A stretch of DNA of 63,570 nt, counting the filler, from Asterionella formosa (taxonomy: Eukaryota), in the NCBI GenBank assembly GCA_002256025.1. It is 11 parts of 11 records of this genome, joined end to end, with 100 filler letters (N's around TTAATTAATTAA, not from the genome) between each part and the next. Parts side by side here need not be neighbours in the genome. Positions count along the whole stretch, not along the records: positions 1 to 24,593 come from NKIB01002204.1; 10 more parts are not named here. The stretch is one strand, 5' to 3'. How positions within the stretch are numbered: position 1 is the first letter of the stretch; each line of letters starts with the position of its first letter. The notes under the pieces are model-generated. The model did no database searches, was not told the origin of the DNA, and saw only the letters and a list, made by a program, of their open reading frames with translations. The position numbers were made by a program, and so were the translations under genes. Positions 1 to 63,570 of the stretch are shown piece after piece.

Positions 1-589
1 TTGATGTTGCATGTTACAATCATTCTCGTGTGTTTTACGCTTGTTGTACCATCTCTATGCATATTACCGATATTCTGGTTGTCACGCTAAAATCGGCAAT
101 TTTATTGCCGAAAAATTCGATGTGCCCAATATTGCCCTTAAATAAAAATTACTTAAGAAATTACTTAGAGCCTAAAAATTACTTAGAAGTACCCGAATTG
201 CAAGACGATAGCTGGAGCGGGAATTGCTAAACTATTAAGCTAGTCCCTATTATACATATATAGATACTATCATGCGGGCACACAATATTTCTACTACCGG
301 TATTAGTGCTGTTAGTCCAAAACTAGAATCGAATATTCTATTTGATTCTTGTGTGGCCAGTTCAAATACATTGGAGGACAAACAGAAACCCAAGAAATTT
401 GGCCATTTGTGCTGTGTATTGGATTGGATTTTATTAAACACACAATTAAATTTGATACACAGATACACAAAAAGTACGTATGTGTCTGTATTTGTCTTAA
501 GCTAAGAAATAGCCTAAGGAAACATGTGATCAATAAAGTACACTAATGAAATAGATTCCTAGATTTCATTGCTACAATGTGCGATGATA

Positions 590-1978
590 CTAGGCAATAC
601 TTAAGAGAACAAAAACCTCTAACGAAATTGCATGACCCAACAATGCCCACGACCCCCAATGAGCCTTACCTGAAACTCTCAAACAATCGTCTTCCAGCAG
701 ATCAGTAAATCTGGAACATAGAACCGACGTTTGTTCGTCAAATAAAATCCGACTGATACATTCGAGTTGAGGAAGGACCACCAACAGGGAAAGGGCAAAG
801 ATCAAAGGATTGACAATTACGTGCAATACCCGGAGAATAGATTTCATTGACTTTATCCCGCACCAGTACGCAACCGTGAAAGCCCATAAAAGAATTGGGA
901 GGATGAGCACTTGCGTTAACAAGAAACCGCCACATAGTTGTCGCATTAAGCTCTGTGATTTTTGACTGGAAAGAATTGAGACCAAGTCCTTGAAATGGAC
1001 TACGATCTCGCGTTCCTTCATGAATTCCACACCAATACCATGGTATTCGATCCGAAACAAAGGTGTTACCAAAGTCATAGCCATCAAGATGACAGCCAAC
1101 AAAGCACTCTCGAAAACAAACGACTGGTGGATCCAACTTGACCTGTTTGAAACATGGGAAGTTGCTGGTTGACCCCACCTCAGTACAATGGCGACGCCCG
1201 ATGCAGCCATCAATCCTAACACGTAGCTCGTCAAACCAAGTTGTATCTCATTATACAATCGTATCACGGTTTCGGTGAAATGAAGCTGAACTCCTGTGAC
1301 CGTTATATCCAAAATCAACAACAGATAAAATACGAAGAATCCAGCCCGTAATAGCAAATCAAACCATCGTTCATGCAAAATGAGAGGAATGTTTCCAAAG
1401 AAGACTTGGTGGGCTTCAATAATCGCAAGTGGTTGCAAAATCATCGAGCAACAGGGAACTAAAAGAGAGGTAACCCCTACAACAAACAGAATTGTTTTGG
1501 ATTCCAAAGAGTTGGCCAACTGAATAATTTCTGTCAAAGAAAAGCTCTGCAATACTGTATCTGTCAAGTCATCTAGGCCGGGAAGAAATCGCTCTTGCCA
1601 GTCGACAGTGACCGCGAGATGCAGACTAGCCCAGCTGCAGGAAAGAAATGAAGCCCACAAACAGCCCCATTCCAGTAGAATTAATGATCCTCCAATCAAA
1701 CTGAAATATGAAACAGATTCATGATTCAATTTCTCCTGGATTTCAGAAACCGCACGATGCGGCGAAGACAATAGGGGCTCTGACAGTACCTGATTTGTAG
1801 AATTGGAAGAAGCCAATTCAGATGCTAATCGCACATCGTCAAATAGGCTTTCTTGTGGCTCTTTCTTTCTCATGAGTTGTGCGAGAGGTGATTCTCCGTC
1901 GTCGTCTAGTGAATGATTACCAGCTGATAACGAAGGAGGACCATCGCCTGCCAACAACGGCGTGCTGTCGATCGTCAT
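590..1978 (-). CDS. Multi-pass membrane protein, possibly PqiA-like (two internal hydrophobic repeats)
   Basis: Long uninterrupted ORF; first ATG at 1978 (MTIDSTPLL). Acidic, disordered N-terminus followed by about 8-9 hydrophobic segments in two loosely similar halves. The family assignment rests on general resemblance only. Confidence 0.55.
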   Translation of the reverse strand: MTIDSTPLLAGDGPPSLSAGNHSLDDDGESPLAQLMRKKEPQESLFDDVRLASELASSNSTNQVLSEPLLSSPHRAVSEIQEKLNHESVSYFSLIGGSLILLEWGCLWASFLSCSWASLHLAVTVDWQERFLPGLDDLTDTVLQSFSLTEIIQLANSLESKTILFVVGVTSLLVPCCSMILQPLAIIEAHQVFFGNIPLILHERWFDLLLRAGFFVFYLLLILDITVTGVQLHFTETVIRLYNEIQLGLTSYVLGLMAASGVAIVLRWGQPATSHVSNRSSWIHQSFVFESALLAVILMAMTLVTPLFRIEYHGIGVEFMKEREIVVHFKDLVSILSSQKSQSLMRQLCGGFLLTQVLILPILLWAFTVAYWCGIKSMKSILRVLHVIVNPLIFALSLLVVLPQLECISRILFDEQTSVLCSRFTDLLEDDCLRVSGKAHWGSWALLGHAISLEVFVLLSIA

Positions 1979-2423
1979 GTTGTTCGGAGACACCTGATAC
2001 TGGGTATTCTATGGCATGCTGTTTGTTATTCTTGGAGTACCAGGTACCACATAGTAGTAGGTAGTTACTACAGGTACAAGCAACCTACCTGCAGGCGGTT
2101 GCTGTAATTTTGCTGAAATGGACAACGTGGGCTGACGCAACGCACACAGGAGCTCAAAAAGACTGAATAAATTATATCATCGACCTCTCTTACACTTTGA
2201 ATCGACAGTATCACGACTTGTCATAGTGACCTAAATAATTATTTCATATAAACACGGAAACGTCAAAATGCCGAGGCTAAGCTACTGATTCATGTATATA
2301 ATACATAGAGAAAGATTAAAATTGGCTACTACATTTGAAAAAAAAGAGTTTTTTGCCTTTTTCGACTTCCACTTTTGCGCATCTCGAGCGAAATGCAGAT
2401 GCCTGACCCCACTTTTTTCTTGC

Positions 2424-3447
2424 CATGACCCCCTCGTCTCAACAAGCATGTGAGAAAGGATCTAACATCACAAGAGCGTCAACTTATGTTGGATTATGGT
2501 CTGCGGAATCTCCAAAAAGGACCTGAGGGAGGAGGGGACGAAATAGATGGTTGGCTTGTTTTAGAGTGTGGAATCATTAATTTTTGGCGGGCCAGTTCAA
2601 AGTTGATAAAACAACTATACAAAGTCTTCAGAACCGTGCGCTCAAATCCTATTATAATGGTGATACATATGTGTGTGCATTGCTTTCCCGCAAACTCTTG
2701 ACTGGGTATACTCGCAAATACAACTGTGAAGAAATAATTGCAGCAATTAGAGAAATTCCATATCGCAAGAATGCATTGTACTAGGTATCGTAAATTAGCA
2801 GCTGCTCTTGACCTCCTCAAGTCAACAGTTTTTTGATTGCGAAGGATGATAGAGAGAATGTAATATGACCGCACACAATTGGAGTCAAGCTGAACCTTTT
2901 GGAGCTGGGTAAGATAAGTCGGTTTTTTATGTATTGTTTTCCATTTGCTATTGAACCATCCAGATCTTGAACATCCTTCCCCTGACATTGATTTCTATCC
3001 TGGACTGCTTGGATATTATGATGGCTTCTAGTACAACCAGATTCATATAGATGAAAAGGGTTCTTTGTTTCAGAAGAAAAGTTGAAAATAAATCTGGCTC
3101 GTGGAGACGAGGCTCCCACAAGGCAAACGAAAGGTAATGTTCCTTTCAGCTGTGACTTGTCCGCGTTTTCACAACAAAAAGGGTTATATGTTTGATAGTA
3201 AAATTGTAATTTGGCCATTTTTGCACCAAGAAGCAGTGCAAAGAAGTTCAATTTATCGACCGGCAAGGACAAGGGAAACGAAGCCACTCCCAGTGACAAA
3301 ATAGTTGTATGTTCTTTCTTAACATTACAGGGTTGCTTGCAAGAGATTATTTTGCATAATGATGACAAAAATTATGAAATACCTCAGATTGGGAAAGCGA
3401 CTTTGGAATGGGCGGGGATTTTACCTGATAGATTAGCAGCTAGGTAA
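2424..3447 (+). mobile_element. Degenerate Tc1/Mariner (plant-mariner-like) transposase relic with internal deletion
   Basis: Frameshifted fragments IHIDEK(W)FF (~3042-3070), RKVMFLSAVTCPRF..FDSKIVIWPFL..RSSIYRPARTRETKP (3101-3304) and CLQEIILHNDDKNYEIPQIGKATLEWAGILP match the motif order of plant-type mariner transposases. The central catalytic segment is missing. Confidence 0.8.
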
Positions 3448-3581
3448 AGAGCAATTGAGTTGGTCCGCACATTCCTGGATTGAAATGCTTCCAACTATTA
3501 TGGGAAATGTTAATAAAAACTAAATCTAAAGTGAATAATATTCTTCTATACTAGTTTTCACGTCATCAATGATTTCTTTTT

Positions 3582-6500
3582 CTAATCTGCGAGCTCCCCA
3601 ATTTTGTCAGCTTTGACTAGTGACAATCTGCTCTTTGAATGAACGGCATCAAAGGATTCCGTTCCATCGCGACCAGCTAATTTTTGAATCAACTTAGGTC
3701 CACCAGGGTGAGTTTTTGCAAATTCTGATATGTTGTAGACATCGCCGTGAAATGCAACCCAACAATCTGTCGTCGAATTATGAAGGTTAAGCTCAGCCAG
3801 TGTAATTTCCCTGACATCGTGTTCGCTCTCTTTGGTCAAATTGGCTGGAATTGTTTCAAATCGCCCCATTATCACGTCACCGAAATCTTCTAACATGCGT
3901 TCGTTGTGTACAGCATTGAAGGCAATGCTACCATCCTTACCGGCGAGGGCGAAGATAGATTCAGCCCCTCCTGGATGCTCTTCAGCAAATTCAGTAAAAT
4001 CGTATACAATCCCGTTGATTGCAACCCAGCAATCACCTTCATGGTTGTGCTTCTCCAGTTCTTCCATTTTGATCTCGCTGGTGCAACTCTTGACTTCCTT
4101 TGCTAGATTTGTAGCAGTTGCTTGCACACTCGATTGTAAGGCGCGAGTGCTCTTGATGGGTAACTTCTTCCCAACGATACTTCCGAATACTGTGCACTCA
4201 AGCAGCGAATTACCCCCCAGACGGTTGTCACCGTGCACGCCACCTGTGACCTCACCAGCAGCGTGTAAACCCTGTATGCGTTCCCCGTATTCTGTCAACA
4301 CGTTGCCTTCTGTGTCGATGGAAATCCCTCCCATGCAATAGTGTAGAACTGGTGTAACTTTGCCCGCGTAAAAGATTTCTGAATCAAGATCCATTTGTGG
4401 GATTCCCCTGAATTCAACTTTTCCCCACTGGTCCATGCCCTTTTCGGCGCTCTCTCTATACTGAATTAAAGTCCTGCGAAGGACATCCTCCTTCACCCCC
4501 ATCCACTCAGAAAGTGCAGAAAGCCCTTCAATCTTAGTTAAAAGCCCCTTGTGTGAGTATAGATCAACATGCTTCTTACCGTCTTCGGCAGCTGAAGAGG
4601 CCAAAACCATATTGAAGGTCTCAATCGGGCTATCCTTGTCCCACCGACCCGCTTTTGCGTAGTGAGAATTATGCTGCAGCATCTTGTCAGTAACATAGGC
4701 TCGAGTACCAAGTTCATTACAAAATCGCTTTCCTTCCTTGTTTATAAGAATGCCACCTACTCCACGCATCAGCTCCGCAGCCAGGACTTTGCTTTTATTG
4801 TCAGGATCAGCAGGATCGACCCATCCAGTCGGATGGATCTGTACCTTGTCCATGTCCACAATCCCAGCCCCAAGAGTGGTAGCAAGTGTTAAACCATCCC
4901 CATTTGAAAATTCACCAGCTGTAGCAGGCATATTTACAAGCTCGGGCCGGTACTTGTCTAAGTACGAGCCAGTGCTTCTATCCGCTGCAAAACCTCCAGT
5001 TGCCAAGACGACATTGGATCCTATCAGTTGTTCTGTGTCACCGCTTATCAGGTTTCTGCTTTGGACGCCAATCACCCTACCTTTTTCATTTGTCAACAGT
5101 TGAGTGACTCGAGAATCGACAATAATCTTAACCTTGCCTGTCTTTTCGTAGGACTGAACAGCTTTCTGCATCCCGTAAATGATTTCTGCTCCTACCATCC
5201 CATTACTTGGACGATGAGTGCGCTTGTGCGAGTGACCACCAAGTTGAGCAATCAACGAGAGATCAATACCAACCCGCTCTTTCAACCAAACAACAGCTTC
5301 TTCGGATTTGCTCACTAACACGTCAATCAGCTCTTGTCGCACAGTAGATCCCGCAGACTTGATAGTATCATTCTTAAACGACTCTATGAAGTCACCGAAT
5401 GTAGAATTTTGAGGACAGCATGCATTGATCCCAGAGGAAGCTTTGTTCGAGTTCCCCCCCAGACGGTGTTCCTTTTCTATAACGGTCACCTTGCCACCAC
5501 GATCAAGGATATTCAAGGCAGCAGTTAAACCAGCGAGGCCACTTCCGACAATAATCGCATCAGGCTCGTTATCGTTGCCACCAGTTCCAATCATGTTTGA
5601 AAAGCTTAAAAACTTGTCCGCATCACTTGCATAGTGCTTAGCCAAGATCAAAATGTCAGAATTGCGTTGCAAAGCTAAATGAACCAATTCAGCTTCACGT
5701 TCATTGGAAATGTGGCCACCGCGAGATAACAACGCTGTCAAACCAACGGCAGTATCGACCAAGTTGACCAGGGAATTTCCTGTTTCTATAAATGTTTCCT
5801 CTGAGGGCACAGCCACTATTGTCGCTTGAGTTGCTTTTGCTATGGTCTTGCTTTCCAGAGACTGCGATCGCCAGTATAAATTAGTCAATTCCCTTACTTC
5901 CTTCATACTTTCACTAAACTTGGCAATCGTGTTAATAAAAGCAACCACTTCATTGCGCTCTAAGGAGATGATATCATTCATGAACAAAATCTTCAAGGCG
6001 GTTCCATATCCCGTCATTGCCATTTTGCCATGCAGCTTACATTGTTGGCACTGGACACAATCCAAAATAGATGAAATATTATGAAAGACGCCTTTGAAGT
6101 TTTGCTTCAAAGAAATGACATTTTTTGATGCAACATCTTCGGAGAACATGAGTGTTTCATCAAAGGCTGAAAAGACGGGTTGACAAGATTTAAGAATTGC
6201 TGAATCCAGCAATCGCTTTAGCAAAACAGATGCCGCTTGATCTTCCAACGTGTTTCCAGATGATATGGGATAGTTGTACAGGTAGTCAGAAGCCTTGCGA
6301 AGCGCTCGGAGGAGCACGACGTAGGAAAAATGAAGATTGCGAAGATAGTCAGGATTACCTTCAAACTTTGCCATAAAAAGCTCTGGATTGGGCTCCCAAT
6401 TGAGTCGATTCTTACGCTTTGACGGAGGATAATAGTGTTTGACTATGGACAAGGTAGTGGAAGTGTGTAATCCACTCAGTAGCCTGTGCATGACGCGTTC

Positions 6501-7442
6501 TTCATAGCACATTTCATGTTCCTTGGCTACCAGGCAGTTTTCTTGATATATCGCATTCCAAATGTGTGTTCCATTGTACCCTGTGTTGCGTTCTGGATTC
6601 AAGAGCAAATTTACCACCTTTGTTGTGTCACCCGCTTTAATGTTAACGCACATGTCGTGCCAAAAAGTGTCGAGTAAGGGATTCGAACAGTCTTTTCCTT
6701 CGCAACAATCTTCCTTTTGGGTGTCAGCAATAACTTTGTCGGAATGCTTGTTCCATTGATACGTCTTGCGTTGGGCTTCTGATTCAAAACCAAGACTATA
6801 AATTGTTTGCAGTGCGGCGGCAATGAAATCCTGAATGGGAGTTGAGCGCTTTTCATCTTCATTCAATGTACAGAGTGGCTCTGAATCATCGTCCATGCCC
6901 AAGTCTTCACCTCCATCGCATTCAAAGTCTGCATCGTCTAATTTTGGTTCTAAATCAGAACCAGGCTTGGATGACGCTGCCTTCTTGTCGTTTCTTTCTG
7001 ATTTGAAGATGCTCACGTCGCTAGTCATGCCTCCTCCATATCCCAGAGCAGAAAAAGGATCCTCTTCTTGCAATGCACAAGCAGGACCAGCATCATCATC
7101 CATGTCGGGGATTCCGTCGGATTCGCAAGTTTTCAATTCTACCTCCTCGTCTGCATCCGATTCCTTTTCAACTTTCTCTATTGAAGTACTCGTATCTTCC
7201 TTTTTCAAAGGACACGTCTGATCCAAGTCCACGATAAAGGATCTGAAAAAGGAAGTTGCCTTGAGCTCATGCAAAATTTCAAATAATTGAGAGTCATTGG
7301 CTTTTTCTAAGTCTTCCACGTTGCATTGCATGTCACTGTAAATTGGTCCGGAACTTGGCAACGACGAGGAAGGGTAAAACAATGGTTGTGTTAGGCTGCA
7401 TACTGGGGAACAAAGCAGCAATAGAGCGACCGTGAACTTCAT
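3582..7442 (-). CDS. Secretory-pathway fusion protein: ER oxidoreductin 1 (ERO1) + soluble FAD-dependent fumarate reductase (Osm1/flavocytochrome c type) + two cytochrome b5 domains
   Basis: Single 1286-aa ORF with a signal peptide (MKFTVALLLLCSPVCS). ERO1 motifs FFRSFIVDL, LLLNPERNTGYNG, CYEERVMHRLLSGLHTS and CVQCQQCKLHGK. FRD motifs GSGLAGL, GGNSNKASSGIN, GGHSHKRTH, VQIHPTG, HYCMGG and GGVHGDNRLGGNSL. Two b5 domains, each with HPGG and a second His. Confidence 0.93.
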   Translation of the reverse strand: MKFTVALLLLCSPVCSLTQPLFYPSSSLPSSGPIYSDMQCNVEDLEKANDSQLFEILHELKATSFFRSFIVDLDQTCPLKKEDTSTSIEKVEKESDADEEVELKTCESDGIPDMDDDAGPACALQEEDPFSALGYGGGMTSDVSIFKSERNDKKAASSKPGSDLEPKLDDADFECDGGEDLGMDDDSEPLCTLNEDEKRSTPIQDFIAAALQTIYSLGFESEAQRKTYQWNKHSDKVIADTQKEDCCEGKDCSNPLLDTFWHDMCVNIKAGDTTKVVNLLLNPERNTGYNGTHIWNAIYQENCLVAKEHEMCYEERVMHRLLSGLHTSTTLSIVKHYYPPSKRKNRLNWEPNPELFMAKFEGNPDYLRNLHFSYVVLLRALRKASDYLYNYPISSGNTLEDQAASVLLKRLLDSAILKSCQPVFSAFDETLMFSEDVASKNVISLKQNFKGVFHNISSILDCVQCQQCKLHGKMAMTGYGTALKILFMNDIISLERNEVVAFINTIAKFSESMKEVRELTNLYWRSQSLESKTIAKATQATIVAVPSEETFIETGNSLVNLVDTAVGLTALLSRGGHISNEREAELVHLALQRNSDILILAKHYASDADKFLSFSNMIGTGGNDNEPDAIIVGSGLAGLTAALNILDRGGKVTVIEKEHRLGGNSNKASSGINACCPQNSTFGDFIESFKNDTIKSAGSTVRQELIDVLVSKSEEAVVWLKERVGIDLSLIAQLGGHSHKRTHRPSNGMVGAEIIYGMQKAVQSYEKTGKVKIIVDSRVTQLLTNEKGRVIGVQSRNLISGDTEQLIGSNVVLATGGFAADRSTGSYLDKYRPELVNMPATAGEFSNGDGLTLATTLGAGIVDMDKVQIHPTGWVDPADPDNKSKVLAAELMRGVGGILINKEGKRFCNELGTRAYVTDKMLQHNSHYAKAGRWDKDSPIETFNMVLASSAAEDGKKHVDLYSHKGLLTKIEGLSALSEWMGVKEDVLRRTLIQYRESAEKGMDQWGKVEFRGIPQMDLDSEIFYAGKVTPVLHYCMGGISIDTEGNVLTEYGERIQGLHAAGEVTGGVHGDNRLGGNSLLECTVFGSIVGKKLPIKSTRALQSSVQATATNLAKEVKSCTSEIKMEELEKHNHEGDCWVAINGIVYDFTEFAEEHPGGAESIFALAGKDGSIAFNAVHNERMLEDFGDVIMGRFETIPANLTKESEHDVREITLAELNLHNSTTDCWVAFHGDVYNISEFAKTHPGGPKLIQKLAGRDGTESFDAVHSKSRLSLVKADKIGELAD

Positions 7443-8293
7443 GGTTTTGGTGATGCGGCGGAAGAAGTAAGTGACGGCAGAACAGGTTTCACAAGCAGAA
7501 ATTTAAGGATTGGTTCCTCTGATAGAGAGCAAGTATCGTTAAGCAGTTTCGATTCAAATGCCAATGCCGATACTGAGCTTTAAATTTGGCTCACGCGTTT
7601 GTCTCAAGACCTTTCACAGCCAACTATGAAGTGAATGAATCAATGGATGTCACGGAGCGGAGGTGAGGGAAATCCTTTTCTCAGATGTATGATTGTTCAA
7701 GTTCATTATTTGCATGGAATTATGACTATCACGTCTCGATCGTTGTTGTACAGCATGCATCATGTGTCGTGCGTATAATACTAACGGTATACATGAGATA
7801 TTTAGAGCTCGATGGAAAAAGGCGAAAACTGAAGCGGAAGGCAGTCGAACAACAAGAGGAAGATGCGTTGATGATGGCGGGCTATTCATATGGTGTGCGG
7901 AATACACCTGGCACCAGGTACCTGGTACCTGGTTACCACACATGATAAGCGCGGGTGTATACTTACCAACTACATATGGTTACGGAACACAGTCCACGAC
8001 AACGCACAACACACCTCGTGCTGTACTGAATACCAAAACTGTTGATGATGCAATATAAAATGTATTTCTATCTCACTATGCACACATATGGACAGGTACT
8101 GGTACATACCGGTACCGGATACCAGTGCCCGTATGTTGGTTTTAGTGATTTTTCTTGATGTCGTAGTTGTATCATATGCCCTGCTCCCGCCAACTTCACG
8201 ACTGATTGACACTCTGTGTACCAGGAACCGCTGGTACTACAGTACTCGGTACACATGAATATTTTCTTGGTAGTATGATTCCTAGCTACAAGC

Positions 8294-8642
8294 AAGTTGC
8301 AGTAGTTTTGCTGTAGCTAAAGATTTAGTTATCTTTATCCAATATTAAAATGTTTATTTAAGCAAAATGACCGCAACTTGGAGGTACTACTGTTAATATC
8401 TGCATATGATGCTCCATACATGCCCAGCCACCAGATTAGGTACATGCGTGAGTGCTAACAACGATGTACTTGGAACAGCAATAGAATAGTTATAATATTG
8501 TAGTTCACCTTTATTCACGACAAGGTTCCCCTCAACAACTACATACATACCTGCAACTGCGGTCATTTTGCTTAAATAAACATTTTAATCTGGAATAAAA
8601 ATAACTAAATAATTAGTTTCAGCACAATTCTTACCGCAACTT
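8294..8642. mobile_element. MITE-like element with ~90-bp imperfect terminal inverted repeats
   Basis: 8294-8386 is the reverse complement of 8548-8642, with a perfect core ATTAAAATGTTTATTTAAGCAAAATGACCGCA. The interior is non-coding. Confidence 0.7.
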
Positions 8643-8683
8643 ACTGGTATCATCCCTTGGTTTCCATTGATAGGACCCCTCTG

Positions 8684-8824
8684 TCGAATATTGCAAGTAG
8701 TTGCATCATTTTTTTCAAATCTCTATGAGGCCATTTTGATTCTTACAAGACCACTCTATCGAATATTGCTAGTAGTTGCATCATTTTTTTCAAATCTCTA
8801 TGAGGCCATTTTGATTCTTACAAG
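8684..8824 (+). repeat. 75-bp tandem duplication (~1.9 copies)
   Basis: TCGAATATTGC(A/T)AGTAGTTGCATCATTTTTTTCAAATCTCTATGAGGCCATTTTGATTCTTACAAG occurs at 8684 and 8759. Confidence 0.9.
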
Positions 8825-9757
8825 TTTTCTCTGGCTCAATTGCCATATTGTGTGGCTTGCTCTAAGCTACAGATCAGAACAGGAGGGGGAACAACAAACA
8901 ACAGCAAGCACTGGTGATACAAGATTCAAAATCGGAATAGCTAGAAGGAAAACGGGCAAGACCACAGCAAGCAGATACCAGAAAGAAAAGGGGAATATTG
9001 TGTGTAGCGACTCGAGACAAAGAAAGGTGGAGATCATTTCCAAATATAGCAGACCAATGGCAATGCATTTCAACCTATTTTTGAACAGTAATTTGAATAG
9101 AGTTACTATCTTGTTGTTGAGATTGGTATAAAATTACATCTGTGAATGAAAGACTTTTGAGCTAGGCCTAACATTTTTTCTTTATTATCGACTGCCACAA
9201 AATTATCGCAGTATGTTGCATTTTTTGTTATTGATCAAAAAATTTAAAAAGTTATTGATCAATCACTTGTGAATCCTGGCAGGCAATTACCAGGATGAAA
9301 TGTAGGACAAAATGGTGTTGAGTTGGTTGAGATGTCATTTGGAGTAGATGGATGAGACGAGCGCTTTTTGTTGTTGTGGACCAAAGCGGCAAGTGTGCAT
9401 GTGTGAAGGGGGTCAAGAGTTTTGGTGGGAGGGTCAGAGGGGCGAGATACAGTAAAAGAGATTACATTTCAATGGGATCATGCATGCACCCAAGCAGGGC
9501 TTTCCGGTTTCAACCGAAGTTGCAAATGTAGAATGGAAGAATTTCGGAGACAATGTCAGCCAAGGAACATCAGAAGGAGCAGGAGTGACAGGAGTGAGAG
9601 GAGCAACATGGGCGGAAAGCGCCATGGTCAAGGGTGATTCAAGCAGCAGCAGCAGCAGCGCCATGGGAACAGCTTTAGGTCGTGTACCAGAGTAGTATAA
9701 TTAATAGAGGGCAAGTAACCCGGAAAGTTCAATGTTGCGATGTTGAAAAGTGATCAT

Positions 9758-9923
9758 TTATATATATTATATATATATATATATTATATGAGTGATAAAG
9801 CTGACGGTACCTGGTATGTTTAGTGCGGTGGAAGCAACATTTATGTTTCACTTTTGCATATATTATATATATATAATATATATATGCATATATTATATAT
9901 ATATAATATATATATATATATAA
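9758..9923. repeat. Interrupted (TA)n microsatellite tracts
   Basis: Two TA-rich tracts at ~9758-9789 and ~9858-9923. Confidence 0.85.
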
Positions 9924-9949
9924 TTGATCACACACATATAGTTGAAATT

Positions 9950-10510
9950 GTTGTCACCCATCCTGTCCACTGTGCATCCTTTAACAGAATGAGCACACAA
10001 TTGTCTTTAATATCTTCACTTCAGTTCTGGTAGCAACATTTGTTTAGATCATTTGCTTTGACATGTTTTATTCAAGATGAAATGAAAGAGTCAGCGAAAT
10101 TATTGATGATGCATTCATATGTGCAATGAATCGATCACATAATTTATGATCACAAGCGCTCTTTGTTACACGCATGTGCACCAAGACAACTTCGTAACTT
10201 CTGTAAAAAAGCACTTTCCTATACACAAACTTGAAGCAAAAGAATTGTTCGTAACAATCAAGGTTTCTGTTAACAAAACTTCGCGCTCAAATAGACATAT
10301 GGTCTGGAAATTAGCATATAACTTACCTATTGATTGATAGGTTACAGGGTCTCAATCGTCATTTTCGCATCTGCATGTAGGGAAGAGATATATTATTGAT
10401 ACAGACATATCTATCATTTTTAAAATATAATGCATGCTAAGCAATGCACACAGACGCTACAAACTTTCTGCAACATTGCAAAAGAACACATCAAGTGTGA
10501 CTTCTTCTTA
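9950..10510. repeat. Degenerate dispersed repeat, homologous to ~26280-27020
   Basis: Shared colinear blocks with contig 2, for example CCACTGTGCATCCT..CAGAATGAGCACAC, AACTTACCTAT..GATTGAT, ATCTGCAT.T.G.AAG and CAGAC.CTACAAA..TCTGCA.CATTG. Confidence 0.65.
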
Positions 10511-13500
10511 AGTCAGACTTTGGTTGATTTTGTTGCTGTCCTGGGGAACTGTAGCAACTTTGCATGTCAAAAGCGCAATTGAATATCGATACAATTTTAT
10601 AGTTTGCTTCCGTTTTCAGAGTGTCAAGGGTTCAAGCACCAATCATAAGCCCTTGTAGCCCCAGTTGAAAAGCAAAACAACACACGCTCCTATTGCTTTA
10701 CATATATAAAGTAGTATTGATTCGACAGTACCATTGTTAATGATGATATTTAACTATTGGTAGCATCTGCAAATGTTCGTACAAAAATTGCTGGTAGTAC
10801 AATCAATTGATTCTCAGTTGATAAATAGATCCAGAGTAGCTGCCTAGTACAATTAAATTCAGTCACACAAAAGCAGCATATAGTATATCATCAATCACAC
10901 CAGCATCTTTATCTCCCCTTTGTTGGGTTCCTTTAACTCTTTCTTGTTCCATGGTTCCACAATATTTTTTGTTCTTGTTTCAGAGCACAGTGGAAAGACG
11001 ACTGCATGTAAATGCAAATGTTCCAAAAGAGATGGAAACATTGCAGGGAGGTCGAGGCACTTAAAATGGCGTGAAAATTTTGGTTGTTGAATCATCATAC
11101 ATGGGGAATCAGTGGTAGCAACAAGAGAAAAATTCAAGCAATGGTGGGAAACCCACCCCTAATGGAGAGCAAAGATGCGAGGAGGCAAGCAAACTGACTT
11201 CATGATTCCGAAAAATTCCCACACATTGAGCTGCTGAAGTCGCCGAGGCTGCTTGATCAACATCACATGTGCTCATGGCAATAAGCAAGCGGAATTGGTT
11301 TGATTGCTCTTGCAGCCAGACATTTCATCCTCGCACAGCAACAAATATAAACCTTCTTGTGCACTGTTGATTGATGCGTGTTCAGCTCAATGGAGCTGCC
11401 TTCTTGCATTGAAAAATCGCTTGAGTGATGGAAGCGCAGCTGATGACTGAAATCAGAGCATATATAGTTAAAAATCACATTATCATATGCACCATATCAA
11501 AGCACAATCAGCACTCTAGCTGTTCCGCTTGCTTTGACTCAAATGACTCAATAATATTCCCGTTTTTATGGAAATGGCAGATTTCTCAACCCATGAGTCC
11601 TCATTTTGCAATCTCTCCATCGGAAGTACTCCACAATGAGCCCTGTTATCGATGATGAGAAGCGCGCCAATTGGAACTGGTCATGACGACCAACAATTGA
11701 AATTAGCATACCGCTTTTTGAACAACAAGCCATTTTCCGTTTTGGCTTTTTTAGTCGGGTAAAATGTCGAAAAATTCCTCGATACACGGGGTTGGGTAAT
11801 CTACGGTATAAAATGAAAGCAAAACAATTCTCTTGAAAGGGGAATACGTATATTTATGTAGTAGCATTTTTTGCAACTTATTAGGACGAAGTTAGTATTA
11901 TAGACGAAGGAAAAAGGGGATCATGGGCATGAAGCACGCATTGCTTGAAACCGCAGAAAAACAGGAGAGATCGGTATACAGGCAGGCTGAGGGAAAATTG
12001 AGCAACCATGAGCAAGAAAGAAGGTCATGGAAGAGTCGAACTGCCAGAGAACAACCATGCAGAGGGTTCAAGGCAGAAAGCTCACAATTCTGTGAATTAG
12101 CTTTCGACAAAAGCAAATCGTTGATCACCAAGCCTTGCAAAGTTATAGTCTTTAGATAAAAATTCACCCACCCGAACTCCCACCCACAGCTAATGTGCAA
12201 AACTCGACTGCAGCTATGGAAAACCCGGAGGAAAGGAACTACCCAAGCTACTTAGAACCAAATTCAAAAACCAACTACTAGTCTAGATTAGTCGGCGCAA
12301 CAAATCAACCTCAACAAAGCATCAAAAGAGGAATATGGCTGGTTGCATCAAAATAATATTTATAGTAGCCCACGTAGAATTGGTACAAAATATTAACCTT
12401 ACCTTTATAGTAGGAGTTAGGAATATCACGCTAATTTCTTTGCTTTGATCGCCTCACCATGTTGCTCAATGTCGCCGCTGTTTCTTATGCAAAAGTGATT
12501 CTCCGAAGGTTTTTAGACTAGTTTGTCTAGTCAACAGTGGAATGCTTTTGTATTCAAAAAGTAATAGCAATGTCAGTTATGGCCGCCATCAGCGACCCTG
12601 CCATTCATGGTGTTTGGTTGCCGGTCAATCAATTCAGGGAATATCTTCATCAAAAGTACTCTTTTGGCGATAGCATTCAATTTAATACTAGTAGATTGAT
12701 AAGGTATCTCAATAAGGTGTTTACAAATCTAACTTTGGAAGTAAAAGAGGTCGAGATTTCGACAGGCTAGTAGGTGATGGTATTTCGATATGAGTATCAA
12801 ATGAAGGGCAAAAGTAGGCAAATATTCAATTATATTTCAGGAAAGGAAGCATCAGCAGTTCCTAAGCTTCCTACAGATGTAAATTTATCCAAATGGGAAG
12901 ATAAACGTGTTCCATTGAAGGGGCTGCTAAGAAGTGGAATTCAGGGTCATGAGGATGATCAAAAAATTGTGATGCCGGTCACCTGATATCATCTCGTGGT
13001 AGTAGTACTTCACCTCGACTATTAGAGAAAGAAGTTTTTCTATGTACTGGTTTTGTTAAAATTACTATGACTAGTTTAGGTGAAGAATTGAATCCAGGAC
13101 AAAGGAGAAGGACAAGTGAAGAACAAAGAGGAGAAGGAAACAAAGTAATTACTAATTTCATAACAATGCTGTAGCAAGAGGGAATGAAAGCTTCTTGAGA
13201 GGGGACTAAGAATGCTTCATCAGAGCAAGCTACTGTGACTTGGGACTGAGCAATGATATCCAGGAGCTAGAGGACTCATCATTTGAGTCATCATTCCTCC
13301 TGCAACAATCATCCACTCCTCTCAGCAGCAACAACAACAACATCCAGCAACCAAAAACAACATAGTGGGACTCCCCATAAGCCAAGAACCTCTTCAACCC
13401 CCTTCCAAAGAAATCCACCCTTAATGCAATCACAAATAAAATAGAACTCGTCCTCAGGCAAGAAAATAACTCCGGCTCTGGATGCCTCCCATTGATTCAT

Positions 13501-13960
13501 AGTCTCAACCCACTTTACCAAGACAATGACAACACCCATCGTCAACAGTAAAAGAACACACATATCGGTATATGATATAGAACAAAAATTGCGTCAATTT
13601 TGTCTGCACATCACAAAATTTTACTCTTGATTATTAAATGCAAAACAACTCTATACTAAGGCCTACGTATCCTACTATATTGACCTTCAGGTTGCAACCA
13701 GATATACATAAAGGAGCATTTGCAGAAAAGGCAGTCGAATGAGTCGGTAATTGAGTCGAAGAACTTCGGAGCAACACCAACATCGATTTACCTTTTGTGG
13801 CAAAAATAGAAAAACAAAACGTAATATAAGGTTTGAAAAAGAGTGGTGTCGATTCATCGCCGCCTGGTGCTTCCTCTTCTTTCAACTTCCATCGTGAACT
13901 GTTAAAGAGTGCGTATCGGTCCCGTAGCCCTTAACAAAAGCCTACGACTCCGTCGCAGTC

Positions 13961-15067
13961 ATGGCAGAAAGAAACAGCAACGAATTCATACCTTCGTCGT
14001 CGCAGCCTCGTTTTTATCACGCTCTTCATGTCAAATACGTTGCAGGCTTAAGCAAACAACTAAAGTCCTCCTATGAAGGAGCTGTTGTCGATCATTTAAA
14101 GATGAGTGGCGTATATTGGAGTTTGGCAGGGATTTCCTTGTTGTTGAATGCACAGCAAGTCGACGAGGCAATGGGATTGACCACTATCCAAGAAGGCGAG
14201 GACGAATCTATAGTCGACTGGGTCATTTCCTGCCTTGATCCCAAATCTGGTGGTTTTGGAGGACAGCGAGGTCAAGATGGGCATTTGCTCTATACTCTAA
14301 GTGCGATTCAAATACTCGCTATTGCCGATAAATTGCCCCTAATTGACGTAGACCTTGTCGTCGATTTCATTGCAAGTCTCCAGCAACCCGACGGAAGCTT
14401 CGCCGGCGACAAGTGGGGGGAAATCGACACTCGATTCACCTATTGTGCCCTTTCCGCCCTGAGTATATTGAAACGGATAGACGCCATTGACATGAAGCTT
14501 GCCGTGGATTACATATTGCACTGTCGTAATGAGTTGGACGGTGGCTTTGGTGCCGTGGTTGGGGGCGAATCTCATGCGGGCCAAGTTTTTTGTTGCATAG
14601 GCGCACTTAGTATTGCCAAGGCACTGGACCGACTCCCTCAAAACGACATTCTCACATGGTGGTTGGCCGAACGACAGTGCGATAGTGGTGGACTCAATGG
14701 ACGGAGTGAGAAGCAAGCAGATGTGTGCTACAGCTGGTGGATCTTGTCGGCCTTGTCTATCCTTGGTCGGATGGACTGGATTGCGCAAGATAAGCTAGCA
14801 GCCTTTATATTGCAATGCCAAGATCCAGATGATGGAGGGATTGCGGATCGACCGGAGGACATGCCTGATGTCTTTCATACTTTTTTTGGCGTGGCAGGCT
14901 TATCGCTGTTGGCCAAGTTGCCCACTGAATTGCGACAAATCGATCCCATATACGCTCTTCCTGTCGATGTGGTGGAGCGATTGGATCTGCAAGGGCAAGT
15001 AATTAAGAACAAAGGGCAAGTGCATGTAGAAGCGAGGCTTCAGCGATATTCTGTGGTGGAGAAATAA
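13961..15067 (+). CDS. RABGGTB: Rab geranylgeranyltransferase (GGTase-II) beta subunit
   Basis: HLKMSGVYW, HLLYTLSAIQIL, GDKWGEIDTRFTYCA, ESHAGQVFCC, GGLNGRSEKQADVCYSWW and DVFHTFFGVAGLSL; prenyltransferase repeats with the Zn ligands D, C and H. Confidence 0.96.
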   Translation: MAERNSNEFIPSSSQPRFYHALHVKYVAGLSKQLKSSYEGAVVDHLKMSGVYWSLAGISLLLNAQQVDEAMGLTTIQEGEDESIVDWVISCLDPKSGGFGGQRGQDGHLLYTLSAIQILAIADKLPLIDVDLVVDFIASLQQPDGSFAGDKWGEIDTRFTYCALSALSILKRIDAIDMKLAVDYILHCRNELDGGFGAVVGGESHAGQVFCCIGALSIAKALDRLPQNDILTWWLAERQCDSGGLNGRSEKQADVCYSWWILSALSILGRMDWIAQDKLAAFILQCQDPDDGGIADRPEDMPDVFHTFFGVAGLSLLAKLPTELRQIDPIYALPVDVVERLDLQGQVIKNKGQVHVEARLQRYSVVEK

Positions 15068-15238
15068 AGAATTATTATGCATGTCGTTAAGGGTCTCATG
15101 TCAAGCCAAGCGCACACCAACCCAATACAATGGTAGGCACAACAGCAGATGTTTGTAGAATATCCTATAGTATTCGCTTGTACTTGACAAAAATTCAAAA
15201 GAGCTCTATCATAAGAAACGTTCATGGATATAGGATTT

Positions 15239-17590
15239 TTACAGAACACCTGCACTTTGTACCATATCCACAATAGCAGGTGTTTCGGCAAGCAGATTAC
15301 CAACAAACCCACCACTCAAGATGGCGGTTTGCGCCAGATAAGTGGCGATTCCTGCAAAATAACCAATCGTAGCCCCAATGGACACTCTTTTGGCATACCA
15401 TAAAAAATCAACCTTTTCTAGTCCCATCAAGGCTACTCCTGAGGCTGAGCCAATCACCAAGATTGATCCCCCAGTGCCAGCACAAAGTGCAATTAACTGC
15501 CAGAGTCTGTCATCAGTGCCAAACTCGGAGAGGTCATACATTCCCATGGTCGCAGCGACGAGGGGGACATTGTCGATCAAGGCAGATGCTAGTCCGATGA
15601 CGGTTGCAATAATGTCCAGGCTAGGCAAATTGTTACTCAAAAAGACGGCAAGTTCTTTCAACAAGCCGGACTTGTCTAACACACCTATTGACATCAAGAT
15701 TCCCAAGAAAAAGAGGATACCGGCTGTGTCCAATTTGGAAAGGGCGTCAGGAACACGAAGCCCTTCATTTTCCTCTTCGCCCATGTGAATAATGTCAGTC
15801 AAAGTCCACATAGCACCCAAGCCTGTCAACATGGCCAGATACGGAGGAAGACCAGTCAATTCGGCAAAAACAGGTACTGCCAACAAGGAAACAATTCCAC
15901 TCCAAAATACAAGATTACCACGGGTTGAAAGTTCCGTGGGTTCCGGCAGGTTCGATTCTGCCAAAGAAGTGTCCTCCTCGACTTGGCCGACTAGGAATGC
16001 CAACGATGCCACGAGACACACGAATGATGGCAGGAAAAGTTCCGTTACAGTAGGAATTGTCGAGAGCTGGTTGTTAATCCAAAGCATGGTCGTGGTAACA
16101 TCACCAATCGGCGTCCAAACCCCACCTGCGTTGGCCGCGACAACCACCATGGCGCCAAAAAGTTTCCTGTCTTCTTCTTGCGGAACTAGTTTGCGCAATA
16201 GCGAGCACATGACAATGGTGACAGTCAAATTGTTCAAAATGGCAGACAAGAAAAAGGTTAGGAAGCCAATAGTCCAAAATAGCCCTTTCTTACTCTTTGT
16301 CGTAATTTGATTTGTAACAACCTTGAACCCCTGATGGGCATCCACTACTTCAACCACCGTCGAGGCTGCTAACAAGAAGAAGCAAATATCCGAGACCTCA
16401 GCCAATTGTTCTCCTAACTGCTCCACCACACTGGCAGTTGCAACTCCACCGGGATTGTTGTAAAAATCCGCATATGTCACCCACATGCCCGTACTCATCA
16501 AAAGTGCAATCGCAGCCTTATTGAATTCAAACACTCCTTCGAATATGATTCCTATGTATCCCAAGATGAAAATGGCGATCATTGCAACATCGGCATGCTC
16601 GTGCAACCATTGAGATTGTGAAACAAAGAGCGCAAGAGACGATGCACCTAATATTGCAGTTCCAGTGCGAATCAGATCCTTCTTGGCAGTCTCAGGGTTC
16701 ATGGCAAGTTCATTGGCCGTGGACTTGATTTCTTCCCTCATCTGATCAATCGGTGAGTTAATCCCTGGATACTTTTTTGCTAGGGAGCGCAACGAAAGTC
16801 GCTCGTCTTTTTGAACTACGCTCATGACATCTTGCATATTGATGACTCCTGCAACTTTTGAGTTTTGAAGGAGACGTTGGTCCTCTGCGACTACGTTTGC
16901 AATGACCAAGTGACGAACACCCTTCTTCTTCATAGCGGCGATAGCTTGGCTGGCAGTGTCCTCTACAGAGAGGGATATAATGTTTTCTTTGAGAGTAACA
17001 AATTTTTTGACAGGGGAGGATAGAAACGACGCTGATTCCTGCTCTGTTTTTGATTCCTTGGCGCGTTTCGTTGAGAACTGTGTGATTTAGGAAATGATCG
17101 GCAATGAATATGAGGTGTTAAGTGAAGACATCTTATTTGAACACCAAACGGCATTACTCACTCGAATGTAATCAGATTCGGTGAAAATCCCAAGTAAATC
17201 GTCCTTGTCAAATACCAACGCCACATCGACTAGACCTTCGGTAATGGCCGCCATGACTTCCACCACACTTTCGTCGGCAGTCGCTTTGTAGAATCCTCCC
17301 GCTCGCTTGCCCATAGTCAGAATACGAGACATTGGAGTGGAGAAACCGAAACCTTCTGGCGTCAAAGAGCACTCGTCCGACAACGGCTCATAGTCATAGA
17401 CGTCATTATCTGCCCCATCGTTGACAAACCCTCCCATCATTCTTCTGGACATGGACGAATGAATCGAAGGTGTCTCGATGGCAAAGGGTGACTGTCTCCA
17501 TAGAGCACGTGATATACTGGTAAAGCCTGATACTGCGGGAGATAGCAGCAATGATAGAGCCACGGCACTGCCGTTGGATATGATCGTCAT
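15239..17590 (-). CDS. NhaD-family Na+/H+ antiporter with N-terminal CBS-domain pair and probable plastid bipartite presequence; exons 17590-17162 and 17077-15239
   Basis: An 84-bp GTGAGT..CACAG intron (17078-17161) joins ..GIFTESDYIR to FSTKRAK..AAMKKKGVRHLVI in frame. NhaD motifs VEVVDAHQGF, LSAILNNLT, ANAGGVWTPIGDVTTTMLW, IDNVPLVAA and GTGGSILVIGSASGV. The signal peptide ends AVSG-FTS. Confidence 0.88.
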
Positions 17591-18281
17591 GTTGAAACAC
17601 AATTGGCAATATGATCATGTGGCCAGGCGGAGGAGGATTGGATTTGTTTGCGGTGAGTGAGCAATGGCGCTGTCACACATACGAACTGGTACTGATACCT
17701 GTTCCTGGTACGCGGAACGAGACGAGAAATTTAGAGATCCTACCGTATGTATGTATACAATGCACTATGAATTTACACCGATATTCGTGTATGAATATAC
17801 TATGTACTATGCTAACTGTTTACGGCCGGACTGTATCAGCAACGGGCATATTCGAGAAAAAGGAACAACAGCCAAGGGCAGGCAGAAGGACGATAGTATG
17901 GTGGTACCAGGAAGGAGGTACCAGGTAACCCTGGTACTCCTAGCAGGTAACGGTATCTTAGTCAACACCCCCCTCCCCGGGTACCGGTATATAAATAATC
18001 ACACATCCTGCCAGATATGGTTGTTTTCTGGGAGGAACTAAACGACGCGTACGTGTACATCATACGTATTTCATTCTAGTTTGAGAAAAGTCGACGAAAT
18101 TGTGGTTGGATGTTTACGTCGATGATGTGATCCTTGGGATGATCCTCATCGATCTGGTCGAATATCATTTGGACACCATACAAACTATTGCCAACCGGTA
18201 TATGCATATTGTGGATGCAAATCATCGCATCTCATTGTTCAAGCAGCGACGTGACCCATTCTATTCCCAAGTTTCGAGAAA

Positions 18282-19771
18282 ATGAAGTTTACTGCAGCAA
18301 TCTTGCTAGTGCTGGGAGGATCACTTTCTTCCTCCGCTTTTTCGATTCCGCCAACCACATCGTCGACTGGTAGAGCATTGGCCACTCAAATCCATGCCGA
18401 AGCCCAGACGCGTGTCGTGGTCACTGGCCTTGGGGTCATATCGGGCTGTGGTATCGGCCATGAACAGTTCTTTCAAGCATGTCTCGACGGAAAGAGCTCC
18501 CTGGCTAAAGTACAACGTTTTGATGCACAGCACTATCCCTGTCAGATTGCCAGTGAAGTGCCCGACTCTATGTTCAACCCAGAAGACCACTTCACAAACC
18601 CGAAGAATGTTAGATCCAATGATAGATTTACGCACTTTGCCGTGGCAGCGGCAAGACAGGCATTGAAAGATGCCGGTTTGGGAGACACACCCGAGACCTT
18701 GACTGAACCGTCGAGAATCGGTGTCATGGTGGGAACAGCATTTGGAGGCGTTGAAACATTTGAAAAAGAAACTCTCAAGTTGGCTGCCAAACCAGAGCGA
18801 CCAAAGGTGCGTACACTGAAGCCAAGTAATTTGTTGCATGGCGATAGTACTTCCTGTCTAACAACGAGTTGTGGCAAACAATTGCCTATGCTGCGCAGGT
18901 ATCACCCTTTACCATCCCCGCACTTCTCGGCAACACAGCTTCCGGTGTTATTGGAATTGAATGCGGTTGCCAAGGACCCAACTACGGTGTCACATCCGCG
19001 TGTGCAAGTGGATCGCACGCAATTGGGGAGGCTATGGGCATGATTGTTGATGGCCACGCCGATCAAATGTTGGCAGGTGGAACCGAAGCTACCATAACGC
19101 CATTGATATTTGCTGGATTTTGTGCGATGAAGGCCATGGCCACTGAATTTAACGAAGATCCCACGAATGGTTCGAGGCCCTTTGATGCTGACCGTGGTGG
19201 TTTTGTCATGGGCGAAGGTGCCGGTGTCGTGCTTTTGGAGTCTTTGGAATCGGCGAAGAAGCGAGGGGCCAAGATCTACTGCGAGCTTGTCGGATACGGA
19301 GCCACATGTGATGCTCATCATATTACTACGCCAGCTCCTGAAGGTCGAGGATTGGCAGCTGCTATGGAAATGGCCGTCTCTATGAGTGGGATGGCGAAGA
19401 ACAACATTAACTATGTCAATGCGCATGGAACGTCAACAGCGTACAACGACAAGTTTGAGACCATGGCTTTCAAGACTGTATTTGGTGACCATGCCACTGC
19501 CAAGGATGGAACCTTTGTTGTATCCTCAACAAAGAGTGTTACGGGACACACATTGGGGGCGGCAGGAGGATTGGAAGCTGTTGTGGTTGCCAAAAGTATT
19601 TACCACAACACCGTTCCTCCTACCATTAACTATGTCACGCCTGATCCTGACTGTGATTTGGACTATGTGCCCAATTTAAAGCGCGACATGGTCGTCAATG
19701 GTGGCATGAGCACAAATTTGGGATTTGGTGGACACAATGCAGCTCTTTTGTTCAAGAAGTTTGAAGAGTAA
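18282..19771 (+). CDS. fabF: Plastid beta-ketoacyl-ACP synthase II (KAS II); exons 18282-18806 and 18899-19771
   Basis: Signal peptide with SSAF motif; RVVVTGLG; catalytic Cys-His-His motifs TSACASG, NAHGTST and KSVTGHTLGAAG; C-terminal NLGFGGHNA. The GT..AG intron 18807-18898 restores the frame (ERPK|VSPF). Confidence 0.95.
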
Positions 19772-20804
19772 ACAAAGGAAAATAGAGTGGTAATACATAA
19801 TATCGTGATAATTACATAAGCTACTAAGTCACATTGAGTATAATATAAATTATAAAGAACTTCAGTTGATTCCTCACATTTTTGTCTATCCAATTTTATT
19901 CGATGATAAACGAGCTCATCTTGCTTCTGAATCAATATTTCCAAGGGAATTTCAATATAGTTTACATATTCCACAATTACCAGGTAGCATAGAGTTTTGT
20001 GGTATCTGCCTCTTGCCTTAGGGGTTTCCACAGTTAGTCCTTCCCTGCACCCTGATATAGAAAACAACAAATTATTAGAGAATATCAATCCATCATCAGT
20101 AATAATAGCATAGAATTGTTTGTGATGGGCATCAATCAAAGAAATGATTTAATATTTCCTACACATAGCATGGAGTAGAGTCTATTTTTCCAGTTTTAAT
20201 ATGATGATTCTGATGCTCATTCTACATAAATAGAAGTATTTATTTATATACTTTTTGTGTCATACTGATGGCTGTAGTGTTTTGATTGTATTTTAAGGTT
20301 CTAAAGGTAGAGTTGAAAAGCTTTTACTCAGTGAGTATTATAAGGATGGAGTGCACTTGTGTGTTTTCTAAAAAAAATGAGCTTAAACTAAATGTTATTT
20401 TGTGTTTACTGGGAGCGCTGCTTATTCTGGAGATTTGGCTATTTCAAGTGGTGCCGGAGGTTATTCTGTTGTTGTTACAACAGAATAATACTGCCATGGT
20501 CTGTGAAACAAAGAGCATTCAGTGCACCATAGAAGTACCATCAGCCTTTCCATTCAACTCTGCAATGCTCGTTCAACCCCTTTCTACCTACAGGAATGAC
20601 TGTGTCGAAATTTTGTCAATTGTTGTGCCATATACAATCGGAGAATTGTGGCAATGTATGCCTGTAGTTGTTGTGGCCCTGTTGTTTGGCACAAATGTGT
20701 TGACCTTCACTCGTGAGACACTGAACTGTGGGCTAACCATCAAATTTCTGGTATCCATTTGAAGTAAACGAGAACAAATTTCTTGCAAAGAACAGCCTAC
20801 ATGT

Positions 20805-22424
20805 TTAAATGGGATTTTCTGCGCATTTCACTGTGTCTCCTGTCAGTTCAACGACGGCTTCATTCCTCTTACTCTCGACTTCCTCCCACCATGCCGCCAC
20901 CCACACAAAGGCGCCAAAATTGCACATCATCAAGAACGCGCAAACATGCATTACTGTTGCTCGATTGATGGTTTGGAAAATACTCGAGTAAAGGACACCA
21001 CCAAGGAAGTCTCCCACTGCAGTCGTAAGCAAATATATAGCCATTAGAAACGCCTTCATACTGTCGGGCGATGAAGCATATGCAAATTCCAAGCCAGTCA
21101 CAGAGATAAAGATCTCTGCAATCGCAAGTAGGGTGATTTGAGGAAGCTGCCAGAAGACAGATATCTGAGGAAGGTCATTTTCTTCGTGATTTTGAATTGT
21201 CGATTCGATAAGACCACTGAAAGCAAAGCTAATTGACGTCAACACCATGCCAATCATCATACGCCGAATGTGAGAGAGTCTTACACCTCTATGCTCGAGA
21301 GTGGGGTATATGACTCTATCAAATAATGGAATGAACAGCATGATTTGAACAGGATTTATGACATTCAATTGTTCTGGTTGAAGACCATGCAGTGCCATCC
21401 GCGTTGCCTGTAGAGTCCATACAGACCCTTGCTGATCGTACAGCATCCAGAAAATGCAAGAGAATGACATTATTGGTAAGACGTGAAGCGCTTGTTTTGC
21501 GTCTGCCAATCGTTGATTCTCTGCGGGAGATACTTCTGCATCGCTGCCTTCGAAATTAGGAATTGGAGCCCGCTTCGGGCGAATGCAAGGAATCATTCTA
21601 CCAATCCATGGGTTGTTCGCAAGACTTTTTCGAGTAAGCCACCAACAAATCGCAAACGTTGCTGATAGCGAGTTTTCTCCTGGTTTTTGATGAACATATT
21701 CCTTGGTCTTGCTTAGGAATGCTAGCAACGATAAGCAAATGAAGGTTGTCGGCACGAGAAATGCAGCTCCAAAGCCAAAGTTGGACCGAACAATCGGAAT
21801 GATAGCGATCGAGGTAACAGCTCCAAGATTGATGCAAAAATAAAACGATGCGAAGAATGCTCTAACTCTCTCCGAATCTTGGTGAAATGACTTGGTCATT
21901 TCTTGACGGAGAACATCGTCATGGCCGCCGATTGTTGCGACAGAGTGCTTCATTAGTTCCACTGATTCCTGCAGTCTTAGCACCTTTTCAGAGGCTATCT
22001 TGTCCATGTGAGCGACTTGGTCTGCACCGAAGGCAGACACACAAGGCTTTATTCCTCCGGTGCCGGCACATACTAGAAAGAGACCAGTGAAACTCATCAT
22101 TCGCTGTAAATGTATATCAGCCTCGACAAGGGCAGATATGGTCAGAATGATCAGTCCAATAGCATATACAACGCCGAACCATAAAATAGTTGTGTACCTC
22201 CCTAGCGCTCCATCGGCTAGCATTGCTCCTGGCAGTGGAGCCAAGTACGCTAGCGACGCCATGTAAGCAAACAACGCGATTGCTGTTTCTTCCGAATACT
22301 TCAGTTCACTGGTGAAATAAAGCACCAAGATCGCACGGAAGCCAAAATAAGCGAATCTCTCTGCTGTTTCAGTGATCAGAATGCACCAAACTACAGGAGT
22401 CATGAAGGAAGGCGCTTCTGCCAT
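20805..22424 (-). CDS. POT/PTR (NPF) family proton-dependent oligopeptide/nitrate transporter
   Basis: ETAERFAYFG (ExxER) motif, GTGGIKPCVSAFGADQ, FYFCINLGA, LYDQQGSVWTLQA and GLEFAYASSP; about 12 TM helices. Confidence 0.94.
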   Translation of the reverse strand: MAEAPSFMTPVVWCILITETAERFAYFGFRAILVLYFTSELKYSEETAIALFAYMASLAYLAPLPGAMLADGALGRYTTILWFGVVYAIGLIILTISALVEADIHLQRMMSFTGLFLVCAGTGGIKPCVSAFGADQVAHMDKIASEKVLRLQESVELMKHSVATIGGHDDVLRQEMTKSFHQDSERVRAFFASFYFCINLGAVTSIAIIPIVRSNFGFGAAFLVPTTFICLSLLAFLSKTKEYVHQKPGENSLSATFAICWWLTRKSLANNPWIGRMIPCIRPKRAPIPNFEGSDAEVSPAENQRLADAKQALHVLPIMSFSCIFWMLYDQQGSVWTLQATRMALHGLQPEQLNVINPVQIMLFIPLFDRVIYPTLEHRGVRLSHIRRMMIGMVLTSISFAFSGLIESTIQNHEENDLPQISVFWQLPQITLLAIAEIFISVTGLEFAYASSPDSMKAFLMAIYLLTTAVGDFLGGVLYSSIFQTINRATVMHVCAFLMMCNFGAFVWVAAWWEEVESKRNEAVVELTGDTVKCAENPI

Positions 22425-22906
22425 GATACATATCGGCTTCCTAACCTAAATGTCTGATATCCTACCCAGTGGTAGACTACAGGTAGTTTGTTGCCACACA
22501 GCATCATCATGTAAAGAAGCACACCCAGCTATATCAAAGGAATTTGTTGTTTTGCTTAATTAATAGGTCATGGCTTACCGTGCTGGAAAATAACTCGTGA
22601 CTTGAAATTTTTTCCCGAAAACCATTCTTGGCTGTTCCTTGCTGCATCGGAAACTTGAGTTTTCCGGGTTTTGATTTCCCAAAACTCAACTTTTTTCAGT
22701 CACGTCGGGAAACTCGTCAATTTTCCCGACACAGACCAATTTTGTCGGAAACTTTAGTCATGTTCGGGAAATTGATTTCACACCCAAAGCACTAGCTAGA
22801 TAGAATAACATTAGCTAATAATAGAAGAATTTGACTAGACCAACTATTCATTCATATGTAAAAACCAGTATATGATTGCAATCAACAATCGCTCACTCAT
22901 CCACCA

Positions 22907-23830
22907 TGGCCTCCTTGTCCTCCTTGCTGTCCTCCCAGAGGGATTCTACTGATGATCCTTGGCAAGATATTGGCTGTCTACGATGTCGTAATCAATGAGG
23001 TGTTGGACTTGATTGCTGAGGATACTAGCTCAGAAGATGAAGAAAAGACATTGGGGCTGACTGATGTTCCAAAGAAGAGGGCAAGTCGTCAGTTTGTTCC
23101 TGAATCATTGAAGAGGTCATATTTCTCCTCTCAATGCATTTTCAAGGTTGACAAATGCATCGACAGGACATCTACGGTTAGCATATGGAACCCACTTTCA
23201 AGTCTAGGTGCAGTTTTCAGGAACAGATTTCGGGCCCCCTATGAAGTCTTCGATTGCCTCTGCAAGGAATATTCAAGTGAAGCTGATACCAGGCTTAAGA
23301 GTGACAATAAGGGACAAGAGTCGTATGATTGCCGCATCCTTGTCTTACTAGCTACTAAAATCATGCAATGAGTTCTGGCTCGGGATTTACCTTTCGATTC
23401 ACTTGAGTCATGATCCTCAAGAATCCAATGCAGCTACACAACAGTAAGCAAATTAGGAATTTTGTTATTACTTGCTGCTATATTCACAATATTTTGTTTT
23501 TATATGCTGATGGGTAGTGTGATGAACGGAAACAATTGATTGGCGATGACATTGAAAATGCAGTTGATGGAGTGAATGATGAAGATGGTCTCCCAAGAGG
23601 AACTAATGAGGGTTGATCTGATGGATACACAAGCCATGAGCATCGCATGGTTCAAGCTTTAGAAAACAATAATAAAGAGTTTGCTGTTGGCAATGATTGT
23701 GGTGTTGATAATGTGGAGGACACTATTGATACTCCAATTTAAAGTGAAAAGCAAGCATATATAAATATGAGAGTTAATTTTGTTCATCACTACAGACAGG
23801 CCATCGAAAGAAATGAAATTGTCTGGAATT
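22907..23830 (+). mobile_element. Degenerate PIF/Harbinger-like transposase relic
   Basis: FRNRFRAPYEVF..ILVLL..VLARDLPFDSLE followed by TCCYIHNIL..ADG resembles Harbinger-type transposases. Stops, frameshifts and loss of the DDE core; repeated TTTCCCGA/TCGGGAAA motifs upstream. Confidence 0.6.
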
Positions 23831-24593
23831 ATTCAAATCATTCACAAACACTACCAGTATTTTCATCATCCTCCTCATCAAAATGGTTTATGTCATCAGG
23901 AGAGCACAAAACATCAGCATCCAATGTTTGTCGATGAAAGATAATTCATCTGAGTGGCTGGTACTGGAAATGCTATTGTTTCCCACCCCGCAAGCAGTTC
24001 CAGCCAGTACTATTTGGAACAGCTGCAGGAAAAACAATTGCAATGTGAATCTGAAGGAGGCATTCCCAACCAGCAGGTAAGTTTGCAGACTTGGACAATG
24101 TGATTGCATCCATTTGATTCCTCACTTTAATGTCGTCCACCAATGTCAATGCAGCATTAGCTTTCATCATTGCAGCTCTATTCCTCTCACTAACAAGATC
24201 CTCACTAGTTGATCTCTTTGATATCAATGCCTGCCTCGTCGCCTCATGCCTCATGCCACTAGGGCTCTTGAGTCTGTGTTTGTGTTTAAGAGAATCAACA
24301 TTGTCATCGATATCAATTGCACTTAAACTTGCTGAATGCAATACACGCCCGAGGTGGTCTCTTGCCTGCGAGTATACATGTGTTCGAGGCTGGGTGGCGC
24401 GAGTAGGTTGACCGTACGAGTGGCGCCCCCGGCGCTGCGAGAAGGTCACCCTATGAGTGCCATCCCAGTCGAGTACACATGTATACGAGAAGGCAAGTAG
24501 CCGCCGAGAAGGGTATTGTTGAGGCAATTCCCGCTCTAGCTATCGTCGCGTCATTCGCTTACCTACTGCCCACAAATTTAGCATAAATGTCAA

Positions 24594-24693
24594 NNNNNNN
24601 NNNNNNNNNNNNNNNNNNNNNNNNNNNNNNNNNNNNNTTAATTAATTAANNNNNNNNNNNNNNNNNNNNNNNNNNNNNNNNNNNNNNNNNNNN
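24594..24693. other. Artificial contig spacer N44-TTAATTAATTAA-N44 (also 49285-49384, 50873-50972, 52461-52560, 54049-54148, 55636-55735, 57223-57322, 58810-58909, 60397-60496, 61984-62083)
   Basis: Ten identical 100-bp spacers, each containing a six-frame stop linker. Confidence 0.99.
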
Positions 24694-24706
24694 TACAGAA
24701 TTAATT

Positions 24707-24820
24707 GAAGTATTTCAAATAATTATGTGAAGTATTTCAAATAATTATGTGAAGTATTTCAAATAATTATGTGAAGTATTTCAAATAATTATGTGAAGTA
24801 TTTCAAATAATTATGTGAAG
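24707..24820 (+). repeat. 22-bp minisatellite (GAAGTATTTCAAATAATTATGT) x5
   Basis: Five perfect head-to-tail units with no spacers, followed by degenerate copies to ~24965. Confidence 0.95.
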
Positions 24821-26279
24821 GTGATCACGTAATATAGTGATGATCAGGAATGCATGCATGATACTCTCATCAAATAATTAACGTGATGTATTCAGATAAT
24901 ATATAGATATATTCAAGTAAGCATTTTGATGTATTCAACTAATTCATGTGATCCATTCAAAATCAACTAGGCTTATTTACGTGATGGTCACTTCACGTAA
25001 TACGCGGCTTAGATGTAGGTGGCTGGACTTTGATCGGAAACCACGAGACAGTATTGCAGATTCAGATGGAACGTGTGTCTCATCAGATTTCCTGTGTCAT
25101 CGTACTAGCTCCTTACCTTTGAAGACAGGAGCATATTCTTTGATGTATCTGGAATGTTTCAATGGATGGCAGCAGTTGGATTTAGACACAAGCCTTGACA
25201 AAAGCACTACTTTGTAGATGTTCATAAAAAGCCAGACACTTTGGCCTATCGACCACCAGCCTGTCTATACTGCAAAAATGCAAGAAGCACAAGTTTAATG
25301 CCCATTTATGGATTCAAGTTTCAGTAGTGCAACAATGTAAAATATTAGAAACCGGAAGTCACATTTCATCTAATTACGGTTTTCAATTTTACTGTTTTTC
25401 ATTGAGAGGAAGCAATGGCAGAATGGCTGCCAAATGGGCGGGGGCAAACACAGAGAAGCCAACTAATTTCTCTCCCCAAAAATCCCAGACCCTTCTTGAA
25501 TATCACTTGCTACAGAAAATGGAAAACAGCCGCCATGATCTGTTGATTGTTGCTGTATGGTGCCACTGACCAAAACCTCCAGAAATCTCAATGAGTTCCT
25601 TGTTTCTTGACTTGAATGCAAAAGGGATTGAAACCAATGGAAAAATCAAAAGGGAACTAAAAATGCTCTGCAAACATCAGGATAATTGTGAAAGAGAAAT
25701 GAAGGTTCTTGGGAGGAGAAGTAAAGGGATAATTGCTTCTGGTCTTGCGGGAACAAGAATGGATTGACCCAAACAATGTTGACAAATAGGTACCTACCGG
25801 AAAAGGAAGCAATGTTTTCGGCATCATCATTCTATACACAAGCCTGCGCCACCTGACGTCAACATAGCTACCTCGACTTCATCAATGAGGAAGTTGATGG
25901 GTGGAGCATGTGAGGAAAATCGGGGTTGAGGTTTTCTTGACGCCAACATGGGCTTGCTTGGATGAACTTGCAGTTGAAGGCATTGAATAACCTGGGCCTG
26001 TTGAGCCAAAGGATAAAGAAAAATCTATGACTCTTATTATCAACTAACGTTTTGGTGTTTGATCTATAGATAGTAATTGTGAGATCAAATCAGTTATTGA
26101 TTCGATCTAACCTTTGGAATGCTAATATCAAATAGAATTTTTAGCTTTCAATCTAACATTCATTACTACTGATCTAACTAATTTCTCTCATTGATCAAAC
26201 CTATTATCATGTTCGATCAATGATGAACACAATTCGAATTAAATGGATTGCTATTCAATACTCAAATATTCTACTTCTG

Positions 26280-27020
26280 GTCACCCATACTTTCCACTGT
26301 GCATCCTCTCTCAGAATGAGCACACCACAGTGGTCTTCAATACCTTAATTTTCACTTCCGGTTGCTATGTTGAGATCATTGCCTTTTCAAAATGAAATGA
26401 GAGAGTCAAAAAAATTGATGATGTTTTATTCGAACCTCCTCTACCATTGCGAATGGCAGCAAATCACATTCTCCAATGTTCTTGTATGACTTTCCTGTAA
26501 GAGATAATAACAACAATGTTAGCAAAACTGTTGCATCAAGTAAGCAAGGCAGCCATCTAAATGTAGATATGTGCAACGAAATGATCACATGAACAATCCA
26601 TCACTCCAATTTCCGTATGAGCAGGCAATGTGCAGATTACTTACCTGTTGCTTCCATTAAGAATGGTAGCAAGTCACATTCTCCAAAGGTTCCTGTATGA
26701 TTTTGAGAAGATAATATCAATGTTAGCAAAAGTGTTGCAACGATTAAAGCATCTCCAGCTACACATGTGCCACAAACTGATAACATAAACAATCTATATA
26801 GTAGCTTCACGTTCCAATCGACATAACGAGCATCAAATGAGAGTATAGTAACTTACCTATGCTCTCAATATTGATTGATGGGTGACGGGTAGCGTTGTTA
26901 ACCCTCATATCTGCATATATGGAAGGGAAAGATGTTATTAATGTCGAAATCCTAATTGATGGACACAGACACTACAAAGCCTCTGCAGCATTGTGCACAA
27001 ACATATTAAGTGTGGTTTCT
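26280..27020. repeat. Degenerate dispersed repeat, homologous to ~9950-10510, with an internal ~200-bp duplication
   Basis: See the 9950 feature. Internal duplicate AATGG.AGCAA.TCACATTCTCCAA..TTC.TGTATGA..AATGTTAGCAAAA.TGTTGCA at ~26451 and ~26662. Confidence 0.65.
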
Positions 27021-28899
27021 TACCTCGTAATTAGGTTGATTTTTATCGTTCGTCCTGAGGAAGTGTAGAAACTTTGAGTGGCAGCAGCGCACACGAACAT
27101 TGAACAATATCTCAACATTTCCTCTTCTTCAAAAAGTGTGTATAACATACATCTCTTAATGTCTCGTAACTTTTTTGAAGGAACATTTAATACCATACCA
27201 GTATGTATGATTAGATAAAATATACAAGACATAACAGGAATTCGAATATGGTACCTAATATACTTCCAGCTATCATATGCATCCTATGTAGTGGACAGTG
27301 GACACCATGTATCACAGGTACATATACATACTGTCAAATTTTACTGGTACTTACATGATGGAGGAATACTGGAACTTACATGATGTTCAGTAGAGTACAG
27401 TAATGGGAGCTTGTATATCACCGTTATCCAAGCGGGAACTACACTGGTACCATGTATTTCGTCTATGTTCCTGTTGGTACTGGTGTTCTAACGTTCAAGT
27501 TTGACTACAGTACCGGTAGGTATTTGAACATGATTGAAAACACTTGAAGTGCATTATTATGATATAATGCCGAAGTACTCAGATTATAGCATAGGTAGTG
27601 AATGATAAATGAACATTTCTGTATGATCTAAGAGACCAACTCCCTTTTTAACCTTGGCGCGCCAAAAATGACATCAGACTTTTCTCTTTTATTATTGTTT
27701 CATTCTTTGATTGTAAAGCATCAGCGGCCCGTGTGCCATACCTTGAATCCTGTACATTGTTATCGTCATGTCCGGTAAATGAATAAAAAGAAGCGATAAT
27801 TCTAGACTTGACAACTTGTCTCAGAAGAAGTACCGCAACAGTAACCAGGATGAAAAGACTCGGAAAAAAGCCTTCCCATTCATGCCAAAAATAGCAGACG
27901 TTTGGTTACTCCTGCAACGAAATTGTTTCATGAGTAAGAAGAGTTTGTAACAAATACAACTGCTTCAACAAAGCAGCGAGATCATCATCAAGAATCAGAT
28001 TCTGACAATGGTGATATTTTGTCAGAACTGTCCTCTCCTGGTAACAAGAAGGTGCCGCCTTTTTATCCACCCATTCAAGGAAGGAGTGACAATTCACCAG
28101 TCACTGATAATCCAAAGACAAATATTATGGAGTTTCATCTCGATAATGGCGAAGATCTCAAATATATATCACAGTTCCGCCTTAGTCGTGAGGCAGTGAA
28201 TGATCAAAAGCATCATTATCCGTTGTTGTTTTATGTTCAACAACTTCATAATAAGATTGCCCTATTGGAACGCAAAATTTCCCTGAATAACTCTTCTATC
28301 AGTGGATACAAAGATTCCAGTCTTGTCACTACTGTTTATACAAGACAAAGGGATATAGTTGCATCGATAACTTCCTCTCATGCAACCGAAGTAGTTGGTG
28401 AAATATTTCATACTAGAAAATTTTGTCACACCCAGGTAAGTTCATTTACACATATAAATCTCCTCAAATCACCTTATTTTTGATATCGTTACCAACCATT
28501 TTTACTTTCATTGTCCTTATAGTCTTACAAACATCCTGCTGAAACATGTGTGCCAAGTAGTAGTGGAATATCAAGTCCAACAAGTCATTGCTATGCAAGA
28601 TTGTGCATTTTGTTCTTGTTAAAACGTCATCCTGAAATCGCTCTTGCCGTTAAGGAAGATTCTGAATTGGCGGATTGCATCTGGAATGGTGTTGAAGAAG
28701 TTTCTCATAGAGGAACCGATTTCCTATCTGTAAGAAGTGCTAAGGAAAGAAAAGAGTACTTTGACTGTACATTTGGAGGAATGTGCATTAAACATATTCA
28801 TTACTTCCAATTGACATTGAACCATTTCATTCGTTCAGATTTGAGTAAGTTTATTCAGATGGAAAGTTACCAAATTTACCTGATTCCTTTGATGTAAAG

Positions 28900-30790
28900 T
28901 TAAGTCGCAGATATGCAACCAAAGATGAATGGTGTCGACAAATATCACAAAAAGCGATTATTCCAGCCCTTTTCTACCACTATTTCGGTGGTGATAAGCA
29001 GGGAGTCCATGGTGCTACCCTTTTCGAAACTCTACACCAATTTCTCATAGTAATGTTGCCATACATTCTAGAATCTCTGTACAATTACAGAGCAGTCACT
29101 GAAGTTTGGAAACAATTTTTGAACAAACGAACATGTCCAGATGTACCTGAACCAAAAAATTAGAAAAGGAGATATCCATTAAGAAAAAACATGACGAGAG
29201 TGGTGGGGAGGAACTACCAATTACTGATGATGATACACATTCTGAACAACAGCGGTATCTACATTGGCAACAGTCTAGACCGAAGTTGAAAAATCAAAAT
29301 CGCAATATATTTTCAAAAATATCTTTTGAAATGATAGCAAGATTCATCAATGCACATCTAGCTAGAACGACAATGTGATCGTAACATTCCCAAAACATCA
29401 TACCGGGCGGGATTAACCGCTTTGACAAAAATGTCAGGACAAGAAATTCCCGGATTATGTCTATTGACAATCTTCGCCATGGGAGGCATGATGGGTCCCA
29501 CTTTTCAAAAAGTGGAGTCCGATTTTACTATATTATTATGGTTAAGTATTTCATTGAATGACAATCTGAATATGGGTGTATACACTGAAGAATGCATAGA
29601 CATCCTAGACAAAAAAATTCGGAGGTATCTTGCTGGGACAAAAGCTTTAACTGGTGAACAACGTGAATTGGTTTCTTCTGTTGAATACCATATACCCAAG
29701 TTCCATGGAATGACTCATTATCCTCATTTGATTAAAAAATTTGGAACACGTATCAATTTCTTTGGTGGTTTCCTGGAATCATTCTTGAACGAGAAATTAA
29801 AACGGCCAATACACATCGTCTCCAACATGATATATTATTGAGGAAGGGTTAAAGAAGACAATATTCACTTGCCAGGAAAGGTCTCTTCCCCAGTGTTTAC
29901 ACCATGTCACTGTTGGTGAGCGACGGAGGTACTGATACAGTTCAATCAGATGAATCTGAATTTGAAGATATAAATTCGATAAATACTAGAAAGGAAGCAG
30001 AGGTATCCATTCATTGTTGTGAAACCCAAACAATTTTTTTCTCAGCGGAGAAAGATCAATGTGGAATTTGGTACAATTTCGGCGGTATTAAACAACTGTG
30101 TACACAATGAAAACGCTCAGATGGGACAGTATACTACCGCTTGTTTCACCCAGACAACGAACATGGTAAACCTGCCGTTCAGAACCTTGTAAATCCTGCC
30201 ATACAGCGGTGCAAGGAGGACCAAAATTCTACTGGAACTACGTCTGTAGAGATAGATCGGATCAATTTCTATTTTCATGTTACTATAATCTCAAAAGATG
30301 ACGGTACGAAAACAATTTTAAGATGTAATCCAAAATGGAACAAACAGGACAAGAGTATTCATCAATCAAATTCTTGGTTTGATTGGGTTGAAGTGAATTG
30401 GGAAAGTCGAAAAGGGAAAAATTACAGTGTACCAGCAAAATTACTTTTATGGGGTAACGTCGGCTCGTTTATTCAGATGGAACTGAAACACTCCTTGCAT
30501 CTATACATTCTTTGAGGAGTACCACTATCATGCCAGCCCATCATCGCATGTTTTTTGCTACAGGTGATTACATTTGTGATGAGAAGACTGTATTAAGCAT
30601 TGTTGAGCATAACAACATTCTTTCCACAGCATTTGTAGTCCCAGCCAGCACCAGCTACAATCAGTAAATGTATGAGTACACGGGAAACCGCTGAAGCCAT
30701 GGAAAATGCAGATTATTATATTGCATTACCACCACGAAATCAATGGAAATTGATTGGTTGGGATATTCCTTTAAGTACAGAGAAGTAGCA
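28900..30790 (+). mobile_element. Degenerate Plavaka-type (CACTA-like) transposase
   Basis: GVHGATLFETLHQFL, LTKMSGQEIPGL, IPKFHGMTHYPHLIKKFG..NFFGGFLESFL and LRCNP..WFDWVEVNW..VPAKLL occur in the order expected for Plavaka-like transposases, with multiple stops and frameshifts. Confidence 0.6.
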
Positions 30791-30851
30791 CTAATCGTTA
30801 CAATACAAATTATTACGAATATACTTCAACATTTAATAACTGCCTCCGAAT

Positions 30852-31541
30852 TCAAAGTTTACTTATCTTTATGATTTTTCTTTTTTTTGGAGAACCTGAA
30901 AATGAAAATGAACTGTCATCATCCACTGATTCTTCCAAAGATTTCAAGAAACTCTTGAAATCTTTGTATAGTATATCATGCTGGCTGTCATTCAGGAGAA
31001 CAGCATACCTGCTCACTTTCTGCATGCCCTCAGCAACAACAAAAGCACGTTCGTATTCTTTTTCAAATTTCAAGGTTTCTTTATTACCATGCCAATGGTA
31101 AGATTATACGGCGGGATGATGAACCATTTTACTAAGATACGTCAGTTCAGTTGTAGTTAACATCGGAGATAACTCGAATTCAGGATTGAACAACTCCATT
31201 GCTGGAGCTTTGTCACAACATGAACCCACAATGGTGTTGGGAACATATACCATAACTGCATCTTCGACGTCATTTTCTGGATTACCAGGAGATGACCATA
31301 CATTTTGATTTTCACCCTTAAATTTCATTTTCATAAATTTATCCCAACCATCCTTTGTTAAACGTGACTCACTTTGTTTCCCCATAAAATTAGTTTCTCT
31401 AGTACTGTATCGTAGTTGTAGTAGTAATTCCATAAACTTCACAATTTTAAAAAATCCTTGGTTGGTTGGAAAATCATAAACCACCGCCCACCTTAAAATG
31501 AGGTTCCCCATCGGTGTAACCTCGGATTTTTGGTATCTCAC
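30852..31541 (-). pseudogene. Frameshifted unknown ORF convergent with the Plavaka-like transposase (probable element accessory gene)
   Basis: Two adjacent protein-like minus-strand ORFs (145 aa and 73 aa); the second ends in a basic NLS-like SPKKRK. Confidence 0.3.
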
Positions 31542-33532
31542 TGAATGTTAACAGAAAAATCTCTCAACATTCTGATCGAGCCTTCTTCATGCCAGATTTC
31601 CATTTTTCGAACTCGTTTTTGAATTTGACCATAGCTTTGGAGGGAATAATTACTTTGTTAATATCTACACCTGGGCAAATACGATATTTGCGTGCAATCT
31701 AGTGAATGCATTTCAAATGACTTTTCAAACTAACTCCATGTTCAGGATCACGTACTTCAACGTTGCCTTCATTTAGATCAAAACAGTATAGACCATAATG
31801 TTGATGATGTCGTGTTTGTAAATAAATCACAATAAGGAATTCAATGGACGAGGGTTGGAGATAAAAACTGTGTAGATGGATAAGAACGTTCAGTATTCCA
31901 GTCATTTCTGTCTTGAGATTCAACAATTACATGAATGTTTGAGGGATGCAGTTCATGAACAACGACCTTCACAATGGCGGTCACAATTTTAATATCCCAA
32001 TATGCAATACTCATTCCTGCAATATTGACGTACTTCTGAGGGGGAGCAAGAGTATGTATTGTAGTAAAGCTTATGTGACTCCGGACCCAACGGAAGTGAG
32101 AACCGGAAAGGTGTATCAAATACTTGGCAATTCACGCAGAATGGGCAGGACATGCTTTCCACAAAAAAGAGGGTGAAACACTATAAAGGTGATTGTTGAA
32201 ACATTCCGATTTGTTGCAATATCCCGAAACAGCAGCTGCAACCTTTCCCTTTATCGATTTTTTCGATACAAGTAATTGATGTGTTTCTTCAATTCTCCTC
32301 GCTCTTTCGCATAAATATTTATGAATTCCTTCATCAAATAATTTCAATAATGATTTATCCTTACAGGATAAATCACTTATCTCCTTGACCTGCTCAATTA
32401 CTGTCCCAGTGACTGCAACAGCTTCGGAAATCTTTGGTAAGTAGTCATGAATTACATCCACACTGGCGACCATATCCTCTTTCAATATTTCCAACTTCTT
32501 ACTAGATAAATGGGACAAATCACTTTCCTCCTCGACCTGTTTTTCTATTTACTTTCCCAATCACTCCTACAATTTCGAAACTCTTACACTACGTATATAA
32601 AAGCTATATAAATATAGCGGTCACTTTGTGGAAAGTATATGTGTGGCGATGGGGTTAGGCTGTCCTATATAGTGCCTCTGATGTTGCCGATAAAGAGATT
32701 TCTTAAAACAATGGGACAGTACAATGTTATTAAGCAAAGTTACAATTGTTATTTCGAACCCCCTGCTATTCAAGGTTCATGTGATGCTACTATTTCCTGA
32801 ATGAAATGAAGCTACTTCGTGATTAGTGATGCTGCGACCCTAATTCTGCAGCAAACAAATGTGCTCGCCAATAGCTAGTCAATGAGAATGGAAGACCCAT
32901 GGCTAATTAAGGCCATGAGCAACAAACTGCGCCGCCATCTGGTCCATCTTCACTTTGATCCACATCTCTTCTTGAAGAACAGATTCGAAATACGGATCGA
33001 TGTTCGCAATGGACGAATTATGATCATAAGCTACTATCTTCTTGATTTCGGTTGGAATTGGAATCAGGTATGGCCTTCAATGCATCGTTCTCCAATTCTG
33101 TTGTATAGCTAAATTGACCAAAGCTTTTGATTTCGAGTAACAAACAAACAATCAAACTTCGCCAGAATAATTCCCCATCAATGTCAAGACCATTATTTGT
33201 TATAAGACTGAGATCATTTTCATCCCCGCAAGAAGGTAGCTTGTATGGGATTCAACGAACGCACATGGCTTGTAAGAAATTCGATTACTGATATGCGAAT
33301 GGAGAGATAACGACGAATACTACTGGCACAAGAATTGGATCAAAGCATGTACCGGTAGAGCATTCAAATCGGAATGGCAACAAGGAACGCACCGTTGTTG
33401 CACAGAATTCATTCTGATAGCATTGTCGGGTACAAGGTTTCAATACATGTAAGGTGATCTCTGTAAAGTCATAACCTTTGCTAAAACAATGATTGATCAA
33501 AGAGCAACAGCTATTGATCAATCAAATAACGT

Positions 33533-33885
33533 ATCAATATATCAAAGATTTGGTTAGCAGATTAGTTTTGATAACTAATATATATGACTTCTAACTATGC
33601 ATAACCTGATGTATGTGAGAAAACAATTTGACAAAAAAATTTGATTGATCACACCGACACGGTCATTGATATATCAAAATTATCATCATCATAACCAAAC
33701 ATTTGATCAATATATTAACAATTTGGATTAACCGATTAGATTTGGTACCTAATATATACGAGTTCTTATATATGCGTAACCTAACGTGTGTATGCTAATA
33801 ACCTGACGTGCAAATTTGATTGATCATACAGACCCTGCCATTGATATATCAAAATTATCATCAACATGTCAAAATATTTGAATGA
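33533..33885 (+). repeat. Diverged ~174-bp tandem repeat (2 copies)
   Basis: ATCAATATAT..ATTTGG..GATTAG.TTTG, AAATTTGATTGATCA and CATTGATATATCAAAATTATCATCA each recur about 174 bp apart. Confidence 0.75.
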
Positions 33886-35774
33886 TCAATCAAGTTTTTA
33901 ACGTATGCTGAGTAAAACATTAGATCTAATGGAAAATCTATTCACAGACGGTATACGGTACATAGATTTTTTCTAATTTTCCAGTTATGACTTTTTTCTG
34001 ATGTTGCGCCGGTTTCGTGTTTTAGAAAATCAGATAAATATGTTGGAAAGTAGTGATTGGCCCGAAAGTAGCAAAAACAATATTATACAATTGAGCTGGC
34101 CTCTCCCGGAAATACACATCTACATTTGTGTAGAAAACTAAATATCAAATATATATTTAGTTTCGTTTAGCTGCCATGATGGACCTTTTTTTACTATAGC
34201 AGTAAATGAATCAACTAGTCACTCTTAGTAAATAAAAGCAATATTTCTTGAAGGCCTAAAAAATGGAGCCATATTTTTATGTCAGAGACCGTAATTCACA
34301 GCAGAAATTGCTTCCGACATACCACAAAATGAAGCAAATCGCACTCATTTTTGTTAACAACGATGAAACCTTGAGCAAGAAAGCAGCCTCAACCATCCAA
34401 AAAGTACAAGCTGATACTAATTCTTTGGATAAGACTGTAGTATCACTTATTGAAGAAAATATGTAGTTATGGAATTAGAAACTTGAAAGGCAAATAACAA
34501 TGGCAAACTAAGCAACATTTGGTGCAATATCGAATGTTGTTGCATTGAATGCGGCTACACTGACTTGGCTAACAAACCTATGGTCCAGTACCATTTGCAG
34601 AAGCTAAATCAGGTGGGAAAGACAACTAATTCACTATTTCAATCACCTGCTACTATGTCACTAAATGATTCACAGTTGTTGGCAGAACATAACTAGTACC
34701 TCATCAATTTCTACCCTGACAACAAATTGAAGTTTAAATAAATATCCAACTCACGAAATGCAAGAGAGGCTTACTCACCCAAAAAGAAAGGCGCCATGCT
34801 GCATTTGCTGTTGAAAAGGATGGCATTGTTGATCTGGCCTGGTCGAAAGCTTGGGATGAATCCTTTGCCCAAATTGCTACAGAGCAAAAAGCTGGTGCTG
34901 AACAAGGTTGGGTCATCCATTGAACTACAACTTGCTTGTAGCTCCATCAGGAAATTTAACTGAAAAGTATCGAATCTGCAAACAGAAGCAAACAATAATC
35001 AACCATTCTCTTTCATTCCACCATCCGGACTATACTTCAGCCAAGGCATCTTTGTTGATCAGGTCATACAGTATCGCAATCATGAGGATGTTAGAAATAG
35101 AATGAATCTGGACATGCCAACAAAAAGAAACAGCACTAAGGGCGATCACAAGCAATAAACAATACACAGCCGGTCTTCATGTTGCTGCAGGTAGGTACTT
35201 GTTGCCGGGTCCGGAAGTGGTCGATGACCAGCTGAAAAGGAAGCAAGAGGCATGCGGAAGAAGTGCAGAGTGATCAAGAGAATAAGAAAATAGATGCACC
35301 ACATGGCGCTTGCAACAAAGGTTTATGCGATCATAACTCTCTAAACAAACATCCCGCACACTTTGGACAGCAGCGCAAACGAAAACAATGACAATATGGT
35401 TCAAGCAGGCAGGCGGTCTTCCATTACCAACAACAAAGCAACTTCTACTTACCAGATACCATGACACCTTGATGTGTGGTGACACTGCAGTACCAGTTAC
35501 AACTGCTTGGTGCCATTTTCTCACCCTTCGGTTGCTCCTATTACATGACAAGATATGATGGGAGAACCACCAGTCTGAGATCAAGCGATGCAATGAATAC
35601 TGCGAAAAACTGCAAGAAGTCTTGTTTTCTTTGATGGAACTGACAAGATAAAATGGGAACAGCACCAGTTTAAGAACGATTCAACTACTACGAAAAAACA
35701 TGCAAATGATGTACTATTTTTTAACTGTTGCCTAGTACTATAAAATTAACTTCATGTATGCTAAAATTTTAATC

Positions 35775-36042
35775 AGTGGCTTTGAGCCACTTCAACTGGT
35801 TTTGTCACCTTTAAAATGGATTGATCTCATTTAATTTATGTTCAAGAAAAAAATTATCTGTTTTGTCACCTTTATAATGGATAGATCTCATTTAATGTAT
35901 GTTCAAGAAAAAAAGATCTAATTCTCATGTAGCTTCATGAACTAACTAATATCGTGCCAAAGGGCGAAAGAGGGGATCGATTTTAGCATGTACTTCTAGA
36001 ATTAGTCGGAAAACGATAAAATAACGTGGCTCAAAGCCATTT
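35775..36042. repeat. Small inverted-repeat-bounded element with an internal 61-bp tandem duplication
   Basis: GTGGCTTTGAGCCAC at ~35776 versus GTGGCTCAAAGCCA at ~36026 (inverted). GTTTTGTCACCTTTA.AATGGAT.GATCTCATTTAAT.TATGTTCAAGAAAAAAA occurs twice. Confidence 0.6.
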
Positions 36043-36336
36043 ATAACTGGTGCCGGTAATCGAAATAGTCGAAGTTATACATATATTAAGATATGCCATA
36101 TTTACCTATTGTTCGGACCAGGCTAAGCCTTGTTTTCATGTGCTTGAATATATGCCACTATATACACATGTGAATATATGTATATCATAGACCGTTTTGT
36201 GATAAAGCGGTTATGCTTCCTTTCCAACACAAACCAATCGCTCACATTTCGGCGGAAAAGCCCTTGCTCACCGATCTTACAACCACAATTGAGCCATGTC
36301 ACTCACTTTATTCTATTCACGAGAACGCAAATCATC

Positions 36337-37293
36337 ATGATGAGTGCTAGCTATAATTGTCATCAAAAATTGGCATACTTGAATGATTACCGGTATGCTT
36401 GTGCGCTCGACGAGCAGAATCATACGAAGAAGAAAAGGTCCCATCGTCCCCGTGGGTGTCGTGGAGGAGGATCTCGTCGAGCCAGAAAGGCTGCTCGCGA
36501 GATGCAACGCAGTGATGAAATGATTCAGCCCCAGTTCCTTGGGAAGATCCGAGCACAGAGCAAACTTTATTGTATCCATGAAGGAATGCCGTCACTTGCG
36601 ACAGTGTCCTATTCTGGCAGTGACGACGAATCAATAATTCCATTGATTGTTCAAACTGGGGAACCAACTACCCATCAAAGAATATTGCGATTGGATTTCG
36701 ATATCTTACCAACGTTTTGTAAGATGCAGAACAATATTCCTACCGACGATGAGTCGCCCCTGCAATTTGGGACGCAAGCTGCTCTGACGAAAACGCATCG
36801 TGTGTGCGCTGAATTGGCATTTGACGTAGTGCCAGCATTACCTGTCTTGCAGAAGTATGAGACTTTCGAGATGAACACTGCCTTGCCACCTCTACCATCA
36901 ACAGCAGACTCCTTGGAAGTGTCGTCATGTTCGATTCTAAGATTTCCGAAGAATTCCAGGAAAGCTGAACAGACTTCAACTGTACAATATAATAACTTAA
37001 TTGATCAGCCACCAGAACATTCAATTGGCAGCAGCGAAGTTTGCGCGGAATCATTTCATTCCAATGATCAAGTCGCTTCTCAAACATATCTTGATGAAAT
37101 TGTCGTCGATTATCTTTATTTAGATGGAGGGAATGCAGGCAACCAGAATCCCATTGCCCATCCCTATAGCTTTCAGCAAAAAGAGCGCATCGAAAAACAA
37201 CGTCAGGTACTAGCTGGAGGATCCTTGTTCTTGACATCTCCAAGATCGTTTTTGATGGGGTGCCAAAAGACTACCTCATCGTCAATCTTCTAA
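36337..37293 (+). CDS. Hypothetical, largely disordered protein with basic N-terminal motif (KKRSHRPRGCRGG) and C-terminal SLFLTSPRSFLMG motif
   Basis: Uninterrupted ORF in otherwise decayed DNA, with coding-like composition. The likely start is MMSASY at 36337; the ORF is open from 36178. Confidence 0.7.
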   Translation: MMSASYNCHQKLAYLNDYRYACALDEQNHTKKKRSHRPRGCRGGGSRRARKAAREMQRSDEMIQPQFLGKIRAQSKLYCIHEGMPSLATVSYSGSDDESIIPLIVQTGEPTTHQRILRLDFDILPTFCKMQNNIPTDDESPLQFGTQAALTKTHRVCAELAFDVVPALPVLQKYETFEMNTALPPLPSTADSLEVSSCSILRFPKNSRKAEQTSTVQYNNLIDQPPEHSIGSSEVCAESFHSNDQVASQTYLDEIVVDYLYLDGGNAGNQNPIAHPYSFQQKERIEKQRQVLAGGSLFLTSPRSFLMGCQKTTSSSIF

Positions 37294-38405
37294 CAATTTC
37301 TTTAGACCTGAGGGGATGAAACATGTACATGCCGTTGTCATCGCCACAAAATTTGCACCACCTATGCACTATGTCACATTACATTCATGCATGGTGGGAA
37401 CGCCAAAATGGTTTTAGAATCCGTACAGAACTTATCTAACAACTTATATTTTAGACTTCGAAAATTCTGACAAGGAACTGAGTGCAAAATCTTTGTCAAC
37501 CACAATTCCTCTGTTTCTGTCATACCAGGGTAGTGAGAAAGGCAAATCTGCTATGATTTGATTAACAAAGAAATGGATACTAGCTGTATTTACACTCAAT
37601 ACTTGTGAGTTCAATGGGTCTTGAATTATATTATTCTCTTGCCTAATATATCAGAGTCATTAGTGGCCTTACCTTGCAGCACATTACCCTGGTCCCGCCA
37701 AAAAGTTGTTGTAAATTTGCTGACATTGCAATGTTACCTTGATAGATACTTGATGTGTCTGCCAAACCAATAATAAAAGAAAATTTGATTTCATACCAGT
37801 TTATTTTTTCCATTTGAGGTATTCATGTTTTTGAAATGTTTTCAGTTGGGCCTCGATTTTGCTTAAAAATGTCAGTGCAAAACTGATTTGGTACTTACTA
37901 TTGTGTTGACAACGAGGTTACAAAGGCGACTCATTGTGCGGAGAAAATATGGGTGGTCATCGAACTTAGCTTTGGGTGGCACAACCAGTAACTTTCTGGA
38001 AAAACTTACTTTGCACACACAAATCAGGCCAACATCCAGCAGAAATATACTTACCCATATGATACATTGGGACCTATAAGCAGATGGGGAGAAAATTTTA
38101 CATATTGCGGTTGGAGCATGCATGGGTAGCTCTCCGCTTAACTCAAAGCAATGCACAACTCTCAGAACTAGGTATGGAGGCAGTAGTCCACAACAACAAT
38201 CCACGAGAACGGGTTGTGAGCAGGCAAATCAAACAGGCAGTAAATATATGCAACAACTGTGGGCAAGATTGAGGAAATATGCAAATTGTGATGTGGGTTC
38301 TAGCCTTCATAAAAATAAATCATAATACATGATGCAACAGGAGAAATTAGTGATTTTTGTTGATGAGGAAAAGTTCCAATGCTTGTGTTGCACAGGCCCC
38401 CATAA

Positions 38406-38732
38406 TATTGAAATTGCGTCCCGAAGCACTCTATGCTTTCTTGTATCCTGTAAGGACACGTCAGGGACCAAATAGGCTGTAGATATGAACAACGATGTAT
38501 CCGTAATTGATTGTAATTGTTCCTAAGACTTTAGATATGAACAACGATGTATCCGTAATTGATTGTAATTGTTCCTAAGACTTTTAGTAGAATTATGGGT
38601 TTTACTGTTGGAGTAGATTGTTTTCGAATTCTGAGTTTTCTCTGGTACCATATTTTTTTTTGATTCATTCGATTCAATATGTAGTAGGTTATTTATACCG
38701 GGATTTTCTTTCCTAAAATAATTTCTCCAACA
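38406..38732 (-). repeat. 3' LTR (327 bp, contains a ~52-bp tandem duplication)
   Basis: Near-identical to 42842-43117. Preceded on the minus strand by the PPT-like CAGCAGAAGTG; one terminal dinucleotide is mutated (TG to TA on +). Confidence 0.92.
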
Positions 38733-41700
38733 CACTTCTGCTGGACACGGATGCTCACTTTGAATTCATAATTTGCTCACATAAATGAATAAATTTCGTT
38801 CCAACCAGTGGTTTCGTCATGTAGTCTGCTAACATTGCATCCGTTGGACAGTACTTGATTTTTACTTCCTTTCTTTCAATAAGATCAGTAATGTAAAAAT
38901 AATTGATGTTGAAATGTCGCATGCATTTTCCTGAACTTGCTTTTCCATTTGCTTCTAGCTTCATTGCGCTAGTGTTGTCACGGTAAATGACATTTGTAGT
39001 CACCTTATGTCCTTGTGCTTCAATAAATAGTTTCATCCACAACACCTTTGATATAATGTCATCGACACCAACCAATTCTGCTTCAGTCGAACTTCTAGTG
39101 TTCACTTTCTTATGAACAAATAATTCCGTTGCCAAGTGACAATGTAGCTCCCGTGTGACTTTTAAAATCTTTGTGTACTGCAAACGCCGCATCAACGTAC
39201 CATTTAATGCTCTGAGTGTCATCAGCACTCATAGATGCAACCTCAAACTGAGTTGTTTTCAAGAAATTCATGATCTTGACAAATTTTTCCCAATCGCCAT
39301 CATTCGGTTCTGTAGTTCGGGTTGCCAGAAATGCAATTCCTGGTTGAATGTCCTGTCTTCCTCGCTTACATAGGAACATTCCTTTCATAACAAAAGTATG
39401 AAACATTTTTGCTTTTTCATATTCAAGCTTCCTTGATTTTGTATCTTTTGTGAACAATTTATCTGTCCATGGGAATTTTCCAACACCTTCAAGTTTGTCT
39501 GGAAAATCATCAATCATTGATTTCACATATTTGTTCATGTCCTCCCTCAACACTCCTGGAAGAGAGTAATCTAGTGTCATCACCAAATAATCATGCTTCT
39601 TTGCACAAATGACCTTGACTTCGCCAATTTCGTCAGAAGCGTATTTCTTTTTGAGCCATTCCAAAAATTGATCATTCACTTTGCTGTCCACATGACTAGA
39701 TTTCAAATCGTCTACGTGCCAAGTTACTGTGTGCTGTTTGCCATTAACAATGCGATTTGCAACGCATGGATCATATGGGTTGACCTTGAATCCAATTGAC
39801 TCAATATCCTTCCGAAATTTCTTGTAATATAATAATGATGACTGTAACATGCCATATAATGCCTTGATCATAGCTACTAACATATAGGAGCTTATTGTTT
39901 CCTTCATACACAACATATTTTTCATAAGTCTCGGGGCTGAGTTCTGTCAACATATTGACAAGTAAACCTCTAATATTCATAATGATTCGCTCCCTTTTTT
40001 CTTTCTCATCGATATTCACTTGCACAAATGCATTGGGTATATCTGCAGTCATAACATTGCGATTTTGCTTTGCATCAATTGTTGCTGTTATCATAACAGA
40101 TTCAGTCATGATAGTTGGACTAGCTGCCTCATCTCTTTCCATGTATTCACGTTGCAAACTGCCATTGGCGCATGCTCTGCCTTTAATGCTCTTGTCTCTC
40201 TTTTCAACCAAAAAAATTAGACTTTCCATTACACGTCGCTTTTCGATATTGGTTAGGTCTTCAATCCTACTTGGTTCTAATACAAATCTATCATGTAGTC
40301 GTTTCATTTCTTTATACACAGTGTCTCTTCCTTTCTGGCCAAATTTCTTGAGGCCTTTCCTTAAGCTGTATGACTGAACAAAGTGAAATGCTTCTTTATC
40401 AATACACATCTCATTCATATAACACATTGTCTTTGCGATCACTTTCGCTTTGTCAGCCGTGTATTCTTCTTGACAATGTGCTTGGGTATGCAAATGATGT
40501 TGGACCATAATCCTTCGATTATTTTGCTCCACTTCAGGAACATGTTCTTGTGGGTTACGTAGTTCATAGTGACTTGAAATTCATTGGAAATTTGTTCCAT
40601 CAAAGGTCGAAACTTGTTGTCACAGTGGATTGTTGTAATTTTAAATCCTCCGGTATTATAAACACGGAATACCTGAATCAAAGCATCTCGATAGACTTCA
40701 GCTGTCTGATTCTTGACCCATTGCGTTGTCCTATACATAATGTTTCAAGAAATTGTTGTGAGAAATGATTGTCCATTCACTTTCATTCCATCCATGCAAA
40801 GAATCACCATCTCGATGTAGTCATTCACGACTGGCAGCGGCTTGCGACGAGTTGTCTTGCCTTTTAGTGTTCCAATGTCAGGTCCAAACATTTTCTCTGC
40901 ACTTTTGATATCATTGGTAGTGACTGGATTATTGTTGATTGTATTCATACTAATTATTGCCTTGAAATCATTAATCCATGGTGTACCCAAGGCATGAAAT
41001 AGATCATGAGCTCGCTTAGCTCTCTGAAATTGACGTTCAGTGAAAAATGTTTTGTTTTCTTCAACTGTATTTAACATTTGAGCATTCTCCACTTTAATTG
41101 TTGTATTTGGCTTGAAAACATATAAGTTCATCCCAATTCTTTTGAATCGAACTGGCTTGTCAGGCAAATGAACAATGAATGCATCTTCTTTCTCAGAGTC
41201 ATAGGTAATTCTGTACCCATCTGCCATTTCAGCATAACTGAGGATGTTTGTGATTGCCTTCTCATTAAATCATACTTCTCTCCATTGTGGAAGATCAGCC
41301 TTCATATTAGAGACCATGGATCCACCATTTGTGGCCAGGTGCATGCTTCCATTGGTTGACATTTGAATGTTTTCAACCATTTTTGGATCGCAAAATACTG
41401 TGACACTTGATTGATTATCCAATAGTATCCAGTCACGCATCTCAGATGTTTGGTAAAATTGTAGTTTCATGTGAGCTCCTGCCCTTTCAAATTGATTGAC
41501 ATTTGCTTGTTGTGAAGCTTGTGATGACAACGGGTTGTTGGAATTAACAGAGTTAACTGTACTTGTGTCTGATGTAGAAGCCTGTGCCTGTGCATGGCTT
41601 TGGGCCCTGTTGATAACACATTCCTCTTTGGGTTTGTTCTTGTCTTGGCACGAAGGAGATTTGTGACCTGCTCTACCGCAGCAGTAACATTTTCCTTCTA

Positions 41701-42841
41701 ACTGTGCAAACAACAAGTTCACATCTTTGTCTTCCTTCCCTGCTTCCTTTTGTTTTCTCTCTTTATCATTATCTCCTGGTTTCTTGCAGTTGGATTTATT
41801 TGTTACGTCAAACCGATGGTTGTTGAGAACATTATTTGATTCGGTGATGGTCTTTGGGTATTGATCGTTGCCAAGTGATTGTTGAGTGTTCAGCCCGGTC
41901 ATGATTGAACCATATTTGGCTTTATCTACATTATCAAGGTATAAATAGGCCATAAATTGACTGAAAGCTTGTTTGCGAAATTTATCTCGTAGCTTGATGT
42001 CAGTCTCATTGTATCCATCCATGGCTTCAACAAACTTGGTGAGGATAATGGGTCTTCCCATGTGTGACTTGAGCATATCTCATGCCACATGGAATCTTTT
42101 GGTGTAATCTTGTAGACTTTCTTCTTCCTTTTACTTTGTGAATAAAAGCGTTCTCATTGCATCTAAAATGATCAACATTGAATATCGATTTTCTTGAAAA
42201 TTTAGTGCGTGTTCTTTAATTGCCATGAGCAATGTTATTGGGTTTTTCCGATCCTATTGTAATTGGAACTTGCTTTGATCTTGTTCTTCATGGCTTTGTT
42301 GCATCTTTCCCAGAGCAACGCATATGCCTTGGTAAAATTATTTTCGTAGGCCTGTACCCTTTTACTGTAGGTGTCATAGTCAGCCTTGAAATCAATCTCA
42401 TATTGTCGATTCTCTGCAGCACGATCTTCTTCTGTAGTTGCAATGCTCACTTGCATTCTTGGCTTCCATGCCGATGTGTTGATTGGTTCTAACAACTTGA
42501 GCGCACTTCCTATGTCGTTGCCATAGTCAAACACTTTCTTGATGTGATTGATGAGGTACTCAGTAGTAGTCTCATAATCAGATGCCTGCTTAGATGATCC
42601 GAGGTAGTAGCTAGTTATAGTCATTAATTGACTTCTTGATGGAGTGAGAAGCAATATTGCTCCCTCCCTTGGCTTGAGCTTTCTTGGTAAACTTTCCTTT
42701 GCCACTCATGATGCGCCTTGTGCGACTTCTTCAGACTCTGGATGGTCTGGTACCTTCAGATCTTGTCTCGGGACTCTCAACGGTCCACTTGTTGTTGATT
42801 GTGATGTACAGCTCTCTCTGGCCGGCTAATTCTACTAAAAC

Positions 42842-43117
42842 TGTTGAAATTGCATCCCGAAGTACTCTATGCTTTCTTGTATCCTGTAAGGACACGTCAG
42901 GGACCAAATAGGCTGTAGATATGAACAACGATGTTGCTGTAATTGATTGTAATCGTTCCTAAGAGTTTTAGTAGAATTATGGGTTTTACTATTGGAGTAG
43001 ATTGTTTTCGAATTCTGAGTTTTCTCTGGTACCATATTCTTTTTTTGATTCATTCGATTCAATATGTAGTAGGTAATTTATACCGGGATTTTCTTTCCTA
43101 AAATAATTTCTCCAACA
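42842..43117 (-). repeat. 5' LTR (276 bp, TGTTG...CAACA)
   Basis: TG..CA termini with a short inverted repeat; matches the 3' LTR. Confidence 0.93.
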
Positions 43118-46100
43118 CATAACACCATTCGTCAATTGCCTTTTTGCCAATATTTGCCATCTTTTTTTTTCAACTAATTGAGTTTTTGGAATCTATTTTG
43201 GAGGGGAACATTTAGCTAAAACAGTATGATCTCAACAAGGCAATCACTTTATGCATACATGAGATGCAATACCCTGGTTGAGAGGATGGAACCACAGGCT
43301 CAATCTCCACGGCATAATCACTGGACAATTTTGAAAAGGGCTTCAAAGTTGTGGTGGAAAAGACTTCACATCATCTCCTAGTAGTGGAGTTTATCTCGGC
43401 CACTACAGGGCCATACTCAAAGATGATCATATATGCATGGTCTACACCACTCTCTTTTCTATTCGATTTGAATTCGGAATACCCTGGACAGATGACTTCA
43501 AGTGCTCTGATCATACTATAGTAAGTCAAAGGGAAGCTGATAATCGATAAGCCACAGGTAGATACAGTTAATTGATGCAGACCTAAACATGATGCTCATG
43601 ATCATCTAGCCAGCGCTTGAATCCTCACAGATCTAAGGACAAAAAGACAATCTCTAGTTTGCATTGCGGATCACGCCCAAAATCGGTCATCAATGGAAGC
43701 AATGCTAAATGAAAAGATTAACTTATGATGGCATCCGCATTTTCATAAGGGTGACAATAATATTTGATAATAACTGCAAAGATGATTTCGATTGCATGGT
43801 TCCATCCATGGGAGGATTGCACGTCGCTATTTGGGTGCCAGCAAAATGGCAGTTGACACTTTATTGATTGCATTAGAGAAGACTTCATATCGCAGGTAAA
43901 CCGCAATGGAGATATCCAAAGATTACTAAGCAATAAAATGTATCATACTTGGAGCAATTTCTAAAAAATCGCAGAGCTTACAATCACTAATCTTAACAAC
44001 ACACTTCAACTCCAACACGCTGTCGAAATATGTGGATGATACTGAAATCTTGCTTTCTCCTCTGGACAGTGGAACAATCCATGATTTGGGTCAAGACAAG
44101 CAACATGATATTGCTCAGTTTTGGGAGCAGCTCCTCTACCGCACTGGTGGGAGTGCATTGGCACTCGAGAAATGTTTATATACAATGGATTGTACCAGGA
44201 GGCGCTGGATTTATCCATTCAACCACTCAAATCCTGGAGTAACAACAACATTCACAAATTAATACCTGAAAAGACTAGAAGGAAGGTCCTCACAATTTAT
44301 GAGCTCGGTTGCCGCCACATGGTAGCAATTGGGATGAACTGGCCACATTAATTTTTAAGCGACGCATACTGACGAATCAAAACATGTCAGCAGCGAACTT
44401 GCGATGGGCGGAGGTTATGTTGGCTTACAAAGTTATCCTAAGACCATTCATGAAGTATCCCTTGTGTGGGTCCACTTTCACCTTCACCAAAAGTAAGCAA
44501 ATTGACAGGTCAAATTTCTAGCCTACCTTTTTGAAGCACATGGGTTTTCATTAAATGGAAAAACGCATCCTCCTCTTTGGACCTTTATCACTGCGGTGCA
44601 TGGCTTCACAAATAACTACGTACACCAATCAGGGAATACTACAAGCTCAGATCATGTTGAGCTACCTTTGCCATCAGGGTGAAAAGCTGCTCTGTATTTG
44701 TACTTGTATTCACTTTGTTATACTCACATTTATACTTAGCGAAAAAATTCCAAACAAAGAAGAATTGCCATTGAGGACACATGAACCATAAGCCCCCACA
44801 TGGAATTTGGTGTGAATCTAAAGCAAATTAGGACATATACACACTTGAACTTGCCTCCGAAGATGCTAAAGTGGCTGAATGCATGCTGGATGCACCTTTG
44901 GGTGATCACGGTTGTAGACACAAGTGATGATACAAGCTCTCTTATATAACAGCTAACATCTTTAAGGTTCATAGAGGCACAGAGTAAGTCTACCATACAA
45001 ATGCCCACACCAGTACAATCCTTCTCCAACTGCATGGACACGCTGGCGAAAAACCTTGGGCATGACTTTGTGAAACCTTTGAACAGGGAAACTGTGGACA
45101 CCTTTGGGACAATGGCTGCATATTCCGCCAGTTCATGAGAGATGGAAGTTTTATTTAGTTTCGTCACAACATCGCCTTATTGAAGTCTCAGGGAGTTGGA
45201 TGCAGGTTCAAGGTAAATGATCAAGCAAACACTCTCTATACTGTTAAGATGGCCGACACAATGAATTTTCGCTGACCAATATGGGTGCATACAGTCACTG
45301 TCATGGTGCAATCATCGTGAGAGAAAATTGAAACAGTAGGAACATTCTAATAAATACCCATGCATGAACAACCTCGTCATCTGTTGAGATTTTCTACTGT
45401 TAGTACAGCATACATGCTATCATACTTTCCCACGACATCTCAATAGGGTGCAATAGTTGATTATTCTCTTCCAACCTAGTTATTGAAGTTTATCACTTCA
45501 TTACTCAAGTGCCAGATGTGGTTCTGGCTTCTGACGGCTCCATCCTGGGGACAATGTGGTATGTGACCCAGAGATGGAAATTACATGACCCCTGAATGCT
45601 CACTAGTAGTGTGTTTGAACATGGCCTAGTCATGGGAGGTGGGCATCCCGTGTTCTTTCTGGCCAGAATTGGGTGGTTTCCTGGCTGGGAGGCCTGGTTG
45701 CCCTACAGTTGTCAGGATAAAACAAGTAGGTTCTGAGTAATTATAGTGAATTGGTAAGTAGTGTAGAGAATTGGTAATTAGGTAATAAATGGGTAATTAT
45801 GAGCTTATACGAGCGATTAGTGTATCTATACTAACTCATTGTTAAAGGGACTCATAAGGGCCTCAATGAGAAAGGGATTCACAAGGGCCTTAATGAGAAG
45901 GTTCTTAGATGTCAAGAGTCCATACTAGGTGTTTTGTTTTATCCTAGCATTGGTACCAGGGTACAACTATTCTAGAGGTACATTCACTGAACATATGTAG
46001 CTGCGGGTAAAGCATAATGCAACATGTACTACGAGCTACATACTAGTAATAAACTCTCTATCCTTATACAACTACCGGTAAGCCGTTGTGTCGGCAAATG

Positions 46101-46611
46101 CTTACCACAGTGTCTCCTAGTCTACCGGTACTGGAAGCAAGCAGTCATTCCACAGATCACAACAATCAATCATGTGCTTACCGGTAACAAAGGGCTGCCG
46201 GTACTCAGGAGTCAACCGTTAGCAACTATATTATTTAACCAAGGGATGAAAGAACAAACCAGGAAAGGCACATGTATTCCAACGGCTGACAGAATCCACC
46301 CAAATATCGTAGTATTGCACCTTCAGACTGTCCATTTCAAGCAAGATGTAGCTATCCCATAAAAAGCCGGCCACCATCCGTTGAAATTTCTTCGTTTAGA
46401 ATCATAAGTTCCCCCTTAAAATCATATTACATAGCCGGTTTTTGCTGGCACTACTGGCCGGTAGTCGAAAAGATCTTCGTCTATATTTCATTTAACCGCC
46501 ATGATTGCTTACGTGTTTGTAGGATAAGGAGTCGCACTGAATGTGTGGAAGCAATCGCCGTACCTGTCGATTACATTTTAACCTGGGTTCTTGCTCCTTT
46601 CTTCCGCAACT

Positions 46612-47340
46612 ATGAAGCTCAGTTTAGCGCTTCTTGGTTTTGTTCCTTTTGTGATCTTATCCACGGTAGGATCGTCCAGAGCTGTGGAAGTCGAAATCGA
46701 TGAAAGATTCCTTCAGGATCGCGATGTCACACTTTCGGAACTTGCTGGGCACTCAACTTACGCCACTGGGCTCTGGACAGCTCTTAAAGGTATCGTCTAC
46801 GATGTCACAAACTTTCAACATCCCGGCGGGCTAAAAATTTTGGAAGCTGGAGGAATAGATGGGACATCACTCTACCGCGGTCAAAGCGCTCACGTTTATA
46901 AGTTGTCTTATGTGGTCAGCACCAATGCTGACATTATCCGTATTGGTCCACTGGTGGGTTCTCCAGTTATGGCTCCAGTCAATATCCTAGTCACATCAGC
47001 ACCAGTCGATGCTACCTCCGGTGGAGCTAATCCTCCTGTGGACCCACCAGTCACGTCCGCACCAGTCGATGCAACATCAGGTGGAGCGAATCCTCCGGTG
47101 GTCCCTTCAGTCAAACCCACAGTTGATAATACAGCGGCAGCACCAGTCACCTCGGCTCCTGTATTTCCTTCCCTTGAACCTCCCGTCACATCTGCTCCAG
47201 TGGATGCATCTGCAGTAACCCCATCTCCAGTGAAAGCTCCATCTCCGGTGAGCGTTCCACTTACTTCTGCCGTTTCCATCAATATGCATGTGATCCAACA
47301 AGCCGTCTTGCTTATTTCATGCATGATCGCGTTGTTCTAG
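46612..47340 (+). CDS. Secreted, putatively GPI-anchored cytochrome b5-like protein with Pro/Thr/Ser-rich repeat stalk
   Basis: Signal peptide MKLSLALLGFVPFVIL; b5-like VTLSELAGH..LWTALKGIVYDVTNFQHPGG..GGIDGT..AH; repeats (P)VTSAPVDATSGGANPPV; hydrophobic C-terminus after small residues (TSAVS). Confidence 0.8.
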   Translation: MKLSLALLGFVPFVILSTVGSSRAVEVEIDERFLQDRDVTLSELAGHSTYATGLWTALKGIVYDVTNFQHPGGLKILEAGGIDGTSLYRGQSAHVYKLSYVVSTNADIIRIGPLVGSPVMAPVNILVTSAPVDATSGGANPPVDPPVTSAPVDATSGGANPPVVPSVKPTVDNTAAAPVTSAPVFPSLEPPVTSAPVDASAVTPSPVKAPSPVSVPLTSAVSINMHVIQQAVLLISCMIALF

Positions 47341-47843
47341 TCAGGTATTTGGAGACCTATTTGTTGACACAGGTACGGGAATGGCAAGCTCTGTTTGATT
47401 GGATTCTTTTACAGGAAATTCTTTTAAAATACAACGTAGTCGAAACCAATTCAATCATAGATTATCAGGATTTGCTTTTATTGAGATCTTGATCCATGGA
47501 TTGTACAATTTCTTATCAAATGCATTTCTTAAAAAGTTCGAGTGAGTGGAGGTTGCCAATTGAGGCAAATTCGTTCAAGGTAGAGCAATTTAAATGGTTA
47601 CACTTATGGGGTAAAGGGAAGGGGAAATTATCAAAAGTAGACATAGTATCACCAAAAGTTTACTGGTGTTTCTGTATACTGATTGAAGATACCCTTGCAT
47701 GGCATTGACATATCTGAACACATGCAATATAATAGGAACTTAATTTATTTGGAGCCTTATAGGACTACTCACTTATTAATAGCGCAGCCATCATGGCGCT
47801 TCCTTGCATAATCAGATTGAAGATACCCTTGCATGGCATTGAC

Positions 47844-48014
47844 TGTTGAAATATATGGCGCTACTTTAGCGCGCTCCAGTACTGCCCTGGAATGACCGGT
47901 CAAGATCTTTATCACGCCGCTCGTCTGCAGATTCTTCTGCTATATAAATCCTGTCTATTTCCGTTTAGACATTCCTCAGACTACCTAGTCTGCGGACACC
48001 TGTCGACATCAACA
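47844..48014. repeat. Possible short solo LTR (TGTTGA...TCAACA)
   Basis: 6-bp inverted termini and an internal TATATAAA; no matching TSD seen. Confidence 0.4.
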
Positions 48015-48036
48015 GCCTAACAGACACATTCTGACA

Positions 48037-49284
48037 TGTTGAAATGGTCCGTACTCCTTCCCGCGGGTTGGGTCTCTCTTCACGTAGACTCTTACGTGAT
48101 CGTAGTACTACCTAGTATCACTTACTTTCTCTCTTGTCTCTGCTTCTAGCCTTCCTGCTAGATAGACTAATTGACCTTCCTGTCAATTAACACACTGTTT
48201 CCTCGGTTGATAATCTAAAACTCAAATTAAATTATAAGCTAAACTAACTGTTTCCTTCCCATGCATCTTTGCTTCCTGCAAAGTCGTTCTAAGACTCTCT
48301 TCGAGTTTCCACTTGACATTTCCTTAGAAATCTTCAATCTCTGATCTCGTTAGACAGCTGATTGACGTGGCAATGCAATATTCGACTCGTTCGATTACAA
48401 TCGAGTCCACAATCCTTGTGACTCGGGCTAATATTCTTGACATCCTCCCCATTGCCACGCTCAAGAGGCTGTAACATCGTTCCACTCTGAACTGATTCGG
48501 ACAATCTCGTATGAATCTGTTCCTTCACGTTCTTGGTCATAATGTCCGCGAAATTATCTTCCTTGATAACATTTTTCATATACTCCACTGCACTTGGAGT
48601 CCCACATACAATACCGTCATCCACGTAATAAACAAGTAGACAATCAATTTGTCCATCCTTGTTCCAGTGCATAAATAACATAGAATCGATCTTGCTCTTC
48701 ATCATACCTGGTTTATTGGTGACACATTTCGCAAACGTCCTGGACCAGCATCGTGGAGCTTGTACTATCCCGTACATAGCCTTCACAAGCTTGCAAACAT
48801 GTGTATCGGAATCGACTCTGATCAAACCTTGAGGGGGCTCAATATAAATGTCCTCATCGACGTCAGCATTTAGAAATGCTGCTTCCACATCAATAGCCTC
48901 CGCTCGCCAACCGTTGTACATCGTCACTGCGAGTACCGTTTTGATTGTCGCATCGCTTGCAACTGGAGCAAATGTCTCAGTAAAATCGACACCTGGGATT
49001 TGCTCATATCCATTCACGACCAATCTTGCCTTGTAAATGGTCTTCCCGGTTAACACATCTTCTTTAATTCGAAACACCCATCTCGTTTTTAGTGTTCGCT
49101 TCTTAACAGTATCACGTTTGACAACTTTCCACACTCCTCTCGACTGGATGTTTTCATTTTCTTTGTTGATCGCCTTGATCCACTCTTTCTTGTCTGGTCT
49201 TGCCATTGCTTCATCGTAGCTTGTTGGTAATCCTGGATCAGAAGCCAGACTTGCGTTGCACACAAAATTCACCTGTGTATTCTT
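48037..49284 (-). mobile_element. 3' part of a second Ty1/Copia element (RT with internal deletion, PPT, 3' LTR ~48037-48442), cut by the contig end
   Basis: YKARLVVNGYEQIPGVDF, IDVEAAFLNA, YGIVQAPRCW and YVDD, jumping directly to the RNase H end DNFADIMTKN. PPT GGGGAGGA lies immediately before TGTCAAG on the minus strand. Confidence 0.88.
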
Positions 49285-49384
49285 NNNNNNNNNNNNNNNN
49301 NNNNNNNNNNNNNNNNNNNNNNNNNNNNTTAATTAATTAANNNNNNNNNNNNNNNNNNNNNNNNNNNNNNNNNNNNNNNNNNNN

Positions 49385-50872
49385 AAGATCAGTAATATAA
49401 AAATACTTGATGTTGAAATGTCGCGTGCATTTTCCTGAACTTGCTTTTCCATTTGCTTCTAGCTTCATTGTGCTAGTGTTGTCACGGTAAATGACATTTG
49501 TAGTCACCTTGTGTCCTTGTGCTTCAATAAATAATTTTGTCCACAACACCTTTGATATAATGTCATCGACACCAACCAATTCTGCTTCAGTTGAACTTCT
49601 AGTGTTCACTTTCTGTTTCGTAGACATAGAACAGATAATTCCGTTTCCAAGTGACATTGTAGCTCCTGTGTGACTTTTAAAATCTTTGTGCACTGCAAAC
49701 GCCGCATCAACGTACCATTTAATGCTCTGAGTGTCATCAGCACTCATAGATGCAACCTCATTCTGAGTTGCTTTCAAGAAATTCATGATCTTGACTAATT
49801 TTACCCAATCACCTTCATTCAGTTCAGTAGTTCGGGTTGCCAGAAATGCAATTCCTGGTTGAATGTCCTGTCTTCCTTGCTTACATAGGAACATTCCTTT
49901 CATAACAAAAGTATGAAATATTTTTACTTTTTCATATTCAAGCTTCTTTGATTTCGTATCAACTGTGAACAATTTATCTGTCCATGGGAATTTTCCAACA
50001 CCTTCAAGTTTCACTGGAAAATCATCATTCATTGATTTCACATATTTGGTCATGTCCACCCTCAACACTCCTGGAATAGAGTAATCTAGTGTCATCGCCA
50101 AATAATCATGCTTCTTTCCACGCATGACCTTGACTTCACCACTTTCGTCAGAAGCGTATTTCTGTTTGAGCCATTCCAAAAATTGATCATTCACTTTGCT
50201 GTCCACGTGACTTGATTTCAAATCGTCTACGTGCCAAGTAACTGTGTGCTGTTTGCCATTAACAATGCGATTTGCAACACATGGATCATATGGGTTTACC
50301 TTGAATCCAATTGATTCAATATCCTTCCGAAATTTCTTGTAATATAATAATGATGACTGTAACATGCCATATAATGCCTTGATCATCCTAACATATAGGA
50401 CCTTGTTGTTCTCTTCATAAACAACATATTTTTCATAAGTCTCGGGGCTGAGTTCTGTCAACATATTGACAAGCAAACCTCTAATCTTCATAATGATTCG
50501 TTCCCCTTTTTCTTTCTCATCGATATCCACTTGCACAAATGCATTGGGTATATCTGCAGTCATAACATCGCGATTTTGCTTCGCATCAATTGTTGCTGTT
50601 ATCATAACAGATTCAGTCATGGTAGTTGGACTAGCTGCTTCATCTCTTTCCATGTACTCACGTTGCGAACTGCCATTGGCACATGCTCTGCCTTTAATGC
50701 TCTTGTCTCTCTTTTCAACCAAAAAAATTAGACTTTCCATTGCACGTCGCTTTTCAATATCGGTTAGGTCTTCAATCCTAATCGGTTCAAACACAACTCT
50801 ATCATGTAGTTGTTTCATTTCCTTATAAGCAGCGTCTCTTCCTTTCTGGCCAAATTTCTTGAGGCCTTTCCT
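49385..50872 (-). mobile_element. CoDi-type Copia RT-RNase H fragment, same family as 38406-43117 but with an intact frame
   Basis: Open frame across the contig; nucleotide sequence nearly identical to 38881-40361. Confidence 0.95.
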
Positions 50873-50972
50873 NNNNNNNNNNNNNNNNNNNNNNNNNNNN
50901 NNNNNNNNNNNNNNNNTTAATTAATTAANNNNNNNNNNNNNNNNNNNNNNNNNNNNNNNNNNNNNNNNNNNN

Positions 50973-51315
50973 GCAGCAAGTCAAAGGTTGGGAGCAGCAG
51001 CTTGTGATAGGGTTGCACTGTCGGGTCCACCACCAACGATGTGGACGCGAAGCCATACCCATTCGGCTTTGTCGACTCTGGCGAGGGAAATGTCGGTTTT
51101 GAGCACGTATCGCGAACTGCAATGCCCACAACAAGGTGATTTTGTGGAGCTGGCAAGTACTTTTGCAACAGCAGGGGCGTCAAATATGGAATGATTCCAT
51201 CGCTGGTGTGCAGCAGCAAGCGAATGGACCGGCTGCGTTGACTGCGCTCTTGGTCCGTTGAATAGTAGGAGCAGCCATCGGTAGATTCATTCGGTTGGTC
51301 GAGAGGTCGCTTCAT
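50973..51315 (-). CDS. 5' fragment of a gene, possibly queuine tRNA-ribosyltransferase accessory-subunit-like
   Basis: LLLHTSDGIIPYLTP resembles the N-terminal LLYTxxGxVPHLTP motif of QTRT2-type proteins. Truncated by the contig end. Confidence 0.4.
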
Positions 51316-52819
51316 GGTGACGATAGTCCTACAAGTCCTGACATCACACTGAAAAGTTTGTAATAATGAAAACCTCCCCGTTTGTTGTTCTTTTGGCTAC
51401 TTCAAGTACCGGTAAGTAGTGCCTGGGACCAGGCATATGCTGTAGTGGTAAGCAATGGTTGAGGACGCAGGCATTGCTTTTTGTTGGTGTGGTGGCGGGT
51501 TTTGGGTGACACGAGGGATACCAAGCGTTCTTCATCCATCTGGCGCACCTCCCTATATGAACGAACGGCCGACCGGATGTTTATTAGCTAAAAAGATAAA
51601 TTGCTTCCGGTACCGGCACCAGAGGAATTGACAAAAGAGGTCCCCATGTATATACACAATGAATAAATACAGGGAACAAAATGGACTGTAAATAATATTT
51701 GTAAAAGATCATCATAGTTGGGCGTTGAGCAAACCCTGATTCCATTATTCACGTTGTTCTGGTACCAAATTGTTCTACAAATCAGCATTATGTTAATGGC
51801 GGTTTTCGATATGGTTGTTCCACAACAAACCTTTGTTATTTCTGCAAATCCAAACCACAAAGATTTAAGTGGTGGAGGAGCACGCAGTAGTGTGTGCCCA
51901 ATGGGATTTTAAGGGCAGTAGCTATTCTTCTTCCTCGTCGTGTGGCAGAATTCATCCATAGAATTTGTGACCACGAGAACTAGGGCAATACGTACGTGGT
52001 GGGTGTGTTCCCTTCTTTTTTCTGATTTCGCATTACAAGCAAGCAAGTGCTTAGAGTAAATGTAGCACGGTTTTGCTCAATTTATGTGTAAAAAGCAAGC
52101 ATAAAATTCGAAGTAACTGCAAACGCCAATATATGTAAAATTGCAAACATTAAAATACATTCAACAATACATCCTGTTCACTAGCCGACCCCGTTTCACC
52201 AGAAGGCAAATCAAAAACTCGGCAAGTGGAATATAGCAACGAACGAGTAAGTGATCACTTCGACGCTCATCACAAGAAGCCCCGAAAACCAGAGAGTGAG
52301 TGACGACGGGATAAAGTCTCTGTTACCCAACAGCACCCTCCTGGTCATTGATCGTTCACTGAGGCTTGTCTTTTAACTCCTGGACTCCTGAAACTTTTTT
52401 AAAAGGTATTTACAAAAAGGCAGATCTCCGCAAGACCCTCAACAAAGCGCCACTACCAGCNNNNNNNNNNNNNNNNNNNNNNNNNNNNNNNNNNNNNNNN
52501 NNNNTTAATTAATTAANNNNNNNNNNNNNNNNNNNNNNNNNNNNNNNNNNNNNNNNNNNNAGTCAGCACCAGGTACAAAACCTGGTACTGCTAAGCGTCA
52601 CTAAATTCCTGCCGGCAGCCGGTGTGCAAACCAGTAGTACCTGGTAGTAAAGTGCTGCTCCAGCAGTATGGTGCTGCCGTCATTGACAGGGCAGAACCGA
52701 TTTAGCGCTACTGTTGGTAATATACCAGCATTGCTCCTAGTAGCTACTACTAGTATACAAATGACCAGTATACTGACTATTCCATTATAATATTTATTGA
52801 ATCCAATCCAAGTTTTTTC

Positions 52820-53810
52820 ATGATGATGACCATTCGTCGTTGTCGTCGTCGTCGCCTTGTCCTTGTTCTTTTTCTTCCTCTTTTAGTTGATCCAAGCAGT
52901 GTAACATTCGCCCTGATAACTCCGAGTCCTCGTATTGTCGGTGGGACTGTGGCCAATGCCATCAGATTTCCTTATTACACTGCGCTCTTTCGAGTCATTA
53001 ACGATGGAGTCCGCAAATTTACTTGTGGAGGATCTCTGATTCGAAATAATGTGGTTATCACAGCGGGTAAGCTTCAAGTGCAGTGTACTATGTGCAGTAC
53101 TACTATACTCTATACATTCACATGACTACTCTTTACTTGTTGCCACAGCCCATTGCATCGTTGGCAGTATTGTTCAACAAGTGGTTGTTAATTTTACAAG
53201 ATTTGACGTATTACAGGCCAATGATGGATATGTTAACTTATCGAGCTTTGACAAACTAATTGTACAACAAAATGGGGGATACGTTAGGAATGTTTCCAAA
53301 GTTATTCGACACCCAGATCATGACAGTTATACAAAAGTAAATGACATTGCTCTTGTCTTTCTAGATTCTCCAGTATTTGGGATACCACTCATTAAGATCA
53401 ATGGAAATTATACTAAGATCCCATACGATCATCAATTATTAACTATGATTGGTGCTGGTCGGACTGAATTTGAGGGATCGTTACCTACACAACTTATGGA
53501 AGTACAATTACCAAATCGATCTCCATCGGTCTGTAACGCATCACACTATTTTGACTATTATGGAATCATCTTTGAGCCTACTGTAATGATTTGTGCTGGC
53601 GGTAGTAGTGGGTATGAAAACAAGTCTACTTGTAAAGGTGATTCTGGTACGTCTCTGTGTGTGTGCGGTTGCGTTGAACGTTTGAGTGAGAGTCTCGTCG
53701 AGATCCCATATAAAGTTCCTGGTACTTCCTGCAGTACCTGTATTATCACATATTCTCAATGATGTTTTTGAACTTTTCTCTCATCACTCCATTGATTTTA
53801 CAATGAATAC

Positions 53811-53848
<38 letters not shown>

Positions 53849-54048
53849 GGTATGATTGCAGGTGGACCACTTGTATTTTTGGGAAATTCATCCAATGACG
53901 ATGTCTTGGTTGGTCTTTCGTCATTTTCGATTGATTGCCGAGATCCTGTTTTTACCAGAGTTGGCGCATTTAAAGAATGGATTATGTGCGTCTTGGAGGG
54001 ATCATGTTTCCCGCCTCCCATTATATCCCTTCCTGGACCAAAAGAAAT
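52820..54048 (+). CDS. Secreted S1 (trypsin-family) serine protease, 3' truncated; introns 53067-53148 and 53647-53861
   Basis: Signal peptide, activation site R-IVGG, CGGSLI, TA|AHC, NDIALV and CKGDS|GGPL restored by two phase-1 GT-AG introns. Confidence 0.92.
53814..53844. repeat. (AT)n microsatellite in protease intron 2
   Basis: About 15 AT units. Confidence 0.9.
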
Positions 54049-55735
54049 NNNNNNNNNNNNNNNNNNNNNNNNNNNNNNNNNNNNNNNNNNNNTTAATTAA
54101 TTAANNNNNNNNNNNNNNNNNNNNNNNNNNNNNNNNNNNNNNNNNNNNTGCAAAAATCCGTAGGCGTATCGGATGTGAATGCAGATTGGTTGGCTAACCG
54201 ATGTATTTCCCGGTTATTTCAACAATAACCGCATTTAAGCAAAGAAGCAATGAGTGATTCTGAACTTTCAAATTACCTATGGATTGGATGTGATAAACAA
54301 ATTCCGGTTGAATGGAATGAACAAAGAAAGCACGTTTAGAATATATCAACTCTACATTTGAAGGTATTTGCATTAATAATATGCAAGAACGACAAAATAC
54401 ATTCAACAATCACTTTATATCGATTTTAAGTAAGTCAATTGCGATGTTTTGTTCTAAAATTAAAACATTTATTTCTTCTACTTCAATGTTCTAAGAATTT
54501 TCTTGTCTCAGTTGGTGTTTCAGAAGATTACCTCAACAAGCAAGAAGCTTGGTCTGTCGGAATTTGTTGATTGGGCATTCAAGTTGGAACTCCATCCAAC
54601 CAATGTGAGTGTTATTGTAGATGCTGATGACAATCCACAAATGGATTGTGGTAGTAGAGACACTTATAGTGGGAATTTTCACCAGTTGTATATTGAGTGT
54701 ACCTATGTGATTGTAGTGTACTGCAAGAGATCATCTTGTGGTTATAATCATTTCTTTGTTCATTACATATTTGGACTTAAGGAAGGGATATGTGAAATCC
54801 ACAATCCAGTAGAAGCAGCCACAGTCCAAGAGCATCTTGATCAAGTGTTTCACCTTGCCCATAAATATTCCATCATCCCTGGATGTAAGAGAGAGAAAGA
54901 AGTAACTTCATGGGATGCCTACCTTCCAAGAAGCCACAATAGGATATTTAGAGTGAGAGTTTGTATCATTCTACAAAAGCTCCATTGCAAGTTTTTATGG
55001 CAACTACTCATGACTCACTGGCTGGTACTGGATTGTCCTGTGGACCATTCACTGTTGTGAAAACTTTTAGAAAGTCTACTTCAATTGGAAATAAATGGTG
55101 AAACCAAATTTGTTGGATGTTGGGCTCAATATCGTCTTGAGAACTGCAATTGGAAGCAGTTGGACAGCATGTTGCATAATGTCATCAGATCATGTGGGAA
55201 ATCAATCAAAAGTACCTCATGTAAAGAAGATGGATTTTTTGGCCTAGGAACCATTTGGTCTAAAAAGTCATTGAAGGTTCTTCTTATGAGAATCTCCAGA
55301 TTCCCATCAAATATCAGCATCTGTTTTCATCTATGACATTCAGAAGGACTTATTATAATTGGTACTGATTCATTGCTCCTCTTTTGCTTTTTCGGTCATT
55401 CCAATCCATCTGGATTACAATGGTTGACAGCATCATCCACCATTGTAATTTCTTTCTTGTTCAGAAATTTTTATCAACAATGGATTTCTCTGTCTGCCTT
55501 CTAAAGCCTTGTCAATACACACTCTTGCTCCCATGATGGTGCTTTCAATGGTGAAGGGAGGGTATGAATAGCTTCCAATTTGGTTGTAACAAATAAGAAA
55601 TAGCAACTTTTCCGATTTTGGAAGGAATGCCTGTANNNNNNNNNNNNNNNNNNNNNNNNNNNNNNNNNNNNNNNNNNNNTTAATTAATTAANNNNNNNNN
55701 NNNNNNNNNNNNNNNNNNNNNNNNNNNNNNNNNNN

Positions 55736-55879
55736 TCTCGTGTAGACCTTGCATTTCCACCAGATGTCCCCACTGATGCTCAAGACTTGATCAGAAAAAT
55801 GCTGCAGAAGGACCCTCGCATGCGATTGTCGTTAAAAAAAATTCCTAGTCACCCTTGGGTCACTCGGCATACCAAGTAA
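55736..55879 (+). CDS. C-terminal end of a Ser/Thr protein kinase, Aurora-like (5' truncated; absent from the ORF track)
   Basis: Manual translation SRVDLAFPPDVPTDAQDLIRKMLQKDPRMRLSLKKIPSHPWVTRHTK* corresponds to kinase subdomains X-XI. Confidence 0.75.
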   Translation, partial: SRVDLAFPPDVPTDAQDLIRKMLQKDPRMRLSLKKIPSHPWVTRHTK

Positions 55880-56599
55880 ATGAATTACAGATTGGATATG
55901 AGGCCTTCGTCACTTGTGCATTAGATAGATTAGATTCAATTCTCTCAACTTTGGCGGACACTGCGACAGACTCATGATCACTACAGAGTGCAATAACTAT
56001 GTGATAGAATCAGATTGCATATAGGGTACCAGAAATATCATATGCTGTATTTGTTGAAGCTACTACATACCATAGAGATGGCAAAGACTTACTATGCAAT
56101 ATGCTGGACCCTTCAGACATCGATCGTTAAAAAGAAGTGGTAGGGTTGCCTAAATTCCCTGGAATTAAGAATTTTATTAGCTATTTTTGAATGACGTGAT
56201 TCCATTTGAAATATTTTAATAATCAGTGGAAATTTGCGGATACGTTCATTGATTAATAATGTAAACATTCTTCATCACCCTTTATATATATACCCTATAC
56301 TACATCAGCATAGCTTTATGTGTCATATGACCCGGCGGGTTGGTAAATATTTGAATGTGCTTTCTGGTGCTAGTATGCATATGATCAATGATGATCAGCT
56401 ACTTGCAGTGGATGCAGTACTGTACCGGCAAGCATCCCAAAAAATGATTCATGCATGTGCATTCCTCAGCAGTGTGGCTGGCGGAAGTTTGCAACACCCT
56501 GCAGATCAGGCCAATCAAATGGAGATAAGCAAGCAATTCACTTGACCAATCATATTATACATGTGGATGTGGGCACTTAAAATGGAATTTGTGGGACAG

Positions 56600-57222
56600 G
56601 AGATTTTGGGACTAAAATTTCTGGAGCACGACTAATTTTTGCGCATACTGGTCCAACTTTCTTCACAAAAAACAACAATTTTCCAACCATAGAACGATAT
56701 TCCTTAGGAGAGTCACTTTGTCTGGATTCTTCTGAGAACGATTCCTGGCAATGCTGGGTTCGATGCATCTCTTGGATACTTTCCAAAAAAATCATGATAA
56801 TCTTGGAGCATAACCTGCACAAAATCCTCCTTGCTCGACTCCAAGTAGCGTCCCATTTTATCTTGGCCCCAATTGTACCACACTCCCAAATGTTTCTTCA
56901 AAGGGCCAAGCTCCTTTATTGTGAAGTATATCTTGATTTCATTAATTAATCATTTAATACCGTTTGGCTTTCCAGCAATTGCACAATCATCAACATGTGT
57001 ACCAATTATCAGTATAATTGCATTGTTTTCCTTGATGAAGAATACACACGGATCGACCTTGCTTGACTGCAATCCAACTTTGGTTAAGTTTTGAACCATT
57101 TTCTTGAATGTCCACTTCAGCATAATCTATCTCTTCAATTGATTCTTTTTCCTTCTCATCAAGTTGTAAGTTGCGCCGAGCACTACGTTTGCCAGTGACT
57201 TCTTTCCAACCTTCTGGTAGTT
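56600..57222 (-). mobile_element. Degenerate Copia RT fragment (third family)
   Basis: SKVDPCVF, THVDDCAIAG, KKHLGVWY and YRSMVGKLLFF, with frameshifts. Confidence 0.75.
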
Positions 57223-57322
57223 NNNNNNNNNNNNNNNNNNNNNNNNNNNNNNNNNNNNNNNNNNNNTTAATTAATTAANNNNNNNNNNNNNNNNNNNNNN
57301 NNNNNNNNNNNNNNNNNNNNNN

Positions 57323-58801
57323 AAGGTTGAGATTTTCGAAATTCGACCTTGGGTTGGAGGCAAGGTCAGCTCGTGGTTGGATAAAGATGGCAACCATATT
57401 GAAATGGGATTGCACGTGTTCTTCGGCTGCTACTACAACCTCTTTGGGATCATGAAGCGAACGGGAGGATTTGACGACAACTTGAGAATTAAGGAGCACG
57501 TTCACACATTTGTCAACGAAGGCGGCAAGATTGGTGCTCTTGATTTCCGTTTCCCTATTGGTGCCCCGATCAGTGGCCTTCAGGCTTTTGCCAGAACTGA
57601 ACAGCTCGGTCTCGAAGACAAGTTCCACAACGCCGTTCGCCTTGGAACTTCTCCCATCGTCCGTGCTCTCGTTGACTTTGATGGAGGTATGGACATGGTT
57701 CGCAAGCTCGACGATATTACCTTTACCGAGTGGTTCACTCAGCTGGGTGGCAAACGTGGTGGTATTGATCGCATGTGGGACGCCATTGCATATGCTCTGG
57801 GATTCTTGGACTCTGACAGCATCAGTGCTAGATGCATGTTGACTATATTTATGCTATTTGCTATACGAACTGAGGCCAGTGTCTTGCGTATGTTGGAAGG
57901 AAGTCCTCAAACTGGGCTTCACGATCCCATTATCAACTATTTGGAAGCCCGCGGGGTCAAGATCCACCTCAGTACTCCGGTCCGTGACATTGTTCATGAT
58001 ATTGATGAAAAGACTGGACTTCCTACCCGTGTTCGTGGTATCAAAACAGGCGCAAACGATAAATATCGGGAATTCGATGCAATCATCGCTGCAACGGACG
58101 TTCCTGGTGCCAAGAAGGTGCTTCCAGAAAGCTTTCGTCGCTACGATCAGTTTGATAAGATTTACAATTTAGACTGTGTACCTATCGCTACTGTGCAGCT
58201 TCGTTTCGATGGTTGGGTTACTGAGATGGAAGATGCAGCTCGAATGATGGATGTTTCTGGTGACCAAAGCGATGGAAAGGCTGCCGGTATTGATAACCTC
58301 CTTTACAGTGTCGACACGGAGTTTTCATGTTTCGCTGATCTGGCGCTCACAAGTCCAGGGGACTACTACAAGCCGGGAGAAGGAAGTCTTATTCAGGCTG
58401 TCTTCGATGAACGTGCCTTCGGACGATCTAATGAACAACTCATCGAGGACTGCATCAAGCAGCTCCACAATATTTTCCCGTCGTCGCGCAAGTTGACCTG
58501 TACATGGTCCTCAGTAGTGAAGCTCGGCCAATCTTTGTACCGTGAAAAGCCAGGTCAGGACAAGTTCCGTCCTGCTCAAGCTACTCCTATTCCCAATTTT
58601 TTCCTTGCTGGCTCCTACACATATCAAGACTACCTTGACTCAATGGAAGGAGCGACTCGATCCGGGCTTATGGTCGCCGACGAGATTATTGCACGAGCTG
58701 ATGGCCCCAATGGGATCAAAGCTTTCGTCAAAGACTTCAGAGAAAGTGAAGAAGCGTCTGATGCACTTCCTTTCTTTGCCGATAAATCCGTCATTGTGTA
58801 G
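57323..58801 (+). CDS. ZDS: Zeta-carotene desaturase, 5' truncated
   Basis: [60 protein letters not shown] and [23 protein letters not shown]. Confidence 0.95.
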
Positions 58802-58909
58802 TTAGTAATNNNNNNNNNNNNNNNNNNNNNNNNNNNNNNNNNNNNNNNNNNNNTTAATTAATTAANNNNNNNNNNNNNNNNNNNNNNNNNNNNNNNNNNN
58901 NNNNNNNNN

Positions 58910-59929
58910 CCACCTTGATAGCATCCGGAAAACAGACATTTCGTCGACGTCCATCTCGTGGTTTGAAAGGATGATTTCAACCCGTTCCGGACATAAATGT
59001 TGAATTCCAGATTCTTCACCCAAAAGCGCTTTTTCAGGACACAATTCAATCGTTTGAAGCGCATACTCTGCAAACTCTTTAACATTTGCACCTGTGGCCT
59101 TGTTGAAAATAGCACAAGCAAATGCAGGATATCGATTCATTAATGTTCGTGCCATTTGATACACTTCATCGTACAAGACTTGAAAGTGGTAACCATGGGC
59201 CAACTCAGCCAATTCGACCAAACCGCGAGCAGCATCAGCAGTCAATTTCGAAAGAGGCGACTTGGTAAGCTCGCCAGTAAAGCAATATTCAACTAGTGCC
59301 AATATAGTGTCTTGACTGTATTCGCCGATTGCAATGAATGTTGCAGGCGGGTCATCTTTGTAAAGCAGTTCTTCCAGGGCTTCATTCCGACAGGCCAATA
59401 CGTACCGTGAAGTCTTGACCTCAACACCATCCTTCCCGCGCAATGTCACATCTAGCATGCGGTTCTTTGTCATTGCAATCATGAGAGCTTCCACAACAGG
59501 ATGCACTTTGGCTACAAAGCTTCTTTCGATTCGTCGTTTTGTTTTAGTTGAAGCATTTGCCTCCGAAAATGGCCCGCTGTTAAAGAGCTTGTAAGTGGAA
59601 TTGGGCGTCTCGGCTGGAGGACGCGGCGGTGGTTTCGCAGAGAAATAATTAGTAAGTCCCCGATGTGCCACTGAATTGCCTACTAGCCTCCGTTCTTCCT
59701 CCATCAGATTCGAACAGGATCGTCGACGTGAAAAAATAGAATGCTTCTTATCGCTTTGTTGTCCTCCCGAACTCATCGATGTAACGTCAGGACCATTCCT
59801 ATTGCTAGACTTGACAGGGAGGACTGAAGTGCAATCATGTGATCTCGTTTTCTTCGTTTTGTCACGCTTCTCCATTCTTGTTTTTGTGGGTGATGAAGCG
59901 GCATCATGTTTCTTCACGGATCCCCGCAT
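58910..59929 (-). CDS. BTB/POZ (plus BACK-like) domain protein, 3' truncated
   Basis: DVTLRGKDGVEVKTSRYVLACRNEALEELL..LVEYCFTG..LAELAHGY, later DVDEMSVFRMLSRW; disordered basic N-terminus. Confidence 0.85.
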
Positions 59930-60496
59930 GGTACTGGTCCTATGCGAGGCTATATGAGTTGATAATGATGTACCGTGAAAGAACAACTTTCGTCCTCTGT
60001 TAAGAGCAGTTTCAGTTGAGTAATAGTCGACTGAATGAGCTACAATTGGGATATTTGAGCTTCACAACCTAACTGCTTGACGATGCTAGAGTGTCTTACT
60101 CTTATCAGCATCTCTATTGAAGAAGGAGTGCCACTAAACCCTACTAAAGGACTTGGTCCAGCAGTACCAGGTATCTAGTACCAGGTACTAGGGCACCAGT
60201 ATAATGAACCAATCAATTCCAGGCGACACGTACTACCTGGTACCACAAAGCGGGGGATCAGCCTCTTCTCATTCTCACAGGTGACGTACAATCGATGATA
60301 TCGATCAACCGATGACGATATGCATATGACTCGGGCAGCTGGTGCTGAAGCCAATTCCAGCTCTACATGGCTATCGCCTTGACATTCGGGTAGGCTNNNN
60401 NNNNNNNNNNNNNNNNNNNNNNNNNNNNNNNNNNNNNNNNTTAATTAATTAANNNNNNNNNNNNNNNNNNNNNNNNNNNNNNNNNNNNNNNNNNNN

Positions 60497-61839
60497 GTGT
60501 ATCGAAACTGGATCCCAGCTGTTGGATACCTTGAACGATCAATCAATGAATTAAGCAAGACATGAAGGGAGGCTGTATCAGTCATGACTCCATCAATTCC
60601 CATAATAGTTCGTTGGCACTTCGAGACTTGGACTTCGGATGCAGGGAAAGAGCGATATGGCGTCACAGGCATTACACAAGCAAAGCACGATTCATCTAGT
60701 ATACTGGACCATAGCTCCCGTTGCTTTTCATAAGTCGACCTCAAAGCAAAGAAAGACATAAGTACTTCGGTTCGTGTGTTGTGCATCTCCACTAATAAGT
60801 TCGCTGCCCCAGCACGTTCTGAGACCAAGGTATCTCGTTCACGGCATAGTTCATCTACAGTGGTCTTGAGCTTCTCAAGGTAGGCCTTCTTCCTCAATCG
60901 AGTATTTCGAGCGTGCTCACGATTCCGATCTCTGTTCGCCTTCGCTTTTTCTGCTGTAGTCATGTTAGAAGTATCAATCTCGGATTCCATGTAATCTTCA
61001 CTTGCGCTCAGTGGAGGCATAGGAGCTAATTGAAGTGTTACTTTTGTTGGTTTAGACTCGATTGAAGTAGCGTCGGACACAGTGCCACGACCCCTTGATT
61101 CACCATCGGTGTCACTACTAGAAACCACATTTGATTGTGTTTGCTCGGGCGTTTTGCGTTTAAGCCTCGATAGCTTTGAAGTATTGTCAGTTGCTTGTTG
61201 TGGATTAATCTGAACTGGCTGTGACTGAGGAACTGTTGTTGAAGTTGATGGCTGCTGCTGCGGCTGGACCGAGAATTGCAGTGTTTGGGCAGCTTGCATT
61301 TGCCTCAAAAAAGCATGTGGGTCCGATGTTGCCATAAAAGGTTGCAAATTAGCGGCTTGGGAAGACGTTTGCATGACCGGAATAGTCTGGATTTGCTGGT
61401 CAGTATACATGGGTTGTTGATACATAGTAGCATAATGCTGATGCATCATTTGAAATTGTTGACCAGAAGGCTCTTTTGATGCTACTTGGATAACTCGCTG
61501 TGGCTGCTGCTGCTGCTGTATCAGGTGTTGATGCTGCTGGGATTGCATTTGTTGCTGCTGTTGTTGAGGCATTTGGGTGACCATTGTATATCCTGCAAAA
61601 GGATTAACCTGCTGTATTTGCTGCTGCCCAGGAAGCTGCGTCATGCCCATCACGGAAATTTGTTGAGGGAACATTGGGGCTCCTGTCAAAGTCTGGCGTT
61701 GCTCGACCATGGTTGATGGAGCAGGTGTAACCACCACATCGTCGTCATCATCCCATGAAAGTATCGAACCCAAGGCGCCGATGTCGTCATCATTCTCCTG
61801 TTGTAGAATATCAATGAAGGCAATTGGTAAGGCGTCCAT
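60497..61839 (-). CDS. bZIP transcription factor with Gln-rich N-terminus, 3' truncated
   Basis: ANRDRNREHARNTRLRKKAYLEKLKTTVDELCRERDTL basic region and zipper; polyQ tracts; downstream conserved-looking domain (VMPVTPYRSFP). Confidence 0.9.
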
Positions 61840-62221
61840 TTATTGGTGAGATGAATGAATGTGTGATTAACATTTAGTGATGTCAATCACAACGAACTCG
61901 AATGGAAGAAAGCGACGATGAAAAAAGTACGAAATAGGAACGTGCTATGGCTGATGTGAAAAATACGATGTAAATCAATCAATNNNNNNNNNNNNNNNNN
62001 NNNNNNNNNNNNNNNNNNNNNNNNNNNTTAATTAATTAANNNNNNNNNNNNNNNNNNNNNNNNNNNNNNNNNNNNNNNNNNNNGTTAAAACTTCACATGA
62101 AACCGTTAAAAGTAATCTTTTTTACGTGAAGAGTGGCATTAATGCATGTGAAGTACCACATAATTAACACTCATACGTAGACGAAATTTCGAAAAGTGGC
62201 GTATTTCGCGGCTTAGATGCA

Positions 62222-63470
62222 GCATACATGACTGTTGAGACCTGGATAACAGTAATTCCTTGCCTTGAAGCAACCCGACTGGTGGGTTCTAGTTCGCACT
62301 CTTGATGGCTTTGGTAGTCATGTTAATGTTACTATAGCACTAAAAATATTTCATTAACATAAAACATTTCTGGTCAAGATAGAGGAGGGTGACACAGGTG
62401 CAGTCAATCAACCCTATAACCAATCTGTTGCTTGAGCTGACAAGGAAAACAAAGGTGGCTTGCTTGACCAAATCCGGTTCAAGCTTAGAATCATAGACCA
62501 GTGGGATCTTATATGGATTTGCTTTAATGCATTGAAGAACAAAGATGCATGGATCTCCTCCTTCAAAAGGGTCAACCTTCACCCAGACTACAGGGTAGAT
62601 TTCGTTGATTGGCTTGACAGAATTGATGAATCTCTTCAATGTTCACTTTTTAAATGAACTTGGTAGTGCGCAAAGCACAACAAGGAGCCTTTTGATGCTA
62701 TGCCTGTACTGTGGAACAATCTCATCTGCAAAGATCAACATGTACTGGTAAATACAATTGACCAATTTCCAGTCAATGTTGACCCTGGATCTCCAAGAAT
62801 ATGAAACAAGGCAAATGTCCGTTCCCTTCTTAAATATGGATCACTGAAGGATGTGCCCAGATGCGTGCTTCCTATATGCAGCGAAACATGAACCCAGTGT
62901 CTTTATCGCTGACAAACGACAAACAGGCACTCCTGGAGAACCAACGCTAGCAACAGAATCACGGTGAGCTGCAACCAACATAATCTGCTTAGATTCATTT
63001 GAATGCGCTTCTTGGAAGCCCGAAAGATGGTGAAAAATGCACACTGAAGACCGAAAACTGAAAAGTACTGCAGAAAATTTGGTTCGATCACATGACAAAT
63101 TTTGTCAGCCGGCAACACTGGAATAAGCTAGAAAGGAATCTGGAGCCATCAGCATTCCTTGATGTATCTATTAGTGGCGACTAACTTTTACTGCTACAAC
63201 CATGGTTCTGTAATTTCCGATGCAATTGGTGTTGGAGCAAAGAAGAAGATTGCAAAGTGGAGAATCAATATGTTGGAGGGCAATGTGGCCAGCTACTCTT
63301 GGGTATTTAAGTCAGCAATCCAAATGGAAAATGATGTATGAAGTCATGTCTATTGTTGGCGAGATTCATGGAGAAAATGATAGGGTAAAGGAAGAGGGTA
63401 ATTGCAAAGAAAGTTGAGACACAGGATGAGGAGAGAAGAAAGAAGGTGGCAGCTGTAGTATCATTGGAGC
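62222..63470 (+). mobile_element. Degenerate DDE_1 (pogo/Tigger-like) transposase relic
   Basis: TLDGFGSHVN, EEGDTGAVNQPYNQ and AWISSFKRVNLHP, with many stops and frameshifts. Confidence 0.65.
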
Positions 63471-63570
63471 AGAGAAGCTTGCACTTGTGCCTCATATAAC
63501 TCCACTGATTCATGCAGTCATACATAATGAGGATATGATTGTTATTTGGACAAACAAGCAGCTCCAGAAC

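What the first reader, a model, noticed from the sequence alone, without database searches (positions are those of the whole stretch)
3582..7442. ERO1-fumarate reductase-(cytochrome b5)2 fusion: a candidate one-protein, oxygen-independent ER disulfide-formation chain
Seen in the sequence: one intronless ORF with a signal peptide, a full ERO1 domain (~5880-7330; NPERNTGY, active-site CVQCQQC), a ~90-aa linker, a soluble fumarate reductase (~4155-5560) and two bis-His b5 domains (~3860-4075, ~3590-3815). The reductase keeps the motifs carrying the flavocytochrome-c-type catalytic residues (QIHPT His, ELMR Glu/Arg, NELGTR Arg, HYCMGG His, NRLGGN Arg). Established: Ero1 normally passes electrons from PDI to O2, making H2O2, and yeast uses the separate soluble fumarate reductase Osm1 to reoxidise FAD and support Ero1 anaerobically. 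Inference: here the two partners are covalently joined, with b5 hemes as a possible relay or outlet (PDI to Ero1-FAD to FRD-FAD to fumarate). This would permit oxidative folding in dark or anoxic conditions, or without H2O2 release. I know of no characterised protein with this architecture but cannot verify novelty.
Basis: partly seen in the sequence, partly recalled or inferred. Interest (0 to 1): 0.92.

Follow-up and report, generated by a model that had tools for sequence, protein, structure and literature searches.

The report
ERO1–fumarate reductase–cytochrome b5 fusion gene
A freshwater diatom makes one long secreted-pathway protein that joins the enzyme that creates protein disulfide bonds (ERO1) to a fumarate reductase and two small haem domains, a design that could let disulfide formation run on fumarate instead of oxygen and that turns out to be widespread in protists but unstudied.

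Summary
Window 3582-7442 (minus strand) is one intron-less 1286-aa ORF. It has a signal-peptide-like N-terminus, a full ERO1 domain, a conserved helical connector, an Osm1/Fcc3-type soluble fumarate reductase (FRD) and two cytochrome b5 domains. RNA contigs from four studies cover it co-linearly with no joints. One contig spans the whole CDS and ends in a poly(A) tail.

The fusion is not unique to this gene or to diatoms. The same ERO1-FRD-b5 design occurs in over 100 diatom proteins and in a labyrinthulid, diplonemids, a chytrid, a chromerid, Amoebophrya and Ostreococcus-type algae. Haptophyte and cryptophyte records are fragments of it. One b5 is the rule; the second is a local duplication.

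All catalytic residues are invariant in 43 fused proteins. The ERO1 part belongs to a separate "long-loop" subfamily that lacks the canonical C-x4-C shuttle.

The proposed electron path is PDI to ERO1-FAD, then b5 haem, then FRD-FAD, then fumarate. It is plausible and has in-vitro precedents, but it is untested. No paper describing the fusion was found.

The parts
3510..7702 (-). Minimum extent of the mRNA: 3' end with poly(A) addition at about 3510 (72 nt after the stop codon); 5' UTR reaching at least 7702.
   Evidence: the X1 contig covers 3510-7567 and has a loose T-run before 3510. The X6 contig reaches 7702 and the X8 contig reaches 7705. No joints were reported.
3582..7442 (-). Coding sequence, 1286 codons plus stop, no intron.
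7383..7442 (-). Residues 1-20, a signal-peptide-like hydrophobic N-terminus (MKFTVALLLLCSPVCSLTQP).
   Evidence: Kyte-Doolittle scan; no dedicated signal-peptide predictor was available. 40 of 47 fused relatives also have an N-terminal hydrophobic 10-mer scoring 2.0 or more.
5895..7289 (-). ERO1 domain, residues 52-516, of the long-loop subfamily.
   Evidence: PF04137, E 9e-80; Ero1p and Ero1-alpha structures; tree.
7077..7127 (-). First acidic Cys loop, C106-x15-C122. It looks like a copy of the second loop and is absent from 6 of 21 aligned diatom proteins.
6870..6920 (-). Second acidic Cys loop, C175-x15-C191 (FEC...EPLC). It is invariant in 21 diatom proteins and is the probable outer (shuttle) dithiol that replaces the canonical C-x4-C.
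   Evidence: The shuttle role is inferred from position only.
6039..6059 (-). C462-VQ-C465-QQ-C468. C465 and C468 form the FAD-proximal active-site CxxC. C462 aligns with the cysteine just upstream of the active site in Ero1p.
   Evidence: aligned to CVQCDRC of Ero1p; C465 and C468 in 43 of 43; C462 in 42 of 43.
5598..5780 (-). Conserved four-helix connector module, residues ~555-615. It follows an ~18-residue low-confidence tether (538-555). No Pfam family matches it.
   Evidence: four helices; 10-residue block pLDDT 81-91; invariant D563, L572, E583, L586, K602, H603, F611; the motif is present in the other fused sequences whose aligned rows were visible, including the labyrinthulid, diplonemid and chytrid proteins; no family reported here.
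4203..5561 (-). Soluble fumarate reductase flavoprotein domain, residues 628-1080, Osm1/Fcc3 class. Catalytic residues are H870, E890, R893, R914, H1034 and R1074.
3855..4076 (-). Cytochrome b5 domain 1, residues ~1123-1196, with haem ligands H1156 and H1179. A ~23-residue low-confidence tether (1099-1121) precedes it.
3591..3824 (-). Cytochrome b5 domain 2, residues ~1207-1284, a tandem duplicate of b5-1. A ~12-residue tether (1198-1209) precedes it.
   Evidence: (1bfx aligned to 1203-1284).

Best explanation
This is a real, expressed gene of a freshwater diatom. It encodes a soluble protein of the secretory pathway, most likely resident in the ER lumen, and the protein is a self-contained disulfide-generating redox chain.

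Proposed path:
1. Reduced PDI-type proteins hand two electrons to an outer cysteine pair on a long acidic loop (C175/C191).
2. The electrons pass to the C465-C468 active site and then to the ERO1 FAD.
3. Instead of, or in competition with, reduction of O2 to H2O2, the ERO1 flavin is re-oxidised one electron at a time by the tethered cytochrome b5 domain(s).
4. The b5 domain(s) swing to the fumarate reductase domain and reduce its FAD.
5. The FRD domain reduces fumarate to succinate.

Shown here: the gene, its transcript, the domain order, conservation of every catalytic or ligand residue, flexible tethers around the b5 domains, and the wide distribution of the family.

Inferred: ER residence, every electron-transfer step, the role of C175/C191, and the availability of fumarate in the lumen.
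For: 1. Gene and transcript.

2. Conservation. The three modules have been kept together in at least 120 listed proteins (all 120 carry PF04137 and PF00890, 119 also PF00173). They also occur together in 31 of 38 long 50%-cluster representatives scanned, 26 of those with b5 at E<=1e-12. In 43 fused proteins of 36-79% identity these residues are invariant: C465 and C468; H870, E890, R893, R914, H1034 and R1074; b5 H1156 and H1179. The six FRD residues are exactly those whose mutation reduced Osm1 activity (PMC6242907 section 7; mapped through the alignment).

3. Precedents. Ero1 plus Osm1 plus fumarate make disulfides without oxygen in vitro. They bind only weakly (Kd ~150-200 uM), and docking places Ero1 where the haem domain sits in Fcc3 (PMC6242907 section 9); a covalent link would remove that weakness. 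A review reports that Ero1p reduces cytochrome b5 and cytochrome c anaerobically in vitro, and objects only that such metalloproteins are not in the ER (PMC2672033, passage read). This fusion would put a b5 there.

4. The stacking residues of Osm1's pocket for free flavin are not kept. The W295 equivalent is aromatic in 1 of 43 and the F297 equivalent in 0 of 43. That argues for haem rather than free flavin as the electron donor to the FRD.

5. Structure. The AlphaFold2 model has confident domains, with the b5 domains on low-confidence tethers of ~23 and ~12 residues.

6. ER location. The N-terminus is hydrophobic and there is no other membrane-like segment. Three relatives end in KDEL, RDEL and HTEL.

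7. Canonical ERO1. A search seeded with a stramenopile canonical ERO1 listed 120 best hits of 3123. Every row with a readable organism name was an oomycete, brown alga, pelagophyte, eustigmatophyte, other ochrophyte or plant, and none was a diatom. This suggests the fused form may be the diatoms' main ERO1.
Against: - No biochemical, localisation or genetic data exist for any member.
- The model's pTM is only 0.54, so no fixed arrangement of domains, and no cofactor distances, can be claimed.
- Typical b5 potentials (around 0 mV, recalled) lie above typical FRD-flavin potentials (Fcc3 about -150 mV, recalled). The b5-to-FRD step may therefore be uphill unless these haems are tuned low.
- This protein has no KDEL-type ending.
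- How fumarate would enter the ER is an open question even in yeast (PMC5638582, passage read).
- The ERO1 domain lacks the canonical C-x4-C shuttle, so its reductant may not be a standard PDI.
- Absence of a canonical ERO1 in diatoms is not proven. No genome was available, and many rows are unnamed.
Confidence: 0.55

Rival explanations
1. The modules sit on one chain but are not wired in series. The FRD-b5 unit is a general luminal flavin and haem re-oxidising or redox-buffering enzyme, like the free-standing FRD-b5 proteins of fungi. Alternatively, b5 is an outlet to, or inlet from, another partner such as a membrane cytochrome or reductase. In either case the ERO1 domain still uses O2 as its normal acceptor.
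For: FRD-b5 without ERO1 is a common architecture in fungi and other eukaryotes (earlier finding e1-564932). Stand-alone long-loop ERO1 proteins exist inside the fused group, so the ERO1 part can work alone. pTM is 0.54. The gene is present in many lake-water and freshwater RNA libraries.
Against: The fusion, with its own conserved connector module, has been kept over 36-79% sequence identity and across several eukaryotic lineages. That is hard to explain without a functional link. Ero1p reduces b5 in vitro, and Ero1 and Osm1 cooperate in vitro.
Confidence: 0.25
2. The protein is not an ER enzyme. The signal peptide sends it to the cell surface, the frustule-forming compartment or the periplastid space. 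There the flavin and haem domains act as a thiol-driven or succinate/fumarate-linked extracellular or periplastidial oxidoreductase.
For: This protein has no KDEL-type ending. Diatom signal peptides also lead to plastid-related compartments (general knowledge).
Against: Relatives end in KDEL, RDEL and HTEL. ERO1 is an ER enzyme wherever it has been studied. Read from the alignment, there is no conserved aromatic residue directly after the hydrophobic N-terminal stretch. No canonical ERO1 from a named diatom was seen that could do the ER job instead.
Confidence: 0.1
3. The FRD-like domain acts on a substrate other than fumarate, for example urocanate or another enoate, or it runs in reverse and feeds electrons from succinate into b5.
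For: The nearest structures include urocanate reductase (6t85, E 1e-49).
Against: Osm1 and Fcc3 score far better (E 2e-77 and 1e-58). All six residues used for fumarate binding and reduction are invariant.
Confidence: 0.05
4. Assembly or gene-model artefact: two or three neighbouring genes read through as one.
For: None found.
Against: A single open frame with no stop. RNA contigs of four studies are co-linear, one covers the whole CDS with a poly(A) tail, and there are no joints. Full-length MMETSP transcripts of relatives are marked 'type:complete'.
Confidence: 0.01

Closest known systems
Yeast Ero1p plus Osm1 (ER form of soluble fumarate reductase), a two-protein system (Kim et al. 2018, PMC6242907)
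   Same: The same two enzyme families are involved. The FRD part's best solved relative is Osm1. The six catalytic residues are identical. The ERO1 active site CVQCxxC is identical in pattern.
   Different: Here the two are one polypeptide, joined by a conserved helical module, and carry one or two b5 haem domains; Osm1 has no haem domain. The aromatic residues of Osm1's second, free-flavin pocket are lost. The ERO1 part lacks the C-x4-C shuttle.
Shewanella flavocytochrome c3 (Fcc3) fumarate reductase
   Same: A soluble FRD flavoprotein with a covalently linked haem domain that feeds electrons to the FAD. Same catalytic residues.
   Different: Fcc3 has an N-terminal tetra-haem c domain and is periplasmic and bacterial. 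Here the haem domains are C-terminal b5 and an ERO1 domain lies upstream.
Eukaryotic FRD-cytochrome b5 proteins (fungal 'Osmotic growth protein' / 'fumarate reductase (NADH)' clusters; Ostreococcus-type FRD-b5)
   Same: Same FRD plus C-terminal b5 module (earlier finding e1-564932).
   Different: They lack the ERO1 domain and the connector. No functional study of them turned up in the search.
Canonical ERO1 (yeast Ero1p, human Ero1-alpha, plant ERO1/2, stramenopile ERO1)
   Same: Full-length Pfam ERO1 match, the NPERxTGY motif and the CxxCxxC active-site region.
   Different: The outer cysteine pair lies 15-45 residues apart in an acidic or low-complexity loop instead of C-x4-C. The domain falls on the other side of a branch with SH-aLRT 100 from 12 canonical ERO1s (quick tree). 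It is fused to FRD-b5.
Erv1/ALR to cytochrome c (and Osm1) in the mitochondrial intermembrane space
   Same: A flavin sulfhydryl oxidase that passes electrons to a haem protein or to Osm1 and fumarate instead of O2 (PMC5638582, abstract and passages; PMC7155059, start of abstract in the search listing only).
   Different: A different oxidase family, a different compartment, and separate proteins.

Membership tests
ERO1 (PF04137, ER oxidoreductin) | Full-length match to the family profile above the curated cut-off | tested here: met
   268.9 bits against a cut-off of 27, profile 1-354 of 354.
ERO1 (PF04137, ER oxidoreductin) | FAD-proximal active-site CxxC, with a further Cys just upstream (Ero1p C349, C352, C355) | tested here: met
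   One search aligns CVQCQQC to CVQCDRC of Ero1p. C465 and C468 are present in 43 of 43 fused proteins.
ERO1 (PF04137, ER oxidoreductin) | Outer shuttle disulfide C-x4-C shortly after the CPFW motif | tested here: not met
   C-x4-C is present in all 7 canonical ERO1s in which the loop was found. It is absent in the 18 long-loop sequences in which the loop was found, and in this protein and the fused sequences aligned. A C-x15-C pair (C175/C191) stands in the equivalent loop.
ERO1 (PF04137, ER oxidoreductin) | Bound FAD and thiol oxidase activity | not testable with these tools
   Sequence conservation only.
Soluble fumarate reductase, Osm1/Fcc3 class | FAD_binding_2 flavoprotein fold, with Osm1 and Fcc3 as closest structures | tested here: met
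   259.8 bits against a cut-off of 20.4; 5glg E 2.3e-77; 1qo8 E 1.2e-58.
Soluble fumarate reductase, Osm1/Fcc3 class | Six catalytic or substrate residues (Osm1 H281, E301, R304, R326, H435, R477) | tested here: met
   H870, E890, R893, R914, H1034 and R1074, mapped through the alignment onto the residues named. Present in 43 of 43.
Soluble fumarate reductase, Osm1/Fcc3 class | Osm1-type second pocket for free flavin (K76, S78, P162, W295, F297, L298, N359, F362, Y363) | tested here: not met
   4 of 9 residues are kept in this protein (K667, S669, L887, Y962). The W295 equivalent is S884 and the F297 equivalent is V886. Aromatic residues occur at these two positions in 1 of 43 and 0 of 43.
Cytochrome b5 (PF00173) | Profile match and the two axial histidines (HPGG His and the second His) | tested here: met
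   (144 bits, two stretches). One search shows both domains with HPGG and AVH. b5-1 H1156 and H1179 are present in 43 of 43.
ER-luminal resident protein | Cleavable signal peptide and a retention mechanism | tested here: inconclusive
   The N-terminus is hydrophobic and there is no other membrane-like segment (hydropathy only). This protein has no KDEL-type end. KDEL, RDEL and HTEL occur in 3 of 47 relatives.

The most novel reading that the evidence does not exclude
In diatoms, and in a scattered set of other protists, algae and a chytrid, the ER's primary disulfide-generating enzyme is hard-wired through a tethered b5 haem relay to a fumarate reductase. Oxidative protein folding then ends in succinate rather than H2O2 and does not need O2. 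Diatoms have lost the canonical O2-dependent ERO1 altogether. That would imply a luminal fumarate supply with succinate export. It would also make the fusion natural 'Rosetta-stone' proof of the Ero1-Osm1 link proposed in yeast.
Probability: 0.35. Interest if true: 0.85.

Novelty: new variant of a known kind. Interest (0 to 1): 0.68.

Why it matters
What re-oxidises Ero1 when oxygen is absent, and whether eukaryotes can make disulfides without producing H2O2, are long-standing questions. A 2009 review still called alternative acceptors such as fumarate merely 'not excluded'.

The only worked example is yeast Ero1 plus Osm1. It rests on a weak interaction of 150-200 uM.

A natural, conserved, expressed fusion of exactly these two enzymes, with a haem relay added, is independent evolutionary evidence that the coupling is physiological. 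It also offers a single-polypeptide system in which the whole path can be measured.

It may also bear on their survival in dark or anoxic sediments.

Tried and rejected
1. Complex prediction, FRD-b5 (622-1195) against the ERO1 core (196-530): 'no answer', ipSAE 0.00 and 0.00, and my alignment was not used. This counts neither for nor against docking.

2. AlphaFold2 of residues 196-1286: the domains are confident but pTM is 0.54. The tool gives no coordinates, so no cofactor distances could be derived.

3. A search of the window's own genome for a second ERO1 was impossible because no genome is held. I tried to settle the question through protein searches instead. No canonical ERO1 from a named diatom was listed, but many rows are unnamed and only 120 of 185 and 120 of 3123 hits were shown. 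Loss of the canonical gene is therefore suggested, not shown.

4. The Nitzschia inconspicua 'endoplasmic reticulum oxidoreductin' (P0297, 565 aa, ERO1 only) looked like a split form. It carries the connector motif followed by an aberrant tail, so I read it as a truncated gene model.

5. Gross et al. 2006 (PMC1326156) is not held. Its result is cited only through the review passage.

6. The paper search (min_terms 2) was swamped by diatom papers and was uninformative. Searches found nothing about this gene.

7. The search of earlier findings returned nothing by place or by sequence.

8. The tree is a 'quick' tree. 11 of 50 intended rows were dropped because a strict NPE[RK] pattern was not found in them. 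The root is unknown, so no order of events or donor lineage is claimed.

9. Supplements of the papers were not consulted.

Full report
**Observation**

Under the standard code, window 3582-7442 (minus strand) is a single ORF of 1286 codons. The frame is closed by a stop 20 codons upstream of the first ATG. Pfam finds three families:
- ERO1 at residues 52-516 (E 9e-80, whole profile).
- FAD_binding_2 at 628-1080 (E 6.8e-77, whole profile).
- Two Cyt-b5 stretches (E 1.4e-42).

Among solved structures, the flavoprotein part is closest to yeast Osm1 (5glg, E 2.3e-77) and then to Shewanella flavocytochrome c3. The ERO1 core is closest to yeast Ero1p and human Ero1-alpha (E ~1e-37). The C-terminal parts match b5 domains. 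The two b5 domains are tandem duplicates, 52% identical over 62 residues.

**Is it one gene and is it expressed?**

The index search listed 22 runs. Twenty hold all or part of the stretch, 19 of those are on record as RNA, and they come from 17 studies. Most are lake-water or freshwater metatranscriptomes; one is a polyA transcriptome.

I laid contigs of four runs from four studies:
- X1 has one 4070-nt contig over 3510-7567. It covers the entire CDS and carries a non-templated T-run before 3510, which is the poly(A) tail of the minus-strand message 72 nt after the stop codon.
- X7 (polyA library) has a 3908-nt contig over 3690-7597 with no differences.
- X6 has 4088-7702 plus 3584-4085.
- X8 has 3544-5487 plus 5476-7705.

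All four runs have a contig that bridges the ERO1-FRD connector (5560-5880). Three of four (X1, X7, X8) bridge the FRD-b5 junctions. No joints were reported, so there is no intron. Contigs cannot show transcript starts or levels. Relatives include MMETSP transcripts marked 'type:complete'. Misassembly or read-through of separate genes is therefore excluded as far as contigs allow.

**Distribution**

A full-length search gave 405 hits. All 120 listed carry ERO1 and FAD_binding_2, and 119 also carry Cyt-b5. Those with names are diatoms: Skeletonema, Cyclotella, Thalassiosira, Stephanodiscus, Mediolabrus, Nitzschia, Cylindrotheca, Asterionellopsis, Leptocylindrus and Detonula.

An exhaustive search of 50%-identity representatives with residues 200-1286 found many long proteins of 37-50% identity matched over nearly the whole query. 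Of 38 I scanned with Pfam, 31 have ERO1 plus FAD_binding_2, and 26 of those also have Cyt-b5 at E<=1e-12.

Names recovered for some of them:
- Aplanochytrium minuta, Diplonema ambulator and Batrachochytrium salamandrivorans.
- Namystynia karyoxenos, and a 134-member cluster that includes an Ostreococcus lucimarinus fragment.
- Chromera velia and three Amoebophrya strains.
- A Chrysochromulina tobinii entry actually named 'ero1-like protein precursor fumarate reductase, partial', plus cryptophyte fragments from Hanusia (ERO1 plus FAD_binding_2) and Baffinella (ERO1 only).

The ESM Atlas also holds three clusters with this three-family make-up. So the architecture is a sizeable, patchily distributed eukaryotic family. 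It is not a diatom invention, and public records already hold it under loose names.

1. *One b5 is the norm.* Only 6 of 21 aligned diatom proteins, including this one, have the second b5.

2. *The 'linker' has structure.* AlphaFold2 on a 43-sequence alignment (residues 196-1286; mean pLDDT 80.1, pTM 0.54) predicts:
   - a low-confidence tether at residues 538-555;
   - four helices at about 555-615, with 10-residue block pLDDT of 81-91;
   - low-confidence tethers of ~23 and ~12 residues before b5-1 and b5-2.

   The helical module has invariant positions among diatoms. Its motif (…ELV..A…LL.LAKHY…F) is visible in the other fused sequences whose aligned rows I could see, including the labyrinthulid, diplonemid and chytrid proteins. 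Pfam reports nothing there.

3. *The ERO1 part is not canonical.*
   - Canonical ERO1s of plants, animals and chytrids, and a stramenopile-type one, have C-x4-C within 40 residues after the CPFW motif (7 of 7 in which the loop could be extracted).
   - The 18 long-loop sequences in which the loop could be extracted have none (45 sequences examined, loop found in 25). The fused sequences aligned, including this protein, have none either.
   - Instead two cysteines lie 15-45 residues apart in an acidic or low-complexity loop. In diatoms this is FEC-x15-C (C175/C191), which is invariant. This protein also has a second, similar loop (C106/C122) that 6 of 21 diatom proteins lack.
   - In a quick maximum-likelihood tree of the ERO1 core (39 rows; 11 further rows dropped by my pattern filter), 12 canonical ERO1s are separated from 22 fused and 5 unfused long-loop proteins by a branch with SH-aLRT 100. 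The chytrid fused protein sits with the fused group, while the canonical chytrid ERO1s sit with the canonical group.
   - Some unfused long-loop ERO1s with a short tail exist. One cluster has 252 members.

**Catalytic competence**

Kim et al. name six Osm1 residues (H281, E301, R304, R326, H435, R477) that match Fcc3 and whose mutation reduced activity. Through the Osm1 alignment these are H870, E890, R893, R914, H1034 and R1074 here.

In 43 fused proteins of 36-79% identity, all six are invariant. So are the ERO1 CxxC (C465, C468) and the b5-1 histidines (H1156, H1179).

By contrast, Osm1's second pocket for free flavin is only partly kept. The W295 equivalent is aromatic in 1 of 43 and the F297 equivalent in 0 of 43.

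**Location**

The only strongly hydrophobic 19-residue windows (above 1.6) lie at the N-terminus. The Rossmann strand at 628 reaches exactly 1.6. Forty of 47 fused proteins have a comparable N-terminal stretch. Three end in KDEL, RDEL or HTEL. This protein ends in GELAD. ER residence is therefore likely but not shown, and I had no signal-peptide predictor.

**Mechanism: best reading, about 0.55**

The proposed path is:
- PDI-type dithiol to the outer cysteine pair;
- then to C465/C468;
- then to the ERO1 FAD;
- then to the tethered b5 haem(s);
- then to the FRD FAD;
- then fumarate is reduced to succinate.

Precedents:
- Ero1 plus Osm1 plus fumarate form disulfides in an oxygen-depleted assay. 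They bind weakly (Kd ~150-200 uM), and docking puts Ero1 at the place of the Fcc3 haem domain.
- A review reports that Ero1p reduces cytochrome b5, cytochrome c and azurin anaerobically in vitro. It notes that these metalloproteins are not in the ER. This fusion would supply a luminal b5.
- Erv1 uses cytochrome c and Osm1 in mitochondria.

Loss of the free-flavin pocket and the flexible tethers fit a mobile haem relay. Every transfer step is inference.

Open points are the haem and flavin potentials, the fumarate supply to the lumen (an open question in yeast too), and the reductant for the unusual shuttle loop.

**Is it the diatoms' only ERO1?**

A search seeded with a stramenopile canonical ERO1 (P0393) listed 120 of 3123 hits. 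Every row with a readable organism name was an oomycete, brown alga, pelagophyte, eustigmatophyte, dictyochophyte, other ochrophyte or plant. None was a diatom.

The ERO1-only hits with diatom names are of the long-loop type at 58% identity or more. One of them looks like a truncated model of the fused gene.

This suggests replacement of the canonical gene in diatoms. It does not prove it, because no genome was available and many rows are unnamed.

**Rivals**

- Modules not wired in series, with FRD-b5 as a general luminal redox unit or b5 serving another partner: 0.25.
- A non-ER destination: 0.10.
- Another substrate or reverse direction: 0.05.
- Artefact: 0.01.

**Novelty**

Nine searches of the open-access library found no paper on a natural ERO1-FRD fusion:
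- Ero1 + fumarate reductase + fusion: 5 papers, none on a natural fusion by title; Kim 2018, the Plant Cell paper and Neal 2017 were checked by passages, and their 'fusion' or 'fused' hits refer to constructs.
- Ero1 + fumarate reductase + diatom: 0 papers.
- oxidoreductin + fumarate reductase + cytochrome b5: 0 papers.
- fumarate reductase + diatom + anoxia: 14 papers, none relevant by title; 2 checked by passages.
- A four-term search with min_terms 2: uninformative.
- Ero1 + diatom: 36 papers, 20 listed, none relevant by title.
- Ero1 + fumarate reductase: 10 papers, judged by listing.
- fumarate reductase / cytochrome b5 / Osm1 / heme: judged by listing.
- Ero1 + cytochrome b5: 101 papers, 25 listed.

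Subscription journals are mostly outside this library, so prior mention elsewhere cannot be excluded. The sequences themselves are public and loosely annotated.

I rate it a new variant of a known kind: the Ero1/Osm1 system as a covalent flavo-haem fusion built on a distinct ERO1 subfamily. It is interesting mainly as natural evidence for fumarate-linked, H2O2-free disulfide formation, and as a one-protein system in which to test it.

Noticed in passing
window 7077-7127 and 6870-6920 (residues 106-122 and 175-191): Two similar acidic C-x15-C loops lie in tandem in the ERO1 N-terminal region. The first is missing from 6 of 21 aligned diatom proteins, so it looks like a lineage-specific duplication of the presumed shuttle loop.
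   Followed up: partly
window 5598-5780 (residues ~555-615): A conserved four-helix module lies between ERO1 and FRD. It has no Pfam family, is confidently predicted (10-residue block pLDDT 81-91), and appears in the fused proteins of distant lineages whose aligned rows were visible. Its role (docking platform, spacer or something else) is unknown.
   Followed up: partly
relatives P0342-P0356 and P0366: A group of unfused ERO1 proteins has the long-loop (non C-x4-C) outer cysteines and a short tail ending ...KTKNLAL. One cluster has 252 members. In the tree they nest next to the Ostreococcus-like fused protein, which may reflect secondary fission.
   Followed up: partly
relatives P0168, P0163, P0165: Two fused proteins of Amoebophrya strains and one unnamed fused protein end in KDEL, RDEL and HTEL. 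These are ER-retrieval-like motifs placed after the C-terminal b5 domain.
   Followed up: no
relatives P0130, P0140, P0146, P0157, P0161: Proteins of 700-840 aa match only the FRD plus both b5 domains, at about 50% identity. They may be N-terminally cut fused proteins or free-standing FRD-b5-b5 forms.
   Followed up: no
window 13928-15067 (+): A stop-free frame of 379 aa has a full prenyltransferase alpha-alpha toroid domain (PF00432, E 1.1e-93). It is probably the beta subunit of a protein prenyltransferase.
   Followed up: no
window 590-2008 (-): A 472-aa stop-free frame downstream of the gene has no Pfam match.
   Followed up: no
window 7538-7715: In run X1 a short separate RNA contig (204 nt, depth 318.7) covers the 5' UTR region. 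Its loose end repeats nearby UTR sequence, which may reflect a hairpin or an assembly quirk at the 5' end.
   Followed up: no
relatives P0220, P0243, P0257: Other FRD fusions turned up among the representatives: FRD + acyl-CoA oxidase, CPSF100-like + FRD, and ApbE + FRD + NAD_binding_1. From memory, the last is the trypanosome-type NADH-fumarate reductase layout.
   Followed up: no

Follow-up and report, generated by a model that had tools for sequence, protein, structure and literature searches.

A diatom clade of Copia retrotransposons whose primer-binding position pairs with its own LTR probably primes reverse transcription on its own RNA

A diatom clade of Copia retrotransposons probably uses its own RNA, and not a tRNA, to prime reverse transcription. 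In these elements the primer-binding position (PBS) pairs with a segment of the element's own LTR, the helix lies at the LTR end and covaries between families, an initiator-like motif is found at a fixed distance from it, and the pairing is absent from the other Copia lineages that we examined. From this arrangement we infer where the transcript starts, where it is cut and how synthesis is primed.

Results

A Copia element in Asterionella formosa has a PBS complementary to its own LTR

The pairing was observed in a Copia element at 43117-38406, on the minus strand of the window, a term we use for the whole 63,570-nucleotide stretch of A. formosa DNA that was analysed. The element is flanked by the 5-bp TSD TTATG, with a left copy at 43118-43122 and a right copy at 38401-38405. 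Its 5' LTR (42842-43117) is 276 bp long and has TG...CA ends, while its 3' LTR (38406-38732) measures 327 bp, ends in TA instead of CA, contains a 52-bp internal duplication and differs at one base of the predicted primer. Where the two LTRs can be aligned they are 97.1% identical, with 8 differences over 275 aligned bases. The interior holds a broken gag-pol (38758-42709) with Gag and its zinc knuckle, protease, a putative integrase, RT and RNase H, and a purine-leaning tract at 38733-38743 that precedes the 3' LTR and by this position is a putative PPT. Relative to P0001, an intact relative, the coding region of this copy is interrupted by stops and frameshifts and is missing residues ~734-1038. 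The copy is therefore dead, and could act in cis at most, if at all.

The Copia-type RT profile (PF07727, RVT_2) scores above the cut-off in P0001 and in a second fragment of the window (49337-50818), and below it in both broken RT pieces of the focal copy. An RT-RNase H piece of the same family, at 49385-50872, matches P0001 at 97.6% and fills a short contig between N gaps. Ahead of the RT of P0001 there is a weak SH3_retrovirus match (E 0.039) together with D-D-E-like motifs recognised by eye, and no rve match. The domain search returned no chromodomain, and an RT of the RVT_2 type sets the polyprotein apart from that of a Ty3/gypsy chromovirus. A PDB profile search gave weak zinc-knuckle matches only, and a scan of viral contigs gave just two weak matches of 15 residues each.

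The PBS (42827-42841, minus strand) directly follows the CA of the 5' LTR, with zero gap and without TGG, in agreement with its placement by the first-pass annotation. Read along the minus strand, the 15 nt at 42841-42827 and those at 42979-42965 are perfect reverse complements of each other. The 15-nt complement reported in that annotation is thus present, and it extends to 16 bp through pairing of the LTR's terminal A (42842) with the T at 42964, such that the predicted self-primer occupies 42964-42979. Each of the two 15-mers occurs once per strand within the window. Given the base composition of this LTR, a perfect complement would arise somewhere in it by chance with a probability of 3.4e-6 for 15 nt or 9e-7 for 16 nt. 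When RNA beginning at 42980 was folded, the primer:PBS helix, which closes a 121-nt R-U5 loop (42843-42963), was present in both the minimum-energy and the centroid fold. Its pair probability was ~1.0 in the focal copy, and of 23 folded families 22 reached 0.85 or more; the z score of the whole fold was only -1.79 in the focal copy, with 10 of 200 shuffles as good.

Elsewhere in the window, a 1286-amino-acid ORF (3582-7442, minus strand) joins ERO1, a flavin-binding domain (FAD_binding_2) and cytochrome b5, and a tandem array with a 22-nt period (24637-24830) adjoins a contig gap. Regular 1.59-kb "repeats" were rejected as such, as they are N gaps between contigs.

The PBS does not fit the host tRNAs

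The genome yielded 77 tRNA predictions, 61 of them distinct, nuclear and organellar, in a set that is incomplete and holds no Cys or Glu tRNA. Among these 61, no tRNA 3' end pairs with the focal PBS over more than one base, and the longest Watson-Crick run between the PBS and any part of a tRNA is 6 nt; once G-U pairs are allowed, the longest run becomes 12 nt, in the interior of one tRNA-Tyr. A tRNA or half-tRNA PBS was rejected on this lack of fit among the 61 distinct tRNAs of the incomplete set, and the comparison of the 15-mer with host tRNAs that had been proposed beforehand leaves the self-priming reading in place. It could still be argued that the PBS matches a host tRNA or half-tRNA absent from the set, and that its complement in the LTR arose by copying or by accident, given that the tRNA list is incomplete and that half-tRNA priming exists in Copia (PMC6317226). 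We give this explanation next to no credence, as some 29 different PBS sequences, most of them AT-rich, each pair with the LTR of the element that carries them (see below), and as the probability of a chance match is ~1e-6 for the focal copy.

PBS:LTR pairing is maintained while its sequence changes

Within the focal family, 40 copies drawn from 408 LTR candidates were scored, and the best 30 were retained. All 15 positions pair in 19 of these best 30, 14 positions in 7, and 11-13 in the remaining 4. One helix position is C:G in 18 copies, T:A in 8 and a mismatch or wobble in 4; we count the change between C:G and T:A as one compensatory event, not eight.

To look beyond this family, we collected 79 loci in a Gag-led metagenome scan and applied a detector that searches for the complement of the 14 nt after a CA. 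Thirty of the 79 loci were matched, 29 at the LTR end and one (L155) at an unrelated place, while three shuffles gave no match at all. One further locus, L108, shows the pairing through its 3' LTR, which brings the loci with pairing at the LTR end to 30 of 79. Twenty-two of the 49 loci without a pairing match were inspected by eye, and the other 27 mostly begin inside Gag. The inspected loci have decayed or truncated 5' ends: two are decayed with a recognisable primer, six have an LTR end without LTR interior, and the rest have no recognisable LTR-PBS junction.

Removal of five near-duplicates left 24 non-redundant families. Across PBS positions 1-14 of these families, 335 of 336 cells are Watson-Crick pairs, with 2-4 pair types per position, although this score is partly selected, the families having been found via the inverted repeat. 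When the primer of one family is set against the PBS of another, a mean of 6.2 of 14 positions pair (maximum 13). Three features are free of the selection: the position of the helix at the LTR end, its length, and the initiator. Without exception the helix begins at the end of the LTR, and its limits are sharp. The LTR's last A is paired in 19 of the 24 families and the next base in one; at the far boundary, PBS position 15 is paired in 11 and position 16 in 5.

The A. formosa genome itself contains further families of this kind. A second family, with 27-28% Gag identity to L112 and an RT at 37-40% to P0001, shows 14/14 pairing in 8 loci. Another 20 loci, picked by Gag similarity alone, add three more families; 15 of these loci show the geometry (10-14 of 14 positions, one by eye), one has lost its primer and four are without a junction. 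The same geometry is therefore present in four own-genome families besides the focal one, down to 27-29% Gag identity. Including L082 and L122, pairing of 12-18 nt is kept at the LTR end in ~29 families while its sequence changes, and the covariation that had been suggested as a check is thus found as compensatory change among relatives. PBS:LTR pairing is real and holds across the clade. The earlier suggestion that a diatom Copia may self-prime gains support from the pairing, from its covariation and from the lack of a fit among the 61 tRNAs.

A helix maintained in this way may have another role, such as packaging, dimerisation, translation control or shielding, with priming carried out by a tRNA fragment elsewhere or by a protein. 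The gaps in the host tRNA set leave room for this explanation, and palindromic PBS positions in other Copia families of the genome indicate that further priming modes may exist. However, the helix begins precisely where the LTR ends, the point from which minus-strand synthesis has to be primed if U5 is to be defined, and the PBS is too variable among families for any fixed tRNA. We therefore regard a role other than priming as very unlikely.

An initiator-like motif lies at a fixed distance from the helix

In 24 of 25 families, the A of a YCA[CTA] motif precedes the nucleotide that pairs with PBS base 1 by 15 or 16 nt; the background nearby upstream is 1.9% per position. In the focal copy the motif is a YCAY at 42979-42982 (minus strand), with its A at 42980. 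It resembles both the diatom initiator-like element TCAH(+1)W (PMC4686930) and the oomycete initiator YCAYTYY (PMC3599244). Because an initiator-like YCA occurs at this fixed offset in 24 of 25 families, transcription probably starts at the motif, which predicts a start at 42980 or 42979 here, upstream of 42965 and in line with the first-pass annotation. The focal family also has a TATA-like box ~100 nt upstream (43082-43076), which would suggest an earlier start and counts against the self-primer reading; by eye, such a box at a fixed distance is not common to the other families.

RNA contigs from four metatranscriptome runs (Logan), a form of data that cannot show starts, reach depths in the thousands at 42866-42949 and of 96-179 at 42992-43033 in three runs. 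The depth is flat in the fourth run, and it climbs again at the LTR's outer end. In three runs the contigs also cover the R-U5 part (42842-42950) at far greater depth than Gag; some continue beyond the LTR end into unrelated sequence, and may be read-out from solo or 3' LTRs.

A candidate mechanism for self-priming

We propose that the RNA would start at the initiator-like motif, and that its first ~15-16 nt would anneal back to the PBS, closing the R-U5 loop. Cleavage at the helix 3' end (~+15 to +17), by analogy with Tf1 likely by the element's RNase H, would free a 3'-OH, and the RT would extend the freed primer across U5-R. Plus-strand synthesis would then copy the primer back into the PBS, by which the PBS would track the LTR. 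A change in the LTR would then reach the PBS with a delay of one generation, a lag consistent with the few mismatched copies.

In Tf1, the PBS is bound by the first 11 transcript bases, RNase H cleavage falls between bases 11 and 12 (PMC7175516), and two flanking helices are described as required (PMC10085805). Across the 25 families we found neither flanking helix, since none had a z score under -2 on either side (the means were +0.28 and +0.21), and a Tf1 three-helix "pretzel" was accordingly rejected for the clade. A short hairpin just 3' of the PBS (+15 to +50; for example in L096, L101 and L112) is common by eye, and has a z score below -2 in only 3 of 25 families.

The lack of Tf1-type flanking helices to position a cut speaks for a variant in which an LTR-derived primer is supplied in trans, with no fold-back cut. 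Such a primer would be either a capped RNA of just 15-17 nt that starts at the LTR initiator, or a 5' end cleaved from another RNA packaged alongside. It would explain the covariation, the fixed length and the initiator position equally well, and the ~400 LTR candidates of the focal family are in its favour. We nevertheless think it unlikely, since the cis helix, at the pair probabilities given above, would outcompete it, and since Tf1, the one precedent put to the test, primes in cis (PMC7175516).

The clade is deeply separated from other Copia lineages

Named relatives come from Fragilaria, Nitzschia, Epithemia and Fistulifera, all of them diatoms, and an Atlas search points to Bacillariophyta; the matches of the homolog and Atlas searches are diatom taxa, with no CoDi label among them. 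We built a quick RT tree of 50 rows, made up of 30 clade members and 20 other Copia RTs of this genome, with no named CoDi or TAR element; the second own-genome family was too partial for inclusion. The clade is split from the 20 other RTs by a very long branch with an SH-aLRT of 100, at a point where long branches meet. Clade RTs share 20-28% identity with other Copia RTs of the genome, and match RVT_2 with an E value of ~1e-11 as against 1e-48 for canonical Copia RTs.

As controls we took 40 loci of other Copia lineages of this genome, among which seven elements from four families had both LTRs delineated (L283 was left out, and one of the seven was represented by only 126 nt of its LTR). 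The pairing is absent from these seven, whose best self-complement is 7-10 of 14; their PBS is of the TGG type in two and a palindrome in five. The TGG-type PBS lies just after the 5' LTR in L202 and L285 (minus strand), and it resembles the half-tRNA-Met type; the set of 61 tRNAs holds no match for it. A palindrome of 10-12 nt follows the 5' LTR in L201 (3101-3120, plus strand), L292 (minus strand), L210 (3038-3060, plus strand), L283, L284 and L291. These palindrome elements represent two other Copia families of the genome, with neither TGG nor an LTR complement, and their PBS recalls the palindromic site of fungal GalEa.

Discussion

Self-priming of this kind has relatives in two superfamilies. 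In Tf1 and Tf2 of Schizosaccharomyces pombe, among the Tf1/sushi chromoviruses, it is likewise the element's own RNA, through its 5' end, that pairs with the PBS in place of a tRNA (PMC7175516, PMC10085805), the corresponding start in the diatom clade being a predicted one. Unlike these Ty3/gypsy elements, the clade has an RT of the Copia type and a putative Copia domain order. Its primer is 14-16 nt long compared with the 11 nt of Tf1, its helix usually takes in the LTR's last A, and its start and cut are predictions, whereas the mechanism of Tf1 has been shown by experiment. The "Tf1-like" label of the first-pass annotation is thus apt for a PBS complementary to the element's own LTR, but not for the longer primer or for the flanking helices, which are missing.

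In Copia, self-priming has been predicted for the plant TAR lineage of Ty1/copia elements (Houba, Osr-1), in 89% of 203 elements (PMC6317226). The same source describes three properties shared with our clade, namely membership of the Copia superfamily, a PBS with 10 nt or more of complementarity to the 5' LTR, and a 5-bp TSD. Self-priming is therefore unusual for Ty1/Copia, as the annotation had supposed, yet it has a predicted precedent. The diatom elements differ from TAR in their diatom host and in an RT far from canonical Copia RTs. The diatom clade is likely a separate case, its self-priming likely separate in origin from that of plant TAR, no sequence of which is in our tree. TAR lies in branch 2. 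The CoDi clades have been placed in branch 1 (PMC5445492).

A Copia PBS that is not matched to a tRNA is also reported for fungal GalEa, which has a Conserved Hairpin Site; this site is a local hairpin without an LTR complement, in contrast to the clade, where the partner of the PBS lies in the LTR (PMC5445492). Among diatom elements, CoDiII (CoDi5) was described by Maumus et al. 2009 as diatom-specific and as the lineage most distant from other Copia (PMC2806351). Like CoDiII, our clade is a diatom lineage whose named relatives are all diatoms, and on the strength of that description the clade may be CoDiII. In what we consulted of the description (PMC2806351) we found no PBS or priming mode, and a report of self-priming in diatoms was likewise not found in the literature searched, a body that did not extend to subscription journals, Repbase or GyDB.

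It appears rather more plausible than otherwise that this deep diatom clade invented self-priming independently of both Tf1/sushi and TAR and with a design of its own, comprising a primer of 15-16 nt whose length is set from the initiator, a helix extended by the last A of the LTR, and no flanking helices, which would call for a different placement of the cut.

The PBS:LTR pairing provides a simple signature with which to annotate these elements and to place their transcription start, and it explains why PBS finders based on tRNAs miss them. If the clade does self-prime, it would offer a system in which to ask whether the RNase H of a Copia element can cut an RNA-RNA helix without the flanking structure of Tf1. 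Experimental proof of self-priming is confined to Tf1-type Gypsy elements, and in Copia it has been predicted for a single lineage, in plants; this abundant diatom clade would add a third and likely independent case, and would make the loss of the tRNA primer a repeated solution.
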